From IMG/VR virus record IMGVR_UViG_3300020049_014895, positions 1-64,000 of that record: 64,000 nucleotides of DNA; one strand, written 5' to 3'. Positions 1-64,000 of the stretch are shown here, in pieces (position 1 is the first letter of the stretch; each line of letters starts with the position of its first letter). The notes beneath the pieces are model-generated. The model was not told the DNA's origin. It did not search any database and worked only from the letters and a program-made list of their open reading frames with translations. The translations under genes were made by a program, and so were the position numbers. This DNA is from a virus. Lineage: Duplodnaviria; Caudoviricetes.

Positions 1-85
1 CAATGTAGTTAATGAAGTAGTAGGACAACCTTTTGAAACGGTTACGGATTTAAATGAATTAGAAGATGATGGACTGCCTTTTTAG
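1..85 (+). CDS. C-terminal fragment of a single-stranded DNA-binding protein (partial)
   Basis: Frame from nt 2 reads ...NELEDDGLPF-stop; an acidic DDxLPF tail is typical of SSBs; precedes a replication module. Confidence 0.55.
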   Translation, partial: NVVNEVVGQPFETVTDLNELEDDGLPF

Positions 86-157
86 CATTTAAAAAAGCTA
101 GTAGGTCTAACAAGATAAGGGCTGGGGTGTCACCTGACCGCCTACTAGTTTTAAAAT

Positions 158-191
158 TTACCCGTAATTATTTTGCGGGTAACTTTTTTTT
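158..191 (+). terminator. Intrinsic terminator
   Basis: TTACCCGTAA (158-167) / TTGCGGGTAA (173-182) stem followed by a T run. Confidence 0.7.
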
Positions 192-202
192 ACTTAGATT
201 TG
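172..202 (+). promoter_or_regulatory. Bacteroidota-type sigma70 promoter
   Basis: TTTG (172-175), 19-nt spacer, TAGATTTG (195-202) matching the TTTG-N19-21-TAnnTTTG consensus. Confidence 0.7.
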
Positions 203-212
203 CATTTGTATT

Positions 213-296
213 GGAGTGGAAACCGATATAAAACATAAAAAATATTCAACCCTAAATCGGGAGGCGTTTTCCACACTAGCCAAACGATTTAGGGTT
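213..296 (+). ncRNA. Structured 5' leader (attenuator/antisense-target-like)
   Basis: Perfect 12-bp stem AACCCTAAATCG (248-259)/CGATTTAGGGTT (285-296); its loop holds TTTCCAC (268-274), complementary to GTGGAAA (216-222). Confidence 0.5.
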
Positions 297-316
297 TAAC
301 TTTATATACTATTTAT

Positions 317-595
317 ATGAAACCATTAGAAATTACCTTTATAGGTAAAGGAGAAGTTAAAGGGTTTATCTTTACCCAAATAAAAAAAAGTGAAAAAGCA
401 TATATATACAAAGTAGAAACAGAAGTTTCAAAACATTACGAGGTTTTTAAACACAAAGAAAACACTCAATTTAACTGCATAAGTTATCCAAGTTCAAAAG
501 GTTTTGGAGTATGGGCATGGGCTTTCTTAGACTTTCAAAAAGCATTAGATAGATTTGAATTACTTTCAATAGAAAGCGAGGTTAAAGATGTGTAA
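317..595 (+). CDS. Hypothetical phage protein
   Basis: 92-aa ORF after the leader, overlapping the next gene start. Confidence 0.65.
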   Translation: MKPLEITFIGKGEVKGFIFTQIKKSEKAYIYKVETEVSKHYEVFKHKENTQFNCISYPSSKGFGVWAWAFLDFQKALDRFELLSIESEVKDV

Positions 596-1409
596 AAGAA
601 AAGCATTTAATTTTTTCAAAAGTTATTATGATGTTGCTTTGGAGTTATCAGATAGTGACCGTTTAGCTTTTTATGATGCACTTATAAAACTTCAATTTAC
701 AGGAAAACATACTGAATTATCAGGAATGAGTAAATTTGCTTTTTTATCACAAAAACACTCAATAGACTCTCAACTTTATGGATATTACTCACAAAGCAAA
801 GACCCTGATTTTATTGGGTTTAAAGACGCTAAGAAAGGGGCTGTTGAGGGGGCTTCGGTAGGGGGTGATAAAGGGGCTTCGGTACAAGTACAAGTACAAG
901 AAGAAGTACAAGTACAATGCGTAGACCAAAACACGATTGTTTTTTCTTTTGACCATTTATCAATTACAAAAGGAGATTTTGACAAACTTAGTCAACTTTA
1001 TAAAGAAGAAGATATATTTGATTGCTTTGATAGTATTAAAAACTATAAAAACAACAAATCTTATAAATCTCTTTATTTAACCGCTAATAAATGGCTTAAA
1101 AAAGATTATAATAAAAAAGACACAGAAAGTCAATTACCTGAAGATAAAAGAATCGATTGGAAAATATTTTTAGATTACTTTAATGATTTGTTTAATCCTA
1201 AAATAAAATTATCAGAAGTTCCTGAACAAACAAAAAAACGTTATTTGAATTTGTTGCAATGTGGATTTTCAAAAGACCATTTATTAATTGCTTTTTATAA
1301 CGCTAAAAAAGACCGTGAAAATTTAACCGATGTTACTATTGATACTTTCAGTTATTCATCTATGGTTAATAAGTATCAACAAGACATAAGTAGAATTGGA
1401 ATGTTATGA
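588..1409 (+). CDS. Phage replication initiator / replisome organiser
   Basis: N-terminal FNFFKSYYD..LSDSDRLAFYDAL helix typical of phage initiators, low-complexity repeat linker, position upstream of a helicase. Confidence 0.65.
   Translation: MCKRKAFNFFKSYYDVALELSDSDRLAFYDALIKLQFTGKHTELSGMSKFAFLSQKHSIDSQLYGYYSQSKDPDFIGFKDAKKGAVEGASVGGDKGASVQVQVQEEVQVQCVDQNTIVFSFDHLSITKGDFDKLSQLYKEEDIFDCFDSIKNYKNNKSYKSLYLTANKWLKKDYNKKDTESQLPEDKRIDWKIFLDYFNDLFNPKIKLSEVPEQTKKRYLNLLQCGFSKDHLLIAFYNAKKDRENLTDVTIDTFSYSSMVNKYQQDISRIGML
834..917 (+). repeat. Iteron-like repeats inside the initiator gene (putative ori)
   Basis: GGGGCTTCGGTA at 849-860 and 873-884; GTACAA five times between 882 and 917. Confidence 0.55.
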
Positions 1410-1834
1410 GAGTAAAAGACGCACTTCAAAGATTAGGATTTACTATATCAAATCAGAATAAACCAAACGCAACAGATGCGGAGGCTTTTAATAAGTTACT
1501 TTGGTTCGTTAATGAATCGATAGAAACAAACCCTAATAAAAATATATGTTTTGCAAAGTTGTATATTTACAATCTAATTCACTACATCAAATATTATCAA
1601 TCTTTAGATGTTGCTCAACAAAAGTTACATCAAGTTTTAGACCTAAACATTGATAGTCTTTATGTAGATTTGATGAACGAGCTAAACAATACGGAATTGT
1701 CCGAACTTTGTAAAAAAGGTGTTTTAGATTTTCCTTTACTAAAGCAAGGGATTGAAACTTACGACATAGAAACAACAAGAGCAAATACAAACGCAATGAT
1801 AACATTAGCGTTAAAATCATTTAGCAAACCATGA
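1406..1834 (+). CDS. Hypothetical protein
   Basis: 142-aa ORF with ATGA overlaps on both sides. Confidence 0.7.
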   Translation: MRVKDALQRLGFTISNQNKPNATDAEAFNKLLWFVNESIETNPNKNICFAKLYIYNLIHYIKYYQSLDVAQQKLHQVLDLNIDSLYVDLMNELNNTELSELCKKGVLDFPLLKQGIETYDIETTRANTNAMITLALKSFSKP

Positions 1835-2697
1835 TAGCACCAATAGCAATAAAAACAGATTTAACTTCCTTAGATAAGGATTTTAATAAAATACACGATG
1901 AGCATTTTGTTTCAGTTGATGAGATTTTAAAACCTCAACCCGTTGCAATATCGATAGGACACACAAAATATAAAGAAACTAATTACCCTATTCCTATGGG
2001 TTCGTACGGTGACTTTTCGTGTATTGTAGGAGCATCAAAAGCAAAGAAATCATTTTTAAAATCGCTTTTAGTGGGTGGTTATATTGGTGGGAATACTGTA
2101 ATTAACGCACCCGAAATAAAAGGACATCGATTAACAGATAAGTACGTTATAGACATCGATACAGAGCAATCAGAATATCACTCACAAAGAGTTTTTAAAA
2201 GGGTTGTCGAATTAGTAGGGGTTAACCCTGATTTTTATAAACCGTTTTCTTTGCGTAAATTGTCAGCTAAAGAACGTTTTGAGTTTATCGATTGGTTATT
2301 TACAAAAAGTCAGTATGTAGGTAATATCGGTTTAGTTTCAATCGATGGGGTTGCGGATTTAGTAAACGATGTTAACGATTTAGAAGCGAGTAATAACGTT
2401 GCTCAAAAGTTGTTAGAGTGGAGTGCTAAAGAAAATTGTCACATTATAACCGTGTTGCACCGTAATTTTGGGACTAAGAAACCAACGGGGCATTTAGGTA
2501 GTGCAATATTAAAAAAGGCAGAAACAGTTATATTTGTTGAAAAGGAAAACGAACTTACTTTAGTCAATCCCGAATACACCCGTAACCAACCATTTGAGCC
2601 GTTTGCGTTTGCAGTCGACAGTAATTGGTTACCTTTTGTGGTAGATTATAAAGTTTCAGACAAACCAATTAACAACAAAGAAAAACCTAAATTTTAA
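1831..2697 (+). CDS. AAA-family (RepA/AAA_25-like) replicative helicase/ATPase
   Basis: Walker A-like GASKAKKS, IDTEQS, Walker B-like SIDG, and C-terminal VLH...GHLGS motifs. Confidence 0.75.
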   Translation: MIAPIAIKTDLTSLDKDFNKIHDEHFVSVDEILKPQPVAISIGHTKYKETNYPIPMGSYGDFSCIVGASKAKKSFLKSLLVGGYIGGNTVINAPEIKGHRLTDKYVIDIDTEQSEYHSQRVFKRVVELVGVNPDFYKPFSLRKLSAKERFEFIDWLFTKSQYVGNIGLVSIDGVADLVNDVNDLEASNNVAQKLLEWSAKENCHIITVLHRNFGTKKPTGHLGSAILKKAETVIFVEKENELTLVNPEYTRNQPFEPFAFAVDSNWLPFVVDYKVSDKPINNKEKPKF

Positions 2698-2830
2698 CGT
2701 TTTGCGGCTTTGCGATGGTGGGGTTTCAAGGCACAAATGTTCAACCCACAACTAATGTTTAATAGAAATACAAATGATGAATTTACAACTTCCGCCCCAC
2801 TATTGCAAAACCGATGTTATGCGTAGTGTT
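2695..2830 (-). other. attC-like cassette recombination site (hairpin)
   Basis: TAAC at 2695-2698 and GTTATGC at 2816-2822 enclose a stem: CGG/CCG and TTTGCGATGGTGGGG (2709-2723) / CCCCACTATTGCAAA (2795-2809), with unpaired bases near the base. Confidence 0.65.
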
Positions 2831-3547
2831 TTAGTCCACGCTGATTGCTTTGATGTGTTTCCTTACATTGCTGATAAAAGCGTAAATCTTATTTTATGCG
2901 ATTTGCCCTATGGCACAACTGCAAACAAATGGGATAGCTTACTTGACTTGAATAAACTATGGAAAGAATACGAAAGGATATTAGCACCAAAAGGAAATAT
3001 AGTTTTGTTTGGTGCAGGATTATTCGCTTTTAAACTTGCTTTGAGTAACGAAAAGTTGTTTAGATACGATATGGTTTGGAAGAAAAGTAAATGTGGTAGC
3101 CCTTTGACTGCTAAATATATGCCAATGAAAAAACACGAAATGGTATTAGTATTTGGCAAAAGTGCTTCATACTACAAGCCACAACTTACAGAAGGAACGC
3201 CTTATAAAAGAAAGTGGACACCAAACAAAGTAAATAATATGGAATACGGAATAGCTGGTGTAATAACCGATAATAAAGGAACAAGACACCCAACAACGAT
3301 TTTAGATTTTGCTCAACAATGGCGAAGGCAAGACCAACTACACCCAACGCAAAAACCTGTTGAATTAGCTAAATGGTTAATAGAAGCATTTTCAAAAGAA
3401 GATGATGTAGTAATGGATAATTGTATGGGTAGCAATACAACTGGATTAGCTTGTAAAGAGTTAAATCGTCAATACATAGGAATTGAAAAAGATAAAAATT
3501 ATTACGATGTTTCGGTTAGCAGGGTGCTGTCTTAACATTACGCATAA
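2698..3547 (-). mobile_element. Integron-like gene cassette carrying a DNA methyltransferase
   Basis: End sites GTTATGCGTAGTGTT (2816-2830) and AACATTACGCATAAC (3534-3548) are 14/15 reverse-complementary, as expected of a cassette that circularises into one hairpin. Confidence 0.6.
2819..3535 (+). CDS. N4-C/N6-A DNA methyltransferase, beta class
   Basis: DLPY (motif IV) near N-terminus, HPTQKP, DNCMGSNTTG (motif I) near C-terminus; the track start at 2774 reads through the hairpin, so ATG 2819 is preferred. Confidence 0.9.
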   Translation: MRSVLVHADCFDVFPYIADKSVNLILCDLPYGTTANKWDSLLDLNKLWKEYERILAPKGNIVLFGAGLFAFKLALSNEKLFRYDMVWKKSKCGSPLTAKYMPMKKHEMVLVFGKSASYYKPQLTEGTPYKRKWTPNKVNNMEYGIAGVITDNKGTRHPTTILDFAQQWRRQDQLHPTQKPVELAKWLIEAFSKEDDVVMDNCMGSNTTGLACKELNRQYIGIEKDKNYYDVSVSRVLS

Positions 3548-3599
3548 CTACTATATAGAACAATCGATTTAAAACATCAATAAAACAAGGAGGTTACAA
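3546..3599 (-). other. attI-like site upstream of the recombinase
   Basis: GTT core at 3548-3546 on the minus strand, with further AAC/GTT triplets at 3559, 3573 and 3584, ending just before the recombinase ATG. Confidence 0.4.
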
Positions 3600-4433
3600 A
3601 TGGATTTTACAAGATGGCACAGCAAGTATTGTACAGATTCTCGATTAAAATATCCGAGCAGTAGAACGCAAGAAAATTATCAATGCTCCGTTAGAACATT
3701 TTTAAAATACTTCGAAAAAGAGATTGATCCGCAACACATTTCAACTGACAAAATTAAACAATGGCTATTAACCTTCGCAACAATCAACACACGGAACCAC
3801 AAACTTTGTGCTATCAAATCATTCTATGAAATTACGGTTGGAATGCCTTTAAAATTAGATAAAATTCCTTTCAGTAAAAAGAATAAGCAATTACCAATAG
3901 TGCTATCAGTAGATGAAATACAACGAATGTTTAATGTATGTGAAAATAAAAAGCACAAAGTTATTTTAGCTTTACTATATTCGTGCTCTTTAAGAGTTTC
4001 TGAATTGATAAACTTAAAGTGGAAACATATTGATCGTAGTAGAATGATTATTAACATCATTCAGGCAAAGGGGAACAAGGATAGGCAAGTAGCCTTAAAC
4101 CAGCAATTGATTGATTTGCTTGCAGGCTATTATCGAGAATACAAGCCAACAGAATACATCTTAAACGGACAATTTGGATTGCAATACTCCGACACTTCTG
4201 TTAATCAGGTTATAAAACAACTCGGAGCAAAAGCCGGAATAGAAAACAAGCGTTTGTACACCCACTTAATGCGACACACATCTGCAACCCACATGGTAGA
4301 GGCAGGAACAGACATTAATTTAATTCAGAAGCTATTAGGCCACTCAAACGTAAAAACAACTGCAATTTACACTCATATTTCGCATAACCATATCAGCAAA
4401 ATTCAATCGCCATTAGCACAAATTAACTTATGA
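3600..4433 (+). CDS. Tyrosine recombinase (277 aa; IntI/Xer-like, no arm-binding domain)
   Basis: Intact R-K-H-R-H-Y set: LRVSE, KGNKDR, HLMRH, LLGH, IYTH; LPIVLS and C-terminal SPL motifs. Confidence 0.93.
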   Translation: MDFTRWHSKYCTDSRLKYPSSRTQENYQCSVRTFLKYFEKEIDPQHISTDKIKQWLLTFATINTRNHKLCAIKSFYEITVGMPLKLDKIPFSKKNKQLPIVLSVDEIQRMFNVCENKKHKVILALLYSCSLRVSELINLKWKHIDRSRMIINIIQAKGNKDRQVALNQQLIDLLAGYYREYKPTEYILNGQFGLQYSDTSVNQVIKQLGAKAGIENKRLYTHLMRHTSATHMVEAGTDINLIQKLLGHSNVKTTAIYTHISHNHISKIQSPLAQINL

Positions 4434-6313
4434 TAATTTCAGAGGAAACAATTACAGCCATTAAGAATAAAATGGAGATAGTCGATATCATTCAAGATTT
4501 CGTCACTCTATCCAAGAAAGGTGTTAACCTTATAGGATTGTGCCCGGTGCATAAAGAGAAGACTCCATCTTTTTACGTTTCTCCTTCTAAGCAGATATGT
4601 AAATGCTTTGGCTGCGGATTTGGCGGAGATGGACTCGAATTTTTAATGAAGGGACAAAGAATGTCATATCCTCAAGCACTTACTCATTTAGCCGGGAAGT
4701 ACAACATTCCTGTTGACGAGGAAACTAAAGTCTTTGTAAAACCTGAATGGAAAAACAAGACAATCCTCCCCGAGCCAATCGTAAAATGGTTTGAAGGCAG
4801 AGGAATACGTCAAAAAACGCTCTCTGACATGAAAATCTCCTTCGATAAGGTATACATGCCTGCAGTCGAAAAAGAGCTTCCAGCGATTCAATTTAACTAC
4901 TTCATGGACGGAGAATTGATTAACATCAAGAGCCGTTCGCAGAATAAAGATTTCGCCCTCGTTCCAAAAGCAAAGCTTATCCTCTACAACATCGATTCCA
5001 TTAAAGGGAAAAAAGAGGTTTTTATTTGCGAAGGTGAAATTGATTGCCTTTCCCTCATCGAAGCCGGATACGATAACGAAACATCTGGAGTAGTATCAGT
5101 GCCTAACGGAGCCGGTGTTAAAGGCAATAATCTTTCATACATCGACAACTGCATTCACCTCTTCGAAGGAGTAGAAAAGATTTACATCGGGACCGATAAC
5201 GACATCGCAGGAAGAAGACTCCGCGAAGAACTTGCCGAACGATTTGGTAAGGACCGGTGCACCTATCTCGAATGGAAGGATAAAAAAGATGGCAACGATG
5301 TCCTAAAAGCATACGGAATAGAAGGCATTCATGAGTGTTGCTCGAATCCGATTAATTTTCCCATCACTGGAACCTTCACCGTGTCCGATTTCTCCTACGA
5401 AATTGATGATATGTACGTTAATGGGTTGGATAAAGGAGTAAGCATAGGATTGAGAAATTTTTGGTTGAGATTTGTTCCCGGATACATCACTGTAATCACT
5501 GGGATTTCGAATGATGGGAAATCGGATTTTGTAGACGAAATGACCATGCGACTTGTTACAAAACACCAGTGGAAGGGTGCATACTATTCTCCGGAAAATA
5601 AACCAACTCAATTGCACATCGCTAAGCTTGCTCGGAAATTAACCGGTAAAAATTGGGACGGAGACAACAGAATGACTCGAGAAGAGGTGACGGAAGTAAA
5701 AAACTACCTTGAGAAAAAAGTTTTTTTCATTCAGCCGGAAAAAGATTTTTCCATACAAAGCATTCTTAACACAGTGATGGAATTAAAGAAGGAGTATGGA
5801 ATTAAATGGTTTGTCATTGATGCATGGAACAAACTTGAGCATAAAGGAGGTAGCGATTTAGCATACATCGGGAAAACATTAGATGAATTGGCTATATTTT
5901 GCACCGCAATTCAGGTGCATTGCTTTCTTGTTGCTCATCCACGTAAAATGGATAAGGATAAGAAAACAAAACTTCGCGAGGTTCCATCGCTTTATGACAT
6001 ATCAGGATCCGCAGATTTCTTTAATAAATGCGACAACGGAATAACCGTATACGTAGATTGGTCCACCAAGATTTCTCAAATTCATCGGCAAAAAGTGAAA
6101 TTTTCGCACTGGGGATTCAAAGGAATGAGCGAATATAAATACGATTTAGAATCTTCTCGGTATTATGTAGAAGCCTTTCCTGAGAAGACCAACTGGATAA
6201 CCGGGAAGCCAATTGAAATACCAAAAACAGAAGCAGCGGAACTTTTTGATGTATCCGATATTATCGTAGCAGATAATTCAGAAAGCAATTCAGAAGACGA
6301 CAGCCCTTTTTAA
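4430..6313 (+). CDS. DNA primase-helicase (CHC2 zinc finger + Toprim + SF4 helicase)
   Basis: CPVH...CFGC zinc finger, CEGEID and TDND Toprim motifs, TGISNDGKS Walker A, VIDAWN Walker B, acidic DDSPF tail. Confidence 0.9.
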   Translation: MIISEETITAIKNKMEIVDIIQDFVTLSKKGVNLIGLCPVHKEKTPSFYVSPSKQICKCFGCGFGGDGLEFLMKGQRMSYPQALTHLAGKYNIPVDEETKVFVKPEWKNKTILPEPIVKWFEGRGIRQKTLSDMKISFDKVYMPAVEKELPAIQFNYFMDGELINIKSRSQNKDFALVPKAKLILYNIDSIKGKKEVFICEGEIDCLSLIEAGYDNETSGVVSVPNGAGVKGNNLSYIDNCIHLFEGVEKIYIGTDNDIAGRRLREELAERFGKDRCTYLEWKDKKDGNDVLKAYGIEGIHECCSNPINFPITGTFTVSDFSYEIDDMYVNGLDKGVSIGLRNFWLRFVPGYITVITGISNDGKSDFVDEMTMRLVTKHQWKGAYYSPENKPTQLHIAKLARKLTGKNWDGDNRMTREEVTEVKNYLEKKVFFIQPEKDFSIQSILNTVMELKKEYGIKWFVIDAWNKLEHKGGSDLAYIGKTLDELAIFCTAIQVHCFLVAHPRKMDKDKKTKLREVPSLYDISGSADFFNKCDNGITVYVDWSTKISQIHRQKVKFSHWGFKGMSEYKYDLESSRYYVEAFPEKTNWITGKPIEIPKTEAAELFDVSDIIVADNSESNSEDDSPF

Positions 6314-6324
6314 ATAATTGTTTT

Positions 6325-6356
6325 TTTGTGCAATTCAAAATCTTTTCTTACCTTTA
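6325..6356 (+). promoter_or_regulatory. Bacteroidota-type promoter
   Basis: TTTG (6325-6328), 20-nt spacer, TACCTTTA (6349-6356). Confidence 0.55.
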
Positions 6357-6375
6357 CACCGAAATTAAAAATCAT

Positions 6376-6464
6376 TTGGTAGAATGATTAACGTAAATAG
6401 CCAATCGGAAGAAATGGCGAACCACGAAGAAAGCCCTACCAACTACCATTGGATAGGGCTTCTT
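6376..6464 (+). ncRNA. Structured 5' leader (attenuator/antisense-target-like)
   Basis: Stem AAGCCCTA (6431-6438)/TAGGGCTT (6454-6461); CTACCA in the loop and CTACCAA in the stem are complementary to TTGGTAG (6376-6382). Confidence 0.5.
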
Positions 6465-6481
6465 TGTTAAATTAAATAACT

Positions 6482-6823
6482 ATGAAAAGAGAAATTAAAT
6501 TTAGAGCATGGCACATTGGAGCAGAGCAGATGATTACATAGGAAAATTTAAAAGGGTTAAGATACTCAATAGAAAACAACAATGTTGTTGTACAGCAATA
6601 CATAGGGCTAAAAGACAAGAACGGTAAAGAGATTTATGAGGGAGATGTTATTGTTTGGGACGATGGAAGTAAATATAAAGTTGAATGGCACGAAGATATA
6701 GCCGTTTTCTTTTTAGCTTCTACCCATAACGGAACTGATGATTGCGGATTTGACCAAGTAACATCACCAGAATTTGAAATTATCGGCAACATCTACGAAC
6801 ACCCAAACTTACTAACCAACTAA
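6482..6823 (+). pseudogene. YopX-family protein with an in-frame TAG
   Basis: MKREIKFRAW...MIT*ENL...QYIGLKDKNGKEIYEGD...EIIGNIYEHPNLL; TAG at 6539-6541; missed by the ORF track. Confidence 0.85.
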
Positions 6824-6834
6824 CATAAACAGAA

Positions 6835-7095
6835 ATGGAAAACGGAAAAATACAATACAGCACTATTTTTAGATTAATACTAAGATTAATTTGCTCACCA
6901 TTAATGATAGGAATATTATTGATTACTTATAATTTATGGGCTATTAGAATATGTATAAAGTATGTGCAATATGGAGGCGAAATATCGGTATATAAAAAGA
7001 ATGACAATAAAACAATTCAGGATATTTATAGTTTACTAAAAAACAACCCCGAACTCCTCACCCAATTAGAAACATCAAAAATCGACAAGGTATGA
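6835..7095 (+). CDS. Hypothetical membrane protein
   Basis: Hydrophobic N-terminal segment. Confidence 0.6.
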   Translation: MENGKIQYSTIFRLILRLICSPLMIGILLITYNLWAIRICIKYVQYGGEISVYKKNDNKTIQDIYSLLKNNPELLTQLETSKIDKV

Positions 7096-7289
7096 AGACG
7101 ATAACATATACGTGTAATTTATGCATGGAAAAGAAAGAGCAAAAGGATTTAAAATGCTTTTATTTTAAGTGTGATATTATCCCGCAACAATATGTGATTT
7201 ATAACGATTTAACACGTTCGGATAAGCACGTTTGTACATCATGCATTAAAGTATTTGAAAAGCACTTATTAATCAATACTAACCCCTAA
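7092..7289 (+). CDS. Small zinc-finger protein
   Basis: CNLC and CTSC pairs; overlaps upstream stop. Confidence 0.6.
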   Translation: MKTITYTCNLCMEKKEQKDLKCFYFKCDIIPQQYVIYNDLTRSDKHVCTSCIKVFEKHLLINTNP

Positions 7290-7295
7290 CTAACT

Positions 7296-7778
7296 ATGGC
7301 ATTAACAGAAAAGAAATTAACGGCAGAAGAAATAAGAAATCTTATTCAATCTGAGTACGATAAAAACAAAGTCGATACAAATTATAATTTTATAAATCGC
7401 TTTGCTCGTGCTGTTTATGAAGGCTTATCTCTCTCTAAGGAAGGTAAAGAAGAAGCGGAGGTGGAACGAATTATTTGTGCATCAAACTATTATAACGATG
7501 GAGTATTGAGGGATTTTAGACCAAAAAATACTCAAGAAGGATTTGTTATTTGTGGGCATAGACACCACAATTGCATTAGTACGTTCGCTCAAATGTATGG
7601 ATTCCCATATTCAAAAGAAGCGATGGAGATTCATAAAACCGAGATACAAGGATTCTTAACAAATACCAATCGTTTTGTTGGTAGAAAAGAGGCACTTGAA
7701 ATTGCAAGAAAAGCAAAGCAACTAATAACTGGTGATGGGAATGATAATTTAGGGTTATTCTCGGAAGATTTGTATTAA
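7296..7778 (+). CDS. Conserved phage hypothetical protein
   Basis: C-terminal GHRHHNC...QGFLTNTNRFVGRKEA...LFSEDLY domain recognisable from phage accessory genes. Confidence 0.7.
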   Translation: MALTEKKLTAEEIRNLIQSEYDKNKVDTNYNFINRFARAVYEGLSLSKEGKEEAEVERIICASNYYNDGVLRDFRPKNTQEGFVICGHRHHNCISTFAQMYGFPYSKEAMEIHKTEIQGFLTNTNRFVGRKEALEIARKAKQLITGDGNDNLGLFSEDLY

Positions 7779-7799
7779 CTAAAACAGAAAAGTAAAACA

Positions 7800-8645
7800 A
7801 TGGAAACAACACTAACAAAGAAAGAAAACTTCAAGATTATTGAAAAATCACTATTTACAACAAAGCATCATACTGTTGTTGTAGAAGATGTTGCGAGCAA
7901 TCAAAGATGGTACATTGGGTTTGAATTTAACAATAGTGGGTTAGTTCGTGATTCATTCAGAGAAAAAATAAACCCCGAATTGTTCAGCAAACAAAAACCG
8001 GAATATAGAAATGAATTATTTGCATTTGCATTTGATAATCTCCCCACCCCTGCCGTGTCTTTAGATGGGGTGAGAGAGCATGAATGTAAGTATTGTGGAG
8101 CAACTACAACACAGCCTGATAGTGAGTGTTATAAAGCTCCCTTATCAACTGAAAAGTGTGAGGGTTGTAAAGGTAATGGATGGAATGGAATTGCAGACCA
8201 AAGCTCTACTTGTACTATTTGCAACGGGACAGGAAACAACACCTTATCAACTGAAAAGAAGGTGGTGGAAGATTGGGATGAGGTAGAAAAGGAATATAAA
8301 GAATATTTTAAGAAAACTGTCGATTTATTCTTTAATGACGCATCAGTAGACACTCAACCTTTAACATTTAAAAAATGGCTAAAACAACACTACACCCTCC
8401 CTATTTCGGATAACAAAGAGGGGAAGGAGTTGAGTCAGATTACGGATGAGGATGCGATTGAGGTGTTAAAATTATTAGGCATAATGCCCAAAGCGGATTG
8501 GAATAAAGATTATTGCAGAAAATGGGTATATGGATTTTTTACAGATACGTTTTCAACTAAATACGATGCACTTGGTGGGTTAAGTGTAATCAAAGCCTAC
8601 CAATACCTCCAATCCCGTGGCTATAAATTACCAACGTATTACTAA
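7800..8645 (+). CDS. Modular hypothetical protein with zinc-binding modules
   Basis: CKYCG and a DnaJ-like CEGCKGNG/CTICNGTG module bounded by a 17-bp direct repeat. Confidence 0.65.
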   Translation: METTLTKKENFKIIEKSLFTTKHHTVVVEDVASNQRWYIGFEFNNSGLVRDSFREKINPELFSKQKPEYRNELFAFAFDNLPTPAVSLDGVREHECKYCGATTTQPDSECYKAPLSTEKCEGCKGNGWNGIADQSSTCTICNGTGNNTLSTEKKVVEDWDEVEKEYKEYFKKTVDLFFNDASVDTQPLTFKKWLKQHYTLPISDNKEGKELSQITDEDAIEVLKLLGIMPKADWNKDYCRKWVYGFFTDTFSTKYDALGGLSVIKAYQYLQSRGYKLPTYY

Positions 8646-8666
8646 CTTAAAAAAAAATAAACAAAA

Positions 8667-8852
8667 ATGGCAAGCTACACACCTGATTACAAATACCAAG
8701 AAGCTAAAAAGGTAATTGAAGAAATGAAAGGTAAAAAAGGAGAATTAGTGAGATACTATGTTTCTCAAAATAAAAAATGGTACGATTGCCTTTTAGAAAG
8801 AAATGAAGAAATGAGAAATGTTTTTAAAGGGATAATTAGATTTTCAAGATAA
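8667..8852 (+). CDS. Hypothetical protein
   Basis: 61-aa ORF after an A-rich leader. Confidence 0.55.
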   Translation: MASYTPDYKYQEAKKVIEEMKGKKGELVRYYVSQNKKWYDCLLERNEEMRNVFKGIIRFSR

Positions 8853-8877
8853 CCAATGCTTAATTAAATTATAGGAG

Positions 8878-9225
8878 ATGAAAGTGATAATTGCCGGTGG
8901 CAGAACATTTAATGATTTCGATTTGCTTTGTGAAAATTGCGATATAATATTAAGCAAATACACTAATGTTGAGATAGTAAGTGGAACAGCTAATGGAGCG
9001 GATAAGCTTGGCGAAAAATACGCAAAAGAAAGAAACTATTCGATAAAACAATTCCCTGCAAATTGGGGCAAGTTTGGCAAAAGTGCTGGATATAAAAGGA
9101 ATGAAGATATGGCTAAATATGCAGATTTTTTAATTGCCTTTTGGGATAATAAAAGTAAAGGGACTAAGCACATGATAGATTTAGCTAAAAAGTATAACGT
9201 AAAGTCAATCATATTTTTTTATTAA
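8878..9225 (+). CDS. SLOG-family (YspA/DUF2493-like) protein
   Basis: IIAGGRTF, VSGTANGAD, AGYKRN, AFWDNKSKGT motifs. Confidence 0.85.
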   Translation: MKVIIAGGRTFNDFDLLCENCDIILSKYTNVEIVSGTANGADKLGEKYAKERNYSIKQFPANWGKFGKSAGYKRNEDMAKYADFLIAFWDNKSKGTKHMIDLAKKYNVKSIIFFY

Positions 9226-9288
9226 CTCAACTAAATGCATAACACCATCCAAACAATAGCAAAAACAATTAACCAAAAATAAATAACC

Positions 9289-10137
9289 ATGAATCAATTA
9301 ACAACAAAAAATGCCGAGGATGCATTCTTATCCCTCCAGAAATCAGCTAACGAAATCGCTGAAAAATGCTCTAAACTGACAATTACTGACGACACATCTC
9401 TTTTGCTTGTCACGCAGCAGTATTCCCTTCTAAAAGGAACAATCTCCGACATCGAGAAGATTCGCGTGAAACAAAAGGCTCCTTTCCTGGATTCATGTAA
9501 GCAAATTGATGCCTTAGCGAAAAAGCTATCCGCTCCTCTTGAGGATGTTTTAGAAGAAGGATCTAAAAAGATTCTTGAGTATAACAGAAAAAAGGCTGTG
9601 GCCGCTCAAGTAGAAAAAAATCGCATCAATGCCATTAAATCAGAAATCTCAGAACATTCCGAGAAATCAATTAAGGAATTTAACGCATGCAAAACCATAG
9701 AAGAGTTATCCGCATGCAGAGATAAAAACATTATCAAATTTACTCCCCCGGAAACATGGAATGAATTGGCTGCCGATTATCAAGCTCTTCGCGTCACCTT
9801 AAACGATTACGCAATGGCAAGACGCATTGAAATCACAGCACCGGGACAAGCGGACGAAGCGCTAACAGAATCCATTAAAGAGGCTATTGTCGATAAAGTA
9901 GAAGAAGTAGGAGTACAGGAAGTAGCCAAGGCGGAATTTACTACTACATCGAAACTAAAGGGCACATGGCGATTTGAAGTTGTCGATTTATCACTTGTCC
10001 CTCGCGAATTTTTAATGATTGACGAGAAGAAGGTAAAGGAATACGTTAAGCAGAGAAAGGAACAAAACACCTTATCCGATGGACTTATCGTAGATGGGAT
10101 AAAATATTTCATTGAAGAGAGTGTAACTATTCGATAA
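9289..10137 (+). CDS. Coiled-coil recombination-module protein (Gam/Gp157-like)
   Basis: Long helical N-terminus and WRFEVVDLSLVPREFLMIDEKKV C-terminal motif; precedes the SSB-like gene. Confidence 0.5.
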   Translation: MNQLTTKNAEDAFLSLQKSANEIAEKCSKLTITDDTSLLLVTQQYSLLKGTISDIEKIRVKQKAPFLDSCKQIDALAKKLSAPLEDVLEEGSKKILEYNRKKAVAAQVEKNRINAIKSEISEHSEKSIKEFNACKTIEELSACRDKNIIKFTPPETWNELAADYQALRVTLNDYAMARRIEITAPGQADEALTESIKEAIVDKVEEVGVQEVAKAEFTTTSKLKGTWRFEVVDLSLVPREFLMIDEKKVKEYVKQRKEQNTLSDGLIVDGIKYFIEESVTIR

Positions 10138-10220
10138 AATAACTTAAAATAAATTTGCATTATTAAACAATTTAGTATAATTTTACATCGAAATAAATAA
10201 CTAACCTTAAAACAACAACT

Positions 10221-11063
10221 ATGTCACGAAGCAACCCTGAAATTAGATTAGAAACACCATGCACAAGATTCTTTGAATGGAGCGGAGATGAAGGCGGATT
10301 CAAGTATTTTGATAAAGCAAGAGAACAAGCCGAAAAAGGAACAGGTAAAGTAAAAGTTCCACTACCATTTACATTTATTGTATTGGACCAACTTGCAACA
10401 GTTACCGGATACTCCGATAGTCGCCAAGCAGGATTTTACTCAAACGAAGTTCGCAAAAAAGATATCAAAGACGGAATCTTTAAAGTAAGAAGCGGAAAAG
10501 AATTGGTTTGCGAAGGAAATTGGGAGTCCATTAAAGGAAAAGATGCCGGGATGAAATTTGCCGAATCAGTTTATATTGCCTACATAGGTGATGATAAAAA
10601 ACTTGTTATCGGGAACATTAAAATGGTTGGCTCATCGTTAAACGCATGGATTAATTATGTATCCGGAGAGAGAGACGAAAAAGGAAAACGAATTTCCGAG
10701 CCACACGATCCGTATGTAGGCGCAATTACCGTTGAATCAATGAAAGAAGGCAAGAAAGGCAAAACCGTTTACCAAATGCCTGTATTCACTCCGCGTTCAT
10801 TAAAGCCTGAAACAGAAGCATTGGTTCTTGAATTGGACAAAGAACTTCAGGCATACTTGAAAGATTATTTCGCTAAGAAAGCTTTGGAGGACATTGCAAC
10901 GGAATCTATTCCGGCAGACCCAACTCCAACACCGGAAGAGATTGAAGCAACATTTCACGCTGAAGCGACTCCGGAGCCATCGGCAAAAGAAATCGCCATG
11001 GGAAAGCAACAAGCGAAATCTGATGCCATACAAGCCGAGAGCGATTTGCCTTGGGATCTGTAA
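10221..11063 (+). CDS. Putative ssDNA-binding/annealing protein
   Basis: Beta-rich core, acidic flexible tail ending SDLPWDL. Confidence 0.55.
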   Translation: MSRSNPEIRLETPCTRFFEWSGDEGGFKYFDKAREQAEKGTGKVKVPLPFTFIVLDQLATVTGYSDSRQAGFYSNEVRKKDIKDGIFKVRSGKELVCEGNWESIKGKDAGMKFAESVYIAYIGDDKKLVIGNIKMVGSSLNAWINYVSGERDEKGKRISEPHDPYVGAITVESMKEGKKGKTVYQMPVFTPRSLKPETEALVLELDKELQAYLKDYFAKKALEDIATESIPADPTPTPEEIEATFHAEATPEPSAKEIAMGKQQAKSDAIQAESDLPWDL

Positions 11064-11139
11064 ACGAATAAACGCAGCCTACTCCCTGCGAAATTAGTCT
11101 ACGAAAGAGTACTTGCTGTGCGTAGTTCGTAGATGAAAA

Positions 11140-11216
11140 GACTTCATTGGTGTTTTGGATAAACATAGCGGGCTTAAAATCCCGAAGATACAAGTTCGAG
11201 TCTTGTATGAAGTCCA
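11140..11216 (+). tRNA. Degenerate tRNA-like element (TAA loop, Leu-like)
   Basis: Acceptor ACTTCAT/ATGAAGT, D arm GTGT/ACAT, T arm ACAAG-TTCGAGT-CTTGT; anticodon arm CGGG-CTTAAAAT-CCCG is one base out of register; short variable loop. Confidence 0.55.
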
Positions 11217-11239
11217 CAAAATATTAAACAACAACAATC

Positions 11240-12007
11240 ATGTCACGACTTGACCACCCTCTATCAGAAATACACTCCGGAACGCACCTTGTAGTCGTTT
11301 TGGAAGCATCACTACTCCGCGACAAGGATAATCTCCCTATCATCGCAAAAGATGGCTCCAAAGGAATAAATATCCGGTTTAACGATAACAAACTAAACCA
11401 CGATAAGGTATTTTGGGAGAAATCCTCCGACTTCAGAAAGCTTTGCAAAGTTACCTCTTGCGATATGACTAAACCGGTATTGTCTCAGCTAAAAGGTAAA
11501 TCTCTTTGGCTATGCATTAAGGAGGTTAAAACGATGAAGGAGGCTGTACACGTATCCTCGGAGTATGTTGCCTTCGATTACATTGAATGTACAAATCCTA
11601 CGCAGAAGCCTATCATCTCAGGAGACCCTTGTCAACATCCTAAAGGATTACCACTGGGAGTGTTTGTTGAGTATAAGCAGGATGAGAGGAGCATCGTATC
11701 GGAGAATCCAAATTCACAATATCCATTAACTGAAGAAGAGGTGTTTATGCCACAAGGTGCAGTTATAGCTACAGCCACAATTGTTTTAACGGATGAACAA
11801 AAGCAAAAACTCGAACTCGGCAAAAAGATAATCGCTGAAGGAGAAGGAAAGAAAATGACATCCCTAAACGAGAAAAACACTCCGAAAGAATCAGTAGAAG
11901 AAAAATTCGAACAAGCAGCAATCGAGCAAGACATCTTCGACAAAGCGGAATCTCACGGAGAATCAAATGATAATAATCACGTTGAAGACGATTGGAGCAA
12001 ACTATGA
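11240..12007 (+). CDS. Hypothetical protein
   Basis: 255-aa ORF, acidic C-terminus. Confidence 0.7.
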   Translation: MSRLDHPLSEIHSGTHLVVVLEASLLRDKDNLPIIAKDGSKGINIRFNDNKLNHDKVFWEKSSDFRKLCKVTSCDMTKPVLSQLKGKSLWLCIKEVKTMKEAVHVSSEYVAFDYIECTNPTQKPIISGDPCQHPKGLPLGVFVEYKQDERSIVSENPNSQYPLTEEEVFMPQGAVIATATIVLTDEQKQKLELGKKIIAEGEGKKMTSLNEKNTPKESVEEKFEQAAIEQDIFDKAESHGESNDNNHVEDDWSKL

Positions 12008-12198
12008 GAATGATTAAAATAATCTTTGCAGGGAAATACCATTTAGCAAAACGCATTAGATTAAAGATTATAGTTGAAAACTTCTATTTAATGGTTATTG
12101 GAAACGCTGGAGGAAGTATTCAACAACTATGTGGATATGATAAATGGTTTTTTGACATGCAAATGAATGAATATTTTTACAACTACAAATGCAAATAA
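12004..12198 (+). CDS. Hypothetical protein
   Basis: ATG 12004 overlaps upstream TGA; stop overlaps next gene. Confidence 0.5.
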   Translation: MRMIKIIFAGKYHLAKRIRLKIIVENFYLMVIGNAGGSIQQLCGYDKWFFDMQMNEYFYNYKCK

Positions 12199-12653
12199 AA
12201 CACTTCGGTAAAATAATCAACGGCAAAAGAGTCTACTACAACGTAGAACTTCACCGAGAAGCTCTCTTCGATTTAGAAGGACAAGAGTTCGAGGAAACCA
12301 TTAAGCTTAAACACAAGCCAGTTTCTCACGATGCCTTCGCGTATTACTATGCTGGAGTCATTGGAACAGCATTGAAATTCGAAACATTTGACGGCTGGGA
12401 CAAAAATGACTTAGATGCAGAATTAAAAGGGAGATTCTTATTCTATCACAAAACCCTTTGCATAAAACACTTAGACGGAACAGAAGAATTTGTTACGCAG
12501 AAGAAAACATATGAAAAGAAAGCCATCAGCAGTAAAGTTATGAAAGAATTTACCGACAGATGTATTGTATGGTTAGCAGAACTTGGGATAGTAGTTCCCC
12601 CTTCCGAAAATTTTATTGCTGGGAAATATAAAACAATAACAATTAAAAAATAA
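12189..12653 (+). CDS. NinB-like recombination protein
   Basis: YYYAGVIG helix and ISSKVMKEFTDRC..WLAELGIVVP C-terminal motif. Confidence 0.55.
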   Translation: MQIKHFGKIINGKRVYYNVELHREALFDLEGQEFEETIKLKHKPVSHDAFAYYYAGVIGTALKFETFDGWDKNDLDAELKGRFLFYHKTLCIKHLDGTEEFVTQKKTYEKKAISSKVMKEFTDRCIVWLAELGIVVPPSENFIAGKYKTITIKK

Positions 12654-12659
12654 AAAAAG

Positions 12660-12953
12660 ATGAAACAATACAATAGTGCAAGATTTAATACATCGGCAAT
12701 AATTAATCAAGAAGGAAATAAACTTATTCCAATGATTGAAGTTGTTGTTTTAACAGAAGAGCCTTGTTGGGTCGCTAACACTAAGAAAAAAATTATCGAA
12801 AGAACAAACAAGGCTTCCGAAATAAGATTTTCTGCTACCAAACAAGATTTATTAAAACTTCAATCAGACCTGGTTTATGCTATTGAAAATATTGATAACA
12901 TGCAAAAAATTTGCGATACAGCCAAAATTATTCCCAAAATCGTAGATAAATAG
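12660..12953 (+). CDS. Hypothetical protein
   Basis: 97-aa ORF in operon. Confidence 0.6.
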   Translation: MKQYNSARFNTSAIINQEGNKLIPMIEVVVLTEEPCWVANTKKKIIERTNKASEIRFSATKQDLLKLQSDLVYAIENIDNMQKICDTAKIIPKIVDK

Positions 12954-13106
12954 ATGTACACAGTAGACCACATTAGATTACGTTGGCCAGGACCACAATA
13001 CGAAGTGATATTCGTCAACGAAGGCGGACTTCAATAAACAATAGCTTACTTCTGGAAGAAATTAGACGCAGAAGAATACGCAAATTTTAAAAATGAAAGT
13101 TTATGA
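12954..13106 (+). pseudogene. Small ORF with in-frame TAA
   Basis: MYTVDH...GGLQ*TIAYFWKKLDAEEYANFKNESL; TAA at 13035-13037; the read-through TGA overlaps the next ATG (ATGA). Confidence 0.55.
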
Positions 13107-13435
13107 CAAAAAAGACTAAACAGCCTAAAGCCTACTCCGTTAAAAGATGCATCGTAAAAGATTCAAAAGCGATCCGCTCTCTTTTAGAAGACAGATTCCT
13201 TGAACTTGAATTAACCGGCAAAGCAATTGTAGACGATGCCATAAGTCACGGATACAATAAAATTAAACCCGAGACGTTATCTCGATACAGAAAGACAGGA
13301 AACACCATTGGCTCTCTCACTCAGCAAGACATCGCTTGGCTATGTTATCGCTACGGGATTGAGTTTAATTTAGTTGTCGAAAGTATCCCTTACAACGAAA
13401 AAGAATCTCTTAAAACTCTCAAAAAACACTTCTAA
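13103..13435 (+). CDS. Putative HTH DNA-binding protein
   Basis: LTGKAIVDDA...KPETLSRYRK helix-turn-helix-like pattern. Confidence 0.45.
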   Translation: MTKKTKQPKAYSVKRCIVKDSKAIRSLLEDRFLELELTGKAIVDDAISHGYNKIKPETLSRYRKTGNTIGSLTQQDIAWLCYRYGIEFNLVVESIPYNEKESLKTLKKHF

Positions 13436-13689
13436 TGGAAACAATAGGCGAACAGTTCTCCGGAAAAGAATCTGCAAGAAGACCATCTTTCCCCGTATTT
13501 GAAATTGATGATATCATGCGGATGAATGAATATAAATTCAACTTGTGGGACACTCTTCTTTATCAAGCATCTAAGCTTACAAAAAAAGAAAAGGAACGAA
13601 TCAGAATCGAATTAAGTAACGTTGACCAGTGGTGTAATAAGTGCGCCACAGACTTTACATTAGACAATAACCGAAATTTCAAACAATGA
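13435..13689 (+). CDS. Hypothetical protein
   Basis: 84-aa coupled ORF. Confidence 0.55.
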   Translation: METIGEQFSGKESARRPSFPVFEIDDIMRMNEYKFNLWDTLLYQASKLTKKEKERIRIELSNVDQWCNKCATDFTLDNNRNFKQ

Positions 13690-14303
13690 CACAATTCGAT
13701 TTAAAGAATTTCAAGAGACTTCCCGATGGGAGTTATCAGAAAATCAGTAATCCGCAGCCGAGGGATTTGCAACCAAAAGTTTCCGTTAAAGTTATCCTTC
13801 AACCGACCAACATCGAGTTTGAATCAGGAAAGGCAAAGACCAAGAAAGTTAAACCCGTTCAGCACGTTCACTTTTCCGGAATGGACATACAAGATGTGTA
13901 CGCTCAATGTGAACATGAAGGGACTATCTTCATTAAAGGCAATGTGCCCAGTTTAAAAAATTCTAAACAATTATTCAAGAATAAAAAAACAGGAAAGACA
14001 TTCATCACCTCATCCGATCTTTGCAAGAAATATGTTCGAGAAACAGACATTCATTACCGCTTGTTTAAATCTCGCTTTCACGAAATGCTAAAAGGCAAAA
14101 ACAAGCCGTATAGTATCCAGATGTTTTTTATCCGCGACCAGCACAAAGCTTTTGATTACATAAACGTTAGCCAGATAGTTTTTGATATTATGCAAGTTCA
14201 CGGCTGGATAGAAAATGATGATAATAGAAACGTTATCCCAAATTTTGATTGCGGATACGGATATGACCCCAAGATGGCAGGAGTAATTATAAAAGTGTTG
14301 TAA
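13686..14303 (+). CDS. RusA-like Holliday junction resolvase
   Basis: GNVPSLKNSK, FDYINV..IVFDIMQ..GWIENDD motifs. Confidence 0.7.
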   Translation: MTQFDLKNFKRLPDGSYQKISNPQPRDLQPKVSVKVILQPTNIEFESGKAKTKKVKPVQHVHFSGMDIQDVYAQCEHEGTIFIKGNVPSLKNSKQLFKNKKTGKTFITSSDLCKKYVRETDIHYRLFKSRFHEMLKGKNKPYSIQMFFIRDQHKAFDYINVSQIVFDIMQVHGWIENDDNRNVIPNFDCGYGYDPKMAGVIIKVL

Positions 14304-14566
14304 TGGACTACGCAATCGACCTCACCAACTTCTACGAACCCGAAGGACAGAAACCTCTCATACAGGACGCAATCGTTGAATCGGCAAAAAGCAAGTTCCG
14401 AGTTGACCGGTGGTTTTCATCCAAAGGACATTGCTACGTCTTTATCGACATAGGACTCCGCTCAAATATAAAACCATTTGCGCAATCACCATCACAAGTA
14501 ATTAAAGCATTAAAACTTAAAAAAATCAATATCGTAAAAAATGGAACAGAACAACATTTCACTTAA
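14303..14566 (+). CDS. Hypothetical protein
   Basis: 87-aa coupled ORF. Confidence 0.55.
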   Translation: MDYAIDLTNFYEPEGQKPLIQDAIVESAKSKFRVDRWFSSKGHCYVFIDIGLRSNIKPFAQSPSQVIKALKLKKINIVKNGTEQHFT

Positions 14567-14837
14567 AGAAAAAGCAAAAGAGTTAGTCGATAAGTACAAG
14601 GGATTAGTTTATCCGTACATAGGAAGTTCTATGTTAACAAACGATGCAGACGAAGGGGTTATTCTTATGAACTCAAAACATTGTGCTTTAATTAATATTG
14701 ACGAAAACATTAAGTCGCTAAAGATTCTTTACGACACCTTTGATGCTGGAGGAGATTCTGATTGGTGGTTCAGAACAAAAGTCGAAGAACAAATCACTTA
14801 TCTAAACGAAATTAAACAAGAAATAAATAAACTATAA
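14541..14837 (+). CDS. Conserved phage hypothetical protein
   Basis: KAKELVDKY...SKHCALINIDE...KQEINKL pattern. Confidence 0.6.
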   Translation: MEQNNISLKEKAKELVDKYKGLVYPYIGSSMLTNDADEGVILMNSKHCALINIDENIKSLKILYDTFDAGGDSDWWFRTKVEEQITYLNEIKQEINKL

Positions 14838-15079
14838 TGGAAATACAACTACAACCAGTAAACAGCACAACAATCAAAGGCATGGCACTTTCAGAAGGAA
14901 CCATGTATGTTCAATTCGCCTCCGGTGTTATCTACAAGTATCCCGATACAACTCAAGCAGAATATAAATCCATCATCGAAGATGTCTCCGTTGGATCAAA
15001 ACTTCGAAGAGTAGTAGCAGAGAAATTGCACCAAAAACTTTCCGAAGAATCTCCTGAATTTAAACGATTAAAATATTAA
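14837..15079 (+). CDS. KTSC-domain protein
   Basis: VNSTTIKG...YVQFASGVIYKY...SVGS pattern. Confidence 0.75.
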   Translation: MEIQLQPVNSTTIKGMALSEGTMYVQFASGVIYKYPDTTQAEYKSIIEDVSVGSKLRRVVAEKLHQKLSEESPEFKRLKY

Positions 15080-15081
15080 TT

Positions 15082-15399
15082 ATGATTGAAGCTATCTGTA
15101 TCGACTCAGCAAATCGCCCGGAAGAAGTCCCTCTTAGCAAATGGATTCAAAAAGGGTTTAAATACCACATCACGCACGTATACTATCACCCTACGCAAGG
15201 GAACATTCGAGGATGTGAACTACATGAAGTAAAACTTGGAGTAGAATGCGAACCATATCGAGCCTACAGGCTTAACCGATTCGGATTCACCAAAGAGAAT
15301 TTCGAGAAGCTAAAACAAATGATTATCGATTGCTCCGAGTTAAATGAATTCGATGTAAATAAACTTCTGAGAGAATGCGATTTGGAGGTTATGGTGTAA
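15082..15399 (+). CDS. Conserved phage hypothetical protein
   Basis: 105-aa ORF in operon. Confidence 0.65.
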   Translation: MIEAICIDSANRPEEVPLSKWIQKGFKYHITHVYYHPTQGNIRGCELHEVKLGVECEPYRAYRLNRFGFTKENFEKLKQMIIDCSELNEFDVNKLLRECDLEVMV

Positions 15400-15442
15400 C
15401 ACTAATGCCTTGAGCGGCCTTGTAAAACTCACTAAAAATTAA

Positions 15443-15925
15443 ATGGAACAAACAATTAGAAAAACCAGAATTCAACTGGATGCCGTATTTGTCTTAACCG
15501 GAAAATTAACTCCATCAAGAGAAGTTTCTTTAGCAAAGACTCATTTTGAAACATCCAAGATGATGCTTGGAAAAGTACTTGGAGAATTAGGAACTGCTAA
15601 TCCATATCCGGAAAGTAAAAATCCAGAGAGTTCAAAAATTGAACCAACTGCTGATACTGCTGACAGAGTAGAAATTAATTTTGCTGATGGAACTGATCAA
15701 ATTGCCCGCGTAAAACTCCTGCGCCAAGATGCTGAACAATTATGTAAATCTATTGAAGACATTATTAATGTCACAATGGAGCATCCACATAAATGGAAAT
15801 TAATGGATTTCTTAAAAAGCTCTTACCTTGAGTGTCAAAAAGGAATGAGGTGGTTAGGAATGGAATTGGGACGCATCCGTGATACTGCAACAGAAGACAC
15901 AACACAACGCTTGGACGCAAAATAG
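15443..15925 (+). CDS. Helical protein, possible Tad1/Acb2-like hairpin
   Basis: SREVSLAKTHFETSKMML resembles the SRE..A.TH.E...MW helix of Tad1; second similar helix near the C-terminus. Confidence 0.4.
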   Translation: MEQTIRKTRIQLDAVFVLTGKLTPSREVSLAKTHFETSKMMLGKVLGELGTANPYPESKNPESSKIEPTADTADRVEINFADGTDQIARVKLLRQDAEQLCKSIEDIINVTMEHPHKWKLMDFLKSSYLECQKGMRWLGMELGRIRDTATEDTTQRLDAK

Positions 15926-15935
15926 AATTGCTTAC

Positions 15936-15967
15936 ATCTCAAGGGACAGTACATTGTTCCTTGAGAT
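15936..15967. terminator. Hairpin between convergent early and late operons
   Basis: ATCTCAAGGGACA (15936-15948)/TGTTCCTTGAGAT (15955-15967). Confidence 0.65.
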
Positions 15968-16398
15968 TATTTAACTACCCTTAAAACACCAATGTAAACA
16001 AGTTCCGTTACAGCTACGGCACCCACGATAACAAAGCCTGTCTTGAATAGTCGTTTCCCTCTCAGAGCTTTATTTAATTGCTTTTCAACGTATAATTTAT
16101 CGTCTTGGCAATGTTTGTTCTGCAGCAATCTTAAATTGATTTCCTTATCCTTCTCCGCGGATTCATTTCGCAAGAATCCATTCTCAGCATTTAACGTTCG
16201 GATAATTTGATCTTGAAGCACTAACGAAGAACCCATCTCTTTCACAAGGTAGTATTGCTCAATGTTTAAAGCATCTTGCTCAGGTGTGATACAAGTTAAA
16301 CTATCTGGGACTAACGTATATCCCGTTTGACTTATAGATTGAATCGCGAACAGCATCGCGCTCAGTACGAGTAAACTTCTTAATTTTAGCTCTTTCAT
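15967..16398 (-). CDS. Lysis protein, spanin-like (signal peptide, coiled coil, C-terminal TM)
   Basis: Hydrophobic termini, overlaps upstream gene, last gene of the lysis cassette. Confidence 0.5.
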   Translation of the reverse strand: MKELKLRSLLVLSAMLFAIQSISQTGYTLVPDSLTCITPEQDALNIEQYYLVKEMGSSLVLQDQIIRTLNAENGFLRNESAEKDKEINLRLLQNKHCQDDKLYVEKQLNKALRGKRLFKTGFVIVGAVAVTELVYIGVLRVVK

Positions 16399-16657
16399 GT
16401 CTTGATTTGTATTTGTTTATCGAATCCGCTCTCTCGTAATTAACGATGTAAGCGTGTGCGCTATCGGCTTGTTTGCGCCACGATTTCGCCTCGGCTTGAT
16501 GTACATCTATCATCGCGGAGATAATGCTGTCACGTTCAAATTTTAGCCGGTCTACCTCTACGGAATTATCCGGTGCCGTATCCTTAAAAGCCAACCAACA
16601 TAAAATGCCGATGACAATCCAATAAATGATGTCTTTAAGACTTATTGTTAGCTTCAT
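16301..16657 (-). CDS. Inner-membrane spanin-like protein
   Basis: N-terminal TM then charged coiled coil; next to holin/endolysin. Confidence 0.55.
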   Translation of the reverse strand: MKLTISLKDIIYWIVIGILCWLAFKDTAPDNSVEVDRLKFERDSIISAMIDVHQAEAKSWRKQADSAHAYIVNYERADSINKYKSRHERAKIKKFTRTERDAVRDSIYKSNGIYVSPR

Positions 16658-16841
16658 TTTCCTTTTCTTTTATAAACGATACGATTTCATTTGCAACACC
16701 ACCTATTGCAAGTATCGCCAAAGATAAATACGGATGTCCTTCTACTAAAATTAAACTACCCCCGGCAATACCGGTTACAGCCTTTATGCAAAGACCTATT
16801 AATTTTAACTTTTCAATTTTACTTAGTGAGAATATTTTCAT
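16635..16841 (-). CDS. Putative holin
   Basis: 68 aa, two TM segments, charged C-terminus, directly after the endolysin. Confidence 0.6.
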   Translation of the reverse strand: MKIFSLSKIEKLKLIGLCIKAVTGIAGGSLILVEGHPYLSLAILAIGGVANEIVSFIKEKENEANNKS

Positions 16842-16843
16842 GG

Positions 16844-17323
16844 TTACAATCTTATGAATCCTTTACAAGCAGATATTTTACGAGTTCTGCGACATACTTC
16901 ATATCCTTCTCGACTGCCTTCATCATTTGAATTTCCTTCAATAGTTTGGATAGTATCACCTACAACATTTTCTACAAACCCTGTATGACCCAATCCGCCA
17001 CCAAAATCCATAATAAAAATATCTCCAGGCAGCGGAACTGCATGACGATGATCCGCTGCCGTCTTATTCCATTGCTTCAATACGCCTCCGGTACGAAACA
17101 AGATATTATTTGGATTAGCCTCCTTACAACACCAATATACAAACGCCATACACCAACTGGCCGGGAATGTAATCCCTACAGATTTAAGGTATTTCTGTAC
17201 ATGTTCTCCCCAATTTGAGTTCTTAGGAATCTCTTGGTTCCCTATTTGAGTAACTGCTATTTGAATGTGATTCATAGTAAATAAATTATCGTGATTAATA
17301 ATACTAAAACAACTCCACTCCAA
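16844..17323 (-). CDS. CHAP-domain endolysin
   Basis: SWCMAFV (catalytic Cys), GHTGFV (His), TIEGN motifs. Confidence 0.85.
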   Translation of the reverse strand: MEWSCFSIINHDNLFTMNHIQIAVTQIGNQEIPKNSNWGEHVQKYLKSVGITFPASWCMAFVYWCCKEANPNNILFRTGGVLKQWNKTAADHRHAVPLPGDIFIMDFGGGLGHTGFVENVVGDTIQTIEGNSNDEGSREGYEVCRRTRKISACKGFIRL

Positions 17324-17450
17324 ACTAATCTTTCCTTTGCCAGCTTCCGGCCGTGTCTAATGTCATGTTGCTCGCACCGCATTTCGATATACCGGTTTAC
17401 TACCCGGACATTCGCCTCCTCAATTAACTCCTCAAGGATTTCTTCGGTAA

Positions 17451-17720
17451 TCATATAAACTTGACTAAAACAGGAAACAATGCCTTGGTGATTATTCCAA
17501 GCAACCATAAACAAAATGCTCCAATGGCACCATAAATTGCCATCTGACCCTTCTTTACCGCCTCAGCAGTTTTTATTGCTTGGCTAAATTCGTCAAACTC
17601 ATTTCGCAAGTCATAAACTGCCGATACCAACCCTTTTCGGTTAGTCTTTTCATCGTTCTCCAAGATGTATAACACCCGGTCCAGCTTTTTGCTTAGTTCA
17701 CTTGTTTCTATTTCTGACAT
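17451..17720 (-). CDS. Coiled-coil plus C-terminal TM protein (holin-associated)
   Basis: Coiled coil followed by a hydrophobic helix. Confidence 0.6.
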   Translation of the reverse strand: MSEIETSELSKKLDRVLYILENDEKTNRKGLVSAVYDLRNEFDEFSQAIKTAEAVKKGQMAIYGAIGAFCLWLLGIITKALFPVLVKFI

Positions 17721-18003
17721 ATTCGTAAGTTGAAATGGTTAACGTTATAAAAATCATTATAATATCACTTTTGTTAAACGTGGTGATGTCGAAAAATATT
17801 CGATCAACAGCATCCGATATGCATAATCCGACTCCTACCGATAAAATAAACCTCAGCAGCCCACTTGTGCCAAGCAATGCTACAAACATCGCCAAAGCAA
17901 ACATAATCGAGTAAATATTGGTGCGTAATTCCCACCACATCTCAAGATTATCCGAATAGAAGTATTCGCATATATTGTAGTTCCATACAAATAGCAATAC
18001 CAA
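17698..18003 (-). CDS. Membrane protein
   Basis: Several TM segments. Confidence 0.55.
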   Translation of the reverse strand: MVLLFVWNYNICEYFYSDNLEMWWELRTNIYSIMFALAMFVALLGTSGLLRFILSVGVGLCISDAVDRIFFDITTFNKSDIIMIFITLTISTYEYVRNRNK

Positions 18004-18022
18004 TATTCCACTTAATATTTCT

Positions 18023-18085
18023 TTACTTCTTAACAGGAGGCTTCGGTTTATCCGGGTTCACTGTCTTTGTTCCTTTTTTTGCCAT
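18023..18085 (-). CDS. 20-aa basic micro-ORF
   Basis: MAKKGTKTVNPDKPKPPVKK fills the gap between two late genes. Confidence 0.35.
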   Translation of the reverse strand: MAKKGTKTVNPDKPKPPVKK

Positions 18086-18098
18086 GATGTAAATATAA

Positions 18099-18962
18099 TT
18101 ATTTTAATGCTATAAAGTTATTTTGAGATAGTTTTTTTCTAATTTCATCAGCCAAACTTCCTGGGATGGTGTGCCCTGACATTAATTCATCTAACACAGC
18201 GCTAGCAATTGCTGCAGAACTCATATTTCCAATAATGTCACCGGCTGTACCTGGTGCATACGCTCCAGGTAACAATGTCGCCCAAGGATCACCGCCAGCT
18301 CCAGCGTTACCCATGGCCTCTCCCATTGTTCCGGAAGCATTATAATCTGCTGTTAAAGCATTCCAAACACCGTCTACAATTTGCTGTACTTCGGCTTGTG
18401 ATTGATTTACGTATATATTTGCTTCTAATGAAAGAGTTCCTCTTAATCCTGCAGTGACAGAACTTGTTCCTGCTAATACAGAATTCATGTAAGCAATTAC
18501 ATTTAATCCTGCTGTTAAACTACCTGTACCAGATAATGAAGCTGCTAAAGAAACAATACCAACTAAACTAGCTGTTGTAATAGTTCCACTACCGCTTAAT
18601 GAAGCAGCCAAAGCTGTTATTAATGATAATTGAGCATCTGTTATAGTACCACTTCCAGTTAATCCAGCAAGGATATTAATTCCCATAGATAATCCGGAAG
18701 CTTGTTCTCCAACACCGTTAATTGCTGTAGTAGAGCTTAATAAAGCTCCTTTATCACCCATAACAATTGAATATGGATGATTAGTTCCTGTAGGAAACCC
18801 ATCCCTTTTTATTTGCTCTAATCCATCTTCCGTTTGTGATCTTCCATAATATCCACGCATAGTATGTGGTTGAATAAACTTCACAGGACTAGTTACGCCA
18901 CTATGATTATGACCACATATTTGACTAACATAAGAATAGTTGCGAATTAACATTATCCCCAA
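18099..18962 (-). CDS. Virion structural protein (tail fibre/tip module)
   Basis: G/S/T/A-rich repeats (LAASLSGSGTIT) and C-terminal IASAVLDE motif. Confidence 0.6.
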   Translation of the reverse strand: MGIMLIRNYSYVSQICGHNHSGVTSPVKFIQPHTMRGYYGRSQTEDGLEQIKRDGFPTGTNHPYSIVMGDKGALLSSTTAINGVGEQASGLSMGINILAGLTGSGTITDAQLSLITALAASLSGSGTITTASLVGIVSLAASLSGTGSLTAGLNVIAYMNSVLAGTSSVTAGLRGTLSLEANIYVNQSQAEVQQIVDGVWNALTADYNASGTMGEAMGNAGAGGDPWATLLPGAYAPGTAGDIIGNMSSAAIASAVLDELMSGHTIPGSLADEIRKKLSQNNFIALK

Positions 18963-20131
18963 ACAAAGTTTAATTGACCACTTACTGCACTAGATACAGG
19001 CGTTGCCACACCACTACCCCATCCAAAATACAAAGCCGCACCATCATAAATTCTTGGTAACGAAGGATACTCAAATAAAAGATTTCTTTCACTTGCTAAA
19101 CCTAAAGTACTGATAGGAAATCTTGTTATTTCTTTGATTAAAGCTACAGTGTATGTTCCTGAAACATAAGATGTAGAATTCTGAATAGTGTTTATCTCTG
19201 CAATACCAGCATCTCCTGCTTGTAAAGGCATTGTGTAATTATATTTACCAGTACCTGTAGCACCAGTGTAAATAATTTGACTATTAGGACAAGCAGTTTT
19301 ACCAATAGGTAATACTGTTGGTGTAGCACGAGATGCAACTTGTGCAGAATTAGTATATCCTAAACTCATATTTGGAGTAGCAGCTCCCAATGGAGTAGCT
19401 GAAGGATTGAAAATAATTGCCATCACACCTGCACCATTTGTATAACGTGGCAATAACCAGTTTAATGTATGAGTACCAGTTCCTGTAGTTGTAATATCTA
19501 TTTGTGTACCAGCGATAGCATTTGCATAAGATGTTGCTAATTTATAAGTATTATTATCAACTCTGATTAAATAATAATCTGTAGCTGCTACTAGTGGAGC
19601 AGGTAATGTAGTTGTTGTACTCACTCTAACTCTTGTACCCGTAAGTAAATTACTAGGCAAAGATGTTACAGAAGTATATGTCATAATATCTGTTGTATCA
19701 TCTGCAGTGAAAGTAGCCGTTCTTGTAGATATAGTATTTGTTGTTGCTTGTGCTGTAGTTGTAGTAACAGTTGTTACTCTATAATAGCCAATTATATCCC
19801 AAAGAACTAATGTTCCTGGTGCCATTGTAGCAGCAGCAGTAACAGCATGTCCACTTAATAGATACTTGTTGTATCCACTAGCTTGAACATCACCACCATG
19901 TTGAAGTGTTCCTGCAGAAGCAGTATCGTCTTCTACTGGTATAAATGTTAAATTGGCTCCAGTATCAAACAAAGCATCTGCTCCTGGATTACCTGCACCT
20001 CTAGCTAAAGAGTGCCATTCATTTGCAACACAAACAGTTGTTGGTTGCATATTTTTACCAAATGGAGCATTCCATGTTTGCCCAGCACTTAATGCTGCAA
20101 TTATTTGGTCATTACTTGAAAATCCTGCCAT
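18953..20131 (-). CDS. Tail-tip/fibre module protein, paralogue of 20306-21208
   Basis: MAGF start, YTNS..R and PLQAGDAG motifs; internal beta-rich insert. Confidence 0.6.
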   Translation of the reverse strand: MAGFSSNDQIIAALSAGQTWNAPFGKNMQPTTVCVANEWHSLARGAGNPGADALFDTGANLTFIPVEDDTASAGTLQHGGDVQASGYNKYLLSGHAVTAAATMAPGTLVLWDIIGYYRVTTVTTTTAQATTNTISTRTATFTADDTTDIMTYTSVTSLPSNLLTGTRVRVSTTTTLPAPLVAATDYYLIRVDNNTYKLATSYANAIAGTQIDITTTGTGTHTLNWLLPRYTNGAGVMAIIFNPSATPLGAATPNMSLGYTNSAQVASRATPTVLPIGKTACPNSQIIYTGATGTGKYNYTMPLQAGDAGIAEINTIQNSTSYVSGTYTVALIKEITRFPISTLGLASERNLLFEYPSLPRIYDGAALYFGWGSGVATPVSSAVSGQLNFVWG

Positions 20132-20132
20132 T

Positions 20133-20315
20133 TTATTCTGATATTAATGTTATTGTTTTTAATTCTTTTAATGAATCAATGTTATATTCTTTAGCATATT
20201 CATCATTTTTTATAGCATCCAATTTCAATGGATAACCTTCTGTATCTATTAAAACTATAGAATTTTTATCTTTAGTTTTTAAAATTTCAATTAATTCCTT
20301 TACTATCATGTCCAT
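20133..20315 (-). CDS. Small hypothetical protein
   Basis: 60-aa very AT-rich ORF between the two paralogues. Confidence 0.5.
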   Translation of the reverse strand: MDMIVKELIEILKTKDKNSIVLIDTEGYPLKLDAIKNDEYAKEYNIDSLKELKTITLISE

Positions 20316-21208
20316 ATTACTTTTAAATCTCCTCTTAATAAAGCTGTTGTTGAGAAGAATGATGTTTGTGGTAAAACTATAAAATTTAAAAATGCATCAT
20401 CATAAATTCTAGTTAACTCACTACTATATATTAAAAAATCTTTTTCATTTGGTGTAGCAATTGTACCTGCCGTTGACACTCCTGATTCAGCAAAACATGT
20501 TTGTGCAATTGGTTTTACAAGAATTAATGTAAATAATCCAGTATCAACACCATTCATTGTACAAGATTCAATTAATTGAACACCGCTATCTCCATCTTGT
20601 AGAGGAATCATCCAACCAGCACTACCAGCTACAGCTCTATCACTATTGGTTATTGAACCAATAACAGTGGATGTATTTTGTTTACATGTTTTACTCACTC
20701 TTCCTGAAACTCCATCTGAGTTAGTATATTTTACAGTGAATGTTTGTCCACCAGTTCTAGCACCAGTTGTAACAGCCATTATTTGTACACCTTTACCATC
20801 TGTATATCTTGGTAATGTAACACTATTTGTCATTATTTGCTCATCTGTTGTACCATCATCAATAGAAGGATAGTATAACAAATAATCCAATAAAACAGCA
20901 TTCATTGGTGCTAAAGATGTTACATTAGCACTTTGTGCTTGACAAGTTATCTTTCTTAGAAATTTTTCACTAGGAGAAACATTTGAACCATGAAAAATAC
21001 CTCCATCTGTAGATTGGTAAATAGCTTTAGCCACTAACGGTGCTGCATCAAACCAATATTTAGGTGTTGGCATACCTGGGCTCATTGATAAATCAAACCA
21101 TATACCTATGGTGGTTCCTTGAACAGGAGTTTTACGCCAGATATAATCTCTGACTTTACCATCCAATTCTGCATTAACTAATTCTCCTATGGTTTTAAAT
21201 CCTGCCAT
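20306..21208 (-). CDS. Tail-tip/fibre module protein
   Basis: MAGF start, YTNSDG..GR and PLQDGDSG motifs. Confidence 0.6.
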   Translation of the reverse strand: MAGFKTIGELVNAELDGKVRDYIWRKTPVQGTTIGIWFDLSMSPGMPTPKYWFDAAPLVAKAIYQSTDGGIFHGSNVSPSEKFLRKITCQAQSANVTSLAPMNAVLLDYLLYYPSIDDGTTDEQIMTNSVTLPRYTDGKGVQIMAVTTGARTGGQTFTVKYTNSDGVSGRVSKTCKQNTSTVIGSITNSDRAVAGSAGWMIPLQDGDSGVQLIESCTMNGVDTGLFTLILVKPIAQTCFAESGVSTAGTIATPNEKDFLIYSSELTRIYDDAFLNFIVLPQTSFFSTTALLRGDLKVIWT

Positions 21209-21426
21209 TAGTTACTAAACTGACTTCTACCATAAGCATGTCCATCTAAGTCACATGTTATAGGAGCTTTTTTAATTATATAAAACTTAATACCAAAAAA
21301 AGACTGCAATTTTTCAATCCATCCTGATGGTTTACGTTCAACTTGAACTAAACAATTACATTTTCTAATTGGTTCAGGTAAATCTTTTACAAGAACTCCT
21401 AAACCACATTTACTACATTTATACAT
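21208..21426 (-). CDS. Small Cys-rich protein
   Basis: CSKC and CNC motifs. Confidence 0.55.
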   Translation of the reverse strand: MYKCSKCGLGVLVKDLPEPIRKCNCLVQVERKPSGWIEKLQSFFGIKFYIIKKAPITCDLDGHAYGRSQFSN

Positions 21427-21508
21427 ATTTTAACTGTTTTAATATTAATTTACAAAGTTACAAAATAAAATCTATATTTGCAACTTATTTTAGTAATATT
21501 TTAGATTA

Positions 21509-21952
21509 TTAATCTTCAGTTACAGTTAAAGCGGAAGCAGCAAATTGTGGTTGAATACCAGAAGATACTGAACGAGAAGCAGTTAGAGCACCAGAGTAAA
21601 GAATTACTCCTGCTGTTGGATAAGCTGAAGTTCCAATACTTACATAAGTAATTGTTTCAGAACCACCTGTACACTCCGGAAATTGTGCTAAAGCAGCATT
21701 AGTTGCAGAGTTTGTCACTACAGTCCACCCACCAACAGTTCTTGCTACAGCAACTCTATCATAAGAGGTATAAGCGCATTCATTAGTTGTTTGGTCTCCC
21801 GCTTCACCAGGATCTGCTGTGTGTAAAGCGAGATAAAGGTTTCCTGCTACAGTAGAATTTTGAATACCACCGGCATCGCCAATATTTGGAATATCAACAT
21901 TGTTGAAAATTAACTGCAAATATTGGTTCTCAAATGTATTACTTTTTGACAT
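21509..21952 (-). CDS. Phage tail fibre-associated protein
   Basis: YLALHTADPGEAG...YTSYDRVAV...FP motif common in phage tail fibre regions. Confidence 0.7.
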   Translation of the reverse strand: MSKSNTFENQYLQLIFNNVDIPNIGDAGGIQNSTVAGNLYLALHTADPGEAGDQTTNECAYTSYDRVAVARTVGGWTVVTNSATNAALAQFPECTGGSETITYVSIGTSAYPTAGVILYSGALTASRSVSSGIQPQFAASALTVTED

Positions 21953-21967
21953 GTTATTTAGTTTTAA

Positions 21968-22195
21968 TTATAAATATGTGTATGACGCTCTGTCGTCCCA
22001 AACTTTTGTAAACGAAGGATCGCTGTCTGCATATAAAACAACCAATCCGCTTGTTGAATCTAATCTCTTTATTTGCCAATATGGATCGCTAGTTAAACTG
22101 CCAGGAGAGGCATACCCAACGTATGTTATCGTTGCACTTGCCTCGTCCAGTTCAATCGAATTAAACGACTCTACAGATGTAAACCCTTGACTCAT
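21968..22195 (-). CDS. Small structural protein
   Basis: TYVGYA.PG...WQIKR...WDDRASYTY pattern. Confidence 0.6.
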   Translation of the reverse strand: MSQGFTSVESFNSIELDEASATITYVGYASPGSLTSDPYWQIKRLDSTSGLVVLYADSDPSFTKVWDDRASYTYL

Positions 22196-22524
22196 TATGT
22201 TATTTCTACTCCAAAAATATTTATACTTACACCATTGCCACTTGCGTATCCACGAACAACATCTGCCGGACCCAGAGTTATTCCTGTAGTAAATGTAAAA
22301 GTTGCATTCCTAGATAAAAGAACATCATAATACAAATACTGTTTTGGCGTATCAGCTAACCCTCCCACAGCAACAGAAACCCTAAAAGTCCTATTTGAGC
22401 CAGAAGCATTACAAACAAATACCGTGCTTCCAACAACTTGTGTCGAAGCCGGCACAATATAACAATCAGTTAACGTTGTAGCTGGCAATGCCGTTTGAGA
22501 AAGAACTTTTCTTGTTTCTGCCAT
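22195..22524 (-). CDS. Structural protein (tail fibre region)
   Basis: Beta-rich 109 aa, coupled to neighbours. Confidence 0.6.
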   Translation of the reverse strand: MAETRKVLSQTALPATTLTDCYIVPASTQVVGSTVFVCNASGSNRTFRVSVAVGGLADTPKQYLYYDVLLSRNATFTFTTGITLGPADVVRGYASGNGVSINIFGVEIT

Positions 22525-22937
22525 TACATACCTCCTAACATTAAAATTGGAGCATATTGTGTTTCTACCGCAGGAACTGATATCGGAACGTTTACAGCAC
22601 TAATAACCCTTCCATCTTCTCCTAATTCAATCTGAGGGACATTCGATGCATCACCATACGTTCCGGCAACAACACCCGTATCTTTTAATTCAGTTGATAT
22701 TTCCGGAACAGATGGATTGTATGTAGTCGTATTAGAATCCGTAGAAACCAAAATCTCACCTACAGCATTTTGTGCTAAAATGGCGAAATTGTTCGTTATA
22801 AAATCAAGTGTGCCCTGCCCATTACCACGATACAATGTTCCTTTTTCTGGTCCAGTCTGTTGAACATAATCTCTACCCTTAATCGCTTTTTTTGTAGCAA
22901 CTAAATTTTTAAGATATGATTCAGAATAGACTGCCAT
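22524..22937 (-). CDS. Structural protein (tail fibre region)
   Basis: GVVAGTYG...GRVISA fibre motif. Confidence 0.6.
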   Translation of the reverse strand: MAVYSESYLKNLVATKKAIKGRDYVQQTGPEKGTLYRGNGQGTLDFITNNFAILAQNAVGEILVSTDSNTTTYNPSVPEISTELKDTGVVAGTYGDASNVPQIELGEDGRVISAVNVPISVPAVETQYAPILMLGGM

Positions 22938-24727
22938 TAGAAAGTGTTTCCGTTTGCTTGATAAATGAATCCATCGGCACGCTTCACAAACTCAATTGTA
23001 TCGCCATTGGAACCATTAATTACTTTGTTTGTTGCTCCATTACATCGAGGCTGATTCGCTCCAGTGCCATGCACAAAAGTTACAGTTAATCCAACTTCCG
23101 GATTAAATCTTACCGGAACACCTTCAACGAAATTTGCAAACAAGTTAATTGACTCAGTTGCATTTGTGGAAGACAATCCCATTATCCCAACATAATCCTT
23201 AAACACTCCAAGGTCTATCGTTGTTAATCCTGTTATTGTAATTGACTCTACAAAATTTGAAGCCATTTTAGCTTGATAAATACCTGATGTCGGATCAGTA
23301 GTAGTATTTGTAAAATCCATACTTCTGTCTGTGTCTATAACACAACCAGAGCACTCGGATGCAGCATCATCAATTGTTACGGTAGCCGAACTGCCGTAAG
23401 CAGACGTTGCGACAAAGTTTATTGTATTGTGATTACACTTATGGGTTCCAGTGCCAAGTGTATAGGTTGCAGCAAAAGTGATTCCCCTGCCTACATAATT
23501 GCCATGAAATTCAACCGAAGTAGTATTTAAGTTGCTAATTGTTCCAATGGCAATATTATGAGCGCATGTATCATTTCCCCACTGAAAAAAATCAATTGAA
23601 AATCCATCTATTTCATTGTTTCTTTTATCAAAGCGTTTTTTCACAACATCATTGATAAAGTCATATAAAATAAAATCTGCCTCAAGAATGTATCCTACGT
23701 TAGCTGTTGCTTTTGGCAAAACAGTATATCCATTTGTGCCATCTGGAGGAGTTCCAGTAAACAACCCTGAATCGGTTACTTGCCAATGCAATCCACCTTG
23801 AAAAACTACATCTCCATTTGCAAATGGGAATCCAGCTTCGTCAGTAGCATTCCAAACAATATTTGCGCCATCAACATAGGCTTGTCCGGTAAGACCCAAA
23901 ACACCACTATAATTCCCGTTAAACTGAAAATCAGGAACAAGATATAGTCCAGTGGCACTTAATGATAATCGCGAAGCTGTAACAGCCTCTACAATAATGC
24001 CATCGTCAGCCTTATCAGTAATTTTATAAAAACCGGGAGTCATTGTTCCTGCATTATACAATGTCAGCAAGTCTGCATAAGTAATATCAACAATTCCACC
24101 ACCACTACCCCCAAACCCAACCCAACTAGCGCCATCATAATAATTATGAACGCCTAAATCTGTATCAAAAACAGTTAATCCAGTTGCCGGTGTCGCTATT
24201 GCATTTTTCTGCGCAGTAGTCATTGACGGGAATTTAAAACCCTTTGTCGTTGACTGAAAGTCTCCAATTGCAGATGCATGCGGAATACTTCCGCCCATCA
24301 CAAATTCTCCTGTAGCCCTCACAGACCCTCTTGTTAAATTATTTGTTACAAATCGTAAATGCTTGTTGTTTCTTGCACCAACAAGAACATCTGTCCCTAA
24401 AGAATTCCCCCCCTGAAGCAATGCCGTTCCAGTGTAAACAACCCATGTTGAACCATTAAATCGATAAGTAGAAAGTGTTGCCGTAACAAAGATAATATCA
24501 TCAGTTGCCGGAACCGTATAAACCCAAGCCCCTCCATCCCATTCAGCAACCTCAGTAGCATGACCAACCCATGCTCCAGACGGAGCCGAATTAATCAAAT
24601 ATCTATCTCCTAAAGTTGGCCCTCCAGGAGGCGGATTTATATAAGAAATTACCGGGTCCAATTCGTTATAAACGATAGGAATAGACCCCGTTCCTAAGTT
24701 TGCGCCAAAACCTGACCCTGCACCCAT
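22937..24727 (-). CDS. Tail fibre / receptor-binding protein
   Basis: DUF2793-like N-terminus (GDRYLI...GAWVG), STTKGFKFPSMTTAQKNAI motif, beta-rich C-terminus. Confidence 0.75.
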   Translation of the reverse strand: MGAGSGFGANLGTGSIPIVYNELDPVISYINPPPGGPTLGDRYLINSAPSGAWVGHATEVAEWDGGAWVYTVPATDDIIFVTATLSTYRFNGSTWVVYTGTALLQGGNSLGTDVLVGARNNKHLRFVTNNLTRGSVRATGEFVMGGSIPHASAIGDFQSTTKGFKFPSMTTAQKNAIATPATGLTVFDTDLGVHNYYDGASWVGFGGSGGGIVDITYADLLTLYNAGTMTPGFYKITDKADDGIIVEAVTASRLSLSATGLYLVPDFQFNGNYSGVLGLTGQAYVDGANIVWNATDEAGFPFANGDVVFQGGLHWQVTDSGLFTGTPPDGTNGYTVLPKATANVGYILEADFILYDFINDVVKKRFDKRNNEIDGFSIDFFQWGNDTCAHNIAIGTISNLNTTSVEFHGNYVGRGITFAATYTLGTGTHKCNHNTINFVATSAYGSSATVTIDDAASECSGCVIDTDRSMDFTNTTTDPTSGIYQAKMASNFVESITITGLTTIDLGVFKDYVGIMGLSSTNATESINLFANFVEGVPVRFNPEVGLTVTFVHGTGANQPRCNGATNKVINGSNGDTIEFVKRADGFIYQANGNTF

Positions 24728-24735
24728 TTTATATG

Positions 24736-25212
24736 TTATTTAGAGATTAATATCATCATTGTTGTTTCAGTAGCATCCACTATTAATGGATCAATAAAAT
24801 CACGAGTAGAAGATGTGCTTCTGCTATCTTTTGAAAATGTAATCGATTGTCCAACAGGAAATGTCACCCCATCGATTTCACCATTCGCTCCACCGGTAGG
24901 GATAGATAAAGAAATTGTTACAATATTTAAGTCAGAAGCTAAAATAACATCCGGAGCGGCTGAAGCCAAATCAACAGTAAACGCCTGCTGCAAAACAGCG
25001 CTTGTATCGCTGTCAACACGAATAACTTTTCGAATCTCATTAGCAGACAAATCCACCAACCAAGACCCCGCAGGCATTTGAGACAAGAACGATGTTCCGG
25101 TTCCTGTTACAATTGTCCCTTCTGTAATACAAGTTCCTGTTTTAGCTCCACTCAAAGGAACGGTGCGCTTTGTTGTTGTATATTCGTAAATACTATTTTT
25201 GAAGTTTGCCAT
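24736..25212 (-). CDS. Structural protein
   Basis: First gene behind a late-promoter box. Confidence 0.6.
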   Translation of the reverse strand: MANFKNSIYEYTTTKRTVPLSGAKTGTCITEGTIVTGTGTSFLSQMPAGSWLVDLSANEIRKVIRVDSDTSAVLQQAFTVDLASAAPDVILASDLNIVTISLSIPTGGANGEIDGVTFPVGQSITFSKDSRSTSSTRDFIDPLIVDATETTMMILISK

Positions 25213-25228
25213 GGCTTTGAATTTTTCC

Positions 25229-25266
25229 CAAATATAATCACTAATTTAGAATGATTATAAATTAGA
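25229..25266 (-). promoter_or_regulatory. Late promoter, copy 1
   Basis: 23-bp box at 25244-25266, 7-nt spacer, TATATTTG (25236-25229). Confidence 0.8.
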
Positions 25267-25267
25267 A

Positions 25268-28200
25268 TTACTTTTTAGGAACAAGCTCCGGATGCTCAAA
25301 AATTAATTGCTTTTTAGCATTATACGCTCCACTCTCATAAAGCTTCTTCAGCTTATCGATTTTATCTTCCACCGAATCTGTTTTCCACTCAGGAGATAAT
25401 GTATATTTCTCGACTAAATTAGCACGATTTTTCCCTACATACTTTTGGTATGTTTCATACATCTTCGGATCTAAATTTACTCGCTCCTTCTTAATGCTAA
25501 TATAATTTCTAGGAATATTAGGGAGCACATCTCGCTTCATCTTTTCGTCTTCAGCATCATTCCATAATTCATAAATCTTATAGTTGTATGAATCGGTGTC
25601 AACCTTTTTGCCCTTAGTTACATCAAGTAAATACCATAAATACTTATTATCACCGGCAGGTGCACCTTTAATAGATTCGCCCCACAAGTTAACCTTTGTA
25701 GGCAACTCCTTGCCCATGAACATCTTTGTCTTGAATGTATTGACAAGCTCATCGGAAAATGACTCAGCCTTCGTTACACGAGAGGTATCATCCTGAGCCT
25801 TACTTATATTTGCAAGTGTATTCGGATATACAATAGCACCAAGGGCACCTAAGGTGTTTACTGCCCATTTTCTTTTGGTTCTTTCATCACCAGTAACAGC
25901 TTCAATAAATGTATTTGCACCTTGTAAGAAAGATTGCTCAATAGCAGATTGACCCGAATAAGCAGCGCGATTAAACAAATCCTGCATCCACCCTATGCTT
26001 TCACCCTTCAGTGGCTTCTGGTTAGCGTAAAGCGAGATAAACATCCCGACAACACCCATATTTTTATAATCTACCCAAACATCATTATCCTTCACCGTTG
26101 GACTTCCACCGGATAACATCCGCTGTAATCCAGAAATATTTAGTGAGTTTGGCGGAACGTTTTGATACTGAATAGCAGTTCCCTCAATATCTTTTCTATC
26201 GGCACTTGGAGTAACAAGTCCATTTTGAACCAATTGTTGCGCACCATAACGAATGCCAAAACCGGTAACTGCTTTCCCAAGATATTCTAAAGAAGCCTTT
26301 CTATTACCTTGAGTTGCTTCATATAATCCGCGAGCAGATGCATACTCAGGAAACGCATATAACATCGTTTCTCCAAGCAAATTTAATGGTGTTTTAACGT
26401 ATGGAATCTGAGACTTAAACACAACCTTGGCAACATCACCAATGTAAGGGATGCTTGATAATTGCTCTTCCATCCATCGTACTCCTTGCTGAGCACCCTT
26501 AACCACCCCTTCAGATTGCTGATATACAGCTTTCTCAGAACGAAGCTTTATCTCCTCGGCACTCTTAGCGTCTGGGAACAAAACAAACTTGTCAAGTTCT
26601 TTTCCTTCCAATCCTTTTAGTTTCCCAATTTCATAAGCTGTACCATACTCGGCAGCTTTACGAAATGGTTTATCACCAAGATTTAACAATCGGAACATCG
26701 TTTCAGCAGGAACTCCAAAAGTCCCCTCCACAAAGTTGTTTATTTGCTGATACGCCTTTATCTTTTTTTCACCGGTTAATCCATGATAGAAATCTACCAT
26801 TGACTTTAACGGTTGTAATTGCTGAGATAAATCACGTTCGATCATCTCCTCCGGATTAATACCGCGAATCAATTCTTTTAATGACGTTTTAAGCCCCGGC
26901 ATCACACCTTTAGTTTCGCCTTTCCAGTACGCCAATGCATCAATAGTTCTGCCTTCCTTAATGAGTTTATCCATCAAAGGAAGCATTTGAGCTTTAGCCA
27001 TAACAAAATCTGCCATCGATGCAATCCCTCTGGATGCAAATCTCAATGGCTGTATCAAACTATTCGAATAAACGTTCTTTACCAATGAAAGCGGACCAAG
27101 TAAATTCCCTTGCAAGATTGTAGCAAGCGTGTTGCCCAACTTCTTTTCATTCTTAAAGTAATCGGATAACTCAGCATTTGCCTTTTGTCCCTCAAACACA
27201 TCATTCATCCACTCCTTTTGCTTTGCCTTTATTTCTGACTCAGGAGCATTTGAATCAAATAAATCCTGAAGTTCTTTTGCGGTAATATCCGACTTGTTTA
27301 TCTTTTCAATGAGAGCGCGAACATTTGCCTCTCCCATGGTATCAATTCCTGGAAGACCAAGCTCCTGAGCGTACATCTCTTTAAATCGCTCGTTACTCAA
27401 TCCTCCTAAATTCATAATTTCATCAAGAGCATTCCCCAAAAGTTTCTTTCTGCTTTCCGGAGAAAGTTTTCCAAGTTTCTTTTCAAGTTTATCCAAAAAT
27501 TGTTTCTTCACCTCCGGAGGCATCGCATCAAATACTCCCTTTTTAGAGAAATCGGATAACGTTCTTTGTTGTGGATCATACTCCTTTGGCACTTTTGCCT
27601 TTTTCCACAAATCTTCCAATTGGCCTTCGGTGAAATCAGGATTTTCCTTTTTCATCTTGTTGGCCCATTGCTTAAATCGGTAGGCTCCCTCTACAAGATA
27701 AATTACTCCCATCTCACTATAAATCTCAATCTGCTTACTATTCAATCCGATGATGGAAGCCGATGCCGTTCCTTTTGCTTTTTTAGCCTCGGCACGTAAT
27801 TCTTCCAATCGCTTGTCGCGGACCTTCTTGCTATTGAAGATGTTTTCTTTTTTAGGTGCACGCTTGTTAAGTTTTTCCAACTCGGCAGCAACCTTTTCCC
27901 CAACTACTCGAGCAAAATCTTCCGACTTAACAAACTCATCAATTATTTCTTTTGCGGAAGCAATGTCCTGTTTGTGTCCTTTTAATGCACTTTCATTTCG
28001 CTCCGAAATAGTTTTCTTAATCGCTGAGATGGCTCCTTCAGGAGTTTTTTCAAGCAATCGTTTCCATGCTTTTCCGGCATTAATTTCTTGCCCGGCCTTA
28101 CGGAAGTTGTCGGCAGTAAACATGGCAACATCAACGGCTTTATCTTGCCATTTCTTTTGCTCTGCTAATGTCTCAGCAGATTTAGCTTTTTCAGATAACA

Positions 28201-31200
28201 CCTCAAATAATTCCTTACCAATCATAGCACGATTTAACCCTTCCATGCCATTACTTGTGTTGGTAATGTTTGAAATAGCCTTATCAAGCTCTCCCGCCTC
28301 TTCAAACGCTTTAACGTATGCCTTGGCATCTGATTGCGTAACCTCTAAATTCTTAGGGATATATTCAACTCCTTTTTCTTTTAAGCCAGCCTTAATCTCC
28401 TTACTTACTTCAGGTGACTCAAGAATGCGCTCAGCAAGCTTCATTGTCTTACCTGGAGGATTTACCTCTACCTCAGATACTTTTGTTTCAACAGGAGGAG
28501 GTGTTACTTCGCCTTTTCCTTCTCCGCTTTTAGTTTCAGGAATAATGACCTCTTCTCCCGATACGATAGGTTCGGTGATTTCGCCTCTGTCGATGGCATC
28601 GAGGAAGGCTTTACTTGCTTGTTCAATTGATTCATATTGTCCATTTATTAGTTCATAGTCTGCTTTTGGCATTGTCGCTTTATCATAAGCTTTCAATACA
28701 CGATCATTTAATGTTAATCCAGTAACAGCCTTAAATCTGTCTCTCAAAGATACTACTAACGGATTTTTTAACGTTTTAGTATAATCACTTACTCCATTCG
28801 GATGTCTGTCTATAAAAGAAACAATATCATCCGGAGTAATATCAAGTCCAGTGTCCTCCGAAATACGTTGTGCCAAGGTATCAATAGTTTCTCCTTTTGA
28901 CTCACTGAAGTAAGCCTTTGCCTTGTTCATTTGAACGTTATTCTTATCCCCGAAATTGTTGTATCCGCCTTTACCTTTTTGCTTCACCTTACCGATGTTC
29001 TCAGAAATAGCATTGTCTACCGCATCACCTTTTTCAAAAGGCATATCCGACATCAATCTTTCATGAGCATCAATAATCTCTGCCGGGTTTTCGCTCTTCT
29101 CGGAAACTAATTTATCAGCCTCCGATTCTAAAACATCCCCTTCTTTTAATCCTTCAAAGGCACTCTTACCTTTCTTATAGTCAAACTTTTCTTCGTAATC
29201 CTTAATGATTTTTAAGCGAGTGTTTGGCGATGGCTCCTTTCCGGTCTTATCCAAAATAACCAATTCGTTACCATCTTGCTTAATGGTATATTCATTTTTA
29301 GATGTCTTATAGGTATTATCTTGCACATCGGTAAACGCTTCCGCCATGTCACCCTCTTCAGAGGTATACATCGCCTGAGAATCTTTTTCAAGTTCTACAG
29401 CATTGTCATATTTCTTAGCCAAGCTTTCACGAGCCAATTGCTCCTCCGGACTTCCTTTTACAATTTCTTCCGCATCAATGGCTTCTTGAATCTTAAACTC
29501 AATTACTTTCTGCTTTTCAGCTTCAGCGAGTCTTTCGCCTTCCGCTTTACTCTCTTGGGCAAGGTTAGTCCCTTCGACTCCTTGTTCCAATGCTCCACGT
29601 TCACCCCCTGCGATTCCAGTTTCTCCCGGTTCGCGTTGAAGAACTTCCGTTGTTGTTGGCTTTTGTATGGCATCTCTTTGTTGCTTTAAATTATCAATAG
29701 TATTTTGAATGGAAGCTTTCACCGATTCAGGTTGCCCTTCCAACGATGCCTCCGCTTGTGTTATTTTATCCGTTAATTCGAAGTATTGAGCCTCTGCATT
29801 AGCATCCATCAATTGAGTATCCACCTCGGCTTGTTCAACAGCAGAAATCTCATTCTGAGTTCTTTTTATGTCCTCAAAAATTCCATCTTGAACTTCAGGA
29901 GGTAATGTTTCAAAACTTGGATCCGTTGTCTTTTGTTGAAGCTCCGCTAAGCGAGTTTGTAACTCATCATTCTTAACCGGTAACGATTCCAATTTCTGAC
30001 CCGCTGCAGATTTTATATCCTCAGCAGTCAAATCCTTTATGCCTTCGTTTATGTCACGAAAATCTTTTATATCTTGCTCAGAAGCTTTTTCATTGGTAAT
30101 CCTTTCGGTTAAGTCCTTCAGGTCCTTCATTGAGGTTATTCTCTCCGAAACACCCGTTCCGACTTTGTGCCCCAAAATAGGAACCGCCAAGTCGCCAATC
30201 TCCATTAAATTGTCAAGCCACTTTCTTCCATCCTTACCTCTTTCGTAACCGGAAGCTTCGGCAATAGTAGTAACAAGAGCAAATGGAGCATCGATAGTTT
30301 TGTCGAAAATTTCTGCTTTCTTTTCTTTTGGTAACGCATTAAATTGAGCCATTGAGCCTTCAGGCAACAACGAACTTGCGATATCTGTTTTGTATTCGTT
30401 CGGGATTTTATGCAACGCTGTTGTCCCTACACCAAAAGCAGCCATCGCAGGAACAGTTAAGTTTGCAACACCAAAGCCTGCATGCAACCCACCTTTTACA
30501 GCCTCAGTTGCCCCCTCGATTTGCTCACCAATAGTTCTATCCTTTGTCATTTGACCGGTCTGGCTAAACAACTCTTCATCGGGAATTAAATTCATAGATT
30601 GCATCCCCTTTTTTATTCCGGCCAATCCTTCCTCAATTCCTTTTGAGCTGTTTTCAATGTGAGTCCATAAAATATCTTGAACAATATTTCCTTTGCCACC
30701 GGTTAAATTACTTTCCGGCCATACCACCTTTACATTTTCAGGAATAGTTCCACCTTTTGATGTAATGTGCTCAGCCTCTTGTGGTGTAAGAACCTCTTCT
30801 TGAGGTTCCGTTTTTGTCATTGCTTGACGCATAGACATCTCCGTTTCATCCGGAGGATTTACTTGGTCCGCAACAGCATATAATTCATCTTGGTCGTAAC
30901 CCTTTTTAGCAAGAGCTTCGACTAATAATCTTTTGTATCGTGGTGATTGATTTCCCTTTAAGGATTCAGCTAAGCCATTATGGATAACATTATTTTTATC
31001 AATGCCTAATGCCTTAGTGTTTTCACGCTTAATCTTTCCAATAGAAGGGGGAGCGTATGCCGATGGACTTGCCGTTGATGCGGAAGTACCATCTTCCGAT
31101 TTCAATGGTAATAGTGGATTTTTTTTTTGCAACCTCATCTACTTGGGTTGCATCTGCAGGAGGTGTCCATCCCGTATTTTCTTCCGATAACTCTGCGTCC

Positions 31201-31226
31201 GCAGGAGGTGTCCAATCTTGAGCCAT
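25268..31226 (-). CDS. Giant ejection/cargo protein, frameshifted at an A10 run
   Basis: Track ORFs 31029-31226 and 25268-31138 join at the T10 run 31119-31128; large helical protein after the tail genes; no DxDGD RNA polymerase motif seen. Confidence 0.7.
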
Positions 31227-32497
31227 TATTTCTTAATATAAGTTTTACCATCAGGACCTACCAACGATTCGCCCTTCTTTAATTTCGCCCACTTAGCATT
31301 AAAATCTGCAGGAGCTAATGGTTTTGTTTTTGTATCAATGTCATACTTCTTTACAGAAACGTGCTCAGGAGCATTTCCTTCCAATAAAGAAACAGGATTA
31401 TCTATCCCAAATGTATTATTCATCACCTCTGCCACATCCGTATAATCAACTTCCATTATCTTTCCTTCCACGCGATTATCGCCTTCTCCGGTTGCCTTAG
31501 TAGATGCTTTTAACACAATCTTCCCATCCGGTTTTCTAACAATCGACATAGGACGTAACTCCATTGTCTCTCCTCGCTTACCAGGATTCTCAATAGTTAA
31601 ATAAGGATTGTCAGGCTTATCCGTAAAGTTTATTGTAGCAGTAGTATTCCCGCTCTTATCTTTAGTAACAACACTTGCTACTGCAGGTCTCTTAGTTGTG
31701 TTTCCATCACCTTGAGATTGCGGACCAGCTTTGGTATCTTTAATTACCAATTTCGGAGCGTATTTACGTTGATAGTACTCCACCGCAGATTTTGCCCCAA
31801 GTTTATCTTGCGCCTTTTCGTAATCGCGAGTCGCTTGTCTGAAATTTTGCGGATCTTCCAAGTCGGAAGCAATTAACTCCTCAGCATCCTTTAAAGAATA
31901 TGTTTTCCCGTATGGAGTTTCCTTCGCTTGCCTTTGAGCAAACTGAGATAAATCACCCGTCACGCGGTCTAAATAATTAATGTTCTTTCTATAAATAGAG
32001 TCGTCAATATTCCAATTCCCGGCATCTTCAGTAGCCGCTCTTGACAAATGACTTTGAATAACGTCTTCGTCATAAGCATCCGATTCCTTTGCTAAATTCA
32101 ACCCTCTTTGCTCCCATGCCTCGCGGAAGTTTTTTGATTGCTCTGCCGATGTAGAAAGGTCTCCCGCCAAGTTTTGATATTGCATCATTAAATTGGCGTC
32201 TCCCTTTTTTAATCCATCAATGTTTTGAACAACAAAGTCTCTCACCGCTTTTGACTTTCCGGCAATCAATTCTCTGTCTTTTGGCATTATGGCAACCTTA
32301 CCCATTGCGGACAGGTTCGTCATAATATCCTCCTCGCGAGCTTGCTCTTGCTTTGATTTAAGTTGTTGCTCAGCGAAATTACGGTCTTGCTCAGCCATAG
32401 CAGCCTCGCGCAATGGAGATAAATCCAATACCTGAGCAGCACCTTTATTTATGCCGTATAAATCCGTTCTTGCCTGTCCGGTATCTACTCTATACAT
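31226..32497 (-). CDS. Ejection/cargo protein
   Basis: 423 aa, helical, in the ejectosome position. Confidence 0.6.
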   Translation of the reverse strand: MYRVDTGQARTDLYGINKGAAQVLDLSPLREAAMAEQDRNFAEQQLKSKQEQAREEDIMTNLSAMGKVAIMPKDRELIAGKSKAVRDFVVQNIDGLKKGDANLMMQYQNLAGDLSTSAEQSKNFREAWEQRGLNLAKESDAYDEDVIQSHLSRAATEDAGNWNIDDSIYRKNINYLDRVTGDLSQFAQRQAKETPYGKTYSLKDAEELIASDLEDPQNFRQATRDYEKAQDKLGAKSAVEYYQRKYAPKLVIKDTKAGPQSQGDGNTTKRPAVASVVTKDKSGNTTATINFTDKPDNPYLTIENPGKRGETMELRPMSIVRKPDGKIVLKASTKATGEGDNRVEGKIMEVDYTDVAEVMNNTFGIDNPVSLLEGNAPEHVSVKKYDIDTKTKPLAPADFNAKWAKLKKGESLVGPDGKTYIKK

Positions 32498-33197
32498 ATC
32501 CGTATGAATTCGTTGGATTATCGTTAATTAATGCGCCTTCTTGAGAATTTGGATTGTAGTTATTCATTCCAGTCATACTATACTTGTTTGGAGTAAAGTA
32601 TTGATTTCCAGAAGCCGGATTCACTTGTTGTCCTTGTTGTTGCTTTCCGCCAGAATTTTCATATCCACCACTTCCACCTGTATTACCGGCCTGAAATCCT
32701 TGAGACATATTCTGCATCCCAGCGCCAATCATTGCATTGTTCTGAGCAGTTTGCTCATAGTAAGGATTTGATTTGTTTATCTGAAATGCTTGGTCTCTAT
32801 AATCAGCCATCGTTTGACGTTGACCCATCAATATACCTTGATTTTGCGCTCTTGCCTGAGCATCCATTGACATAAGGTTGCCATAGGCATCATTTTGTTG
32901 CTGATTAATTCCGGCAATGCCAGCAAGACCACCTCTTCGGCTTCCACTTGACGCTAACGCCTGAGCGGACCCACGCTGAAGGTTGGTTAAATATTGTTGC
33001 TTTTGCTCTTCAGGAATTCCCTGTAAAGCCATTTGCTGAGCTTGATTTAAGTTTTGTTGTATCTCTTGAGGGATTTCATACGTAGGTCGCTTATTTCTCT
33101 TTTGCTTATACAACCCATACGCTAACTGAACAGCACCAAGAGTCGTAGACGCTCCTCCACCTGCCCAATTTGAAATCTGATTTGTCATATCAGCCAT
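32490..33197 (-). CDS. Ejection (pilot-like) protein
   Basis: G/Q/N-rich with a hydrophobic glycine-rich N-terminal segment. Confidence 0.65.
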   Translation of the reverse strand: MADMTNQISNWAGGGASTTLGAVQLAYGLYKQKRNKRPTYEIPQEIQQNLNQAQQMALQGIPEEQKQQYLTNLQRGSAQALASSGSRRGGLAGIAGINQQQNDAYGNLMSMDAQARAQNQGILMGQRQTMADYRDQAFQINKSNPYYEQTAQNNAMIGAGMQNMSQGFQAGNTGGSGGYENSGGKQQQGQQVNPASGNQYFTPNKYSMTGMNNYNPNSQEGALINDNPTNSYGYV

Positions 33198-33198
33198 C

Positions 33199-33537
33199 TT
33201 ATTTTTTATCTAAAAAGTTAAACAATCCAATTAATAAAAGGCTTGCAATAGCACCAATAAATGCAAAAAGCAATATTTCACAATTACATTTTTGTAATAA
33301 ATAGCAAATGATTCCTGCCCAAAATCCGAAACACCCAAAACAATTTGTTACATTCTCAAGAAACAAAAATACATTCATTTTTAAGTTTCTGAAAAACGTG
33401 TTTTTGTCAACCACAGCAATCTCATAAACCTGTTTCTTAAATGAAATCTTTTCTCTCGTACCCTTGAAAACTTTACTTCGGGTTACAATCCAAGATAATC
33501 CAGCAGAAGATAATATGAAAATTAATAGTGATTCCAT
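33199..33537 (-). CDS. DUF1360-like membrane protein
   Basis: CFGCFGFW motif between TM helices; own TATATTTG element at 33545-33552. Confidence 0.6.
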   Translation of the reverse strand: MESLLIFILSSAGLSWIVTRSKVFKGTREKISFKKQVYEIAVVDKNTFFRNLKMNVFLFLENVTNCFGCFGFWAGIICYLLQKCNCEILLFAFIGAIASLLLIGLFNFLDKK

Positions 33538-33555
33538 ACTTGCAAATATATAAAA

Positions 33556-36500
33556 TTAATTCTTATTACTTAAATTACTTCCGATATAATAAAAATTAAC
33601 AGCATTTATTTTATTGTAATCAGTTCCAGTATATCTAAATTTTAACAAGAATGTTCTATCTCGCATAACATCGCCTTCAATCAATGGCAATAAAACATTT
33701 GGAGTATTTGCATCCCTTAAAACACCCGCATACTGATTATTCTCTTTTTCATCGAAATCACTTATGATCAAACTACTTTCTTGACCATTCGGGGTTGTTA
33801 TCGAATAAACTTCCCACGCAGAGTTGGTCTCCTCAGATATTGCTGTTAAAATTTTTACATTTGAAGGATTAGCATTGCAATATACCCAAAATTCAGGCTC
33901 CCCAACCGACCCATAAAAACTTCCATAAACAACATTTTCGTTATGCTTCCACAATCCGCCATCCTTAAAAGAAACAAACCCGGTATTTGATGGACACATC
34001 CCTTCCGGATGAAACGTATAAAACGCACTCCATTGATTATATTTTTCATTCCAAGCCAATGTTTCAGCCTCAATAGTTGGCAACAACTCTCCCTGAATCA
34101 TTCGCTCAAAGGCTACAACATATTCATTAAACTTTATATCATAAACTCCATAAACACGAGGATACTGATTTGCATTCAAATAAGCATTACATTTATCCGA
34201 AAAGAAATTATGCATATCACCCACATCCGAAATAGGAGTTAATCCATCATTAGATAATCTCCAAACAATTCCACGATTAACATCTATACCATAATCAACA
34301 TTATTGTATTCTGCATGTGATTCAGGATTTCTGCCAATTCCTATTTCTCCTGCATAAGGAGAGGTTTCAGGAGACAATACAGCAGAAGATGCACCAACAG
34401 TACTCTGAAGCGACAAGTCATTATAAATAATTCGCCCAACAGGAATCATGCTAATTTTCAACTCCTGCATCATGATGAGTCCAATGTCCTTTGTTCTTAA
34501 TTTATAAATCCCTCCGTAAGCCTGAGAATATGTTTGGTAATTTTCATCATAAACAGTACTAAGCCCATTTATACCAGTTTCCGGAATAAAGTTTTCAGAA
34601 TAATAAACTGTGCTCGGACGAGTCACCCTTTTAATTTCGGGATCAATTCGATTTACTCGCCCATAATCCGCAGCATTTGATGTAAACAAATAACTTGCGC
34701 TTGATGCCTCAATATAAGAATATAATCGATAAACACTAACAAATCCAGTTATAAGATATGGCATATCGCATAATCTTCTAAAACAATCTCCACTCGAAAG
34801 AACTGTCTCTGATGCTCGAACAATAGTCCCAGGACCAGAGTTAGGAATTCCAACCAATGTAAATCCTGCTGTATCGATACTTACAGCGGTTGCCCCTATT
34901 GCAGAAACAACACCATACACACTAAATAATCCATTATAAAACTTCACATTCTCCCCAACATTTAGTCCGTGACCCAAAGGAACTACACATGTATAAACAG
35001 CCCCCACATAAGAAGACGATGTAAGAGGGACAAACATTTGATTAATTGTGCTACCGCTATGAACTAAGTTTCCATACTGATCTGCTACAATATCCCCCTC
35101 TTCTGCAATTTCATACATCAATTCGTTATCATTTATTACGCTTTCTGCCGGTTGATAAATTTCAAATAGACATCCAGGCAATAAATTCAATGGTACAGTT
35201 GGAAGTGATGGATTTATTCTAATGTTCAAAACCTGGGTTCCACTATCCCAAGATAATATCTCTGTATCATTAAATGAAAAAAATGAATCTATTCCGGTAA
35301 CAGCCGTTGGCAAATAAGGAGAAGTTGAAGTATAGGCAGGATTAGCAATAAACCTAATTCTATCGCCATCAGCATAGTCATACACAAGCTTTGAGTCTCC
35401 ATTTTCATAAAGATACCTGCCTATAATGCTCCCTAAATCAAGAGTGCAATAAACAGCAAGAGCTGGAGCAACAACCGCCCCATTGATGTCAGTGTACCTA
35501 ATCTCTTGGGCAACAAACTGAAAATATCTACCCATAGACTTATTTGTACTTCTCAATATTTGATATCTTTTTGCCCAACTTGGAGGCGCATGGTACAACT
35601 CGGCCGTAACCTCTGGAACATACTTCATGTCCTCATTGGGACTTCCATGCGGAGCATCATAAAGTGGATCTGTAACAAATGGGACATATAATGTTGTACC
35701 AAATACACTTCCAGTATATTCTGTAGACTTTCCCTTTACAGTATTTGTTAATCCGCTTCTATTTCCCCATTCATCATAATAAACCATACCACAATCATAA
35801 ACACCCCCCGACTTTAAAAAAGTCTTGTCAACAAAGAAATTATTTGAAGGAGGAGTAAATTCTTCAAAAGTAATCGGCAATCTCATGTCAACGTGCACAG
35901 GATCAAAATTTTCAGTAATTAATCCATCTACAATTCTCTGACCAGCAATTATTTCTTGAGCCTGACTTCTTAGCGGAACCCAATCAAACAATCGGATACT
36001 TTCATTGATTTCCAATTGAACATAGTTGCCGTCATTATAAAATGGAAAATCATAAGTAGAATCAGATGAAATACCCAAGGCATCTTTTGAAAAGTCAGCA
36101 ATTAAAGAAAAATCTGTTAATCCTAACTGCTTTCCAGCAATCCTTATTCTTTTTACAATACCACTACCAGTTGGAACAGTTAGCGTAATTTTATTATCCT
36201 GAATATTGAAATCCTCCCCGCTCCCTCCGGCATTTACAGTCGAAGGGAATTCATACCTACTAATTGGCGACCAAGCGCTTACCTCATTATCATCATAAAC
36301 AAACTGAACTTTAAACTGAAAAAGCTTTTTAAATAAATAATTTATTTTCTGATCCGAATCAGTGCTCCAAACATAAGTTGGAGACGATGAAGGAGGTTGC
36401 TTTACGCGAGTAATAAACCTTGGTTCAAAAGGAGCCGGATAACCATTAATGTAATCTCCGGCTGAATGCAATTTCGCCTTTTCAATGTTTACCTTCTTTG

Positions 36501-36969
36501 GCTCATTATAATCATTTTCATCCCCAGGATTAACATAATTGTCGGTCCAATACAATAAATGATTTTCTGAATCAAGTTCAACAACATTAATCCCTGTAAT
36601 TAAAAAATCAGAACTAAAATTCAAATAGTATGGCGCAGAAACAGCCTCTCTTAAAACAAGAGAAATAATATTTGTTGCGTAATTATACTCAAGAATAGAA
36701 TGAGCCAACACATCATTAAAAACAAAATAGTATATTTTTTTTGTTTTAATATCCTCCTTAGAGCCAATTACAACATTATTCCCAGCAGGCAACGAATAAG
36801 AAACAAGCGAGTTTCCAAGCATTGTTTCAATTGCTCCTGTTTCATCATTATCTGAAGACAAAACACGCACATTCACTCGATGCCTTGCCTTACCAGGAAT
36901 TTGCATCTTGTCTGACTCGGGAGAATTATCCGAATCCATTCCTAATGTAAATATAATTTTTTGTTGCAT
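33556..36969 (-). CDS. Tail nozzle/muzzle (stabilisation) protein
   Basis: 1137 aa beta-propeller-like; N-terminal GMDSD...RVNVRV...GAIE motif as in crAss-like tails. Confidence 0.7.
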   Translation of the reverse strand: MQQKIIFTLGMDSDNSPESDKMQIPGKARHRVNVRVLSSDNDETGAIETMLGNSLVSYSLPAGNNVVIGSKEDIKTKKIYYFVFNDVLAHSILEYNYATNIISLVLREAVSAPYYLNFSSDFLITGINVVELDSENHLLYWTDNYVNPGDENDYNEPKKVNIEKAKLHSAGDYINGYPAPFEPRFITRVKQPPSSSPTYVWSTDSDQKINYLFKKLFQFKVQFVYDDNEVSAWSPISRYEFPSTVNAGGSGEDFNIQDNKITLTVPTGSGIVKRIRIAGKQLGLTDFSLIADFSKDALGISSDSTYDFPFYNDGNYVQLEINESIRLFDWVPLRSQAQEIIAGQRIVDGLITENFDPVHVDMRLPITFEEFTPPSNNFFVDKTFLKSGGVYDCGMVYYDEWGNRSGLTNTVKGKSTEYTGSVFGTTLYVPFVTDPLYDAPHGSPNEDMKYVPEVTAELYHAPPSWAKRYQILRSTNKSMGRYFQFVAQEIRYTDINGAVVAPALAVYCTLDLGSIIGRYLYENGDSKLVYDYADGDRIRFIANPAYTSTSPYLPTAVTGIDSFFSFNDTEILSWDSGTQVLNIRINPSLPTVPLNLLPGCLFEIYQPAESVINDNELMYEIAEEGDIVADQYGNLVHSGSTINQMFVPLTSSSYVGAVYTCVVPLGHGLNVGENVKFYNGLFSVYGVVSAIGATAVSIDTAGFTLVGIPNSGPGTIVRASETVLSSGDCFRRLCDMPYLITGFVSVYRLYSYIEASSASYLFTSNAADYGRVNRIDPEIKRVTRPSTVYYSENFIPETGINGLSTVYDENYQTYSQAYGGIYKLRTKDIGLIMMQELKISMIPVGRIIYNDLSLQSTVGASSAVLSPETSPYAGEIGIGRNPESHAEYNNVDYGIDVNRGIVWRLSNDGLTPISDVGDMHNFFSDKCNAYLNANQYPRVYGVYDIKFNEYVVAFERMIQGELLPTIEAETLAWNEKYNQWSAFYTFHPEGMCPSNTGFVSFKDGGLWKHNENVVYGSFYGSVGEPEFWVYCNANPSNVKILTAISEETNSAWEVYSITTPNGQESSLIISDFDEKENNQYAGVLRDANTPNVLLPLIEGDVMRDRTFLLKFRYTGTDYNKINAVNFYYIGSNLSNKN

Positions 36970-36972
36970 ATT

Positions 36973-37743
36973 TTACCACTTTACAGCAGCTTGATTACCA
37001 TGGCGAAATGCCGATAACCACTCGTCTGCTGTTCTTGAATTGAATCTTATCCTAGAAATTCTTTCTGCCTTCTGAAAATCAATCATTGCCATCTCTTTCT
37101 CATTTGCGTTACGATTTCTGTCTCGAGCAATATACTTCCAATACATCCAGTTTTTTACAGTTTCAATCAGAAAAGGATGAACCACAAAATCATCTCCAGA
37201 CGCCTCTATGTCTGTCAAATACTCCAAAACGATATAGGAGGTGCCAACAGGGAAAGAAGACAATAATATTTGAGAGGAATTCATATCAAATCTATAATAT
37301 CCATTGGCATTATTTCCACCACCAATCCCAAAAAATCTCCCCATCAACTCTCCATTACGAATATTATCATCTAAGTAATCAGTTGAAATAATCCCGCCAG
37401 ACAATGTAGCATCTTGGCCAGTTGAACTTTCATGAGAAATAGGATTTCCACAATCGTCATACATTTTATCTAAACACAAATTATCATTGCGCCCAAGAGA
37501 GTGTAACTGCCCATCTCTTCCACATAAAGCGATACGAGTGTAATTTATAAATCCACAAGGCAAATCAACTGTGTCGTTTGAGTTAATCGTCAATTGTGCA
37601 ACTTGTGGCACACCGGATAAATCCATATTTTGCTCTCGCAAACAAGCAACACCTAATTGATAAAATCGAGCATACTTATTCGATTGACCTTCTCCGAGTT
37701 CAATTAATAATTCATTTACAATATCCTTTAATAAATAACTCAT
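36973..37743 (-). CDS. Tail ring/adaptor protein
   Basis: Size and position between nozzle and other ring genes. Confidence 0.6.
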   Translation of the reverse strand: MSYLLKDIVNELLIELGEGQSNKYARFYQLGVACLREQNMDLSGVPQVAQLTINSNDTVDLPCGFINYTRIALCGRDGQLHSLGRNDNLCLDKMYDDCGNPISHESSTGQDATLSGGIISTDYLDDNIRNGELMGRFFGIGGGNNANGYYRFDMNSSQILLSSFPVGTSYIVLEYLTDIEASGDDFVVHPFLIETVKNWMYWKYIARDRNRNANEKEMAMIDFQKAERISRIRFNSRTADEWLSAFRHGNQAAVKW

Positions 37744-38330
37744 TATTGTAAGGTATCAGGTTTAACTTCCGGTTTTGGTTGGTACTTTGCTACAACCATG
37801 TCTACAATTGCAGATGCCATGTCAGGAGGAATATTTAACACCTCTTCAACATCTACGGCATCAAGTGCAATTGCTAATTTTAATAAAATATTTCCATTTG
37901 AAACACTTGTCATTTTTGGAAAATACATTCTAATCCCTTCAACATAATACGTCTGAGCACCACCCATAATATTTGCTTTTAAATTTGCCCAAATACCAAC
38001 TGATCCACTATTTATTCTAACAAAAGGCTTATCTTGTTGCTTCATAAACGAAACCGCATTTATACCCGCTTCATGAGGCAATCTAACATAAGAACTTGGA
38101 ATCACAATGTAATAGAAATCTGTATCTAAATCAACCTCCGGAACAATATTTTTAAACGTGTACTGAAATACCCCATCAACTTCATTTATCCCATCCTGCT
38201 TATTCTCATACCAACTTTGCTTTACAACAACAGCATAAGAATCAACACAAGCAGATATTATTGCCTGTATATCCCCTTTTCCTAAAATGTCTCTCGCCTT
38301 TTCAGCGAGCATAAATATTGATGTTGCCAT
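37743..38330 (-). CDS. Tail ring/adaptor protein
   Basis: Position; C-terminal IPPDM..AIVD helix. Confidence 0.55.
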   Translation of the reverse strand: MATSIFMLAEKARDILGKGDIQAIISACVDSYAVVVKQSWYENKQDGINEVDGVFQYTFKNIVPEVDLDTDFYYIVIPSSYVRLPHEAGINAVSFMKQQDKPFVRINSGSVGIWANLKANIMGGAQTYYVEGIRMYFPKMTSVSNGNILLKLAIALDAVDVEEVLNIPPDMASAIVDMVVAKYQPKPEVKPDTLQ

Positions 38331-38995
38331 TAAAATGTGCTATTTGTTTGTTGTTTATATGCCTCAGAAAACTGAGACAGCTCTCCATCCTTTAAATTGA
38401 CTCCAATTAAAGATAAATACATCGAGGCAACATTGTTCAAACTAAATCCGTCCCACTCAAAATCAGTACTTGAAGATGCATCATATACCGGTCTTCCTGA
38501 AACCGTTGTAAATCCCCAAACAGGAGAAGTTGGAGTCTTGAAGTAATCCAACATAATAGTTCCAATAGTTTTTGGAAGAAATCTTATTCCATTCCCAAAC
38601 TCTGAATACTTTGGGAATCTTTTAGATGGCACCTGCAACTGAGAAGTAGAAATCGCTCCCCATGAAGAATTTTTAACTTCAATAACAGGAATCTCTGTAG
38701 ATAACCCTCCAGCACGAACATAATAAGACCGGATAGACGAAGCATGCTCCCAATCAGAAGGATACGGCAACAACCCAGTTACAGGAACAGATGTTGTTGA
38801 ATTCTTTAAAAATGTTTTCAAAAACTCACTAACACTTCCTGTAGCCAAAAATGTCTGAAAATCTTTTTCAAACAATTGCATTTGCGCCCGGTTTGCAATC
38901 ACATTAAACTGAGATGGAGAAACAGTATTCCCACTCTGGGCCTTATTTGACACAAACTCTACGAAAACTTTGAATGTATTTATGTTTACCGACAT
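38330..38995 (-). CDS. Tail ring/adaptor protein
   Basis: NKAQSG..SPSQFN..ANRAQ N-terminus and YFKTP..P.W motif typical of crAss-like ring proteins. Confidence 0.65.
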   Translation of the reverse strand: MSVNINTFKVFVEFVSNKAQSGNTVSPSQFNVIANRAQMQLFEKDFQTFLATGSVSEFLKTFLKNSTTSVPVTGLLPYPSDWEHASSIRSYYVRAGGLSTEIPVIEVKNSSWGAISTSQLQVPSKRFPKYSEFGNGIRFLPKTIGTIMLDYFKTPTSPVWGFTTVSGRPVYDASSSTDFEWDGFSLNNVASMYLSLIGVNLKDGELSQFSEAYKQQTNSTF

Positions 38996-38998
38996 CTA

Positions 38999-40000
38999 TT
39001 ATGATCGTAAAACTGTTAATGATAAATTGGCTCTCCCTCCGGAAGTCGTTTTTGCAGTTAACACTGTAAGCACCTGTCCAGCAGTAAACGTGTTGTTAGC
39101 AGTAACGGCACTTGAATAAGCTGTACCAAAAGCATCTGACGCAGCAAAAGAAATAGGAGTTGTAACAGTCATAGTTGTTCCACTGTTATCTTTTAAAACA
39201 ACTGTTGCAGCATCAGTTCCTGCTATTGTTTTTGATGCAACAGCTCTAATAGCTGTAACCGAACAAGCAAAAGGAATTATATATGTTAGCGCTCCGGTTT
39301 CTCCGGATTCAAATGAACATGGGATTATTAACACTTCTGTTTTTAATTCAGTTGTTAATTTTGCAGGAGTTACATTTGCATCTAAAATTTTAACCGTAGT
39401 AACTGCATCATTTGCAATAGTCCAATTAGCGCCACTCTTTGTTAAGTCCCCTGCTACGATTTGCTGTAAAACATCCGTTCCATCGCCACCCAAAACAGCA
39501 GTGGCATTTGCAGCATTTGCCGCCTCAATCGCACCATTCAATCCAGTTCTAATTACTTGCCCTCTCGTACCTGTAGGCAAAAGCTTTGTTAATGCAATTT
39601 CTCCATATAAAGAAGCATTTAAAATAGATCCGGCAATGATATCGGCTCCGTTAATATCAACGTTCCCATCTGAGAAATCAGAACAGATACTTACATCCCA
39701 CGTAGTACCATTGTAAACGCAAGTAATTTTTTGCTCATACAAGCATTGAGCAGCATTTAATGTTGTTCCAAACACAGAAAATGTATTTGCACCTAAAGTA
39801 AAGCCTCCCATGAAGCAGAAAATGTAAGTGCACTGAACCTGTGGGGTTCCTGTTGATGTTAATGCTACATTACCGGCAAGCACAACAGCGCCACCATCAG
39901 GAATAATGTTATACACCATCACGCCATCATTTACCGAATAAGACTCAGTTAAACCAGCTGCAGTAATTGTAATATTTTTATATGTTTTGTTAATTGCCAT
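38999..40000 (-). CDS. Tail fibre/hub structural protein
   Basis: T/A/G-rich beta structure, IANDAVTTVKI repeat motif. Confidence 0.6.
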   Translation of the reverse strand: MAINKTYKNITITAAGLTESYSVNDGVMVYNIIPDGGAVVLAGNVALTSTGTPQVQCTYIFCFMGGFTLGANTFSVFGTTLNAAQCLYEQKITCVYNGTTWDVSICSDFSDGNVDINGADIIAGSILNASLYGEIALTKLLPTGTRGQVIRTGLNGAIEAANAANATAVLGGDGTDVLQQIVAGDLTKSGANWTIANDAVTTVKILDANVTPAKLTTELKTEVLIIPCSFESGETGALTYIIPFACSVTAIRAVASKTIAGTDAATVVLKDNSGTTMTVTTPISFAASDAFGTAYSSAVTANNTFTAGQVLTVLTAKTTSGGRANLSLTVLRS

Positions 40001-40005
40001 GACGA

Positions 40006-41679
40006 TTATTTTTCAAAATATTTAACCATTAATTGATTTTGAGTAATTGTTTCAGTGTTTGATGTAGCATCATAATTTGTCCCAAAACAAGCAAAAACTA
40101 AAGGGTTAACAGACAAGTCTGCAACCGCAAAACCTGCGCCAGTCCCCTCATCAAAATTATAACCACTTAATCGAGTATAATTATTACTTGATGTCATAGT
40201 ATCAATAGTGATGTAAACTGCAAGTAATGAAATTCTAGTAATTGCAATTTTAACCTTGCAATATTTTGTGTCCGGAGGCAATAAAATAGTATTTGACGCA
40301 GGAGATGGAGTAAGCTTTGTAATAAAATTTGAACCACCTAAAGTGAAGGAAATGTTCTTGTCCTGTGTTGTTGCACTCATAACATATGATGCATCAATCT
40401 CTATTACATCACCATTCGTTGCCAAGGTATCTGCAGGAATAGTGTAAGTCATTAACGGATCTGTACCGGCCCCAGAAGTACTTACAGAAGTTAAGTTGTT
40501 ACTTAGAACAATTGGCGGAATTGCAATAGTTTGAGTTGCCGCATTCACCGTAAATGTTCTTACACCGGCAACAATCCCGCTATCAGCAATAGATGTAATA
40601 TTTGTTCCGGCAGCCACAACAGTATTATAATGACCAGTAACTGAAGCAATAAATCCAGTACTCAAAGTCACTGTATAAGTAGTCGTTGTTCCAACCGTTA
40701 CTGGTGTTACAATTACAACTGAATCACCACTTTCAACAACAGTTGTGTTTCCTGCGCCACCTAATCCTGTAACTAATCCAGCTTCAGAACTACCACAAGA
40801 ACAATCATCGGTAAAGTTCCCAATTTCTCGCATCCTATCTAAATAACCAGTTACATCTGTAGGTTTTCCACACTCAATAGCCAACTTAGCCAATTGAGCC
40901 AATGCCATCAACTGAGCAAACAACATTTGAAGCCTACTATATTCGGATGGATTGCATTGAGCTGCAACCATTTGTTGCTCAATGCTTCTTAATCCACAAT
41001 AAACAGCACAAATATATGTGCAATCAACGACAACCTCCTGGGCTGCAGTAACTGTATCCAGTATAATTAATTCATCGCTAAACACATAAGTAAGAGTAGA
41101 TGTTATTTGAGTGGATTGCGTTCCATTTGCAAACCCCTCAAATCCGGCCGTTATAACAGAAGATGCAGAAGTTAACGTTGACAATCCAGACCCCAAAGGG
41201 AATTGCAATAAATGTTGTCTAACAATAGATGTTGGAGACGTTGAATTAACAACATAATTTGTCGCATCCGTAGATGTAAATAACGGAGAAACGCAATCAA
41301 CCGTCTGCGTAATTGCAACTTCCGGTGATACATATTCATACGTATACGTATTTGTTACAGTAGAATAAACAGTTAAGTTGCTATCGTATACAGAATAAAC
41401 GATTGTATAGGCACCAACCTCTGGGAATCCATCAGCAGCCAATGGCAACTGAATTACTTGCTGGTTTTCTCTTGAAACACTATTTCGTACATCACACCCT
41501 CCATTTGAATAATCAGTGTTGTTATAAATAACAATCCCGCTTGGAGACGTAATATTGAAAACCCCATTAACATCGGCCAAAGCAATCCCTTGTCCAACAT
41601 AATCAGCAGTATCTTCAAGTGTAAATATTTTAGGGGTTCCTGTTAAATCGAATGTAGTATTAAACGATATTGTTGCCAT
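40006..41679 (-). CDS. Tail structural protein
   Basis: 557 aa, CSC-containing helical core between beta-rich regions. Confidence 0.55.
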   Translation of the reverse strand: MATISFNTTFDLTGTPKIFTLEDTADYVGQGIALADVNGVFNITSPSGIVIYNNTDYSNGGCDVRNSVSRENQQVIQLPLAADGFPEVGAYTIVYSVYDSNLTVYSTVTNTYTYEYVSPEVAITQTVDCVSPLFTSTDATNYVVNSTSPTSIVRQHLLQFPLGSGLSTLTSASSVITAGFEGFANGTQSTQITSTLTYVFSDELIILDTVTAAQEVVVDCTYICAVYCGLRSIEQQMVAAQCNPSEYSRLQMLFAQLMALAQLAKLAIECGKPTDVTGYLDRMREIGNFTDDCSCGSSEAGLVTGLGGAGNTTVVESGDSVVIVTPVTVGTTTTYTVTLSTGFIASVTGHYNTVVAAGTNITSIADSGIVAGVRTFTVNAATQTIAIPPIVLSNNLTSVSTSGAGTDPLMTYTIPADTLATNGDVIEIDASYVMSATTQDKNISFTLGGSNFITKLTPSPASNTILLPPDTKYCKVKIAITRISLLAVYITIDTMTSSNNYTRLSGYNFDEGTGAGFAVADLSVNPLVFACFGTNYDATSNTETITQNQLMVKYFEK

Positions 41680-41698
41680 GAGATATGATTATTTTCCC

Positions 41699-41736
41699 CA
41701 AATATAATCACTAATTTAGAATGATTATAAATTAGA
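41699..41736 (-). promoter_or_regulatory. Late promoter, copy 2
   Basis: Box at 41714-41736, 7-nt spacer, TATATTTG. Confidence 0.8.
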
Positions 41737-41738
41737 AA

Positions 41739-43787
41739 CTATTTTATCTCCCTACTTTCCATCCCACGATTATCATATTTCTTGAAAAAATTTATTGGAG
41801 TAAAAACCCTTTCCGGAGCCACATAAGATTTTGATCCAATAATAGCATACATCGCAGATACAGTTAAATCGTAATCCGTCCAATTTTCTACATCAAAACT
41901 TGCCCAATCAGTTAATGTATCATCAAACATACAACAACCCATTTTACCAGTTTCGGTGTTTACCCCAATATTCTGATAAACGTAAGACTGCATGTGTTCT
42001 ACTAACATCCTTCTAATCCCACTATCAACCTGTCCAGTATTAGGAATCCATTTCTCTTTTTGATTCTTTTCCGAATAATCAGAATGAGTAAAAGCAGGCC
42101 TGTCCATTAAATAATTTTCATACCCACGATTTCTAAAGTGATTTATGCATCCAGGCTTATTTGATTCACCCAAAATCTCCCACCCATAAAAGACACATTG
42201 CATCAGCATGTCTTCATAAAAAATAGAAGGATCTGCAGGACGCCCCCAATATTGAGTAACAAAAATGTTCGACATATGTCCATCAATTATGCTTAACTTC
42301 CGGAACCCATGAGACGCAGCCTTAGATCGCTTATTTGAAGAGGTATATTTGTGATCAATTGGATCGGTTGAAAACACTCCTTCGTGTGTATTTGCTGGTG
42401 CTTTTTGTCCATACTTAGTTGTAGACTTGTTCCGGTCCTCAACTCTTGGCATCCAATACACAAGCCACTTTCCATTAACATCATCCTCAAAAACAACCTC
42501 CGTATCTCGTTGCCCTCCCTTCCATACAAAGTTCCCTCTTCTTAAATGATTTTTAGTATTATTCAAATTGTGTTCAATTTGAGCATAAATCTTATCCAAA
42601 TCAAAAACGGTTCTCTCGTTTGCTGGATCCATAAACATTTCTGCTTCAGTGAAAGGCCTTTGGCGAAGTTCTTCATAGTAACCAACAATATCGCCCTCAT
42701 CCTTTTTTGCCTTCCTTTCATTCTCTAAATATTCGCGTGCACCAATTTTTATCCAACACCCATCTATCCCCATAATTGGTTCGGAAGGAGTATCAATAAC
42801 ACTCATCCCGTATTCATCTATAAAACTCTCGAGTCCATCGTATGCCGGAACAAAATATCTCCACAATCCACTTTTAGTTCTACCATTGGCTGTTTTCTCG
42901 AGAATGCTTGACCGGTTCCAAATGGCCTTAAAATTAGCCCCACCTTTTAACGACTCGTTCACTGTCGATCCAAAAAACATTTTTCCGATAATCTTACCTC
43001 CAAGCGTAACACAAGTTTTTGCAATATTAAACCACTTCTCCACATTGGCTGATTCCCATTTCCCGGCCTCATCGGCTGCCAATATTTTAAGTTTCATACC
43101 ATCGTAAGTATTCTCCCCTGTCGCTCGATAATCAATCTTAGTTCCCAAACTCACTTCTTTCTTGGTAACGCGAGTTTTCATTGTGATTTTCTGTTGAGGA
43201 GTCTTAAACTCTAAAACCTTCTGAACATCTTCGGCAGACTTTACCTGTGGCTTAAAAAATGGAGGATAATTTATAAAACCATGAATTAACTTAGAAAACA
43301 TTTCCTTGGCATCGTCTCCGGTTTTTGACACAATACCATAATTTGAGTCAAATGTTTTTCTTGCCCGGTTTAGAATAACTGAATCCACTCGATAAGAATA
43401 CCCATCTCTTCGAAGCTTCCCATAATCTTGACCAACACAATCAATATCGTTGTCGCACATCCACCAATGATAAAACCATCGCCTATCTCTATCTCGATAT
43501 TCAGGATATCCTGAGTCTATTTTAAACCAATTACAATAATGGTAATGGTCTCCAGTAATATACGTTATAACCCCATTATTGTAAAAGTGAATTCCATCCC
43601 GACACTTCCGGTTTTCTTCGAACGCAAACTCATCCTTCTCCTCTTGTGATAAATAATCGTAGTTTTCTGGAAACTCTGTTCTTGTCCATTTTTGCTCCTT
43701 TTTAGGCTTGTTCCAATTAAGAATTTGCTCCTTTTTGGGAGGAGCCGGAACCTTAAAAATAAGTCCTTCATATAATTCTACTTCCAT
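41739..43787 (-). CDS. terL: Terminase large subunit
   Basis: KLRRDGYS Walker A-like, AADEAGKW Walker B, STDPID nuclease motif. Confidence 0.85.
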   Translation of the reverse strand: MEVELYEGLIFKVPAPPKKEQILNWNKPKKEQKWTRTEFPENYDYLSQEEKDEFAFEENRKCRDGIHFYNNGVITYITGDHYHYCNWFKIDSGYPEYRDRDRRWFYHWWMCDNDIDCVGQDYGKLRRDGYSYRVDSVILNRARKTFDSNYGIVSKTGDDAKEMFSKLIHGFINYPPFFKPQVKSAEDVQKVLEFKTPQQKITMKTRVTKKEVSLGTKIDYRATGENTYDGMKLKILAADEAGKWESANVEKWFNIAKTCVTLGGKIIGKMFFGSTVNESLKGGANFKAIWNRSSILEKTANGRTKSGLWRYFVPAYDGLESFIDEYGMSVIDTPSEPIMGIDGCWIKIGAREYLENERKAKKDEGDIVGYYEELRQRPFTEAEMFMDPANERTVFDLDKIYAQIEHNLNNTKNHLRRGNFVWKGGQRDTEVVFEDDVNGKWLVYWMPRVEDRNKSTTKYGQKAPANTHEGVFSTDPIDHKYTSSNKRSKAASHGFRKLSIIDGHMSNIFVTQYWGRPADPSIFYEDMLMQCVFYGWEILGESNKPGCINHFRNRGYENYLMDRPAFTHSDYSEKNQKEKWIPNTGQVDSGIRRMLVEHMQSYVYQNIGVNTETGKMGCCMFDDTLTDWASFDVENWTDYDLTVSAMYAIIGSKSYVAPERVFTPINFFKKYDNRGMESREIK

Positions 43788-43789
43788 TA

Positions 43790-44140
43790 TTATTTCTTTT
43801 CAGATAAAGCAATTCGTTCTGCTATTCCGGCATTTTCAGCCATCTGCTTATCGACATCCTTTCGCTCCATTGGAGTCATTTTATTTCTAAAAAACTCAAG
43901 TTGCTCAGCCCACGTTTTCTGTTTTGTTGCAAACTTTTCAATCGATGTCATAATTTTATCCGCATCATCTGCCATAAAATCAACATCCAGTGCACGAATT
44001 TTTTTATTCCCACTATCCACGATCATCTTTAATGTAATATAAGGGTCGCAATAAGGACTGGATGTATACTTTTTTAATTGAGATTCAAGATATTCGACAT
44101 AAGCCAATACAGCCTTGTCCTTAATAGGTGGTTTTTCCAT
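43790..44140 (-). CDS. Putative terminase small subunit
   Basis: 116-aa helical protein immediately upstream of terL. Confidence 0.5.
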   Translation of the reverse strand: MEKPPIKDKAVLAYVEYLESQLKKYTSSPYCDPYITLKMIVDSGNKKIRALDVDFMADDADKIMTSIEKFATKQKTWAEQLEFFRNKMTPMERKDVDKQMAENAGIAERIALSEKK

Positions 44141-44175
44141 AATCTGTTTAATTAAACTTTGACAAATATAATAAA

Positions 44176-44204
44176 AAAAGAGAGACTTTTTACATCTCTC
44201 TTCT
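44176..44204 (-). terminator. Intrinsic terminator
   Basis: AAGAGAGA/TCTCTCTT stem with an A run on the + strand (U run on -). Confidence 0.55.
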
Positions 44205-44234
44205 AACCTTAAAAAAACTAACTATAACTATGAA

Positions 44235-45260
44235 CTAAAGCGCATTAATTGCCGTTTGAATTTGAGCTGCTGTTTGAGCAACTTGCAACGCCTGAAGAGC
44301 AGTCCCCTGAGCATTATAAAGAATGTTGCATCCAGCCCCACCGCTTAATGTGAGTGTTGGGTAAGCAGCACTTGACACATACTCTCCTGCATTTGTAATT
44401 GCTGTTCCTGTTACCTCGCCTGTAGAAGGAGTAATAGAAGCGGTTGCTGTTGCCAAAACAACACCTGCACTAAACGTTAAAGTAGGAGCAACATTATAGT
44501 TTGCCCCAGGATCAGTAATTGTCAAAGCCTCAACTTTCATCTTAATCGTACCAGTAGCGCCTGTGCCATCTCCACTAATTGTAACCGTTGGCATAGAGGT
44601 GTACCCCGTTCCATTTGCAGTAATTGTAATTGAAGTTACAGCGTCTGCTGTTAAAGAGGCTGTTGCCGTTGCTCCCGTTCCTCCACCACCAGTAATCGCA
44701 ACAGTTGCAGCAGTATACCCAGACCCTCCAGCGGTAACGACTCCGGTTCCTGTTTTCACATTTGTTGTAAACGTAATCTCAGCATCATCTGTTACCGGTT
44801 CAGCAACAACAGAATCAATATACAAATTGTTAATGTATCGAGTCGCTGAATCTTGTTGCATTGTGATAGCAAATGTGTTTCCTGCAGCAGTATTAATATC
44901 TGAGGCGTTTTCGGTTACAATATATTTTACAGGATAATTAGTGTATCCATTGTAAAGAATCTGAGTAGTTGAACCTAAATCATCCACGAAAATCATTTTA
45001 TCGCTATGCAAATAAATAACGGTTGAATTTGCATCCGCAAGAGTCACGGCTTGAGTTCTTGCAGCAGCCGTATTGATTGTGGCAACAGCCTCACCTACTT
45101 CTCGAACGACAATATTATCGCGATTATCAAGGTAAGTTAATTGAGTATCAGCGCCAGAATTAATTGCGGTGAAATTTAAGATAGAATCAGCAGACAACTT
45201 AAAAGTTGCTCCAGTTGCTAAATCAGTTAGCGATATTGATTTTGATGCTTGAACAGCCAT
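44235..45260 (-). CDS. Capsid decoration/head fibre-like protein
   Basis: Repeated [18 protein letters not shown] beta-modules. Confidence 0.55.
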
Positions 45261-45286
45261 GATTTTTATAGATTAAGTTTATAAGA

Positions 45287-45324
45287 CAAATCTATTAATT
45301 TATTTAGAATGATTATAAATTAGA
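45287..45324 (-). promoter_or_regulatory. Late promoter, copy 3
   Basis: Box at 45302-45324, 7-nt spacer, TAGATTTG. Confidence 0.8.
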
Positions 45325-45335
45325 TGCAAATTATT

Positions 45336-47190
<1,855 letters not shown>

Positions 47191-47194
<4 letters not shown>

Positions 47195-48033
47195 AAGTAT
47201 TTATAATTTATTTCATCTGTTGTTAAAAAAGAATAATCAATTCCATCATATCTAAGCTTACTTGCTAACCCGTTAAAATAACTCACCTTTTCGCCAATGG
47301 CTACCCCTTTTATGCTTTCCCCAATATTACAAACTACACCAATTCGCTCGCGCTCATTTACCCGATAAATAAGCCCACCACTTCTTTCTTCTTCCGTAAT
47401 ATCACGAACAAGCATCTTGTTTGATAAACAAGATAATTTCCCGCTTCGCTCTATACCAATAATATTCCGAAGCCTCATTCTATACAATTCTTTCCCGGAA
47501 ATATTTATATCATAATCAGCATTATTTGTAAAAAAAACAACATCACCCATTCTTAATCCACCTTTTTTAGCAGCCTTTGACAAAGCAAACACTTTACCAA
47601 CATTATCAAGGAACCCTCTGTTAGACTTTAAAATCAATCCGGATTCACCTACAAGGTTAGACTCCGGCTCAAGGATTGGCTCTACAAATATAAAATCTTC
47701 TAATGGCTCCAATTTAGTATTAACGATTTTTGCAAACAAGTGAAAATACTCACAACGATAAAGAAGTTCATTGTTGTACATCAAAGAATTATCATCTTGA
47801 CACACGAAATGATGAAACAAAACAACATCTCCCATTTTAACAGGATTGTCATTCAAATACTCAGAATCAATTACTAGTGAGGGATACGCAACAACACCGA
47901 CTTGTGTTGCATGACGATATGGATCAAAATCCGTATCCATAGATAACGGCTCTCCATTGTGTCCGGTAATAGGTGTAACTCGTTTAGAATCCCTATCCGC
48001 ACGGATCAAGAATAAATCTTTTATTAATTTCAC
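47191..48033 (-). CDS. Tandem (three-domain) GroES-like protein
   Basis: Three ~90-aa units; unit 2 reads EPLEDFIFVEP..GLIL..GKV..GDVVFF, unit 3 reads LSNKMLVR..GGLI..GVV..IGEKV. Confidence 0.7.
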
Positions 48034-48047
48034 TTTGTTTAATTAAA

Positions 48048-48320
48048 CTACACTAACGTCTCTTTACTATACAAATCGTATTCTAATGTAACAGGAACAC
48101 GCTCAAAAGCCTTCCACAAAACAGTCACACTCTCTCCCGAAATTTTTGCGTAAATCAAAAATCTAGCACACCCAAAAAGATGAAACTGATTTAAGTCCTC
48201 TACAATATCCGTAATAGTTTTGTCTCCAAACCTTTGTCCAACAGAAAAAGCTAAGCCTTCATCTTTTGGATTAAGGCCAATAACAATTTTCCGTATAACA
48301 CCAGTTGGAGTCCTATCCAT
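48048..48320 (-). CDS. Conserved phage hypothetical protein
   Basis: IRKIVIG...VGQ...LWK.F...P..LEY pattern. Confidence 0.65.
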   Translation of the reverse strand: MDRTPTGVIRKIVIGLNPKDEGLAFSVGQRFGDKTITDIVEDLNQFHLFGCARFLIYAKISGESVTVLWKAFERVPVTLEYDLYSKETLV

Positions 48321-48682
48321 TACTTACTCATTCTTAAATTTTTCTTCTGCTTTCTCGTCTCCAAATTAAAAACTCGTCCCTTTGCCACATCCGCATCAGT
48401 CGTACCGGTCGATGAATTTTTTGTGTATATTCGAGTATCCCCGGGATTCCCCCCAAGATCCCGCATGTTTTGATGCAACCCACCGGAAGGCTTTTCCACC
48501 TTTTCATCTCGCTCCTTTTTAACCGTTCCAATACTATAACGCTTCTTAGTAGGATTAAATTTAGAAAGAGACATCTTACCTCTTGTGGTTGGACCACACT
48601 TCCCATCGGTACAATCCGCTACTCCTGAATCTTTTTTCTTTTTTTTGATGGGATCACCACCATTCATTGATAAAGTTGCCAT
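48320..48682 (-). CDS. Basic low-complexity protein
   Basis: Lys-rich 120 aa; own TATATTTG element upstream. Confidence 0.5.
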   Translation of the reverse strand: MATLSMNGGDPIKKKKKDSGVADCTDGKCGPTTRGKMSLSKFNPTKKRYSIGTVKKERDEKVEKPSGGLHQNMRDLGGNPGDTRIYTKNSSTGTTDADVAKGRVFNLETRKQKKNLRMSK

Positions 48683-48716
48683 GGTTTTTTATTTTTACAA
48701 ATATATAAAATAATAA

Positions 48717-49154
48717 CTATTGACGATAAAAACTGTACTTTATTTTACCATAATATTCTTCGTGCCACTCATAATTCATTGGATTAACCTCTACAACACT
48801 ATCCTTCAGGCTACCATTAGTATTTTGCTCGGCAACATAAATTTTATCACCTACAATCTTATAAACAATACAAACATGGCTAACCTTACGCTTTGTTCCA
48901 CCTGTCATTCTACAAATATCTCCAGGCCGAATATCTTTCAACTTAACCTCTTTCCCATATTTATTTTTTTCAGCACAGCTACCATCATAGTCTACATTAT
49001 ACGTTCTTATGGCAGACTGAACAAGTTCATAACACAACCCGCTTCCAATCTTCTTCCCTTTATTTTCGTCCACAAATTTCAGAATTTGTTCTTGATGGCT
49101 TTGCCCTAAAATCCTTGATGTTACAAGCAAAAATAAAAAAATTAAATTCTTCAT
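48717..49154 (-). CDS. Secreted CHAP/NlpC-P60-like cysteine amidase
   Basis: Signal peptide, GLCYELV (Cys), PGDI, SHVCIV (His), EQN; own promoter-like element. Confidence 0.55.
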   Translation of the reverse strand: MKNLIFLFLLVTSRILGQSHQEQILKFVDENKGKKIGSGLCYELVQSAIRTYNVDYDGSCAEKNKYGKEVKLKDIRPGDICRMTGGTKRKVSHVCIVYKIVGDKIYVAEQNTNGSLKDSVVEVNPMNYEWHEEYYGKIKYSFYRQ

Positions 49155-49260
49155 AGTATATCAATTTTGATATGTTTTACGCAAAGATATACAAAAAGTT
49201 ACACGAAATAAAAAATCCTCCCAAAATTAATTGAGAGGATTTTGATTAAGAAATTATTTA

Positions 49261-50403
49261 TTAAAAAATTTCAGACTTTAGTTTTGCCAATAAAACAGGA
49301 TTCGTCTTCAATTCCATCATTAAATCCGGCAATTTGTGATTTTTCTCATTATACTTATACCAAAATGGCTTAGAAAAAATAATCACACCTTTTGTTACTC
49401 CAGACTCAATATATCGAGATAGGTCTTCATCAGAAACATCTGCAACAATCACTTGAGGAATCACCGGTTTTAAATCGCTCGCAATCTGATTCATTTCGGG
49501 TTCAGAAGGAGTATTTTGCAACTCAGTTTTAATCGATGGAACTTTTTTCTCCGGACGCATCATTCCCATAATTGCATCCCAAACCTTCTCTCCATTTGGA
49601 GTAAATGTTGCATCAACAAAATCATCAACTAAATCTTTACCCATCGGGGCCTGAGTAATAGCATTACCAGCTTTCCAATTAATTGTATTTGTAGACATAT
49701 TCTTTTCAATGATTCCCATCTTCAGGGCTTCCATCGTGAAATACTTTCGCTTCATTTTTGGAGACTTCAATCCGTCCATAAATTTTTTCGGATCAGCCGT
49801 TGCTCTTAATCTCAATGCATAACGGATCTCTCTCGGGTCTGAGTCCAAAGGAATTCCGCAAACCATTGCATACGCAGCAACCTCATCCCAATCTCCCTTA
49901 TAACAGAAATGTTGTGCTTCAGATAACATTTCGTCAGCATCCATCACAGATTGCAATCCTTGTCCCGGATCAACAGTAAAAAATTTAATCTTGGCAGTTT
50001 TATCTCTTTCCAAGTTACTACCATTTTTATTTGTAGTCATTAAATACTTAATCAGCAATGTTTGTTTCCCATCAATACGCTTGTCGCCATCAATAAACTC
50101 AAGGTAATAAGGCTTTTTAGGGATTTTTTCATCAGATGTTTGCTCGTCCATGTAAATAGACTTCTCTCCAGGGATATAACGAATAACTCGCTGAATGCCC
50201 TTTTCTGCATCAAAAATCTCATCATACAAAGGCATACGAACCGATGGAGGAAAATGTCTTCCAACACCTCTGGCACTTTTATAAGAAGGATTTTCATTGA
50301 TGTGATTCAAAACAAAGACGAATTCTTTGTTTGCATACTTGCCTGATTTGAAATCGGCATACGATCCAAGTTTCCTTGAAACACTATTAGCTACTGCTTC
50401 CAT
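49261..50403 (-). CDS. Capsid-associated protein downstream of MCP
   Basis: 380 aa in the conserved post-MCP position. Confidence 0.55.
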   Translation of the reverse strand: MEAVANSVSRKLGSYADFKSGKYANKEFVFVLNHINENPSYKSARGVGRHFPPSVRMPLYDEIFDAEKGIQRVIRYIPGEKSIYMDEQTSDEKIPKKPYYLEFIDGDKRIDGKQTLLIKYLMTTNKNGSNLERDKTAKIKFFTVDPGQGLQSVMDADEMLSEAQHFCYKGDWDEVAAYAMVCGIPLDSDPREIRYALRLRATADPKKFMDGLKSPKMKRKYFTMEALKMGIIEKNMSTNTINWKAGNAITQAPMGKDLVDDFVDATFTPNGEKVWDAIMGMMRPEKKVPSIKTELQNTPSEPEMNQIASDLKPVIPQVIVADVSDEDLSRYIESGVTKGVIIFSKPFWYKYNEKNHKLPDLMMELKTNPVLLAKLKSEIF

Positions 50404-50444
50404 TTTTTTTAATTGAATTAAATTTAATTATTAAACTGACTTGT

Positions 50445-50477
50445 AAAAAATCGCGCTGAGACCTTCCCAGCGCGATT
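50445..50477 (-). terminator. Intrinsic terminator after MCP
   Basis: AATCGCGCTG/CAGCGCGATT stem followed by a U run on the - strand. Confidence 0.8.
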
Positions 50478-50492
50478 CTAATTTTCCTATTG

Positions 50493-51905
50493 CTAAGCTG
50501 GAGTTACCCAAACAAAACGACCAGGCGCAAACCCTTCGAAACCATAGTGGCTTCTCCAGTTAATTTGCAAACTATCTTCGTCATTTGTATAAACTCCGTT
50601 AGCACCACCTGTTGGCCACTCTTCCCAATCGCGAGAATATGATCCACCAGCCTTAGCTTGAGAAACATAATTCATACGAATTGATGGAACGGATTCTTTT
50701 TTGTTATCCGGACCAAATGAATGAACTGACTTATCCATTGGAATAACCACCGCTGAATCAACATACTCTTGACCTGCAGCGCCTAACATATTTTTGTAAT
50801 TAAATACATCGTATGTTTTTAAGTTGTAAGTGTAACCTTGAATTTTGAAAGAATCAAAACTAAAGTTCACAGCTTGATTTGCTCCAAATGTTCCATACTC
50901 AAAAGAACCATTCTTCATTTCGATAGTGATAAAATCATCAATACCTGTGCGAAGATTAATACCTGAATAAACAGCATTCGCTTTCGCTCCGCGATATTTA
51001 TCCAATTGATCGGTTGTCATTGTTTGCCAATCAGCTTTTGTGATACCAGTAACAGAGTTATAGTTTGTTGTGTTTCCGTAGTTTTGTACGAAAGGAATCA
51101 AACCTTCAGTTTTTGTTAATGTTGGTTGAGCTGTAGCAAGAACAGTGTTTGTGATTTTTTGACCAGTAATCAAAGACACCTCACGCAAGTTGCGACAAGC
51201 AACATAAGCGTCATGTTGTCCCTTGTAGTAATACAAGTAACCCATTTGACCATTTAACCCTTCAACTTCTACCCAAATTTCCTCACCTAATGCAGTACCA
51301 GTAGATTTGTTAGATTCCTTCATGATTTGCATGTTGTTCACATAACGATTAACTCTACGTGCCTGAGATAATGGTTGACCAGTACCTTCTTGGTGAGCGT
51401 TACCGGTAATAATCAATGTATCAGTTGTTAAAACAGCAGGAATTGACTGCCCCAAAACTACTGGAGTAACAGTAAACGTGTTACCAGAAACTGCCGTAAC
51501 TTGCGCTTCAACACCATTCGGGAATCTTACTGTATCTTGCAAACGAGTTGGATTTGCTGTTACTGCACCTGCAACTAAATAAGGAGACATTGCTCCAGAA
51601 GGATACGTATAACGATACCCAGCAGCAACTGTTAATACAACTGCAGCGTTTGCCGCTCCACCTGCATCAGCATCACACTGAACAACTTCATGCAACCAAT
51701 CTTCTTCAGAGTGCATGTATTCGATTCCGGAAACTGGGTTCCATCCGCCAAGCTCATTCATTAAGCCTGTCATGTTTTGATCTCCTAATGCCTTGTATAA
51801 TTTAGAATCATACTGAGGCTTTAAAAGATTATATAATTGTGCCGAACCAACCCAATTGTGGGAGGTTACCGCTTGCACCATACTTGGTACTACTGCTAAT
51901 GCCAT
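50493..51905 (-). CDS. Major capsid protein (crAss-like HK97 fold)
   Basis: 470 aa after scaffold; GNAHQEGT..., NNMQIMKES..STG motifs; strong terminator downstream. Confidence 0.8.
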   Translation of the reverse strand: MALAVVPSMVQAVTSHNWVGSAQLYNLLKPQYDSKLYKALGDQNMTGLMNELGGWNPVSGIEYMHSEEDWLHEVVQCDADAGGAANAAVVLTVAAGYRYTYPSGAMSPYLVAGAVTANPTRLQDTVRFPNGVEAQVTAVSGNTFTVTPVVLGQSIPAVLTTDTLIITGNAHQEGTGQPLSQARRVNRYVNNMQIMKESNKSTGTALGEEIWVEVEGLNGQMGYLYYYKGQHDAYVACRNLREVSLITGQKITNTVLATAQPTLTKTEGLIPFVQNYGNTTNYNSVTGITKADWQTMTTDQLDKYRGAKANAVYSGINLRTGIDDFITIEMKNGSFEYGTFGANQAVNFSFDSFKIQGYTYNLKTYDVFNYKNMLGAAGQEYVDSAVVIPMDKSVHSFGPDNKKESVPSIRMNYVSQAKAGGSYSRDWEEWPTGGANGVYTNDEDSLQINWRSHYGFEGFAPGRFVWVTPA

Positions 51906-51941
51906 AATTTTATGAGTTTCCTAAACTCTCTTTTTAGTTGT

Positions 51942-53084
51942 TTATAAATTTTTTTCGACCTGCTCTTGAGCCTTTGCTCTCCAATCAACCTTCGAAGTAG
52001 TTGGTGTAGGGTTAGCCTCAAAAGAAATGTTTTTAATAGCCTTTACCTCAGACTCCTTGCCCTTGGCTTCAGCATTTTGGTGTGCAACCTTTACAATATT
52101 GTCCTTGTTTTTCCAATACAAAATCATATCATACACAGCCTTTTGATTCATTTTGCCATCCTTGTCTTCAAATTGCTTCCAAAAAACCGAAATATCTTTC
52201 GTCATTGATTTCATCATATCAGCGGCATATTTCTTATCCGCATCCGACACCTCAAAATCAACAGATTCCTTGTCGCTTATCTTTGTAGATAATTTTGACG
52301 TTTTATTAACAAGCTCTTCGTCAACAAACTTCTCCCAATTTTCCTGAGCCAATCTTTCCGATTCAGCTCTTTGCTCTAATTGTTTTGGGTCTGGTGTCTT
52401 AGCAAATACTCGCTCATTTTTGAAGTTAACCAACCACTCTCGATCATTATACGCATCGCGCATTAAAATCTCTCTGTTGGCGATATCTTCATCGGTTAAG
52501 TCCGTATCATCCTTGTCAATCCATTCACTTAAATTATATTTTTTATCTAATTGAATTTCAATTGTCTTATCCGACAATCCGGCATAATCCGGATGTCTTC
52601 GCATTGCCTCCATTCGGATATCCAATGGATTGTCCATGCTGGCGAAATCTTTACTTTGCAATTCAAAGAACTCTGCATCAAACTTTACGCCTTTGTTTTT
52701 AAGGTCCTGCCAATGCTTTAACTCTTCGTCAAGTTCCTCCTTGGGAGCACTTAAAACAGATTCAATTTCTTCCCACGTTTTAAATTTTCCTCCAGTCTTC
52801 TCAGCAACCTGATCCTCAAAAGATTTTGATGATACAGCATTTTCAATTATTGGCGCATCTACAACAGGCGCTTCAACGGCCGGAGCTTCAACAATTTGGG
52901 TTTCAACAGCCGGAACTTCAACTGCAGGTTTTTCTACTACAGGATTTGTCAAAGAATTTTCCACCGGAGCCGCCTCTACTTGTGGAGTAATTATATTTTT
53001 AAATTCAGAACCGGTTGTGTCTACAACCGAACCTTTGAATGCTTCTTTTAATCCACTTTGGATTTCTTCTTGTATTGGATCCAT
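51942..53084 (-). CDS. Scaffolding protein
   Basis: Acidic, VEAP repeats, between portal and MCP. Confidence 0.7.
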   Translation of the reverse strand: MDPIQEEIQSGLKEAFKGSVVDTTGSEFKNIITPQVEAAPVENSLTNPVVEKPAVEVPAVETQIVEAPAVEAPVVDAPIIENAVSSKSFEDQVAEKTGGKFKTWEEIESVLSAPKEELDEELKHWQDLKNKGVKFDAEFFELQSKDFASMDNPLDIRMEAMRRHPDYAGLSDKTIEIQLDKKYNLSEWIDKDDTDLTDEDIANREILMRDAYNDREWLVNFKNERVFAKTPDPKQLEQRAESERLAQENWEKFVDEELVNKTSKLSTKISDKESVDFEVSDADKKYAADMMKSMTKDISVFWKQFEDKDGKMNQKAVYDMILYWKNKDNIVKVAHQNAEAKGKESEVKAIKNISFEANPTPTTSKVDWRAKAQEQVEKNL

Positions 53085-53122
53085 TTTGTTTAATTTTAAT
53101 TAAATTTAACTTATACTAATTA

Positions 53123-53160
53123 CAAATATATATTCTTATTTAGAATGATTATAAATTAGA
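53123..53160 (-). promoter_or_regulatory. Late promoter, copy 4
   Basis: Box at 53138-53160, 7-nt spacer, TATATTTG. Confidence 0.8.
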
Positions 53161-53165
53161 GCGAA

Positions 53166-55817
53166 TTATTTTTTTGCTGGAACCTTTTCTTTCGGCTTCA
53201 CCTTAGCAGCTAAAACAATTTGCTCTGACTTGCTGTCGTGATCCTGATATCCCCTTTGGATGTTGCTTTCATGATCAACCATTTTCTCTCTAATCTTCCC
53301 TTCATGAGCAATAGTTTCCTTAGCCAAAGTTACTTGCCCAGCGATTTTCGCAACCTCTTTCTTGCCTTCATTAATTGTCTCTTGGACACCTGTAGCCTTA
53401 TCGCTATTAATATAAGCGACAATCTCTGCCCCATTGTTTTTAAGTGATTGCAACTGCATCTGCAAATCAAATTCGAAACGAGCCTTCTCAATATCGGCAT
53501 TTTTTTGAGCTTCTATTAGTGCAATTTTATTTGCGGTTACAATTTTATCAAGTTCAGCATTAGACTGAGCGGCAACTTGCGCAGACTGCATCTGCATCTG
53601 ACCATTAGCCTCTATGTCAGCCATTTTGCTAGCCTCTGCATTTTTACGATTCTTTTCCTCAAGCAAAACCATTAATTGAGCCGCAGACTTTACATCCTCC
53701 TTTAATACAGCCCGAACGCGAACAACATCAGACGGCATCAACACTCCTTGCTCAATTCCAAGATTAATCAAACCCTCAAGTTGCATGCGCTCCTCATCGT
53801 CAGGAAGCATTTCAATATCTATGGCAAACTGATTAAAAGCAATCTTTTTACCATAATTAAGCGTTTCTGTAGAGTACGCACCAATGGCGCCAATAAAAGC
53901 TTCGTTATTATAAGCAATAGAATCCTGTATCATCAATGCAATTCTGCGAACCTGGCGGACAATCAAATCATTTGCATACGTAAAAATAGGTCGCAATGCA
54001 TTGTTAGAAGCTTGAACCGCCATCTTCTGAGTACCAACTAAAGCCTCAGAATCGGGAGAGCTTGCATCAACAGCAGAATTATATCCGATTACATCATTCA
54101 TCTTTTGCAACTCATTATTATATGCAGCAAATAACACAGCAAAATCTTTCCCGATACCATTCTCTAACGGATCAATAACTCGTCCGTTAATCGCCTGCCC
54201 ATTCTTGTCTCGACTTCTGAAAGTATATGAACCAGTTTGCTCATACATCTTTGTAATTTCAATGGCGTCCATTTTTGCATTATTAGGATTTCCCATTCCA
54301 GCAACAATGGTATCCATCCCCTCCAAATCAATCGCCACACCCGGAGGTTTAGCCTTAATTAACAATTGCTGAGTCTTCAGATTAATTAAGTTGATTTGAT
54401 CCTCATGAGGAATCATTCTTTCTACCAAAGATTTATTCTCCATATCATAAATACCGGGAGCAATAATAACTATTGGCAATTCTGTTTTCGGGGAGTAACT
54501 TCCGGAAATATTTTCTCGATCAATATTCTCTGACATCTTATATTGCCAAATAAATTCTGTTCCAGGAATCCACTTTCCTTCATATCGATACTGAACCTGC
54601 TTGTTTATAACTTCTAATGAAGATTGCTTTTTATCATTCTTAATCTTTGCAAAATACTTTTGAGCATCCACCATAGTTTTAGCCACAGCCTTCCCGACTT
54701 CCATGGCTTCGCCCTTTATCCCCCACTTAGAACCATTATCTACTATAACAATAGTTTCGGGGGAAACCTCGCCTGTAAATTTATCCGATTTCTTATCAAA
54801 GAAAAATCCACCCTTTGGATTTATTTTTTTAGTTCGAACTTCTTTGTTAATAGAAAGAAAAAAGAACTCCATCACCGTAATATTGAAATTGTAATAAGGT
54901 CGAGATGCTGTTAAGCCATCATTATCGTAGTACCCCTCATAACTATTAGACCAACTCCAAATTGGATTATTGTTTTTGCCGGCTTGTGTTTTTGCAATCT
55001 CAAACAATTGCTCCTCAGTAAACGATGGATTCATTTGAGCCAACTCTCCAATCTGATATTGTTTTAAAACAGCCTGATACGGAATATTATGAAAATCCTC
55101 ATACTTACTATAAGGAGTAATTAAATCAACAGGATCTACATACTCATAACGAATATTTTTTTGTTCATCGTAATAGCGATAGGTTGCAGCCCGCTTCAAG
55201 ACAATTAAGTCGCGAATAATCTTCCTTCTTATTGTCTCTGCATCATTATTAATGAAGACAAACTTAATTGCCTTTTCCATTGCAATCGATGCCGCTGGCT
55301 TATACTTTAATTTCAAATCTAATTCCGCCTCTTCATCTGACCCAGGAACGCTTCTCCCCTTATTTATCAATGGAATGCCTGTAATCTTTTCTGTTTCATC
55401 GGAAAATTGTTTCAAGAACATATCCGCATAAAGTTCCGCGCGATGTTTGTCGTACTGAGTTTTAGACTCCGGATCAATTGGATTACACTGAATCTTATAA
55501 TTTTGATTCATCATCTTGCCTACAATGTTATCAACGATTGTAGCAATTCTGTTTACAGGGGAGAAGTCGAGATTAAGATAAGATGTATCGCCATTCAAGT
55601 CAAGACGATCCTTGTATTTCTGAATAGACTCAAGACCTTCTGCATATTTCCTGTTTATAATATCTCGCTGTCTTCGAGTATTAAACAGTGTGCTGTTTTT
55701 AGAGTACTCCGACCATATCGCCCGTGCATAACGCAACCCATAACTATCTTTTGCCTTCTCGTCTCTTGTCGCTGTAAATGATGGGAATGTCGAAATATTT
55801 TTGTCGTCTAATGCCAT
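53166..55817 (-). CDS. Portal protein
   Basis: 883 aa, YGLRYARAIW N-terminus, long C-terminal coiled-coil barrel, upstream of scaffold/MCP. Confidence 0.8.
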   Translation of the reverse strand: MALDDKNISTFPSFTATRDEKAKDSYGLRYARAIWSEYSKNSTLFNTRRQRDIINRKYAEGLESIQKYKDRLDLNGDTSYLNLDFSPVNRIATIVDNIVGKMMNQNYKIQCNPIDPESKTQYDKHRAELYADMFLKQFSDETEKITGIPLINKGRSVPGSDEEAELDLKLKYKPAASIAMEKAIKFVFINNDAETIRRKIIRDLIVLKRAATYRYYDEQKNIRYEYVDPVDLITPYSKYEDFHNIPYQAVLKQYQIGELAQMNPSFTEEQLFEIAKTQAGKNNNPIWSWSNSYEGYYDNDGLTASRPYYNFNITVMEFFFLSINKEVRTKKINPKGGFFFDKKSDKFTGEVSPETIVIVDNGSKWGIKGEAMEVGKAVAKTMVDAQKYFAKIKNDKKQSSLEVINKQVQYRYEGKWIPGTEFIWQYKMSENIDRENISGSYSPKTELPIVIIAPGIYDMENKSLVERMIPHEDQINLINLKTQQLLIKAKPPGVAIDLEGMDTIVAGMGNPNNAKMDAIEITKMYEQTGSYTFRSRDKNGQAINGRVIDPLENGIGKDFAVLFAAYNNELQKMNDVIGYNSAVDASSPDSEALVGTQKMAVQASNNALRPIFTYANDLIVRQVRRIALMIQDSIAYNNEAFIGAIGAYSTETLNYGKKIAFNQFAIDIEMLPDDEERMQLEGLINLGIEQGVLMPSDVVRVRAVLKEDVKSAAQLMVLLEEKNRKNAEASKMADIEANGQMQMQSAQVAAQSNAELDKIVTANKIALIEAQKNADIEKARFEFDLQMQLQSLKNNGAEIVAYINSDKATGVQETINEGKKEVAKIAGQVTLAKETIAHEGKIREKMVDHESNIQRGYQDHDSKSEQIVLAAKVKPKEKVPAKK

Positions 55818-55835
55818 TTATGGGAAATTTGAAAA

Positions 55836-55873
55836 CAAATATAAATTATTATTTAGAATGATTATAAATTAGA
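55836..55873 (-). promoter_or_regulatory. Late promoter, copy 5
   Basis: Box at 55851-55873, 7-nt spacer, TATATTTG. Confidence 0.8.
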
Positions 55874-55931
55874 CGCAAAATAAACCCTATCAGTTTTGTT
55901 ATTATAAATTTATTTTATTACATTTGCCAAC

Positions 55932-56123
55932 ATGATTTACAACCAAGAACAAGCACTATACGAAATATTTTGGGAAAACGAAAAAGCTCTTTCTCCAAAA
56001 TATTATGTATATAAATCAAGGCTAAGAAAAGGATTGCTTTCGCAAAAAAAAATTGAAGAAATTCTTGCAGAAAATAAATTCTCTATAACACAAAAAACCC
56101 TTTATAAAAAAAGCAAAAAATAG
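55932..56123 (+). CDS. Small hypothetical protein
   Basis: Follows a TACATTTG element at 55918-55925, divergent from the portal. Confidence 0.55.
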   Translation: MIYNQEQALYEIFWENEKALSPKYYVYKSRLRKGLLSQKKIEEILAENKFSITQKTLYKKSKK

Positions 56124-56494
56124 TGTACTATCATATTGAGAAAATATTATTTATAAAGGTGGAGGTGTCGCAAAAAATTTACGACAAAGCCATAAAAAAT
56201 AAACTAAAAGAGGTGCCTCTTCCATACACAACAAAGTGGCAAGAAGATATTCATCGAGATAATAAATTCATCCGACTAACAACACAAGGAGCATACGTTG
56301 ATCTAAATATAAAAAAAATATACATTGACAAAGAAATTATCGTTCAAATAGGATCTGTAATAGACTTTGATAGGCAAAAGATGCACCAATACACAAACCT
56401 TAAAAACGGAAACATATGCACCGCAACAACCGTTCAGGGCGCAGCAGATTTTTTTAAAGTAAACCTAAGACACATAAAAAAAGTAAAACCATGA
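56123..56494 (+). CDS. Hypothetical protein
   Basis: GTG start coupled to the upstream stop. Confidence 0.5.
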   Translation: MYYHIEKILFIKVEVSQKIYDKAIKNKLKEVPLPYTTKWQEDIHRDNKFIRLTTQGAYVDLNIKKIYIDKEIIVQIGSVIDFDRQKMHQYTNLKNGNICTATTVQGAADFFKVNLRHIKKVKP

Positions 56495-57237
56495 CAACTA
56501 AAACTAAAGAAGTACGTATTGGAGCGATATCGCTTAACAATAACGGAAGCAATGGACTTGTAGTAAAATACGAGCAAACAGAAATCAGAAACAACCGAGA
56601 ATTCTTTACTGAATACTCCGCAAAGAAAAAGTTTCCTATTCACCAGGAACTAAACGACAAGTTCCTCGAACTTATTCCTTTCTTATTGGAGTTATGTAAC
56701 TACGAATCGGATGCAGCACTCATTAACGGGACCAAAATTGTTGCCGTTAAATACAACGACACCGGATTTGTGCTTTCCGGGAAAATGTCTGCAATCGCTG
56801 AAAAAGAATTCGCCATCAACACTCCTTTAATTACAGAGGACGATGGGTACCCCAATTTCGCGAAAGTATCGGAAATTTTAAACGATATCTACTCTGAGAC
56901 AAAAGAGTACATGGAAGGCAAGAAAGTGCTCTCAGACATCCAATACGTGATAAATCTGAATAAAGGCAATGCCAACTTCGATGCTAAAACATTCGAAAGT
57001 CTTTCGCAAGAAGAGCAATGGAAAATCGCCTCCGACTTTATGGAGAAAAACAAATGCATCGTTACAAAGATTGACGACATAGAAGAAGGCGAAGAAGAAG
57101 GTGAGCCAGTAATATTCGATGAAGAACCATCGATCGAAGTGAAAACCCCGGAAGTGAAATCAAACATCGCTGACGAAGATTTTATTCCAACACTTGAACC
57201 GGTTAAGGAATCTACAGCTAAAAAGAAAGTAGGATAA
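56491..57237 (+). CDS. Hypothetical protein
   Basis: 248 aa with acidic tail. Confidence 0.7.
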   Translation: MTTKTKEVRIGAISLNNNGSNGLVVKYEQTEIRNNREFFTEYSAKKKFPIHQELNDKFLELIPFLLELCNYESDAALINGTKIVAVKYNDTGFVLSGKMSAIAEKEFAINTPLITEDDGYPNFAKVSEILNDIYSETKEYMEGKKVLSDIQYVINLNKGNANFDAKTFESLSQEEQWKIASDFMEKNKCIVTKIDDIEEGEEEGEPVIFDEEPSIEVKTPEVKSNIADEDFIPTLEPVKESTAKKKVG

Positions 57238-58035
57238 ATGATCAAAGGCCTTGATAACTACGTAACGCTTGAACCCGAAAGCCATATCTATACAGATAAG
57301 GACGGAGGGCAATATTTAAGCGTCTCAAAATTCCTTGAACTTTTCTCGAAAAAGTTTGATAGAATGGGAATATCCAAAATGTCGGCAATAAAAAAAGGTA
57401 TCTCTCAAGAAGAGATACTTGCCGATTGGGATAAAAAAAGAGACGACTCTATTGACCACGGAAATCGGGTGCACCACGCATTAGAACGATACGAGCAATC
57501 AATGGTGATACTTCCGGAAGATGAAGACCTAAGGCCAATGATTCTTTCTGTTACAAAGCAATACGCCCATTACTACAGATGCTACCAAGAGGTCTGCCTA
57601 TATGATTCAGAACACATGATTGCCGGAACATCCGACAAAGTTTTACAATGCACCTCTCACCCAAAATCTGTTTTTGATTTATCTGATTACAAAACTAACC
57701 TATCGAAAGGGATACAATTTAAAAACGATTACGGACAATACATGCTTGGCCCACTTTCGCACCTTCAAGATTGCAACTACAACAAATATGCGTTACAATT
57801 AAGCATCTATTCATATTTGCTACAAAAGAAAACTGGATGCAAAATAGGTCAGCTATCAATCCATTATATTCCGGCACACAATGGCCTGTATAACATAAAA
57901 TATCCCGTACCATATATGAAGATGGAAGTTGAGGCGATGCTTAAATGGAAGCAGGAAAATCCTATAATCTTAAATTCAAAACCGGCACCGCAGAAAAATT
58001 CCCTTAACCACATTCAAACAGATTGGACACTATGA
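57238..58035 (+). CDS. PD-(D/E)XK exonuclease
   Basis: HGNRVH, QEVCLY, AGTSD, DYKT, YALQLSIY motifs. Confidence 0.85.
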   Translation: MIKGLDNYVTLEPESHIYTDKDGGQYLSVSKFLELFSKKFDRMGISKMSAIKKGISQEEILADWDKKRDDSIDHGNRVHHALERYEQSMVILPEDEDLRPMILSVTKQYAHYYRCYQEVCLYDSEHMIAGTSDKVLQCTSHPKSVFDLSDYKTNLSKGIQFKNDYGQYMLGPLSHLQDCNYNKYALQLSIYSYLLQKKTGCKIGQLSIHYIPAHNGLYNIKYPVPYMKMEVEAMLKWKQENPIILNSKPAPQKNSLNHIQTDWTL

Positions 58036-58423
58036 GAAACTTCATCAAGCAAAATCTCGCCAACCGATTCCGGCCGGATCCAAAACCAGAAAAAGTAATA
58101 AAGCCAAAAAAGAAATATTCCTTTAAGAAAAAACCTACCGGAGAAGCCCAAGTTTTCGAAAAGATTTGGAACGAAAGACCTCATTTCTGTCAAATATGCT
58201 TTACGCCAATTCCCGAAGCATCTCCATCCAACTTCATGCATGTGCTCGCTAAAGGCCTTAACAAGTACCCTAAATTCAAATTAAACCCGCAAACATCGCC
58301 CTCGCATGCTCCGATTGTCACCACATCTGGGATAACGCTCGCCACAAAGCAAACACTCCAGAATGGAAATGGGTGCACGAATTGGAACTATCTCTAAAAC
58401 AGCAATATAGCAAAATTTCGTAA
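58032..58423 (+). pseudogene. HNH/NinG-like zinc-finger nuclease with a frameshift
   Basis: CQIC..HVL..YPKFKLNPQ continues in another frame as NIALACSDCHHIWD; one extra A at 58291-58293 would restore it. Confidence 0.75.
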
Positions 58424-58490
58424 AAATATTACTAAAATAGTTTGCGTAATTCGTAACTTTTTTATTAATTTGCATGTATAATAATCAAAT

Positions 58491-58931
58491 ATGAAAAACA
58501 GAAACCTACCACACAGCGACAATTGGGCAACGCCTTCTTATTTTTACGACCCGCTTAATGCGGAATTTAATTTCGACTTCGATCCTTGCCCTTTATGCTA
58601 CGAAACAATTCCGCAAGAACGAAATGGCCTTTTAATTGAATGGGGGCGAGCCAACTTCATTAACCCTCCATATTCAAAAGAGCTTAAAACGCCATTTATC
58701 CTAAAAGCAATAGAAGAAAGCAAAAAAGGAAAACTTTGCGTAATGCTTTTGCCGGTATCAACATCTACAAAACTTTTTCATGACATAATTCTTCCAAACA
58801 TTTCCGAGCCAATCCGATTCGTTAAAGGAAGAATAAAATTTATAGGACACAACACTAAAGGAGAATTAGTATCAAACAAATCTCCAATGCACGATTCAAT
58901 GATCGTAATTTTTGATGGAAGAAATAAATGA
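58491..58931 (+). CDS. Phage N6-adenine methyltransferase (Dam-like)
   Basis: DNWATP, FDFDPC, NPPYS, VMLLPVSTST motifs. Confidence 0.85.
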   Translation: MKNRNLPHSDNWATPSYFYDPLNAEFNFDFDPCPLCYETIPQERNGLLIEWGRANFINPPYSKELKTPFILKAIEESKKGKLCVMLLPVSTSTKLFHDIILPNISEPIRFVKGRIKFIGHNTKGELVSNKSPMHDSMIVIFDGRNK

Positions 58932-59233
58932 AAATCATCGTACCCAAAATAGAATACGTCCAAGCCGGCATCACCATCGCTATGAGAAAAAAACATTCTC
59001 CGGCACTAACCGTCTTAGCCGAACTCATCCGGCTTAACGAAACTGGAGAAATACCGAAGGCTGCATCCCTTCACAAGCACTTCTCCAAACAATTTAACAT
59101 CAAGCAATCGAAATTCAATAAAATTATTGCCGATCTTATTAACGATGAAATTATCGCCCGGAAACAAAACACAATAACATTCTGCCCAGAACTTACCAAA
59201 CCTACAAACAAAATATTAATACAACAAGCATAA
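58928..59233 (+). CDS. Putative winged-helix DNA-binding protein
   Basis: FNIKQSKFNKIIADLINDEII helix pattern. Confidence 0.45.
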   Translation: MKIIVPKIEYVQAGITIAMRKKHSPALTVLAELIRLNETGEIPKAASLHKHFSKQFNIKQSKFNKIIADLINDEIIARKQNTITFCPELTKPTNKILIQQA

Positions 59234-59910
59234 TGGAAAACATCATCGGATACATTAGAGTGTCAACAGGAGACCAAGAAAACTCCCTCGAACTTCAAGA
59301 AAAAGCAATCAGACAATATTGCTCCTTCAGAGAGCTTAACCTTACCGAAATATTCATCGACCAAGATGTCTCCGGATTCAAACAATTCGAATCAAGAGAA
59401 GGTGGAAAAAATCTATCCGCCAAACTTAACCTCACCAAAAACATCGTTGCCGTTAAGCCCGATCGACTATTCCGAAATACAATCGATGGCCTCACCACAG
59501 TCGATAAATGGAACGACAAAGGTATCTCCCTACACATCGTTGACATGGGAGGAGTAGCCCTTAACACCAAAACAGCCATCGGAAGACTTCTATTTACCAC
59601 ACTGATATCTTTCTCCCAATTTGAACGAGATATCACCGGAGAGCGCGTCAAATCAATTCTAAACGATAAGAAATCTTCTAAGAAAATATACTGCTCGGAC
59701 GTCTTCGGATTCGATAAAAACAATGGAGAACTCATCCCAAACCCAGCTGAACAACAAATATTATCCGAAATTAAACGCCTCACCGAAACCGGTAAAGGAC
59801 CATCCTTCATCGCCAGATACCTCAATAGCAACAACCACAAATCCAAAACAGGTGGTAAATTCTATCAATCTACCATAAACTACATCGTCAAAAATTCTTT
59901 ATACAACTAA
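59233..59910 (+). CDS. Serine recombinase (resolvase type)
   Basis: GYIRVST (catalytic Ser), DVSG, DRLFR, short C-terminal DNA-binding domain. Confidence 0.9.
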   Translation: MENIIGYIRVSTGDQENSLELQEKAIRQYCSFRELNLTEIFIDQDVSGFKQFESREGGKNLSAKLNLTKNIVAVKPDRLFRNTIDGLTTVDKWNDKGISLHIVDMGGVALNTKTAIGRLLFTTLISFSQFERDITGERVKSILNDKKSSKKIYCSDVFGFDKNNGELIPNPAEQQILSEIKRLTETGKGPSFIARYLNSNNHKSKTGGKFYQSTINYIVKNSLYN

Positions 59911-59914
59911 AAAT

Positions 59915-61300
59915 ATGATAAAAATAGGAACTGTATGTAGTGGAATCGGTAGTCCGGAACAAGCAATCAAAGAACTCAACATCGACCACGAAATAGTCTT
60001 CGCTGCCGAAATAGACAAATACGCCAAACAAACATATCTCGCTAACTTCTCCCCTAAGTTCATGCTTAACGACATGACAACCGAAGACTGGAGCCGACCG
60101 GAATTGTATTGCGATGTGTTTTTGGGCGGGATACCTTGTCAATCATTTTCTCTCGCTGGGAAGAGATTGGGGGAATTAGATCCGAGAGGATTGTTGTTTT
60201 ATAACTTTTATGATTATGTGAAGAAGCAGAGGCCGAAATATTTTGTGATAGAGAATGTAAAAGGGTTGTTGAGCGCTGCCGGTGGCAGGACGTTTCAGAA
60301 TTGGTTGGATTTACTTGGCCAGAGTGTGAATAATCAGCATAATATGTTTGTGCATGATGATAGCTTGGGATATAATTTGCATTGGGAGGTGTTGAATAGT
60401 AAGGATTATGGAGTACCTCAGAATCGGGAGAGAGTGTTTTTGGTAGGGATTAGGGAGGATTTAGCGAATGATTTTAGATTCCCGGTAGGTTGGAAGCTGG
60501 ATAAGAGGTTAAAGGATGTGTTGGAGCCGGTAGTTGATGAGAAGTATTATTTGAGTGATAAGATGCTGGAGGGGTTTTTAAATAAAAATGAAGAAAGTAA
60601 AGAGAAGGGTAACGGATTTAATTTCCGCCCAAAAGAAGATGACGAAATTGGCTCGTGCATTACTGTACGAGTGTTTAAGATGGGAGTTGATGATAATTAT
60701 ATAAAAGTCCCAGAGGCAACAAAAAAAGGCTTCGATATCGCCACTGAAGGAGACTCCATTAATCTTTCTAATCCTAATAGTGAAACCCGAAGAGGCCGTG
60801 TTGGCAAGCAGATTGCCAACACTCTTGAGACATCTTGTAATCAAGCGGTAGTGGAACCATTCTGCGTTGCCATGCGAGGACGTAATCCCGAAAACCCCTC
60901 CGACAGAACTACCGGAGCACCTACCGAACAAAGACTCGAACCAAACACAAATGGTGTTGACAACACCATTACTTCCGTGCAAAAAGATAATCTGATTGTG
61001 GAGCCGAAACTTGAAAAGGTAGCGCAAATACAAGGTAAACATGAAAGTAGTGGGAGAATCTATTCTCCCACCGGACTATCTCCTACCATAACAGCCAAGC
61101 AAGGTGGTGGACATGAGCCATTCACTCAAATTAAAAACCGTATACGTAGACTTACCCCGCTCGAATGCTTCAGGCTTCAAGGATTTTCTGACTCATTCAT
61201 TAAGCCCTGCAGCGATAGTCAGACTTATAAGCAAGCCGGAAACACCATCACCGTCAACGTCATTAAAGCAATCCTTAAAAACCTCCTTAAAGCTCCCTAA
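59915..61300 (+). CDS. C5-cytosine DNA methyltransferase
   Basis: CSGIG, PCQSFS, ENVKGL, QNRERV, RRLTPLEC, YKQAGN motifs. Confidence 0.93.
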   Translation: MIKIGTVCSGIGSPEQAIKELNIDHEIVFAAEIDKYAKQTYLANFSPKFMLNDMTTEDWSRPELYCDVFLGGIPCQSFSLAGKRLGELDPRGLLFYNFYDYVKKQRPKYFVIENVKGLLSAAGGRTFQNWLDLLGQSVNNQHNMFVHDDSLGYNLHWEVLNSKDYGVPQNRERVFLVGIREDLANDFRFPVGWKLDKRLKDVLEPVVDEKYYLSDKMLEGFLNKNEESKEKGNGFNFRPKEDDEIGSCITVRVFKMGVDDNYIKVPEATKKGFDIATEGDSINLSNPNSETRRGRVGKQIANTLETSCNQAVVEPFCVAMRGRNPENPSDRTTGAPTEQRLEPNTNGVDNTITSVQKDNLIVEPKLEKVAQIQGKHESSGRIYSPTGLSPTITAKQGGGHEPFTQIKNRIRRLTPLECFRLQGFSDSFIKPCSDSQTYKQAGNTITVNVIKAILKNLLKAP

Positions 61301-61314
61301 AAAGAGCTTTTTTT
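61289..61314 (+). terminator. Intrinsic terminator
   Basis: AAAGCTC/GAGCTTT stem and T run. Confidence 0.65.
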
Positions 61315-61347
61315 ATGGACAAATATAAAAACATATTTAATTTTTAT

Positions 61348-61460
61348 TATATTTGCATCACTGATTCACTATGAAAACATTAAAAAGTCCTATCATTTAC
61401 ATTGCCAATAGTTGCATCCTGCAATAAGTGGATCAGTCTTTGTATTTGGTAGGCACTTTT
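61348..61460 (+). ncRNA. Promoter plus structured 5' leader
   Basis: TATATTTG (61348-61355); ACTGATTCACT (61360-61370) pairs with AGTGGATCAGT (61427-61437) inside stem AAAAGTCCTATCA/TGGTAGGCACTTTT. Confidence 0.5.
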
Positions 61461-61463
61461 ATT

Positions 61464-62045
61464 ATGCAAAATTATATTAAAACATCTGATATTTCTAAGG
61501 AATTTTATTGTAACATAGCTATAGTTAATAAACTCATAAAAGACTTTAGAATACCACACAATCAAGAACAAGCTGGAAACTTATTAGTAGAAAAAGAAGT
61601 ATTTGAAATACTAAAAAAAACAAGAGACCACTATAATAGCAGAATTATTGACATAGAAACACTTAAAAAGCACAGAACAAAATTAATTCCATTCAATAAT
61701 AAAGCATATATTTATTTCTTATTTAATGACGAAGAACTGATATACATCGGACAATCAATTAGTGTAGCTGGAAGAATTGATACGCATAATAAAAGTAAAA
61801 AATTTAATTATGTAACTCTTATATCTGTTCCAGAAAAAATATTAAATATTGTTGAAATGGTTTATATTGGAAAATACAAACCTGAGTTAAATACAACAGG
61901 AACTGAAAACGGAGTGTCATTAAGTCAAATTTTTACTGAAGCATATAACGATAGACCAAAAAAATATGCCCATGTAATATACGATCCAATACCAATTAAT
62001 AACGAAGAATACTCCGAAATAGATTACAACGAATTTCAATACTAA
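61464..62045 (+). CDS. GIY-YIG-domain protein with N-terminal HTH-like region
   Basis: YIYFL...IYIGQS...RI..H...E..YI.KYKPELN; ATG 61464 preferred over the track start inside the leader. Confidence 0.7.
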   Translation: MQNYIKTSDISKEFYCNIAIVNKLIKDFRIPHNQEQAGNLLVEKEVFEILKKTRDHYNSRIIDIETLKKHRTKLIPFNNKAYIYFLFNDEELIYIGQSISVAGRIDTHNKSKKFNYVTLISVPEKILNIVEMVYIGKYKPELNTTGTENGVSLSQIFTEAYNDRPKKYAHVIYDPIPINNEEYSEIDYNEFQY

Positions 62046-62397
62046 AAAAATTCTTTACAGGTATTGAGGGAGGGGATAACCCCCAGGCAAGCGGGGGGAC
62101 CTAAACAAATCCCAAACAAAAACCTTTCGACCGGGTGCCCTCTCTTTCGTTTAACTTTTCAGTTTCAAATTACACTAAAATTCAATAGAATCAAGGCTTT
62201 CAAGCTAATTTCTAACTAAACAAAGTAACCTTGTTTTGTTTATTCCTTCTAAATGATCTAACTAATTGCATAAAATAGCAACTAATTTCCTTGCTCGAAT
62301 CCCTTTGTTTGCATATCTTTGTACACAAATAAAAGAAGTTTCCGCTGTCCGTTATCCTTGGATAGCTACTAATAACGAATACTAAAATTTACTTTGA

Positions 62398-62697
62398 ATG
62401 GCGAAGTACTATGTAAGCAAGCGATTAAATCCTATATTGTTTCATGCTCAACGTTTAGGATACTCTAAGCAGGATATTTGTAATCATTTAGGCTGTGAGG
62501 GAAAGACCTTGGACAAGTGGATTGCGAACCCTTCAAACATAACCTTTAAGCATTTGATTATTTTTAGTGGCTTATATGGTATTCCTTTGGAGGAATTTGT
62601 TTGGCTGCTATCCAGGAACAAGGCAAATGTAAGTGAATCCGGTAAATGGTTTTTGGAAGAGATAAGAGAGAGGAATAAGGAAGAAGAATCTATTTAA
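62398..62697 (+). CDS. HTH (Cro/CI-like) transcriptional regulator
   Basis: SKQDICNHLGCEGKTLDKW helix-turn-helix. Confidence 0.65.
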   Translation: MAKYYVSKRLNPILFHAQRLGYSKQDICNHLGCEGKTLDKWIANPSNITFKHLIIFSGLYGIPLEEFVWLLSRNKANVSESGKWFLEEIRERNKEEESI

Positions 62698-62960
62698 GTG
62701 TTTTTTGTTTATGGCTTTTTTTTGTTTGTTGTTTGTTTCTTACTATGTATAAAAGTTCTTTGATTATTTGGGCGATTGCCCGCGGTCGCTGTCGCGCCCT
62801 CGTTCACCGGGCTATTCATTCAATCTTTTGTTCGTACCTCACAAAAGGATTTTCTTTCTATCCCTATCGCAAAACCGCGAAACATTTTTAACGTTTTTTA
62901 TTTAATCGTAAATTTATTACTATTTTCGTTTGTGATATTCGTAATTATTTTACGAAAGTT

Positions 62961-63143
62961 TTATATAGCGTCCAAATATTCTTTTAGAGCCTTGTTGACA
63001 GAATTTATATAAGCCTCTTTTAGTTCGTTTCTTCCCCATCCTGTTTTTGTGGCAAGTTTCTCAAAAAATAATTCTTGGATTCTATCTAATATAAATTTAT
63101 TCATTTTTAAGCGATTTAAGAGCGTTTTATTTATTTGTGGCAC
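62961..63143 (-). CDS. Small hypothetical protein
   Basis: KTGWGRNELK motif. Confidence 0.55.
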   Translation of the reverse strand: MPQINKTLLNRLKMNKFILDRIQELFFEKLATKTGWGRNELKEAYINSVNKALKEYLDAI

Positions 63144-63183
63144 AATGATGCGTTTAGATATAAAATAATTAATCTATATTCAA

Positions 63184-63888
63184 TTAACATACGAATTTAG
63201 GGTTATCTGCTCCGGAGCTTTTCACCCTTTTGTCATCCAATGTTATTTTATTCTTTTCCTCAAACCACATCAAACATTTATTTAACCAATTAACCGGAAG
63301 ACCTTTTTTGTCGGTCCAATTCTCAGCGAGCCAATAATCGTAAAAATTTTGCGCACTTGCCTCGGTATATCCTTTTAATTTAAAATACTCCTTTACTTCT
63401 ATATTAGTTGGTATAGGATATTTTTTTTTATTTATATTATTAGATAGAGAGAAATTTTCTTTTTTCTCTTCTCTTGTTTTATTGTTTTCATTGTTATATT
63501 GTTTATCATTGTTGGTTGTGGTTAGTTGTTGGTTAGTTTGCTGGTTAGTTGTTGGTTGGTTTGCTGGTTGTTTTTTTACTTTATTTTGGTAATCGTCATA
63601 TTTTACAATAGTTACAAGGCTAAATTTGTTGGTTACTTTGATGGTTATTTCTCCGGTGTTTTGTAGGTTAGATAAAGCGGTTCTAATTGACTGCTCAGAT
63701 ATGCCAGTTTTGGCCTTTATTTTTAACCTTCCGGTTACTAATTGACCTCTTTTTATATTTAATCCGCGCCATTTTTTATCCTTGTGGTTAGCAGATACTA
63801 ATAAGAATAAAAAAACGTGAACCATATTAGAATCATTAAACCACTCCCAGTCTAATATTTTTCTATGCAATACAATAAAACCTTCCAT
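63184..63888 (-). CDS. Phage replication initiator / replisome organiser
   Basis: GFIVLHRKILDWEWF...LLVSANH...RGQLVTG N-terminus, iteron-rich linker, PTNIEVKEYF C-terminal domain. Confidence 0.8.
   Translation of the reverse strand: MEGFIVLHRKILDWEWFNDSNMVHVFLFLLVSANHKDKKWRGLNIKRGQLVTGRLKIKAKTGISEQSIRTALSNLQNTGEITIKVTNKFSLVTIVKYDDYQNKVKKQPANQPTTNQQTNQQLTTTNNDKQYNNENNKTREEKKENFSLSNNINKKKYPIPTNIEVKEYFKLKGYTEASAQNFYDYWLAENWTDKKGLPVNWLNKCLMWFEEKNKITLDDKRVKSSGADNPKFVC
63511..63570 (-). repeat. Iteron-like repeats inside the initiator gene
   Basis: GGTTAGTTGTTGGTT at 63520-63534 and 63543-63557 within a TGGTT-rich array. Confidence 0.6.
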
Positions 63889-64000
63889 TATAGAATATAT
63901 AATAAGGACCTACGACAAGCCAGGCGAATAACTATATCAAACGAGTTGAGAAGTTCTGCCTTGTTTTCGGTCCTATTTTTATAATATCTTAGTTGAGATC

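Follow-up and report, generated by a model that had tools for sequence, protein, structure and literature searches.

A probable integron-like gene-capture platform with a Xer-like recombinase in a phage genome

Results

A methyltransferase gene lies between complementary boxes beside a recombinase gene

The stretch of DNA analysed here (the window; 64,000 nucleotides of IMG/VR record IMGVR_UViG_3300020049_014895, a virus of the Caudoviricetes) carries a DNA methyltransferase gene between an ATPase gene on one side and the genes for a tyrosine recombinase and a primase-helicase on the other (Table 1). A sequence-only reading of this DNA had described the locus as a minimal phage-borne integron-like system consisting of a recombinase, an attI-like site and one captured methyltransferase cassette. 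From left to right, the cassette is laid out as the junction TAAC↓G (the arrow marks the border), an imperfect hairpin, the inner box GTTATGCGTAGTGTT, the methyltransferase gene and the end ...AACATTACGCATAAC↓. The complementarity between the inner box and the cassette end, on which that reading was built, is present in the sequence at 14 of 15 positions, the remaining position being a G.T wobble on the + strand. With the physically adjacent end (2685-2698), only 7/14 positions of the inner box are complementary. Taken by itself this is weak evidence: by our estimate, about two 14/15 inverted repeats would be expected by chance per 3 kb, and several 14/16 pairs are present in the repeat listing.

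The features overlap closely with the coding sequences. The distal TAAC is made up of the ATPase stop codon TAA (2695-2697) and C2698, and the cassette end overlaps the stop codon of the methyltransferase, which is 253 aa long from ATG 2774 or 238 aa from ATG 2819, the latter start being overlapped by the inner box. The cargo is an orphan DNA methyltransferase, presumably guarding phage DNA against host restriction.

Table 1. Features of the locus, in window coordinates.
Feature	Position	Strand	Basis
Backbone gene, AAA_25 / RecA-like ATPase	1831-2697	+	Pfam PF13481
attC-like site matched by covariance model R1	2683-2831	+	112.9 bits, E 1.7e-18
Distal cassette junction TAAC↓G	2695-2698	+	contigs of 4 metagenome runs depart from the window here
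Methyltransferase cassette, whole unit, 850 bp	2699-3548	+	alone with unlike flanks in runs X1-X4; other cassette in L088
Hairpin 5' arm (L stem)	2705-2724	+	centroid fold; aligned columns 27-43 of A1 with compensatory changes
Hairpin loop, A-rich	2725-2793	+	contains ATG 2774 in frame with methyltransferase
Cargo: N6/N4 DNA methyltransferase	2774-3535	+	PF01555, E 9e-35
Hairpin 3' arm (L stem)	2794-2813	+	centroid fold; reads ..PHYCKT.. if ATG 2774 is used
Inner half of R box, GTTATGCGTAGTGTT	2816-2830	+	14/15 complementary to 3534-3548
Outer half of R box = cassette end, AACATTACGCATAAC	3534-3548	+	pairs with 2816-2830 in circle-junction fold
Proximal junction and attI-like site, TAAC↓TACTATATAGAA	3545-3560	+	homology to L001-L003, L029, L088 begins at 3544-3545
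Xer-like tyrosine recombinase, 277 aa	3600-4433	+	PF00589, E 2e-39
Backbone gene, primase-helicase	4430-6313	+	Pfam; directly 3' of recombinase

The borders of the cassette coincide with breaks in homology

Comparison with relatives and with metagenome contigs bears out the placing of the cassette borders at TAAC↓, ending at 2698 and 3548. In L088, the closest relative (recombinase 92% identical), homology to the window begins at 3544 and a different cassette lies upstream, providing the alternative cargo at this exact junction that had been named as a check; the primase-helicase is kept with the recombinase there (92%). Loci L006, L007, L009 and L010 are the same to the right of TAAC↓TATTATATG and unlike to its left, and comparison of arrays found TAAC↓G bordering each unit in the related arrays. 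Outside the array, identity between two sister phages, L011 and L012, is 99-100%, and across the recombinase gene they are ~99% alike (recombinase ~69% identical to that of this phage). The two phages have units of 290-340 bp in common, 100% identical but permuted in order. Their arrays measure 5.0 kb and 2.65 kb, respectively, and that of L008 measures 1.7 kb.

The methyltransferase cassette itself was recovered from other surroundings. In four runs of four metagenome studies we identified contigs that match the window only over 2695-3549, at an identity of at least 99%, with both flanks turning unlike from 2695 and 3549. This evidence consists of short Logan contigs, which are unable to show intermediates and are uninformative for the parts of 1800-4700 that they leave uncovered. 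Computation thus establishes the unit borders, the mobility of this methyltransferase cassette and the permutation of units in sister phages, and independent cassette mobility, one of the criteria for an integron, is met both by the units of L011 and L012 and by the four metagenome runs. In L034, a 97% identical relative and the nearest relative of the upstream AAA_25 gene, the match to the window stops at 2701; because the L034 record has a single site and no recombinase, and the break is also the end of the gene, we regard this as weak evidence only.

Although other cargo was found at the junction, the empty site that had been proposed along with it was not. Such a site would be expected to read ...TTTTAAC↓TACTATATAG... 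(also written ...AAATTTTAAC↓TACTATATAGAAC...), and pattern searches of IMG/VR returned five chance matches in recombinase-free surroundings for one pattern and none for the other. Among the cultured phages of INPHARED there were no close DNA relatives of the window, and all recombinase homologs were at most 37% identical.

A Xer-like recombinase without the IntI insertion adjoins a conserved attI-like site

The conserved site TAAC↓TACTATATAG abuts the cassette, and its TAAC ends 51 nt before the recombinase ATG, in agreement with the earlier placing of a 277-aa recombinase beside a core site. That this site is attI-like is supported by conservation across recombinase loci: most of the loci that hold the gene's start have, ~50-90 nt ahead of the start codon, a motif resembling TAAC↓nnnTATAT(G/A)TA, down to 42% identity. 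The strict motif pattern found none in 10 loci where the match begins near residue 20. To the left of the motif the sequence varies among otherwise identical phages, which meets the criterion of a fixed insertion site.

The catalytic set of the recombinase (R132, K157, H222, R225, H248 and Y257) is complete and is invariant in 12 homologs. Integron integrases carry an insertion, the I2 helix region, that touches the extrahelical bases of attC. This insertion is absent here: in an alignment to VchIntIA (2a3v), residues 172-197 (~24 aa) stand opposite residues 175-243 of IntI4 (~67 aa), and the length of the close homologs, all of which are 276-280 aa, counted toward the same conclusion. Without an insertion in this region, recognition of a folded strand would need some other mode. 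The protein scores below cut-off both with integron-integrase models (TIGR02249, 165.6 bits vs 265; PRK15417, 93.7 vs 435) and with Xer models (XerA, 188 vs 220; XerD, 165 vs 330; XerC, 165 vs 335); the Xer models score it the same as or above TIGR02249, and by model score it is equidistant from IntI and Xer. It also weakly matches tyrosine-type invertase models, and its C-terminal ..SPL.. tail aligns to VchIntIA. Because it lacks the IntI insertion and falls under the TIGR02249 cut-off, the recombinase, judged by its sequence, is strictly speaking not an integron integrase. Recombinases without the insertion are also known among the 'integron-like' subgroup of Smyshlyaev et al. (PMC8138268).

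No dif-like palindrome was found at the locus, and the sites linked to the recombinase are long hairpins. Such linked sites also accompany more distant homologs (42-44% identity) on genome contigs of Bacteroidota. One recombinase homolog, in Flavobacterium urumqiense (L081), has surroundings that look prophage-like, with an S49 protease present.

A covarying hairpin adjoins a box complementary to the end of its own cassette

The imperfect hairpin that the sequence-only reading had described upstream of the methyltransferase gene is present: 19 pairs join the two arms, and the base is flanked by the distal TAAC and by GTTA (2816-2819). Folding gave a divided result. In its array form (-15.2 kcal/mol) the hairpin is no more stable than shuffled sequence (DNA z = +0.29, RNA z = -1.94), whereas the predicted circle junction, in which the cassette's own end would complete the hairpin as had been foreseen, folds at -25.4 kcal/mol (z = -4.5). 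As the energy of the array form is about that of shuffles, the case for the site stands on comparison with relatives and not on energy.

That comparison is considerably more telling. In the alignment of sites, 89.7% of cells are paired, as against 69% after shuffling and ~41% after sliding; the covariation score, 0.485 vs 0.15, is reached by none of 500 shuffles; and compensatory changes occur in 12 of 13 L-stem pairs. The consensus site, in which TAAC(G)/(T)GTTA is invariant and the L stem covaries, meets the criterion of an attC-type hairpin. The two sides of its spacer measure 6 nt and 2 nt, its stem is broken by unpaired columns, and G.T wobbles are conserved among sites. In 49 of 52 cassettes the + strand folds more stably than the - strand, but the strand asymmetry seen in the G.T wobbles lies on the mRNA-sense strand and could stem from RNA rather than DNA structure. 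A search of Rfam with the region 2000-5000 gave no family match. The start codon within the loop recurs in L006 and in the cassette at 73.5 kb of this genome, and L006 also encodes the ..PHYCKT.. peptide, before unrelated cargo.

We searched with a covariance model of our own, trained on 24 sites, a check that the earlier reading had called for. It found exactly five sites in the 74.5-kb genome, all on the + strand, and ranked the site at this locus at the top. In order, this site comprises the neighbour's end, TAAC, a 6-nt unpaired spacer, one half of the L stem, the loop, the other half of the L stem and the inner GTTA box. The other four sites, with their cassettes, lie at 72.1-74.5 kb of the genome, outside the window, and the system is therefore not minimal. 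The fifth unit begins at 74365 and runs off the contig end; its matching end was not found, and circular closure of the contig was not shown. Arrays lying kilobases from a recombinase, or without one, include this cluster at 72-74.5 kb and those of L005, L027, L033 and P12002L. A CALIN is a group of at least two attC sites without an integrase close by. At the locus itself the site is 770 bp from the recombinase and hence does not meet the CALIN criterion; by position, the cluster at 72.1-74.5 kb would be a CALIN.

Across the related loci, all 108 model matches are on one strand, 103 of them in recombinase loci (96 upstream of the recombinase and 7 downstream) and 5 in recombinase-free loci. 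Over 52 unique cassettes, the match of the inner GTTA 14-mer is 12.5/14 positions with the cassette's own end but only 7.5/14 with the physically adjacent end. The full pattern of TAAC↓G, a hairpin and a GTTA 14-mer complementary to the unit's own end was counted in 581 kb of related loci, where it occurs 100 times on the recombinase strand and 11 times on the opposite strand, compared with 7.8 times in shuffled sequence. The covarying hairpin, the own-end complementarity and the linkage and orientation to the recombinase are accordingly computed observations.

Discussion

We interpret 2699-4433 as part of an integron-like platform for gene capture, namely its end nearest the recombinase, in what is probably a phage of Bacteroidota, and put the probability of this reading at roughly 85%. 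Each cassette is a discrete DNA unit, and its circular form would bear one long imperfect hairpin site, composed of an R box drawn from both cassette ends (...ATTACGCATAAC / GTTATGCGTAGT...), an asymmetric unpaired spacer and an L stem with loop. Most likely, the 277-aa recombinase would join this site, folded from the + strand as the better folder of the two, to the double-stranded attI-like TAAC↓nnnTATAT(G/A)TA ~51 nt upstream, and strand exchange at or beside TAAC↓ would yield insertion, excision and reordering of cassettes. The role of the recombinase as catalyst, the folded single-stranded substrate, the exact cleavage position and the circular intermediate are inferences, as there is no direct evidence of catalysis or of a circle. 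In integrons, the integrase recombines the folded bottom strand and the cassette passes through a circular intermediate; for the phage system the support for this is indirect only, from the circle-junction fold (z = -4.5) and the preference for the + strand in 49 of 52 cassettes.

Several other explanations could account for parts of these data. The hairpins might be regulatory or translation-start elements resembling those of PeSL cassettes, shuffled by short-homology or illegitimate recombination, with the recombinase an ordinary integration or dimer-resolution neighbour. We consider this improbable. The start codon and A-rich leader in the loop, the better folding of the mRNA strand, the existence of recombinase-free arrays and the homolog in the apparent Flavobacterium urumqiense prophage would all suit it, but the borders are always at the same core of 4-5 nt, whose flanks are unique, and so outside the long repeated arms, and homology-driven exchange leaves unexplained why the complementarity is to a unit's own end and not to that of its neighbour. 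Moreover, 96 of 103 sites are upstream of and co-oriented with the recombinase, and the junction motif ~50 nt before the recombinase start is kept across 42-92% identity. IS200/IS605 elements insert 3' of a fixed tetranucleotide and have subterminal hairpins, and the units described here likewise enter after TAAC, end in TAAC and carry a hairpin just within the left end. That the cassettes are single-strand transposon-like elements of this kind, moved by another host or phage enzyme, would also accommodate the orphan arrays. It is nevertheless a very unlikely account, given that no HUH transposase lies beside the arrays examined, that a tyrosine recombinase is consistently linked, and that the units form head-to-tail chains at one platform without scatter (five sites per 74.5 kb, in two clusters).

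We give almost no credence to an invertible segment, in which a phase-variable methyltransferase would be flipped by the neighbouring recombinase with the 15-bp inverted repeats as its ends. All 108 site matches and all cassettes are in one orientation, the inverted form appears in no contig, and the same repeat logic is shared by dozens of unrelated cargos in chained arrays, even though the repeats do bracket the coding sequence from start to stop, a tyrosine recombinase adjoins them and invertase models match weakly. A classical integron (IntI, attI and attC) taken from bacteria is hardly tenable either: the AAC/GTT cores, the R-box and L-box geometry, the 165.6 bits with TIGR02249 and the alignable ..SPL.. 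tail speak for it, yet that score lies under the IntI cut-off of 265 and equals those for XerC and XerD, the missing IntI insertion already contradicts it, and the polarity of the cargo is reversed. One such site was labelled attC by HattCI, but P12002L_attC1 was not recombined by IntI1 (PMC9892861).

The proposed platform resembles integrons, especially sedentary chromosomal ones, in having a tyrosine recombinase gene with a fixed insertion site upstream of its 5' end and head-to-tail cassettes that each carry one imperfect hairpin, with AAC/GTT R boxes, an unpaired spacer, an L stem and a variable loop. As in integrons, a cassette begins with bases complementary to its own site's far R box, folding favours one of the strands, and cassette order is permuted between close relatives. 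It differs in that the phage recombinase, without the IntI insertion, scores as a generic Xer-like enzyme, in its R box (12-16 bp with conserved GC and a G.T wobble), in its attI-like motif (TAAC↓nnnTATATGTA) and in its hosts, which are phages and their Bacteroidota hosts. Furthermore, integron cassette genes run away from attI and have attC at their 3' end, whereas all phage cargo is on the opposite strand and faces the recombinase, with the site 5' of the gene, overlapping its start and holding the start codon in the loop. The classical geometry claimed by the sequence-only reading therefore needs amending in the polarity of the cargo, which is antisense relative to classical cassettes.

Xer/dif and the pdif modules of Acinetobacter plasmids share with this system a Xer-like recombinase (CB and catalytic domains, ~277 aa) and discrete gene modules between short recombination sites. 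However, dif and pdif are double-stranded 28-bp sites read by the host XerC/XerD pair, whereas the phage sites are hairpins of ~60-190 nt from end-specific box to inner box (hairpin proper ~40-175 nt). Their R boxes are end-specific, and the only recombinase is one that the element itself encodes. In T4-type phages, PeSL cassettes are small accessory genes flanked by stem-loops and shuffled between related phages, an exchange thought to use promoter-and-stem-loop homology with no dedicated site-specific recombinase. The system described here likewise has small phage accessory genes with stem-loops that are swapped among relatives, but its borders are fixed at TAAC↓, the ends of each unit complement each other and a recombinase is linked to the arrays.

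The nearest precedent is Polaribacter phage P12002L, one site of which has been listed as an orphan attC (CALIN) in work on virulent phages (Qi et al. 2023, PMC9892861). By our site comparison P12002L_attC1 is exactly this site type, upstream of a methyltransferase gene, and the failure of IntI1 to recombine it (PMC9892861) fits a dedicated enzyme. Methyltransferases are frequent cargo both here and in the CALINs of virulent phages (PMC9892861). That paper treated the P12002L site as an orphan integron attC without recombinase or attI (PMC9892861), whereas the sites described here are linked to a Xer-like recombinase of their own and to an insertion site that is conserved. Its arrays reach ~12 cassettes.

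Integrons are regarded as bacterial, mostly proteobacterial, and are defined by IntI with its special insertion. IntegronFinder surveys report almost no integrons in Bacteroidetes (PMC9024848), and reports from phages are limited to clusters of orphan attC sites and to integrons of bacterial origin (PMC9892861). We found no paper describing the complete system. We lean, without firm commitment, towards a separate and widespread integron lineage of Bacteroidota phages and their hosts, ancestral or independent, in which a short Xer-like recombinase without the IntI insertion would join a folded single strand to a double strand and so swap anti-restriction and counter-defence genes. If this is true, a whole class of elements has been missed by current integron finders, and a single recombinase, an 850-bp cassette and an insertion motif of 12 nt would make up a compact, testable model. 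Capture of cassettes through hairpin sites would be possible without the IntI insertion, which would bear on the descent of integron integrases from Xer-like ancestors, and environmental phages would have a route by which to trade methyltransferases and small accessory genes.

A methyltransferase cassette beside a tyrosine recombinase

The source genome is a single virus record of 74,481 bp, of which the window covers bases 1-64000, and the + strand carries all genes between window positions 300 and 9000. The sequence-only reading had proposed that the methyltransferase gene lies in an integron-like cassette (window 2699-3548), flanked by complementary 15-mers and preceded by a hairpin. Both features were confirmed: the 15-mers lie at 2816-2830 and 3534-3548 with 14/15 complementarity, and 2705-2724 pairs with 2794-2813, with TAAC and GTTA at the base. 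By themselves, these features are not convincing, as the fold of the hairpin with its physically adjacent neighbour end (array form) was no more stable than that of its shuffles (z = +0.29 as DNA, -1.94 as RNA) and inverted repeats of like quality are present elsewhere within 3 kb. The predicted circle junction, in which the cassette's own end is joined to its start, did fold into a single long hairpin as anticipated (-25.4 kcal/mol, z = -4.5), compared with -20.8 kcal/mol when the minus strand of this junction is folded and -15.2 kcal/mol for the array form.

Genes of the window locus and covariance-model sites of the source genome
Feature	Position	Strand	Remark
AAA_25 ATPase gene	window, ends 2697	+	
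DNA methyltransferase	window, runs to 3535	+	PF01555
Tyrosine recombinase, 277 aa	window 3600-4433	+	PF00589 with N-terminal SAM-like domain
Primase-helicase gene	directly after recombinase	+	
Model site 1	window 2683-2831	+	
Model site 2	genome 72129-72284	+	
Model site 3	genome 72667-72815	+	
Model site 4	genome 73500-73645	+	
Model site 5	genome 74349-74481	+	ends at contig end, incomplete

Cargo is exchanged at a fixed junction

Recombinase homologs at 52-80% identity were found in 33 IMG/VR loci with quite different gene contexts. In most of these a TAAC/TAYTATAT(G/A)TA-like motif (first slash, junction), here called attI-like, precedes the start codon by ~50-90 nt; a strict pattern did not detect it in ten loci with a match starting near residue 20. 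The sequence on the left side of TAAC varies between phages, including some that do not differ on its right side. Three loci that are 99-100% identical from the junction onward (L008, L011 and L012) have arrays of 1.7 kb, 5.0 kb and 2.65 kb, respectively, between the junction and a conserved upstream gene; L011 and L012 have 290-340 bp units in common that are 100% identical but differ in order, and unit borders all read xxTAAC/G(G/T)TT. The integron-like reading predicted that a related genome would hold other cargo at the exact junction, and this was met by the closest relative, L088 (recombinase 92% identical, primase-helicase the same), whose homology to the window begins at 3544 with a different cassette upstream.

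Ahead of the first replication-module gene, window 84-316 contains two inverted repeats, both strong (CTAGTAGG...CCTACTAG; CCCTAAATCG...CGATTTAGGG). The same region has a hairpin that resembles a terminator, including a T run, at about 160-195 and, at 297-316, TAAC/TTTATATAC..., with a faint likeness to the attI-like motif.

The share of the words of window 1800-4700 that is present in twenty public runs ranges from roughly one fifth to one third, and contigs from four runs of four studies (wastewater, freshwater) were placed on this stretch. Coverage by these contigs was confined to 2695-3549 (identity mostly 99% or higher), save for a few short pieces of lower identity in 4011-4539; past both borders the contigs ran into sequence unlike the window, with flanks that vary between runs. 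Two of the runs (X2 and X3) have identical flanks and contigs and may therefore be one data set; their upstream flank closes with ...GATTAGCGCA/TAAC, as cassettes typically do. These contigs show that the window methyltransferase cassette itself moves. In another run (X1), contigs join 2720/2723 to 2794/2798, so that the arms of the hairpin are the same but the loop is a different one or missing, suggesting that copies of the site swap or lose their loops.

Cassettes share a conserved, strand-specific architecture

Across relatives, a unit comprises TAAC/G with a spacer of 6 nt, then an imperfect hairpin and an inner GTTAnnnGC(A/T)GT box, then usually one ORF, and finally the unit end, which is the reverse complement of the same unit's inner box. 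Among 52 non-redundant units, the inner 14-mer matched its own unit end at a mean of 12.5/14 positions, versus only 7.5/14 for the end physically adjoining the hairpin. Matches to the unit pattern numbered 100 on the strand of the recombinase, compared with 11 on the opposite strand and 7.8 in shuffled sequence. The mismatch that recurs at box position 11 forms a G.T wobble on the + strand, which was the more stable strand in 49/52 cassettes. In an alignment of 24 sites, 12/13 pairs of the hairpin stem have compensatory changes, 89.7% of cells are paired (69% in shuffles, ~41% with the partner slid), and one stem position is G.T in 23/24 sites.

The complete cassettes of the source genome encode an N6/N4 DNA methyltransferase (3/4) or a DUF7336 protein (1/4), and a C5 methylase cassette adjoins the recombinase in the related locus L089; the cargo of relatives is mostly small and without a Pfam family. 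Start codons often lie within the hairpin loop. The cassettes of the window and of a related locus, L006, have the loop and an arm-encoded peptide (..PHYCKTDV..) in common while their cargo is unrelated. In these two (window 2774-2830, L006:1019-1075), loop and 3' arm encode an N-terminal peptide, M..(N)..PHYCKTDV, in frame with the cargo, and the window methyltransferase has two candidate starts, the loop ATG at 2774 or an ATG at 2819 inside the inner GTTA box. In the L088 cassette (L088:257-1481), the hairpin arms lie at 266 and 1411, a separation of 1.1 kb, and the inner GTTA box is only about 60 nt from the cassette end. The loop encloses the entire cargo of two genes, an ORF of 97 aa and a methyltransferase of 246 aa; cargo can thus sit within the loop rather than after the hairpin.

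Sites are linked to the recombinase

Searching the source genome with a covariance model of the site gave exactly five sites. Across the related loci and 18 Bacteroidota-type genome contigs with homologs of 42-79% identity, 96 model matches lay upstream and 7 downstream of the recombinase, with 5 in loci without one; all matches (108/108) were on one strand, the recombinase strand where a recombinase is present.

Outside the window, a second array (genome 72147-74481; 8147-10481 of L058, the source-genome locus) begins right after the stop of a backbone gene (TAA-C). Its three complete cassettes encode a 146-aa DUF7336 protein and N6/N4 methyltransferases of 214 aa and 260 aa, and a fourth site is truncated where the contig stops. 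Should the genome be circular, ~2.8 kb would separate this array from the window cassette downstream of it. The seven downstream matches, in loci L005, L027 and L033, are 3-5 kb downstream, not upstream, of the recombinase, and thus some genomes, like the source genome, have a second array away from it.

The recombinase lies outside the IntI family

The catalytic residues R132, K157, H222, R225, H248 and Y257 are invariant. NCBI models scored the protein at 188 (XerA), 166 (integron integrase), 165 (XerD) and 165 bits (XerC), each below its cut-off, and hundreds of metagenomic homologs of 276-280 aa are labelled XerD. The alignment with VchIntIA (2a3v) includes the C-terminal ..SPL.. tail and splits where ~24 query residues stand opposite ~67 residues of IntI4, the region of the IntI-specific insertion. 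This insertion "is not fully conserved" in an integron-like subgroup, yet is essential to integron function (Smyshlyaev et al., PMC8138268).

Virulent phages have been reported to contain "CALINs" (Qi et al. 2023, PMC9892861); one of these phages is Polaribacter phage P12002L, which has methyltransferase cassettes. The P12002L_attC1 oligonucleotide of that study, the sole site among six not recombined by IntI1, is exactly the site at position 5401 of L057, the P12002L locus; a recombinase homolog is absent from P12002L. Bacteroidetes are almost without integrons in IntegronFinder surveys (PMC9024848), and no account of the complete system turned up in full-text literature searches.

The locus works like an integron, yet outside the IntI family. 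We give a probability of roughly 85% to its being a site-specific cassette platform; that the 277-aa recombinase is the catalyst, folded single-stranded DNA the substrate and circles the intermediate is inferred. A cultured isolate, Flavobacterium urumqiense CGMCC 1.9230, has a 44%-identical recombinase in locus L081 (contig positions 88.6-105.4 kb); upstream of it are the motif, as TAAC/TACTATATATA, and a single site. The adjacent S49 head-protease-like gene indicates that this locus is possibly a prophage, and the isolate could be a laboratory model.

Follow-up and report, generated by a model that had tools for sequence, protein, structure and literature searches.

The early region of a phage genome raises the question of whether a compact tyrosine recombinase without the I2 helix of integron integrases (IntI) can capture and reshuffle gene cassettes bounded by attC-like hairpins. 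The gain of the I2 helix is held to have enabled single-strand recombination in IntI (PMC4792948, PMC7790495), a view that counts against an I2-less recombinase acting on folded single strands. The DNA that we analysed, hereafter the window, is a stretch of 64,000 nt that corresponds to bases 1-64000 of one 74,481-bp IMG/VR virus record, IMGVR_UViG_3300020049_014895.

The record is 100% complete by CheckV, has no end repeats and, judged by its gene content, is a tailed phage of Bacteroidota. Its early and replication region lies on the plus strand, while the minus strand carries long structural operons, each behind a repeated promoter-like motif that includes TAnnTTTG. This repeat is present in five copies upstream of the minus-strand structural operons (window 25221-25267, 41691-41737, 45279-45325, 53115-53161 and 55828-55874), contains TTTAGAATGATTATAAATTAGA and CAAATATA, the latter reading TAnnTTTG on the coding strand, and probably serves as the late promoter of the phage with a conserved upstream element. 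At the nucleotide level, the record matches only methyltransferase genes of Flavobacterium, Polaribacter and Cellulophaga phages. A tRNA gene at window 11141-11215 (Rfam tRNA, 43.6 bits) could not be assigned by ARAGORN, which reported a four-base anticodon (taaa). The phage encodes at least six methyltransferases, including three cassette enzymes, a Dam-type and a C5 enzyme, and two features mark the region in which the latter two lie:

Window 58491-58931: Dam-type methyltransferase.
Window 59233-59910: truncated serine recombinase, with a Resolvase domain and half a Recombinase domain.

Within window 58491-62045, the truncated serine recombinase is followed by a 461-aa C5 DNA methylase and then by a GIY-YIG protein. 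The locus that concerns us here lies at the other end of the window and comprises the following features:

1-11, plus strand: 3' end (GTTA box) of hairpin E2, the remainder of which lies at genome 74361-74481, across the contig ends.
12-2694, plus strand: block of about 2.8 kb between E2 and E1, with four early/replication genes (317-595; 588-1409, DUF6291; 1406-1834; 1831-2697, AAA_25).
2695-3548, plus strand: complete mobile cassette of 854 bp, made of hairpin E1 and the methyltransferase C gene and closed by its own TAAC.
2695-2819, plus strand: hairpin E1 (attC-like), by covariance model and folding.
2819-3535, plus strand: cassette cargo, an N6/N4 DNA methyltransferase.
3534-3548, plus strand: cassette-end box AACATTACGCATAAC, complementary at 14 of 15 positions to GTTATGCGTAGTGTT at 2816-2830, just right of E1.
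3545-3562, plus strand: attI-like junction, TAAC (3545-3548) followed by conserved TACTATATAGAA, 52 nt before the recombinase start codon.
3600-4433, plus strand: compact tyrosine recombinase gene, 277 aa, with a SAM-like core-binding and a catalytic domain.

The recombinase ORF begins with an ATG preceded by AGGAGG, and its stop overlaps the start of a primase-helicase gene (ATGA at 4430), because of which synthesis of the enzyme probably coincides with the presence of single-stranded intermediates of replication. Pfam assigns Phage_int_SAM_4 to residues 15-84 and Phage_integrase to residues 102-263, and detects no arm-binding domain in the 277-aa protein, which thus differs from lambda-type integrases, defined by an N-terminal arm domain and a length above about 330 aa. 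The AlphaFold model (pLDDT 92.8) is helical from residue 3, and its closest structural neighbours are XerA and VchIntIA in its attC complex (TM 0.79-0.80). The catalytic set of tyrosine recombinases, R-K-H-R-H/W-Y, is complete, comprising R132 (in LRVSE), K157/K160 (in KGNKDR, nt 4068-4085), H222 and R225 (in HLMRH, nt 4263-4277), H248 and Y257. Across 56 family members down to 34% identity, R132, K157, H222, R225, H248 and Y257 are invariant, and K160 is kept in at least 90%. The intact active site predicts that the product is an active tyrosine recombinase related to Xer and IntI, a likely proposition within the reading of the whole platform given below.

The spacing between the K box and HxxR separates this enzyme from the integron integrases, being 59 residues here, 50-63 in its family, 62 in XerC and 66 in XerD, as compared with 100 in IntI1 and 99 in a Shewanella-phage IntI. 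When aligned to VchIntIA (2A3V), residues 17-172 correspond to chain positions 16-175 and residues 197-274 to 243-319, such that the recombinase has 24 residues opposite 67 of IntI; similarly, TIGR02249 matches it in two pieces, with model positions 175-238 unmatched. By spacing, by 2A3V and by TIGR02249, the additional domain of IntI, an I2 helix of some 40 residues that lies between the lysine of the beta-hairpin and HxxR, is absent. The XerA alignments are contiguous (4A8E, E 6e-33; 5HXY, E 2e-31), and together with this the protein presents the two-domain layout of about 280-300 aa and the spacing of the Xer type. Curated models place it below every IntI cut-off (TIGR02249, 165.6 bits against 265; NF011946, 93.7 against 435), and therefore we do not call it IntI, as well as below every Xer cut-off (XerA_Arch, the best-scoring, 188.3 against 220; XerD, 165.4 against 329.6; XerC, 164.6 against 335.15). 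In a quick maximum-likelihood tree of 52 sequences, the compact family forms its own clade (SH-aLRT 95), IntI1 and phage IntI form another (99), and both lie far from Escherichia coli XerC/XerD, the node that joins the two being weakly placed. The same tree holds a 289-aa protein (P0210) that has the short 59-residue spacing and no insertion, yet groups with IntI1 and phage IntI (SH-aLRT 99); on this placement, it may stand close to the true integron integrases while lacking I2.

These results largely bear out the first-pass annotation of the gene. All catalytic residues are found, as it stated (R132, K160, H222, R225, H248, Y257), and are conserved in the 56 members; the 277-aa length without an arm-binding domain agrees with the two Pfam domains and with a model that is helical from its third residue; and the proposal of a distinct family finds its counterpart in a recombinase clade separate from that of IntI. 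The statement that KGNKDR runs into HLMRH with no extra segment is correct as to the missing IntI insertion, the spacing being of the Xer type, but loose in its wording, since 59 residues intervene. Likewise, invisibility to IntI HMMs is true in the sense of the cut-offs, but those models still score the protein.

Sequences resembling 2695-2820 were found at the far end of the genome, and three hairpin copies gave a consensus stem of 19 pairs with 11 compensatory pairs. The resulting covariance model detects five hairpins in the 74-kb genome, at genome 72143, 72679, 73512 and 74361 and at window 2695, all on the plus strand and all at most 5.2 kb upstream of the recombinase gene; searched on both strands, the genome has no hairpin outside these five upstream copies. 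E1 opens with TAAC and an unpaired spacer of 5-6 nt (GTTTTG), continues with a covarying stem of 19 bp that encloses a loop of about 70 nt, and closes with GTTA; its stem carries a C.A mismatch and an invariant G.T wobble. In general, the hairpins are 122-132 nt long (about 125 nt), begin with TAACG(T/G)T, have an unpaired spacer with unequal sides (5-6 nt 5' and about 1 nt 3') and end with TGTTA. Taken over the 49 copies that this phage and its relatives provide, 95.1% of cells are paired, as compared with 56.7% after shuffling and 37-48% when the partner is slid; both sides have changed in a compensatory manner in 18 of the 19 stem pairs, and the G.T wobble is invariant in 49/49 copies, so only the plus strand can form the full stem.

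The structured model alone is informative, the short TAAC...GTTA pattern by itself being chance (31 matches versus 32 expected). Folding of the single sequence 2690-2840 gives a z-score of 0.4, which is not significant alone, and covariation across copies is thus needed. An Rfam scan of the whole genome finds one tRNA only and no family that the hairpin matches, so the hairpin is not a described RNA family. The hairpins have the properties of attC sites as regards an imperfect inverted repeat of 57-141 nt, AAC/GTT end boxes and a crossover in the box; they depart from them in that attC lies 3' of the cassette gene and folds on the antisense strand, whereas here the hairpin precedes the gene and has its G.T wobble on the sense strand.

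Two other readings of the hairpin region were considered and set aside. A small ORF in the loop has alike frames in E1, E2 and E4, but E3 has an early stop; and the inverted repeat at 2696-2820 was dropped as an invertible promoter after the cassette ends had been mapped. Inspection of the plus strand of the loop by eye showed no promoter of the TAnnTTTG type. Elsewhere, window 62864-62897 contains TATCGCAAAACCG, resembling a hairpin right arm, followed by TTTTTAACGTTTT; it has no covariance-model match and may be a decayed hairpin site. In the related phage contig L040, the arms of one hairpin lie 1.1 kb apart (259-1437), and the model barely detects it because two ORFs, one of 97 aa and one for an N6/N4 methyltransferase, lie inside its loop. 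Direct repeats TTTGRAACACTAAC flank the two ORFs, which may mark a second insertion point within the loop.

Besides the hairpins, the array has a fixed end. The attI-like sequence TAAC|TACTATATAG lies 52 nt upstream of the recombinase, and in a comparison of 21 loci, conservation was confined to the right side of the last TAAC (TAYTATATR...), the left side changing from cassette to cassette. A locus that keeps the exact 13-nt motif TAAC|TAYTATATR has it once, always in plus orientation, with 42-95 nt between it and the start of the recombinase gene; the one copy in the window is at 3545-3557. The locus thus has the context of an IntI-type system, namely a recombinase gene beside an attI site and an array of hairpin-bounded cassettes, in an orientation inverted relative to classical integrons. 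In another contig (L059, 960-1000), a methyltransferase cassette ends with CACTAAC|TACTATATAACC, which is the attI-like motif; no recombinase gene lies behind it, nor does this 15-kb record contain one.

The first-pass annotation dealt with a single cassette, whereas the genome contains five hairpins and four well-formed cassettes. N6/N4 DNA methyltransferases are the cargo of three of these single-gene cassettes and a DUF7336 protein is that of the fourth, and counter-restriction is the evident selective value of the methyltransferase cargo. In the E1 cassette, the probable methyltransferase start is the ATG at 2819, inside the GTTATG box; an alternative, longer ORF from 2774 would start in the hairpin loop. 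The block at 12-2694 has TAAC boxes at both bounds, but pairing between its ends is limited to 5 bp, so recent mobility as a cassette is improbable.

Comparison with related phages showed that the same cassettes, at 95-100% identity, recur at other positions and in another succession. Five segments of 97.7-100% identity are common to L014 and L016, IMG/VR contigs that come from different samples, but are arranged in a different order, and every breakpoint lies within the TAAC(G) box that opens a hairpin on its 5' side. The 854-bp cassette itself recurs, about 95% identical, in four contigs (L056, L057, L058 and L120). Two of these copies, those in L056 and L057, are complete: their homology runs from 2695-2696 to 3548-3549 and their flanks are unrelated; in the incomplete ones (L058, L120), only the left end is common. 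The L056 copy is internal to an array, with another hairpin coming next, while the copy in the window precedes the recombinase leader. The closest relative, L040, has a recombinase with 92% identity and the same primase, with homology (92% over 2857 nt) only from 3544 onward; left of the junction it carries a different methyltransferase. More distant homologues (74-83% identity) stand behind methyltransferases of three Pfam families, on different phage backbones.

The ends of the cassettes carry a further signature. In 4/5 units, the 10 bases from GTTA are perfectly complementary (14/16) to the TAAC-ending end of the same unit, 536-850 bp away, whereas the physically adjacent left flank pairs through TAAC only (4-5 bp). 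Joining end to start gains about 10 kcal/mol with DNA parameters; E1 in the join of an excised circle has an extended stem of -25.4 versus -15.2 kcal/mol, and E2, which heads the 2.8-kb block, gains nothing. By analogy with integron cassettes, such complementarity is the pattern expected if the units pass through an excised circle.

We surveyed the association across 33 IMG/VR loci found through the recombinase protein. Of their plus-strand hairpin matches, 78/83 lie upstream of the gene, with a density of 0.47 per kb versus 0.02 downstream (median distance, 1.8 kb), figures that are not statistically independent, the loci being related phages. At least one hairpin is present in 20/24 loci that have more than 1 kb of upstream sequence, and members of 37-62% identity, on other contigs and phage backbones, have upstream hairpins too. 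The first-pass annotation had named two outcomes that would tell against action on the hairpin, namely homologues without any association with hairpins and an enzyme confined to duplex sites; the comparative evidence (78 of 83 matches upstream, 20 of 24 loci) suggests that neither holds.

Arrays also occur apart from the gene. In a 42-kb record (G002, IMGVR_UViG_3300033121_001041; CheckV, 97%), eight hairpins form two groups by orientation and no tyrosine recombinase is encoded, which makes the record a phage equivalent of a CALIN. Four further array-bearing contigs have no tyrosine recombinase either. A scan of MAG contigs covered 6 contigs only. In bacterial chromosomes, the hairpin model matches 19/31 genomes of a Bacteroidota family (G006-G037), some matches being clustered (e.g., contig C8 of G024 at 190-205 kb and contig C6 of G018 at 660-680 kb). 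Recombinases of the family are present in 5/5 hairpin-bearing bacterial genomes checked, some of them 1-3 kb from a hairpin and in varying orientation. By analogy with bacterial CALINs, action in trans is likely in some genomes.

Among known systems, the closest parallel is provided by integrons, especially the sedentary chromosomal ones. Both combine a tyrosine recombinase with an adjacent insertion site at a fixed position and an array of cassettes with one gene each; both also present an imperfect hairpin of about 125 nt per cassette with AAC/GTT boxes, a crossover in the box and covarying, strand-specific stems, as well as complementary cassette ends and a predicted recombinase fold near that of VchIntIA (TM 0.8). 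They differ in that the phage recombinase lacks I2, scores below the IntI HMM cut-offs and forms a separate clade; that the phage genes lie on the AAC-first strand, with the hairpin ahead of the gene and transcription toward the recombinase; that the recombinase is co-directional with the array and downstream of it; and that the host is a phage whose cargo is mostly DNA methyltransferases. The asymmetry of attC resides in extrahelical G and T bases, whereas that of the phage hairpin resides in the internal loop of 5-6 nt versus 1 nt and in the invariant G.T wobble. Integron finders use the I2 domain as a marker. In the literature, we found integrons and CALINs in phages and no description of a compact I2-less recombinase partnering such arrays.

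A CALIN has been described in Polaribacter phage P12002L, where attC-like sites flank methyltransferase genes without IntI (PMC9892861); that study names no cognate recombinase and treats the sites as integron-derived (PMC9892861). Our arrays resemble phage CALINs in their methyltransferase genes flanked by attC-like sites, in their occurrence in marine Flavobacteriia phages and in the absence of IntI, and differ from them in having a recombinase dedicated to the array as well as an attI-like site. No homologue of this recombinase is encoded by P12002L, and the 14-kb stretch around its methyltransferase cluster gave only weak matches to the hairpin model (E 0.1-0.8); by this model, in the stretch searched, it does not belong to the same hairpin sub-family.

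A precedent for Xer-type enzymes on folded DNA comes from the integration of CTX phage, in which XerCD, enzymes without I2, recombine a folded single-stranded attP(+) that mimics a duplex core with an unpaired centre. The combination of a Xer-type enzyme lacking I2 with a folded single-strand hairpin, which we propose here, is the same; the enzymes of the CTX system, however, belong to the host and act on one site of a filamentous phage, whereas here a phage-encoded enzyme lies beside many cassette-bounding sites. XerA and XerC-XerD are the best sequence and structure matches of the recombinase and share its size, two-domain layout and K-to-HxxR spacing, but it falls below the curated cut-offs, in a separate clade, and lies in a phage replication operon instead of a dif/FtsK context. 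Finally, the PeSLs of T4-type phages are regulatory stem-loop repeats thought to recombine by homology. Like the present hairpins, they flank small accessory genes in plastic phage regions and mark points of shuffling; unlike in PeSL cassettes, the stem sequence here is not conserved, the breakpoint box has 4 nt, the cassette ends pair, and a recombinase and its site are attached.

Taken together, we consider it likely that the recombinase is the resident enzyme of an integron-like cassette platform, from a phage-centred clade without the IntI I2 insertion. This reading builds directly on the cassettes and their exact ends, the reshuffling between phages, the end complementarity, the attI-like junction, the co-occurrence in the family and the intact active site, from which we infer the recombinase as catalyst, a single-stranded substrate, the exact cleavage bond and resolution by replication. 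A cassette would consist of a hairpin of about 125 nt and one gene, closed by TAAC, in an array that runs co-directionally with the recombinase and always ends at the attI-like site. While the phage DNA is being replicated, a hairpin would fold from its plus strand such that TAAC pairs with GTTA to form the R box, followed by the asymmetric unpaired spacer and by the covarying lower stem as second half-site. Recombinase dimers would bind this pseudo-duplex, as XerCD does on the folded attP(+) of CTX phage, and cut in or next to TAA|C. Exchange between two hairpins would release a circular cassette whose joined ends lengthen the R-box stem, exchange between a hairpin and attI would insert the cassette beside the recombinase gene, and the strand exchange would be resolved by replication.

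The cassettes could also be real and yet be moved in trans, by a recombinase of the host or of a co-infecting phage, with the gene at 3600-4433 serving integration or multimer resolution at a duplex site and TAAC|TAYTATATR being its attP/lox-like site. The missing I2 fits this account, as do the arrays in phage records without tyrosine recombinase and the spread of hairpins and family members through Bacteroidota chromosomes; moreover, the only other recombinase of the phage, of the serine type, is truncated, so the tyrosine enzyme could be the integrase. We nevertheless regard it as unlikely, given that the last cassette is in every case directly adjacent to the site that precedes the gene by 42-95 nt and that the DNA left of TAAC is cassette and not host DNA. 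Besides, the platform is kept on unrelated phage backbones, one locus (L054) has a full-length large serine integrase alongside, by which integration is covered there, and the gene sits inside the replication operon of a complete phage genome, not at a prophage end.

Accounts in which the recombinase does not move the cassettes at all fare less well. According to one of them, the hairpins act at the RNA level in the processing, stability or translation of early transcripts, reshuffling proceeds by short homology, as proposed for the promoter-early stem-loops of T4-type phages, and the recombinase is a bystander. That every hairpin lies on the sense strand between co-directional genes, that G.U is a normal RNA pair and that start codons fall in the loop or right arm would all suit such a role, but the stems differ among copies, which leaves only 7-11 nt in common for homology, and the breakpoints are confined to one box of 4-5 nt. 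The pairing of cassette ends across 536-850 bp makes sense only once these are joined, the other early intergenic regions of the genome lack hairpins, and no Rfam family matches, all of which renders this account improbable. According to another, the protein is a non-catalytic DNA-binding regulator with a recombinase fold. MrpR of SPbeta is described in PMC10516654 as a recombinase-fold repressor that binds repeated sites, and precomputed Pfam results give MrpR_C_cat (PF22823) for the present family, so that the repeated hairpins and boxes might be operators. However, PF22823 is absent from a direct Pfam scan of the recombinase at E <= 0.01, the catalytic R-K-H-R-H-Y residues, the nucleophilic tyrosine among them, are retained throughout the family (K160 in at least 90% of the members, the other five in all), and regulation leaves the reshuffling of cassettes unexplained; we therefore give this possibility very little credence.

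In line with the platform reading, we lean, on balance, toward a broader view, in which hairpin-bounded cassettes are captured and reshuffled by a tyrosine recombinase that either never acquired I2 or lost it. On this view, integron-type chemistry would predate the IntI lineage or extend beyond it, and Bacteroidota phages would own a capture platform through which they trade anti-restriction methyltransferases, with related sites and enzymes in the chromosomes of their hosts. If true, this enzyme would represent a second route to single-strand chemistry, or its ancestral state, and could help explain the many attC clusters (CALINs) that seemingly lack an integrase. It would also provide a compact 277-aa enzyme with defined sites of about 125 nt, and give phages a means of their own for the rapid exchange of counter-defence genes.
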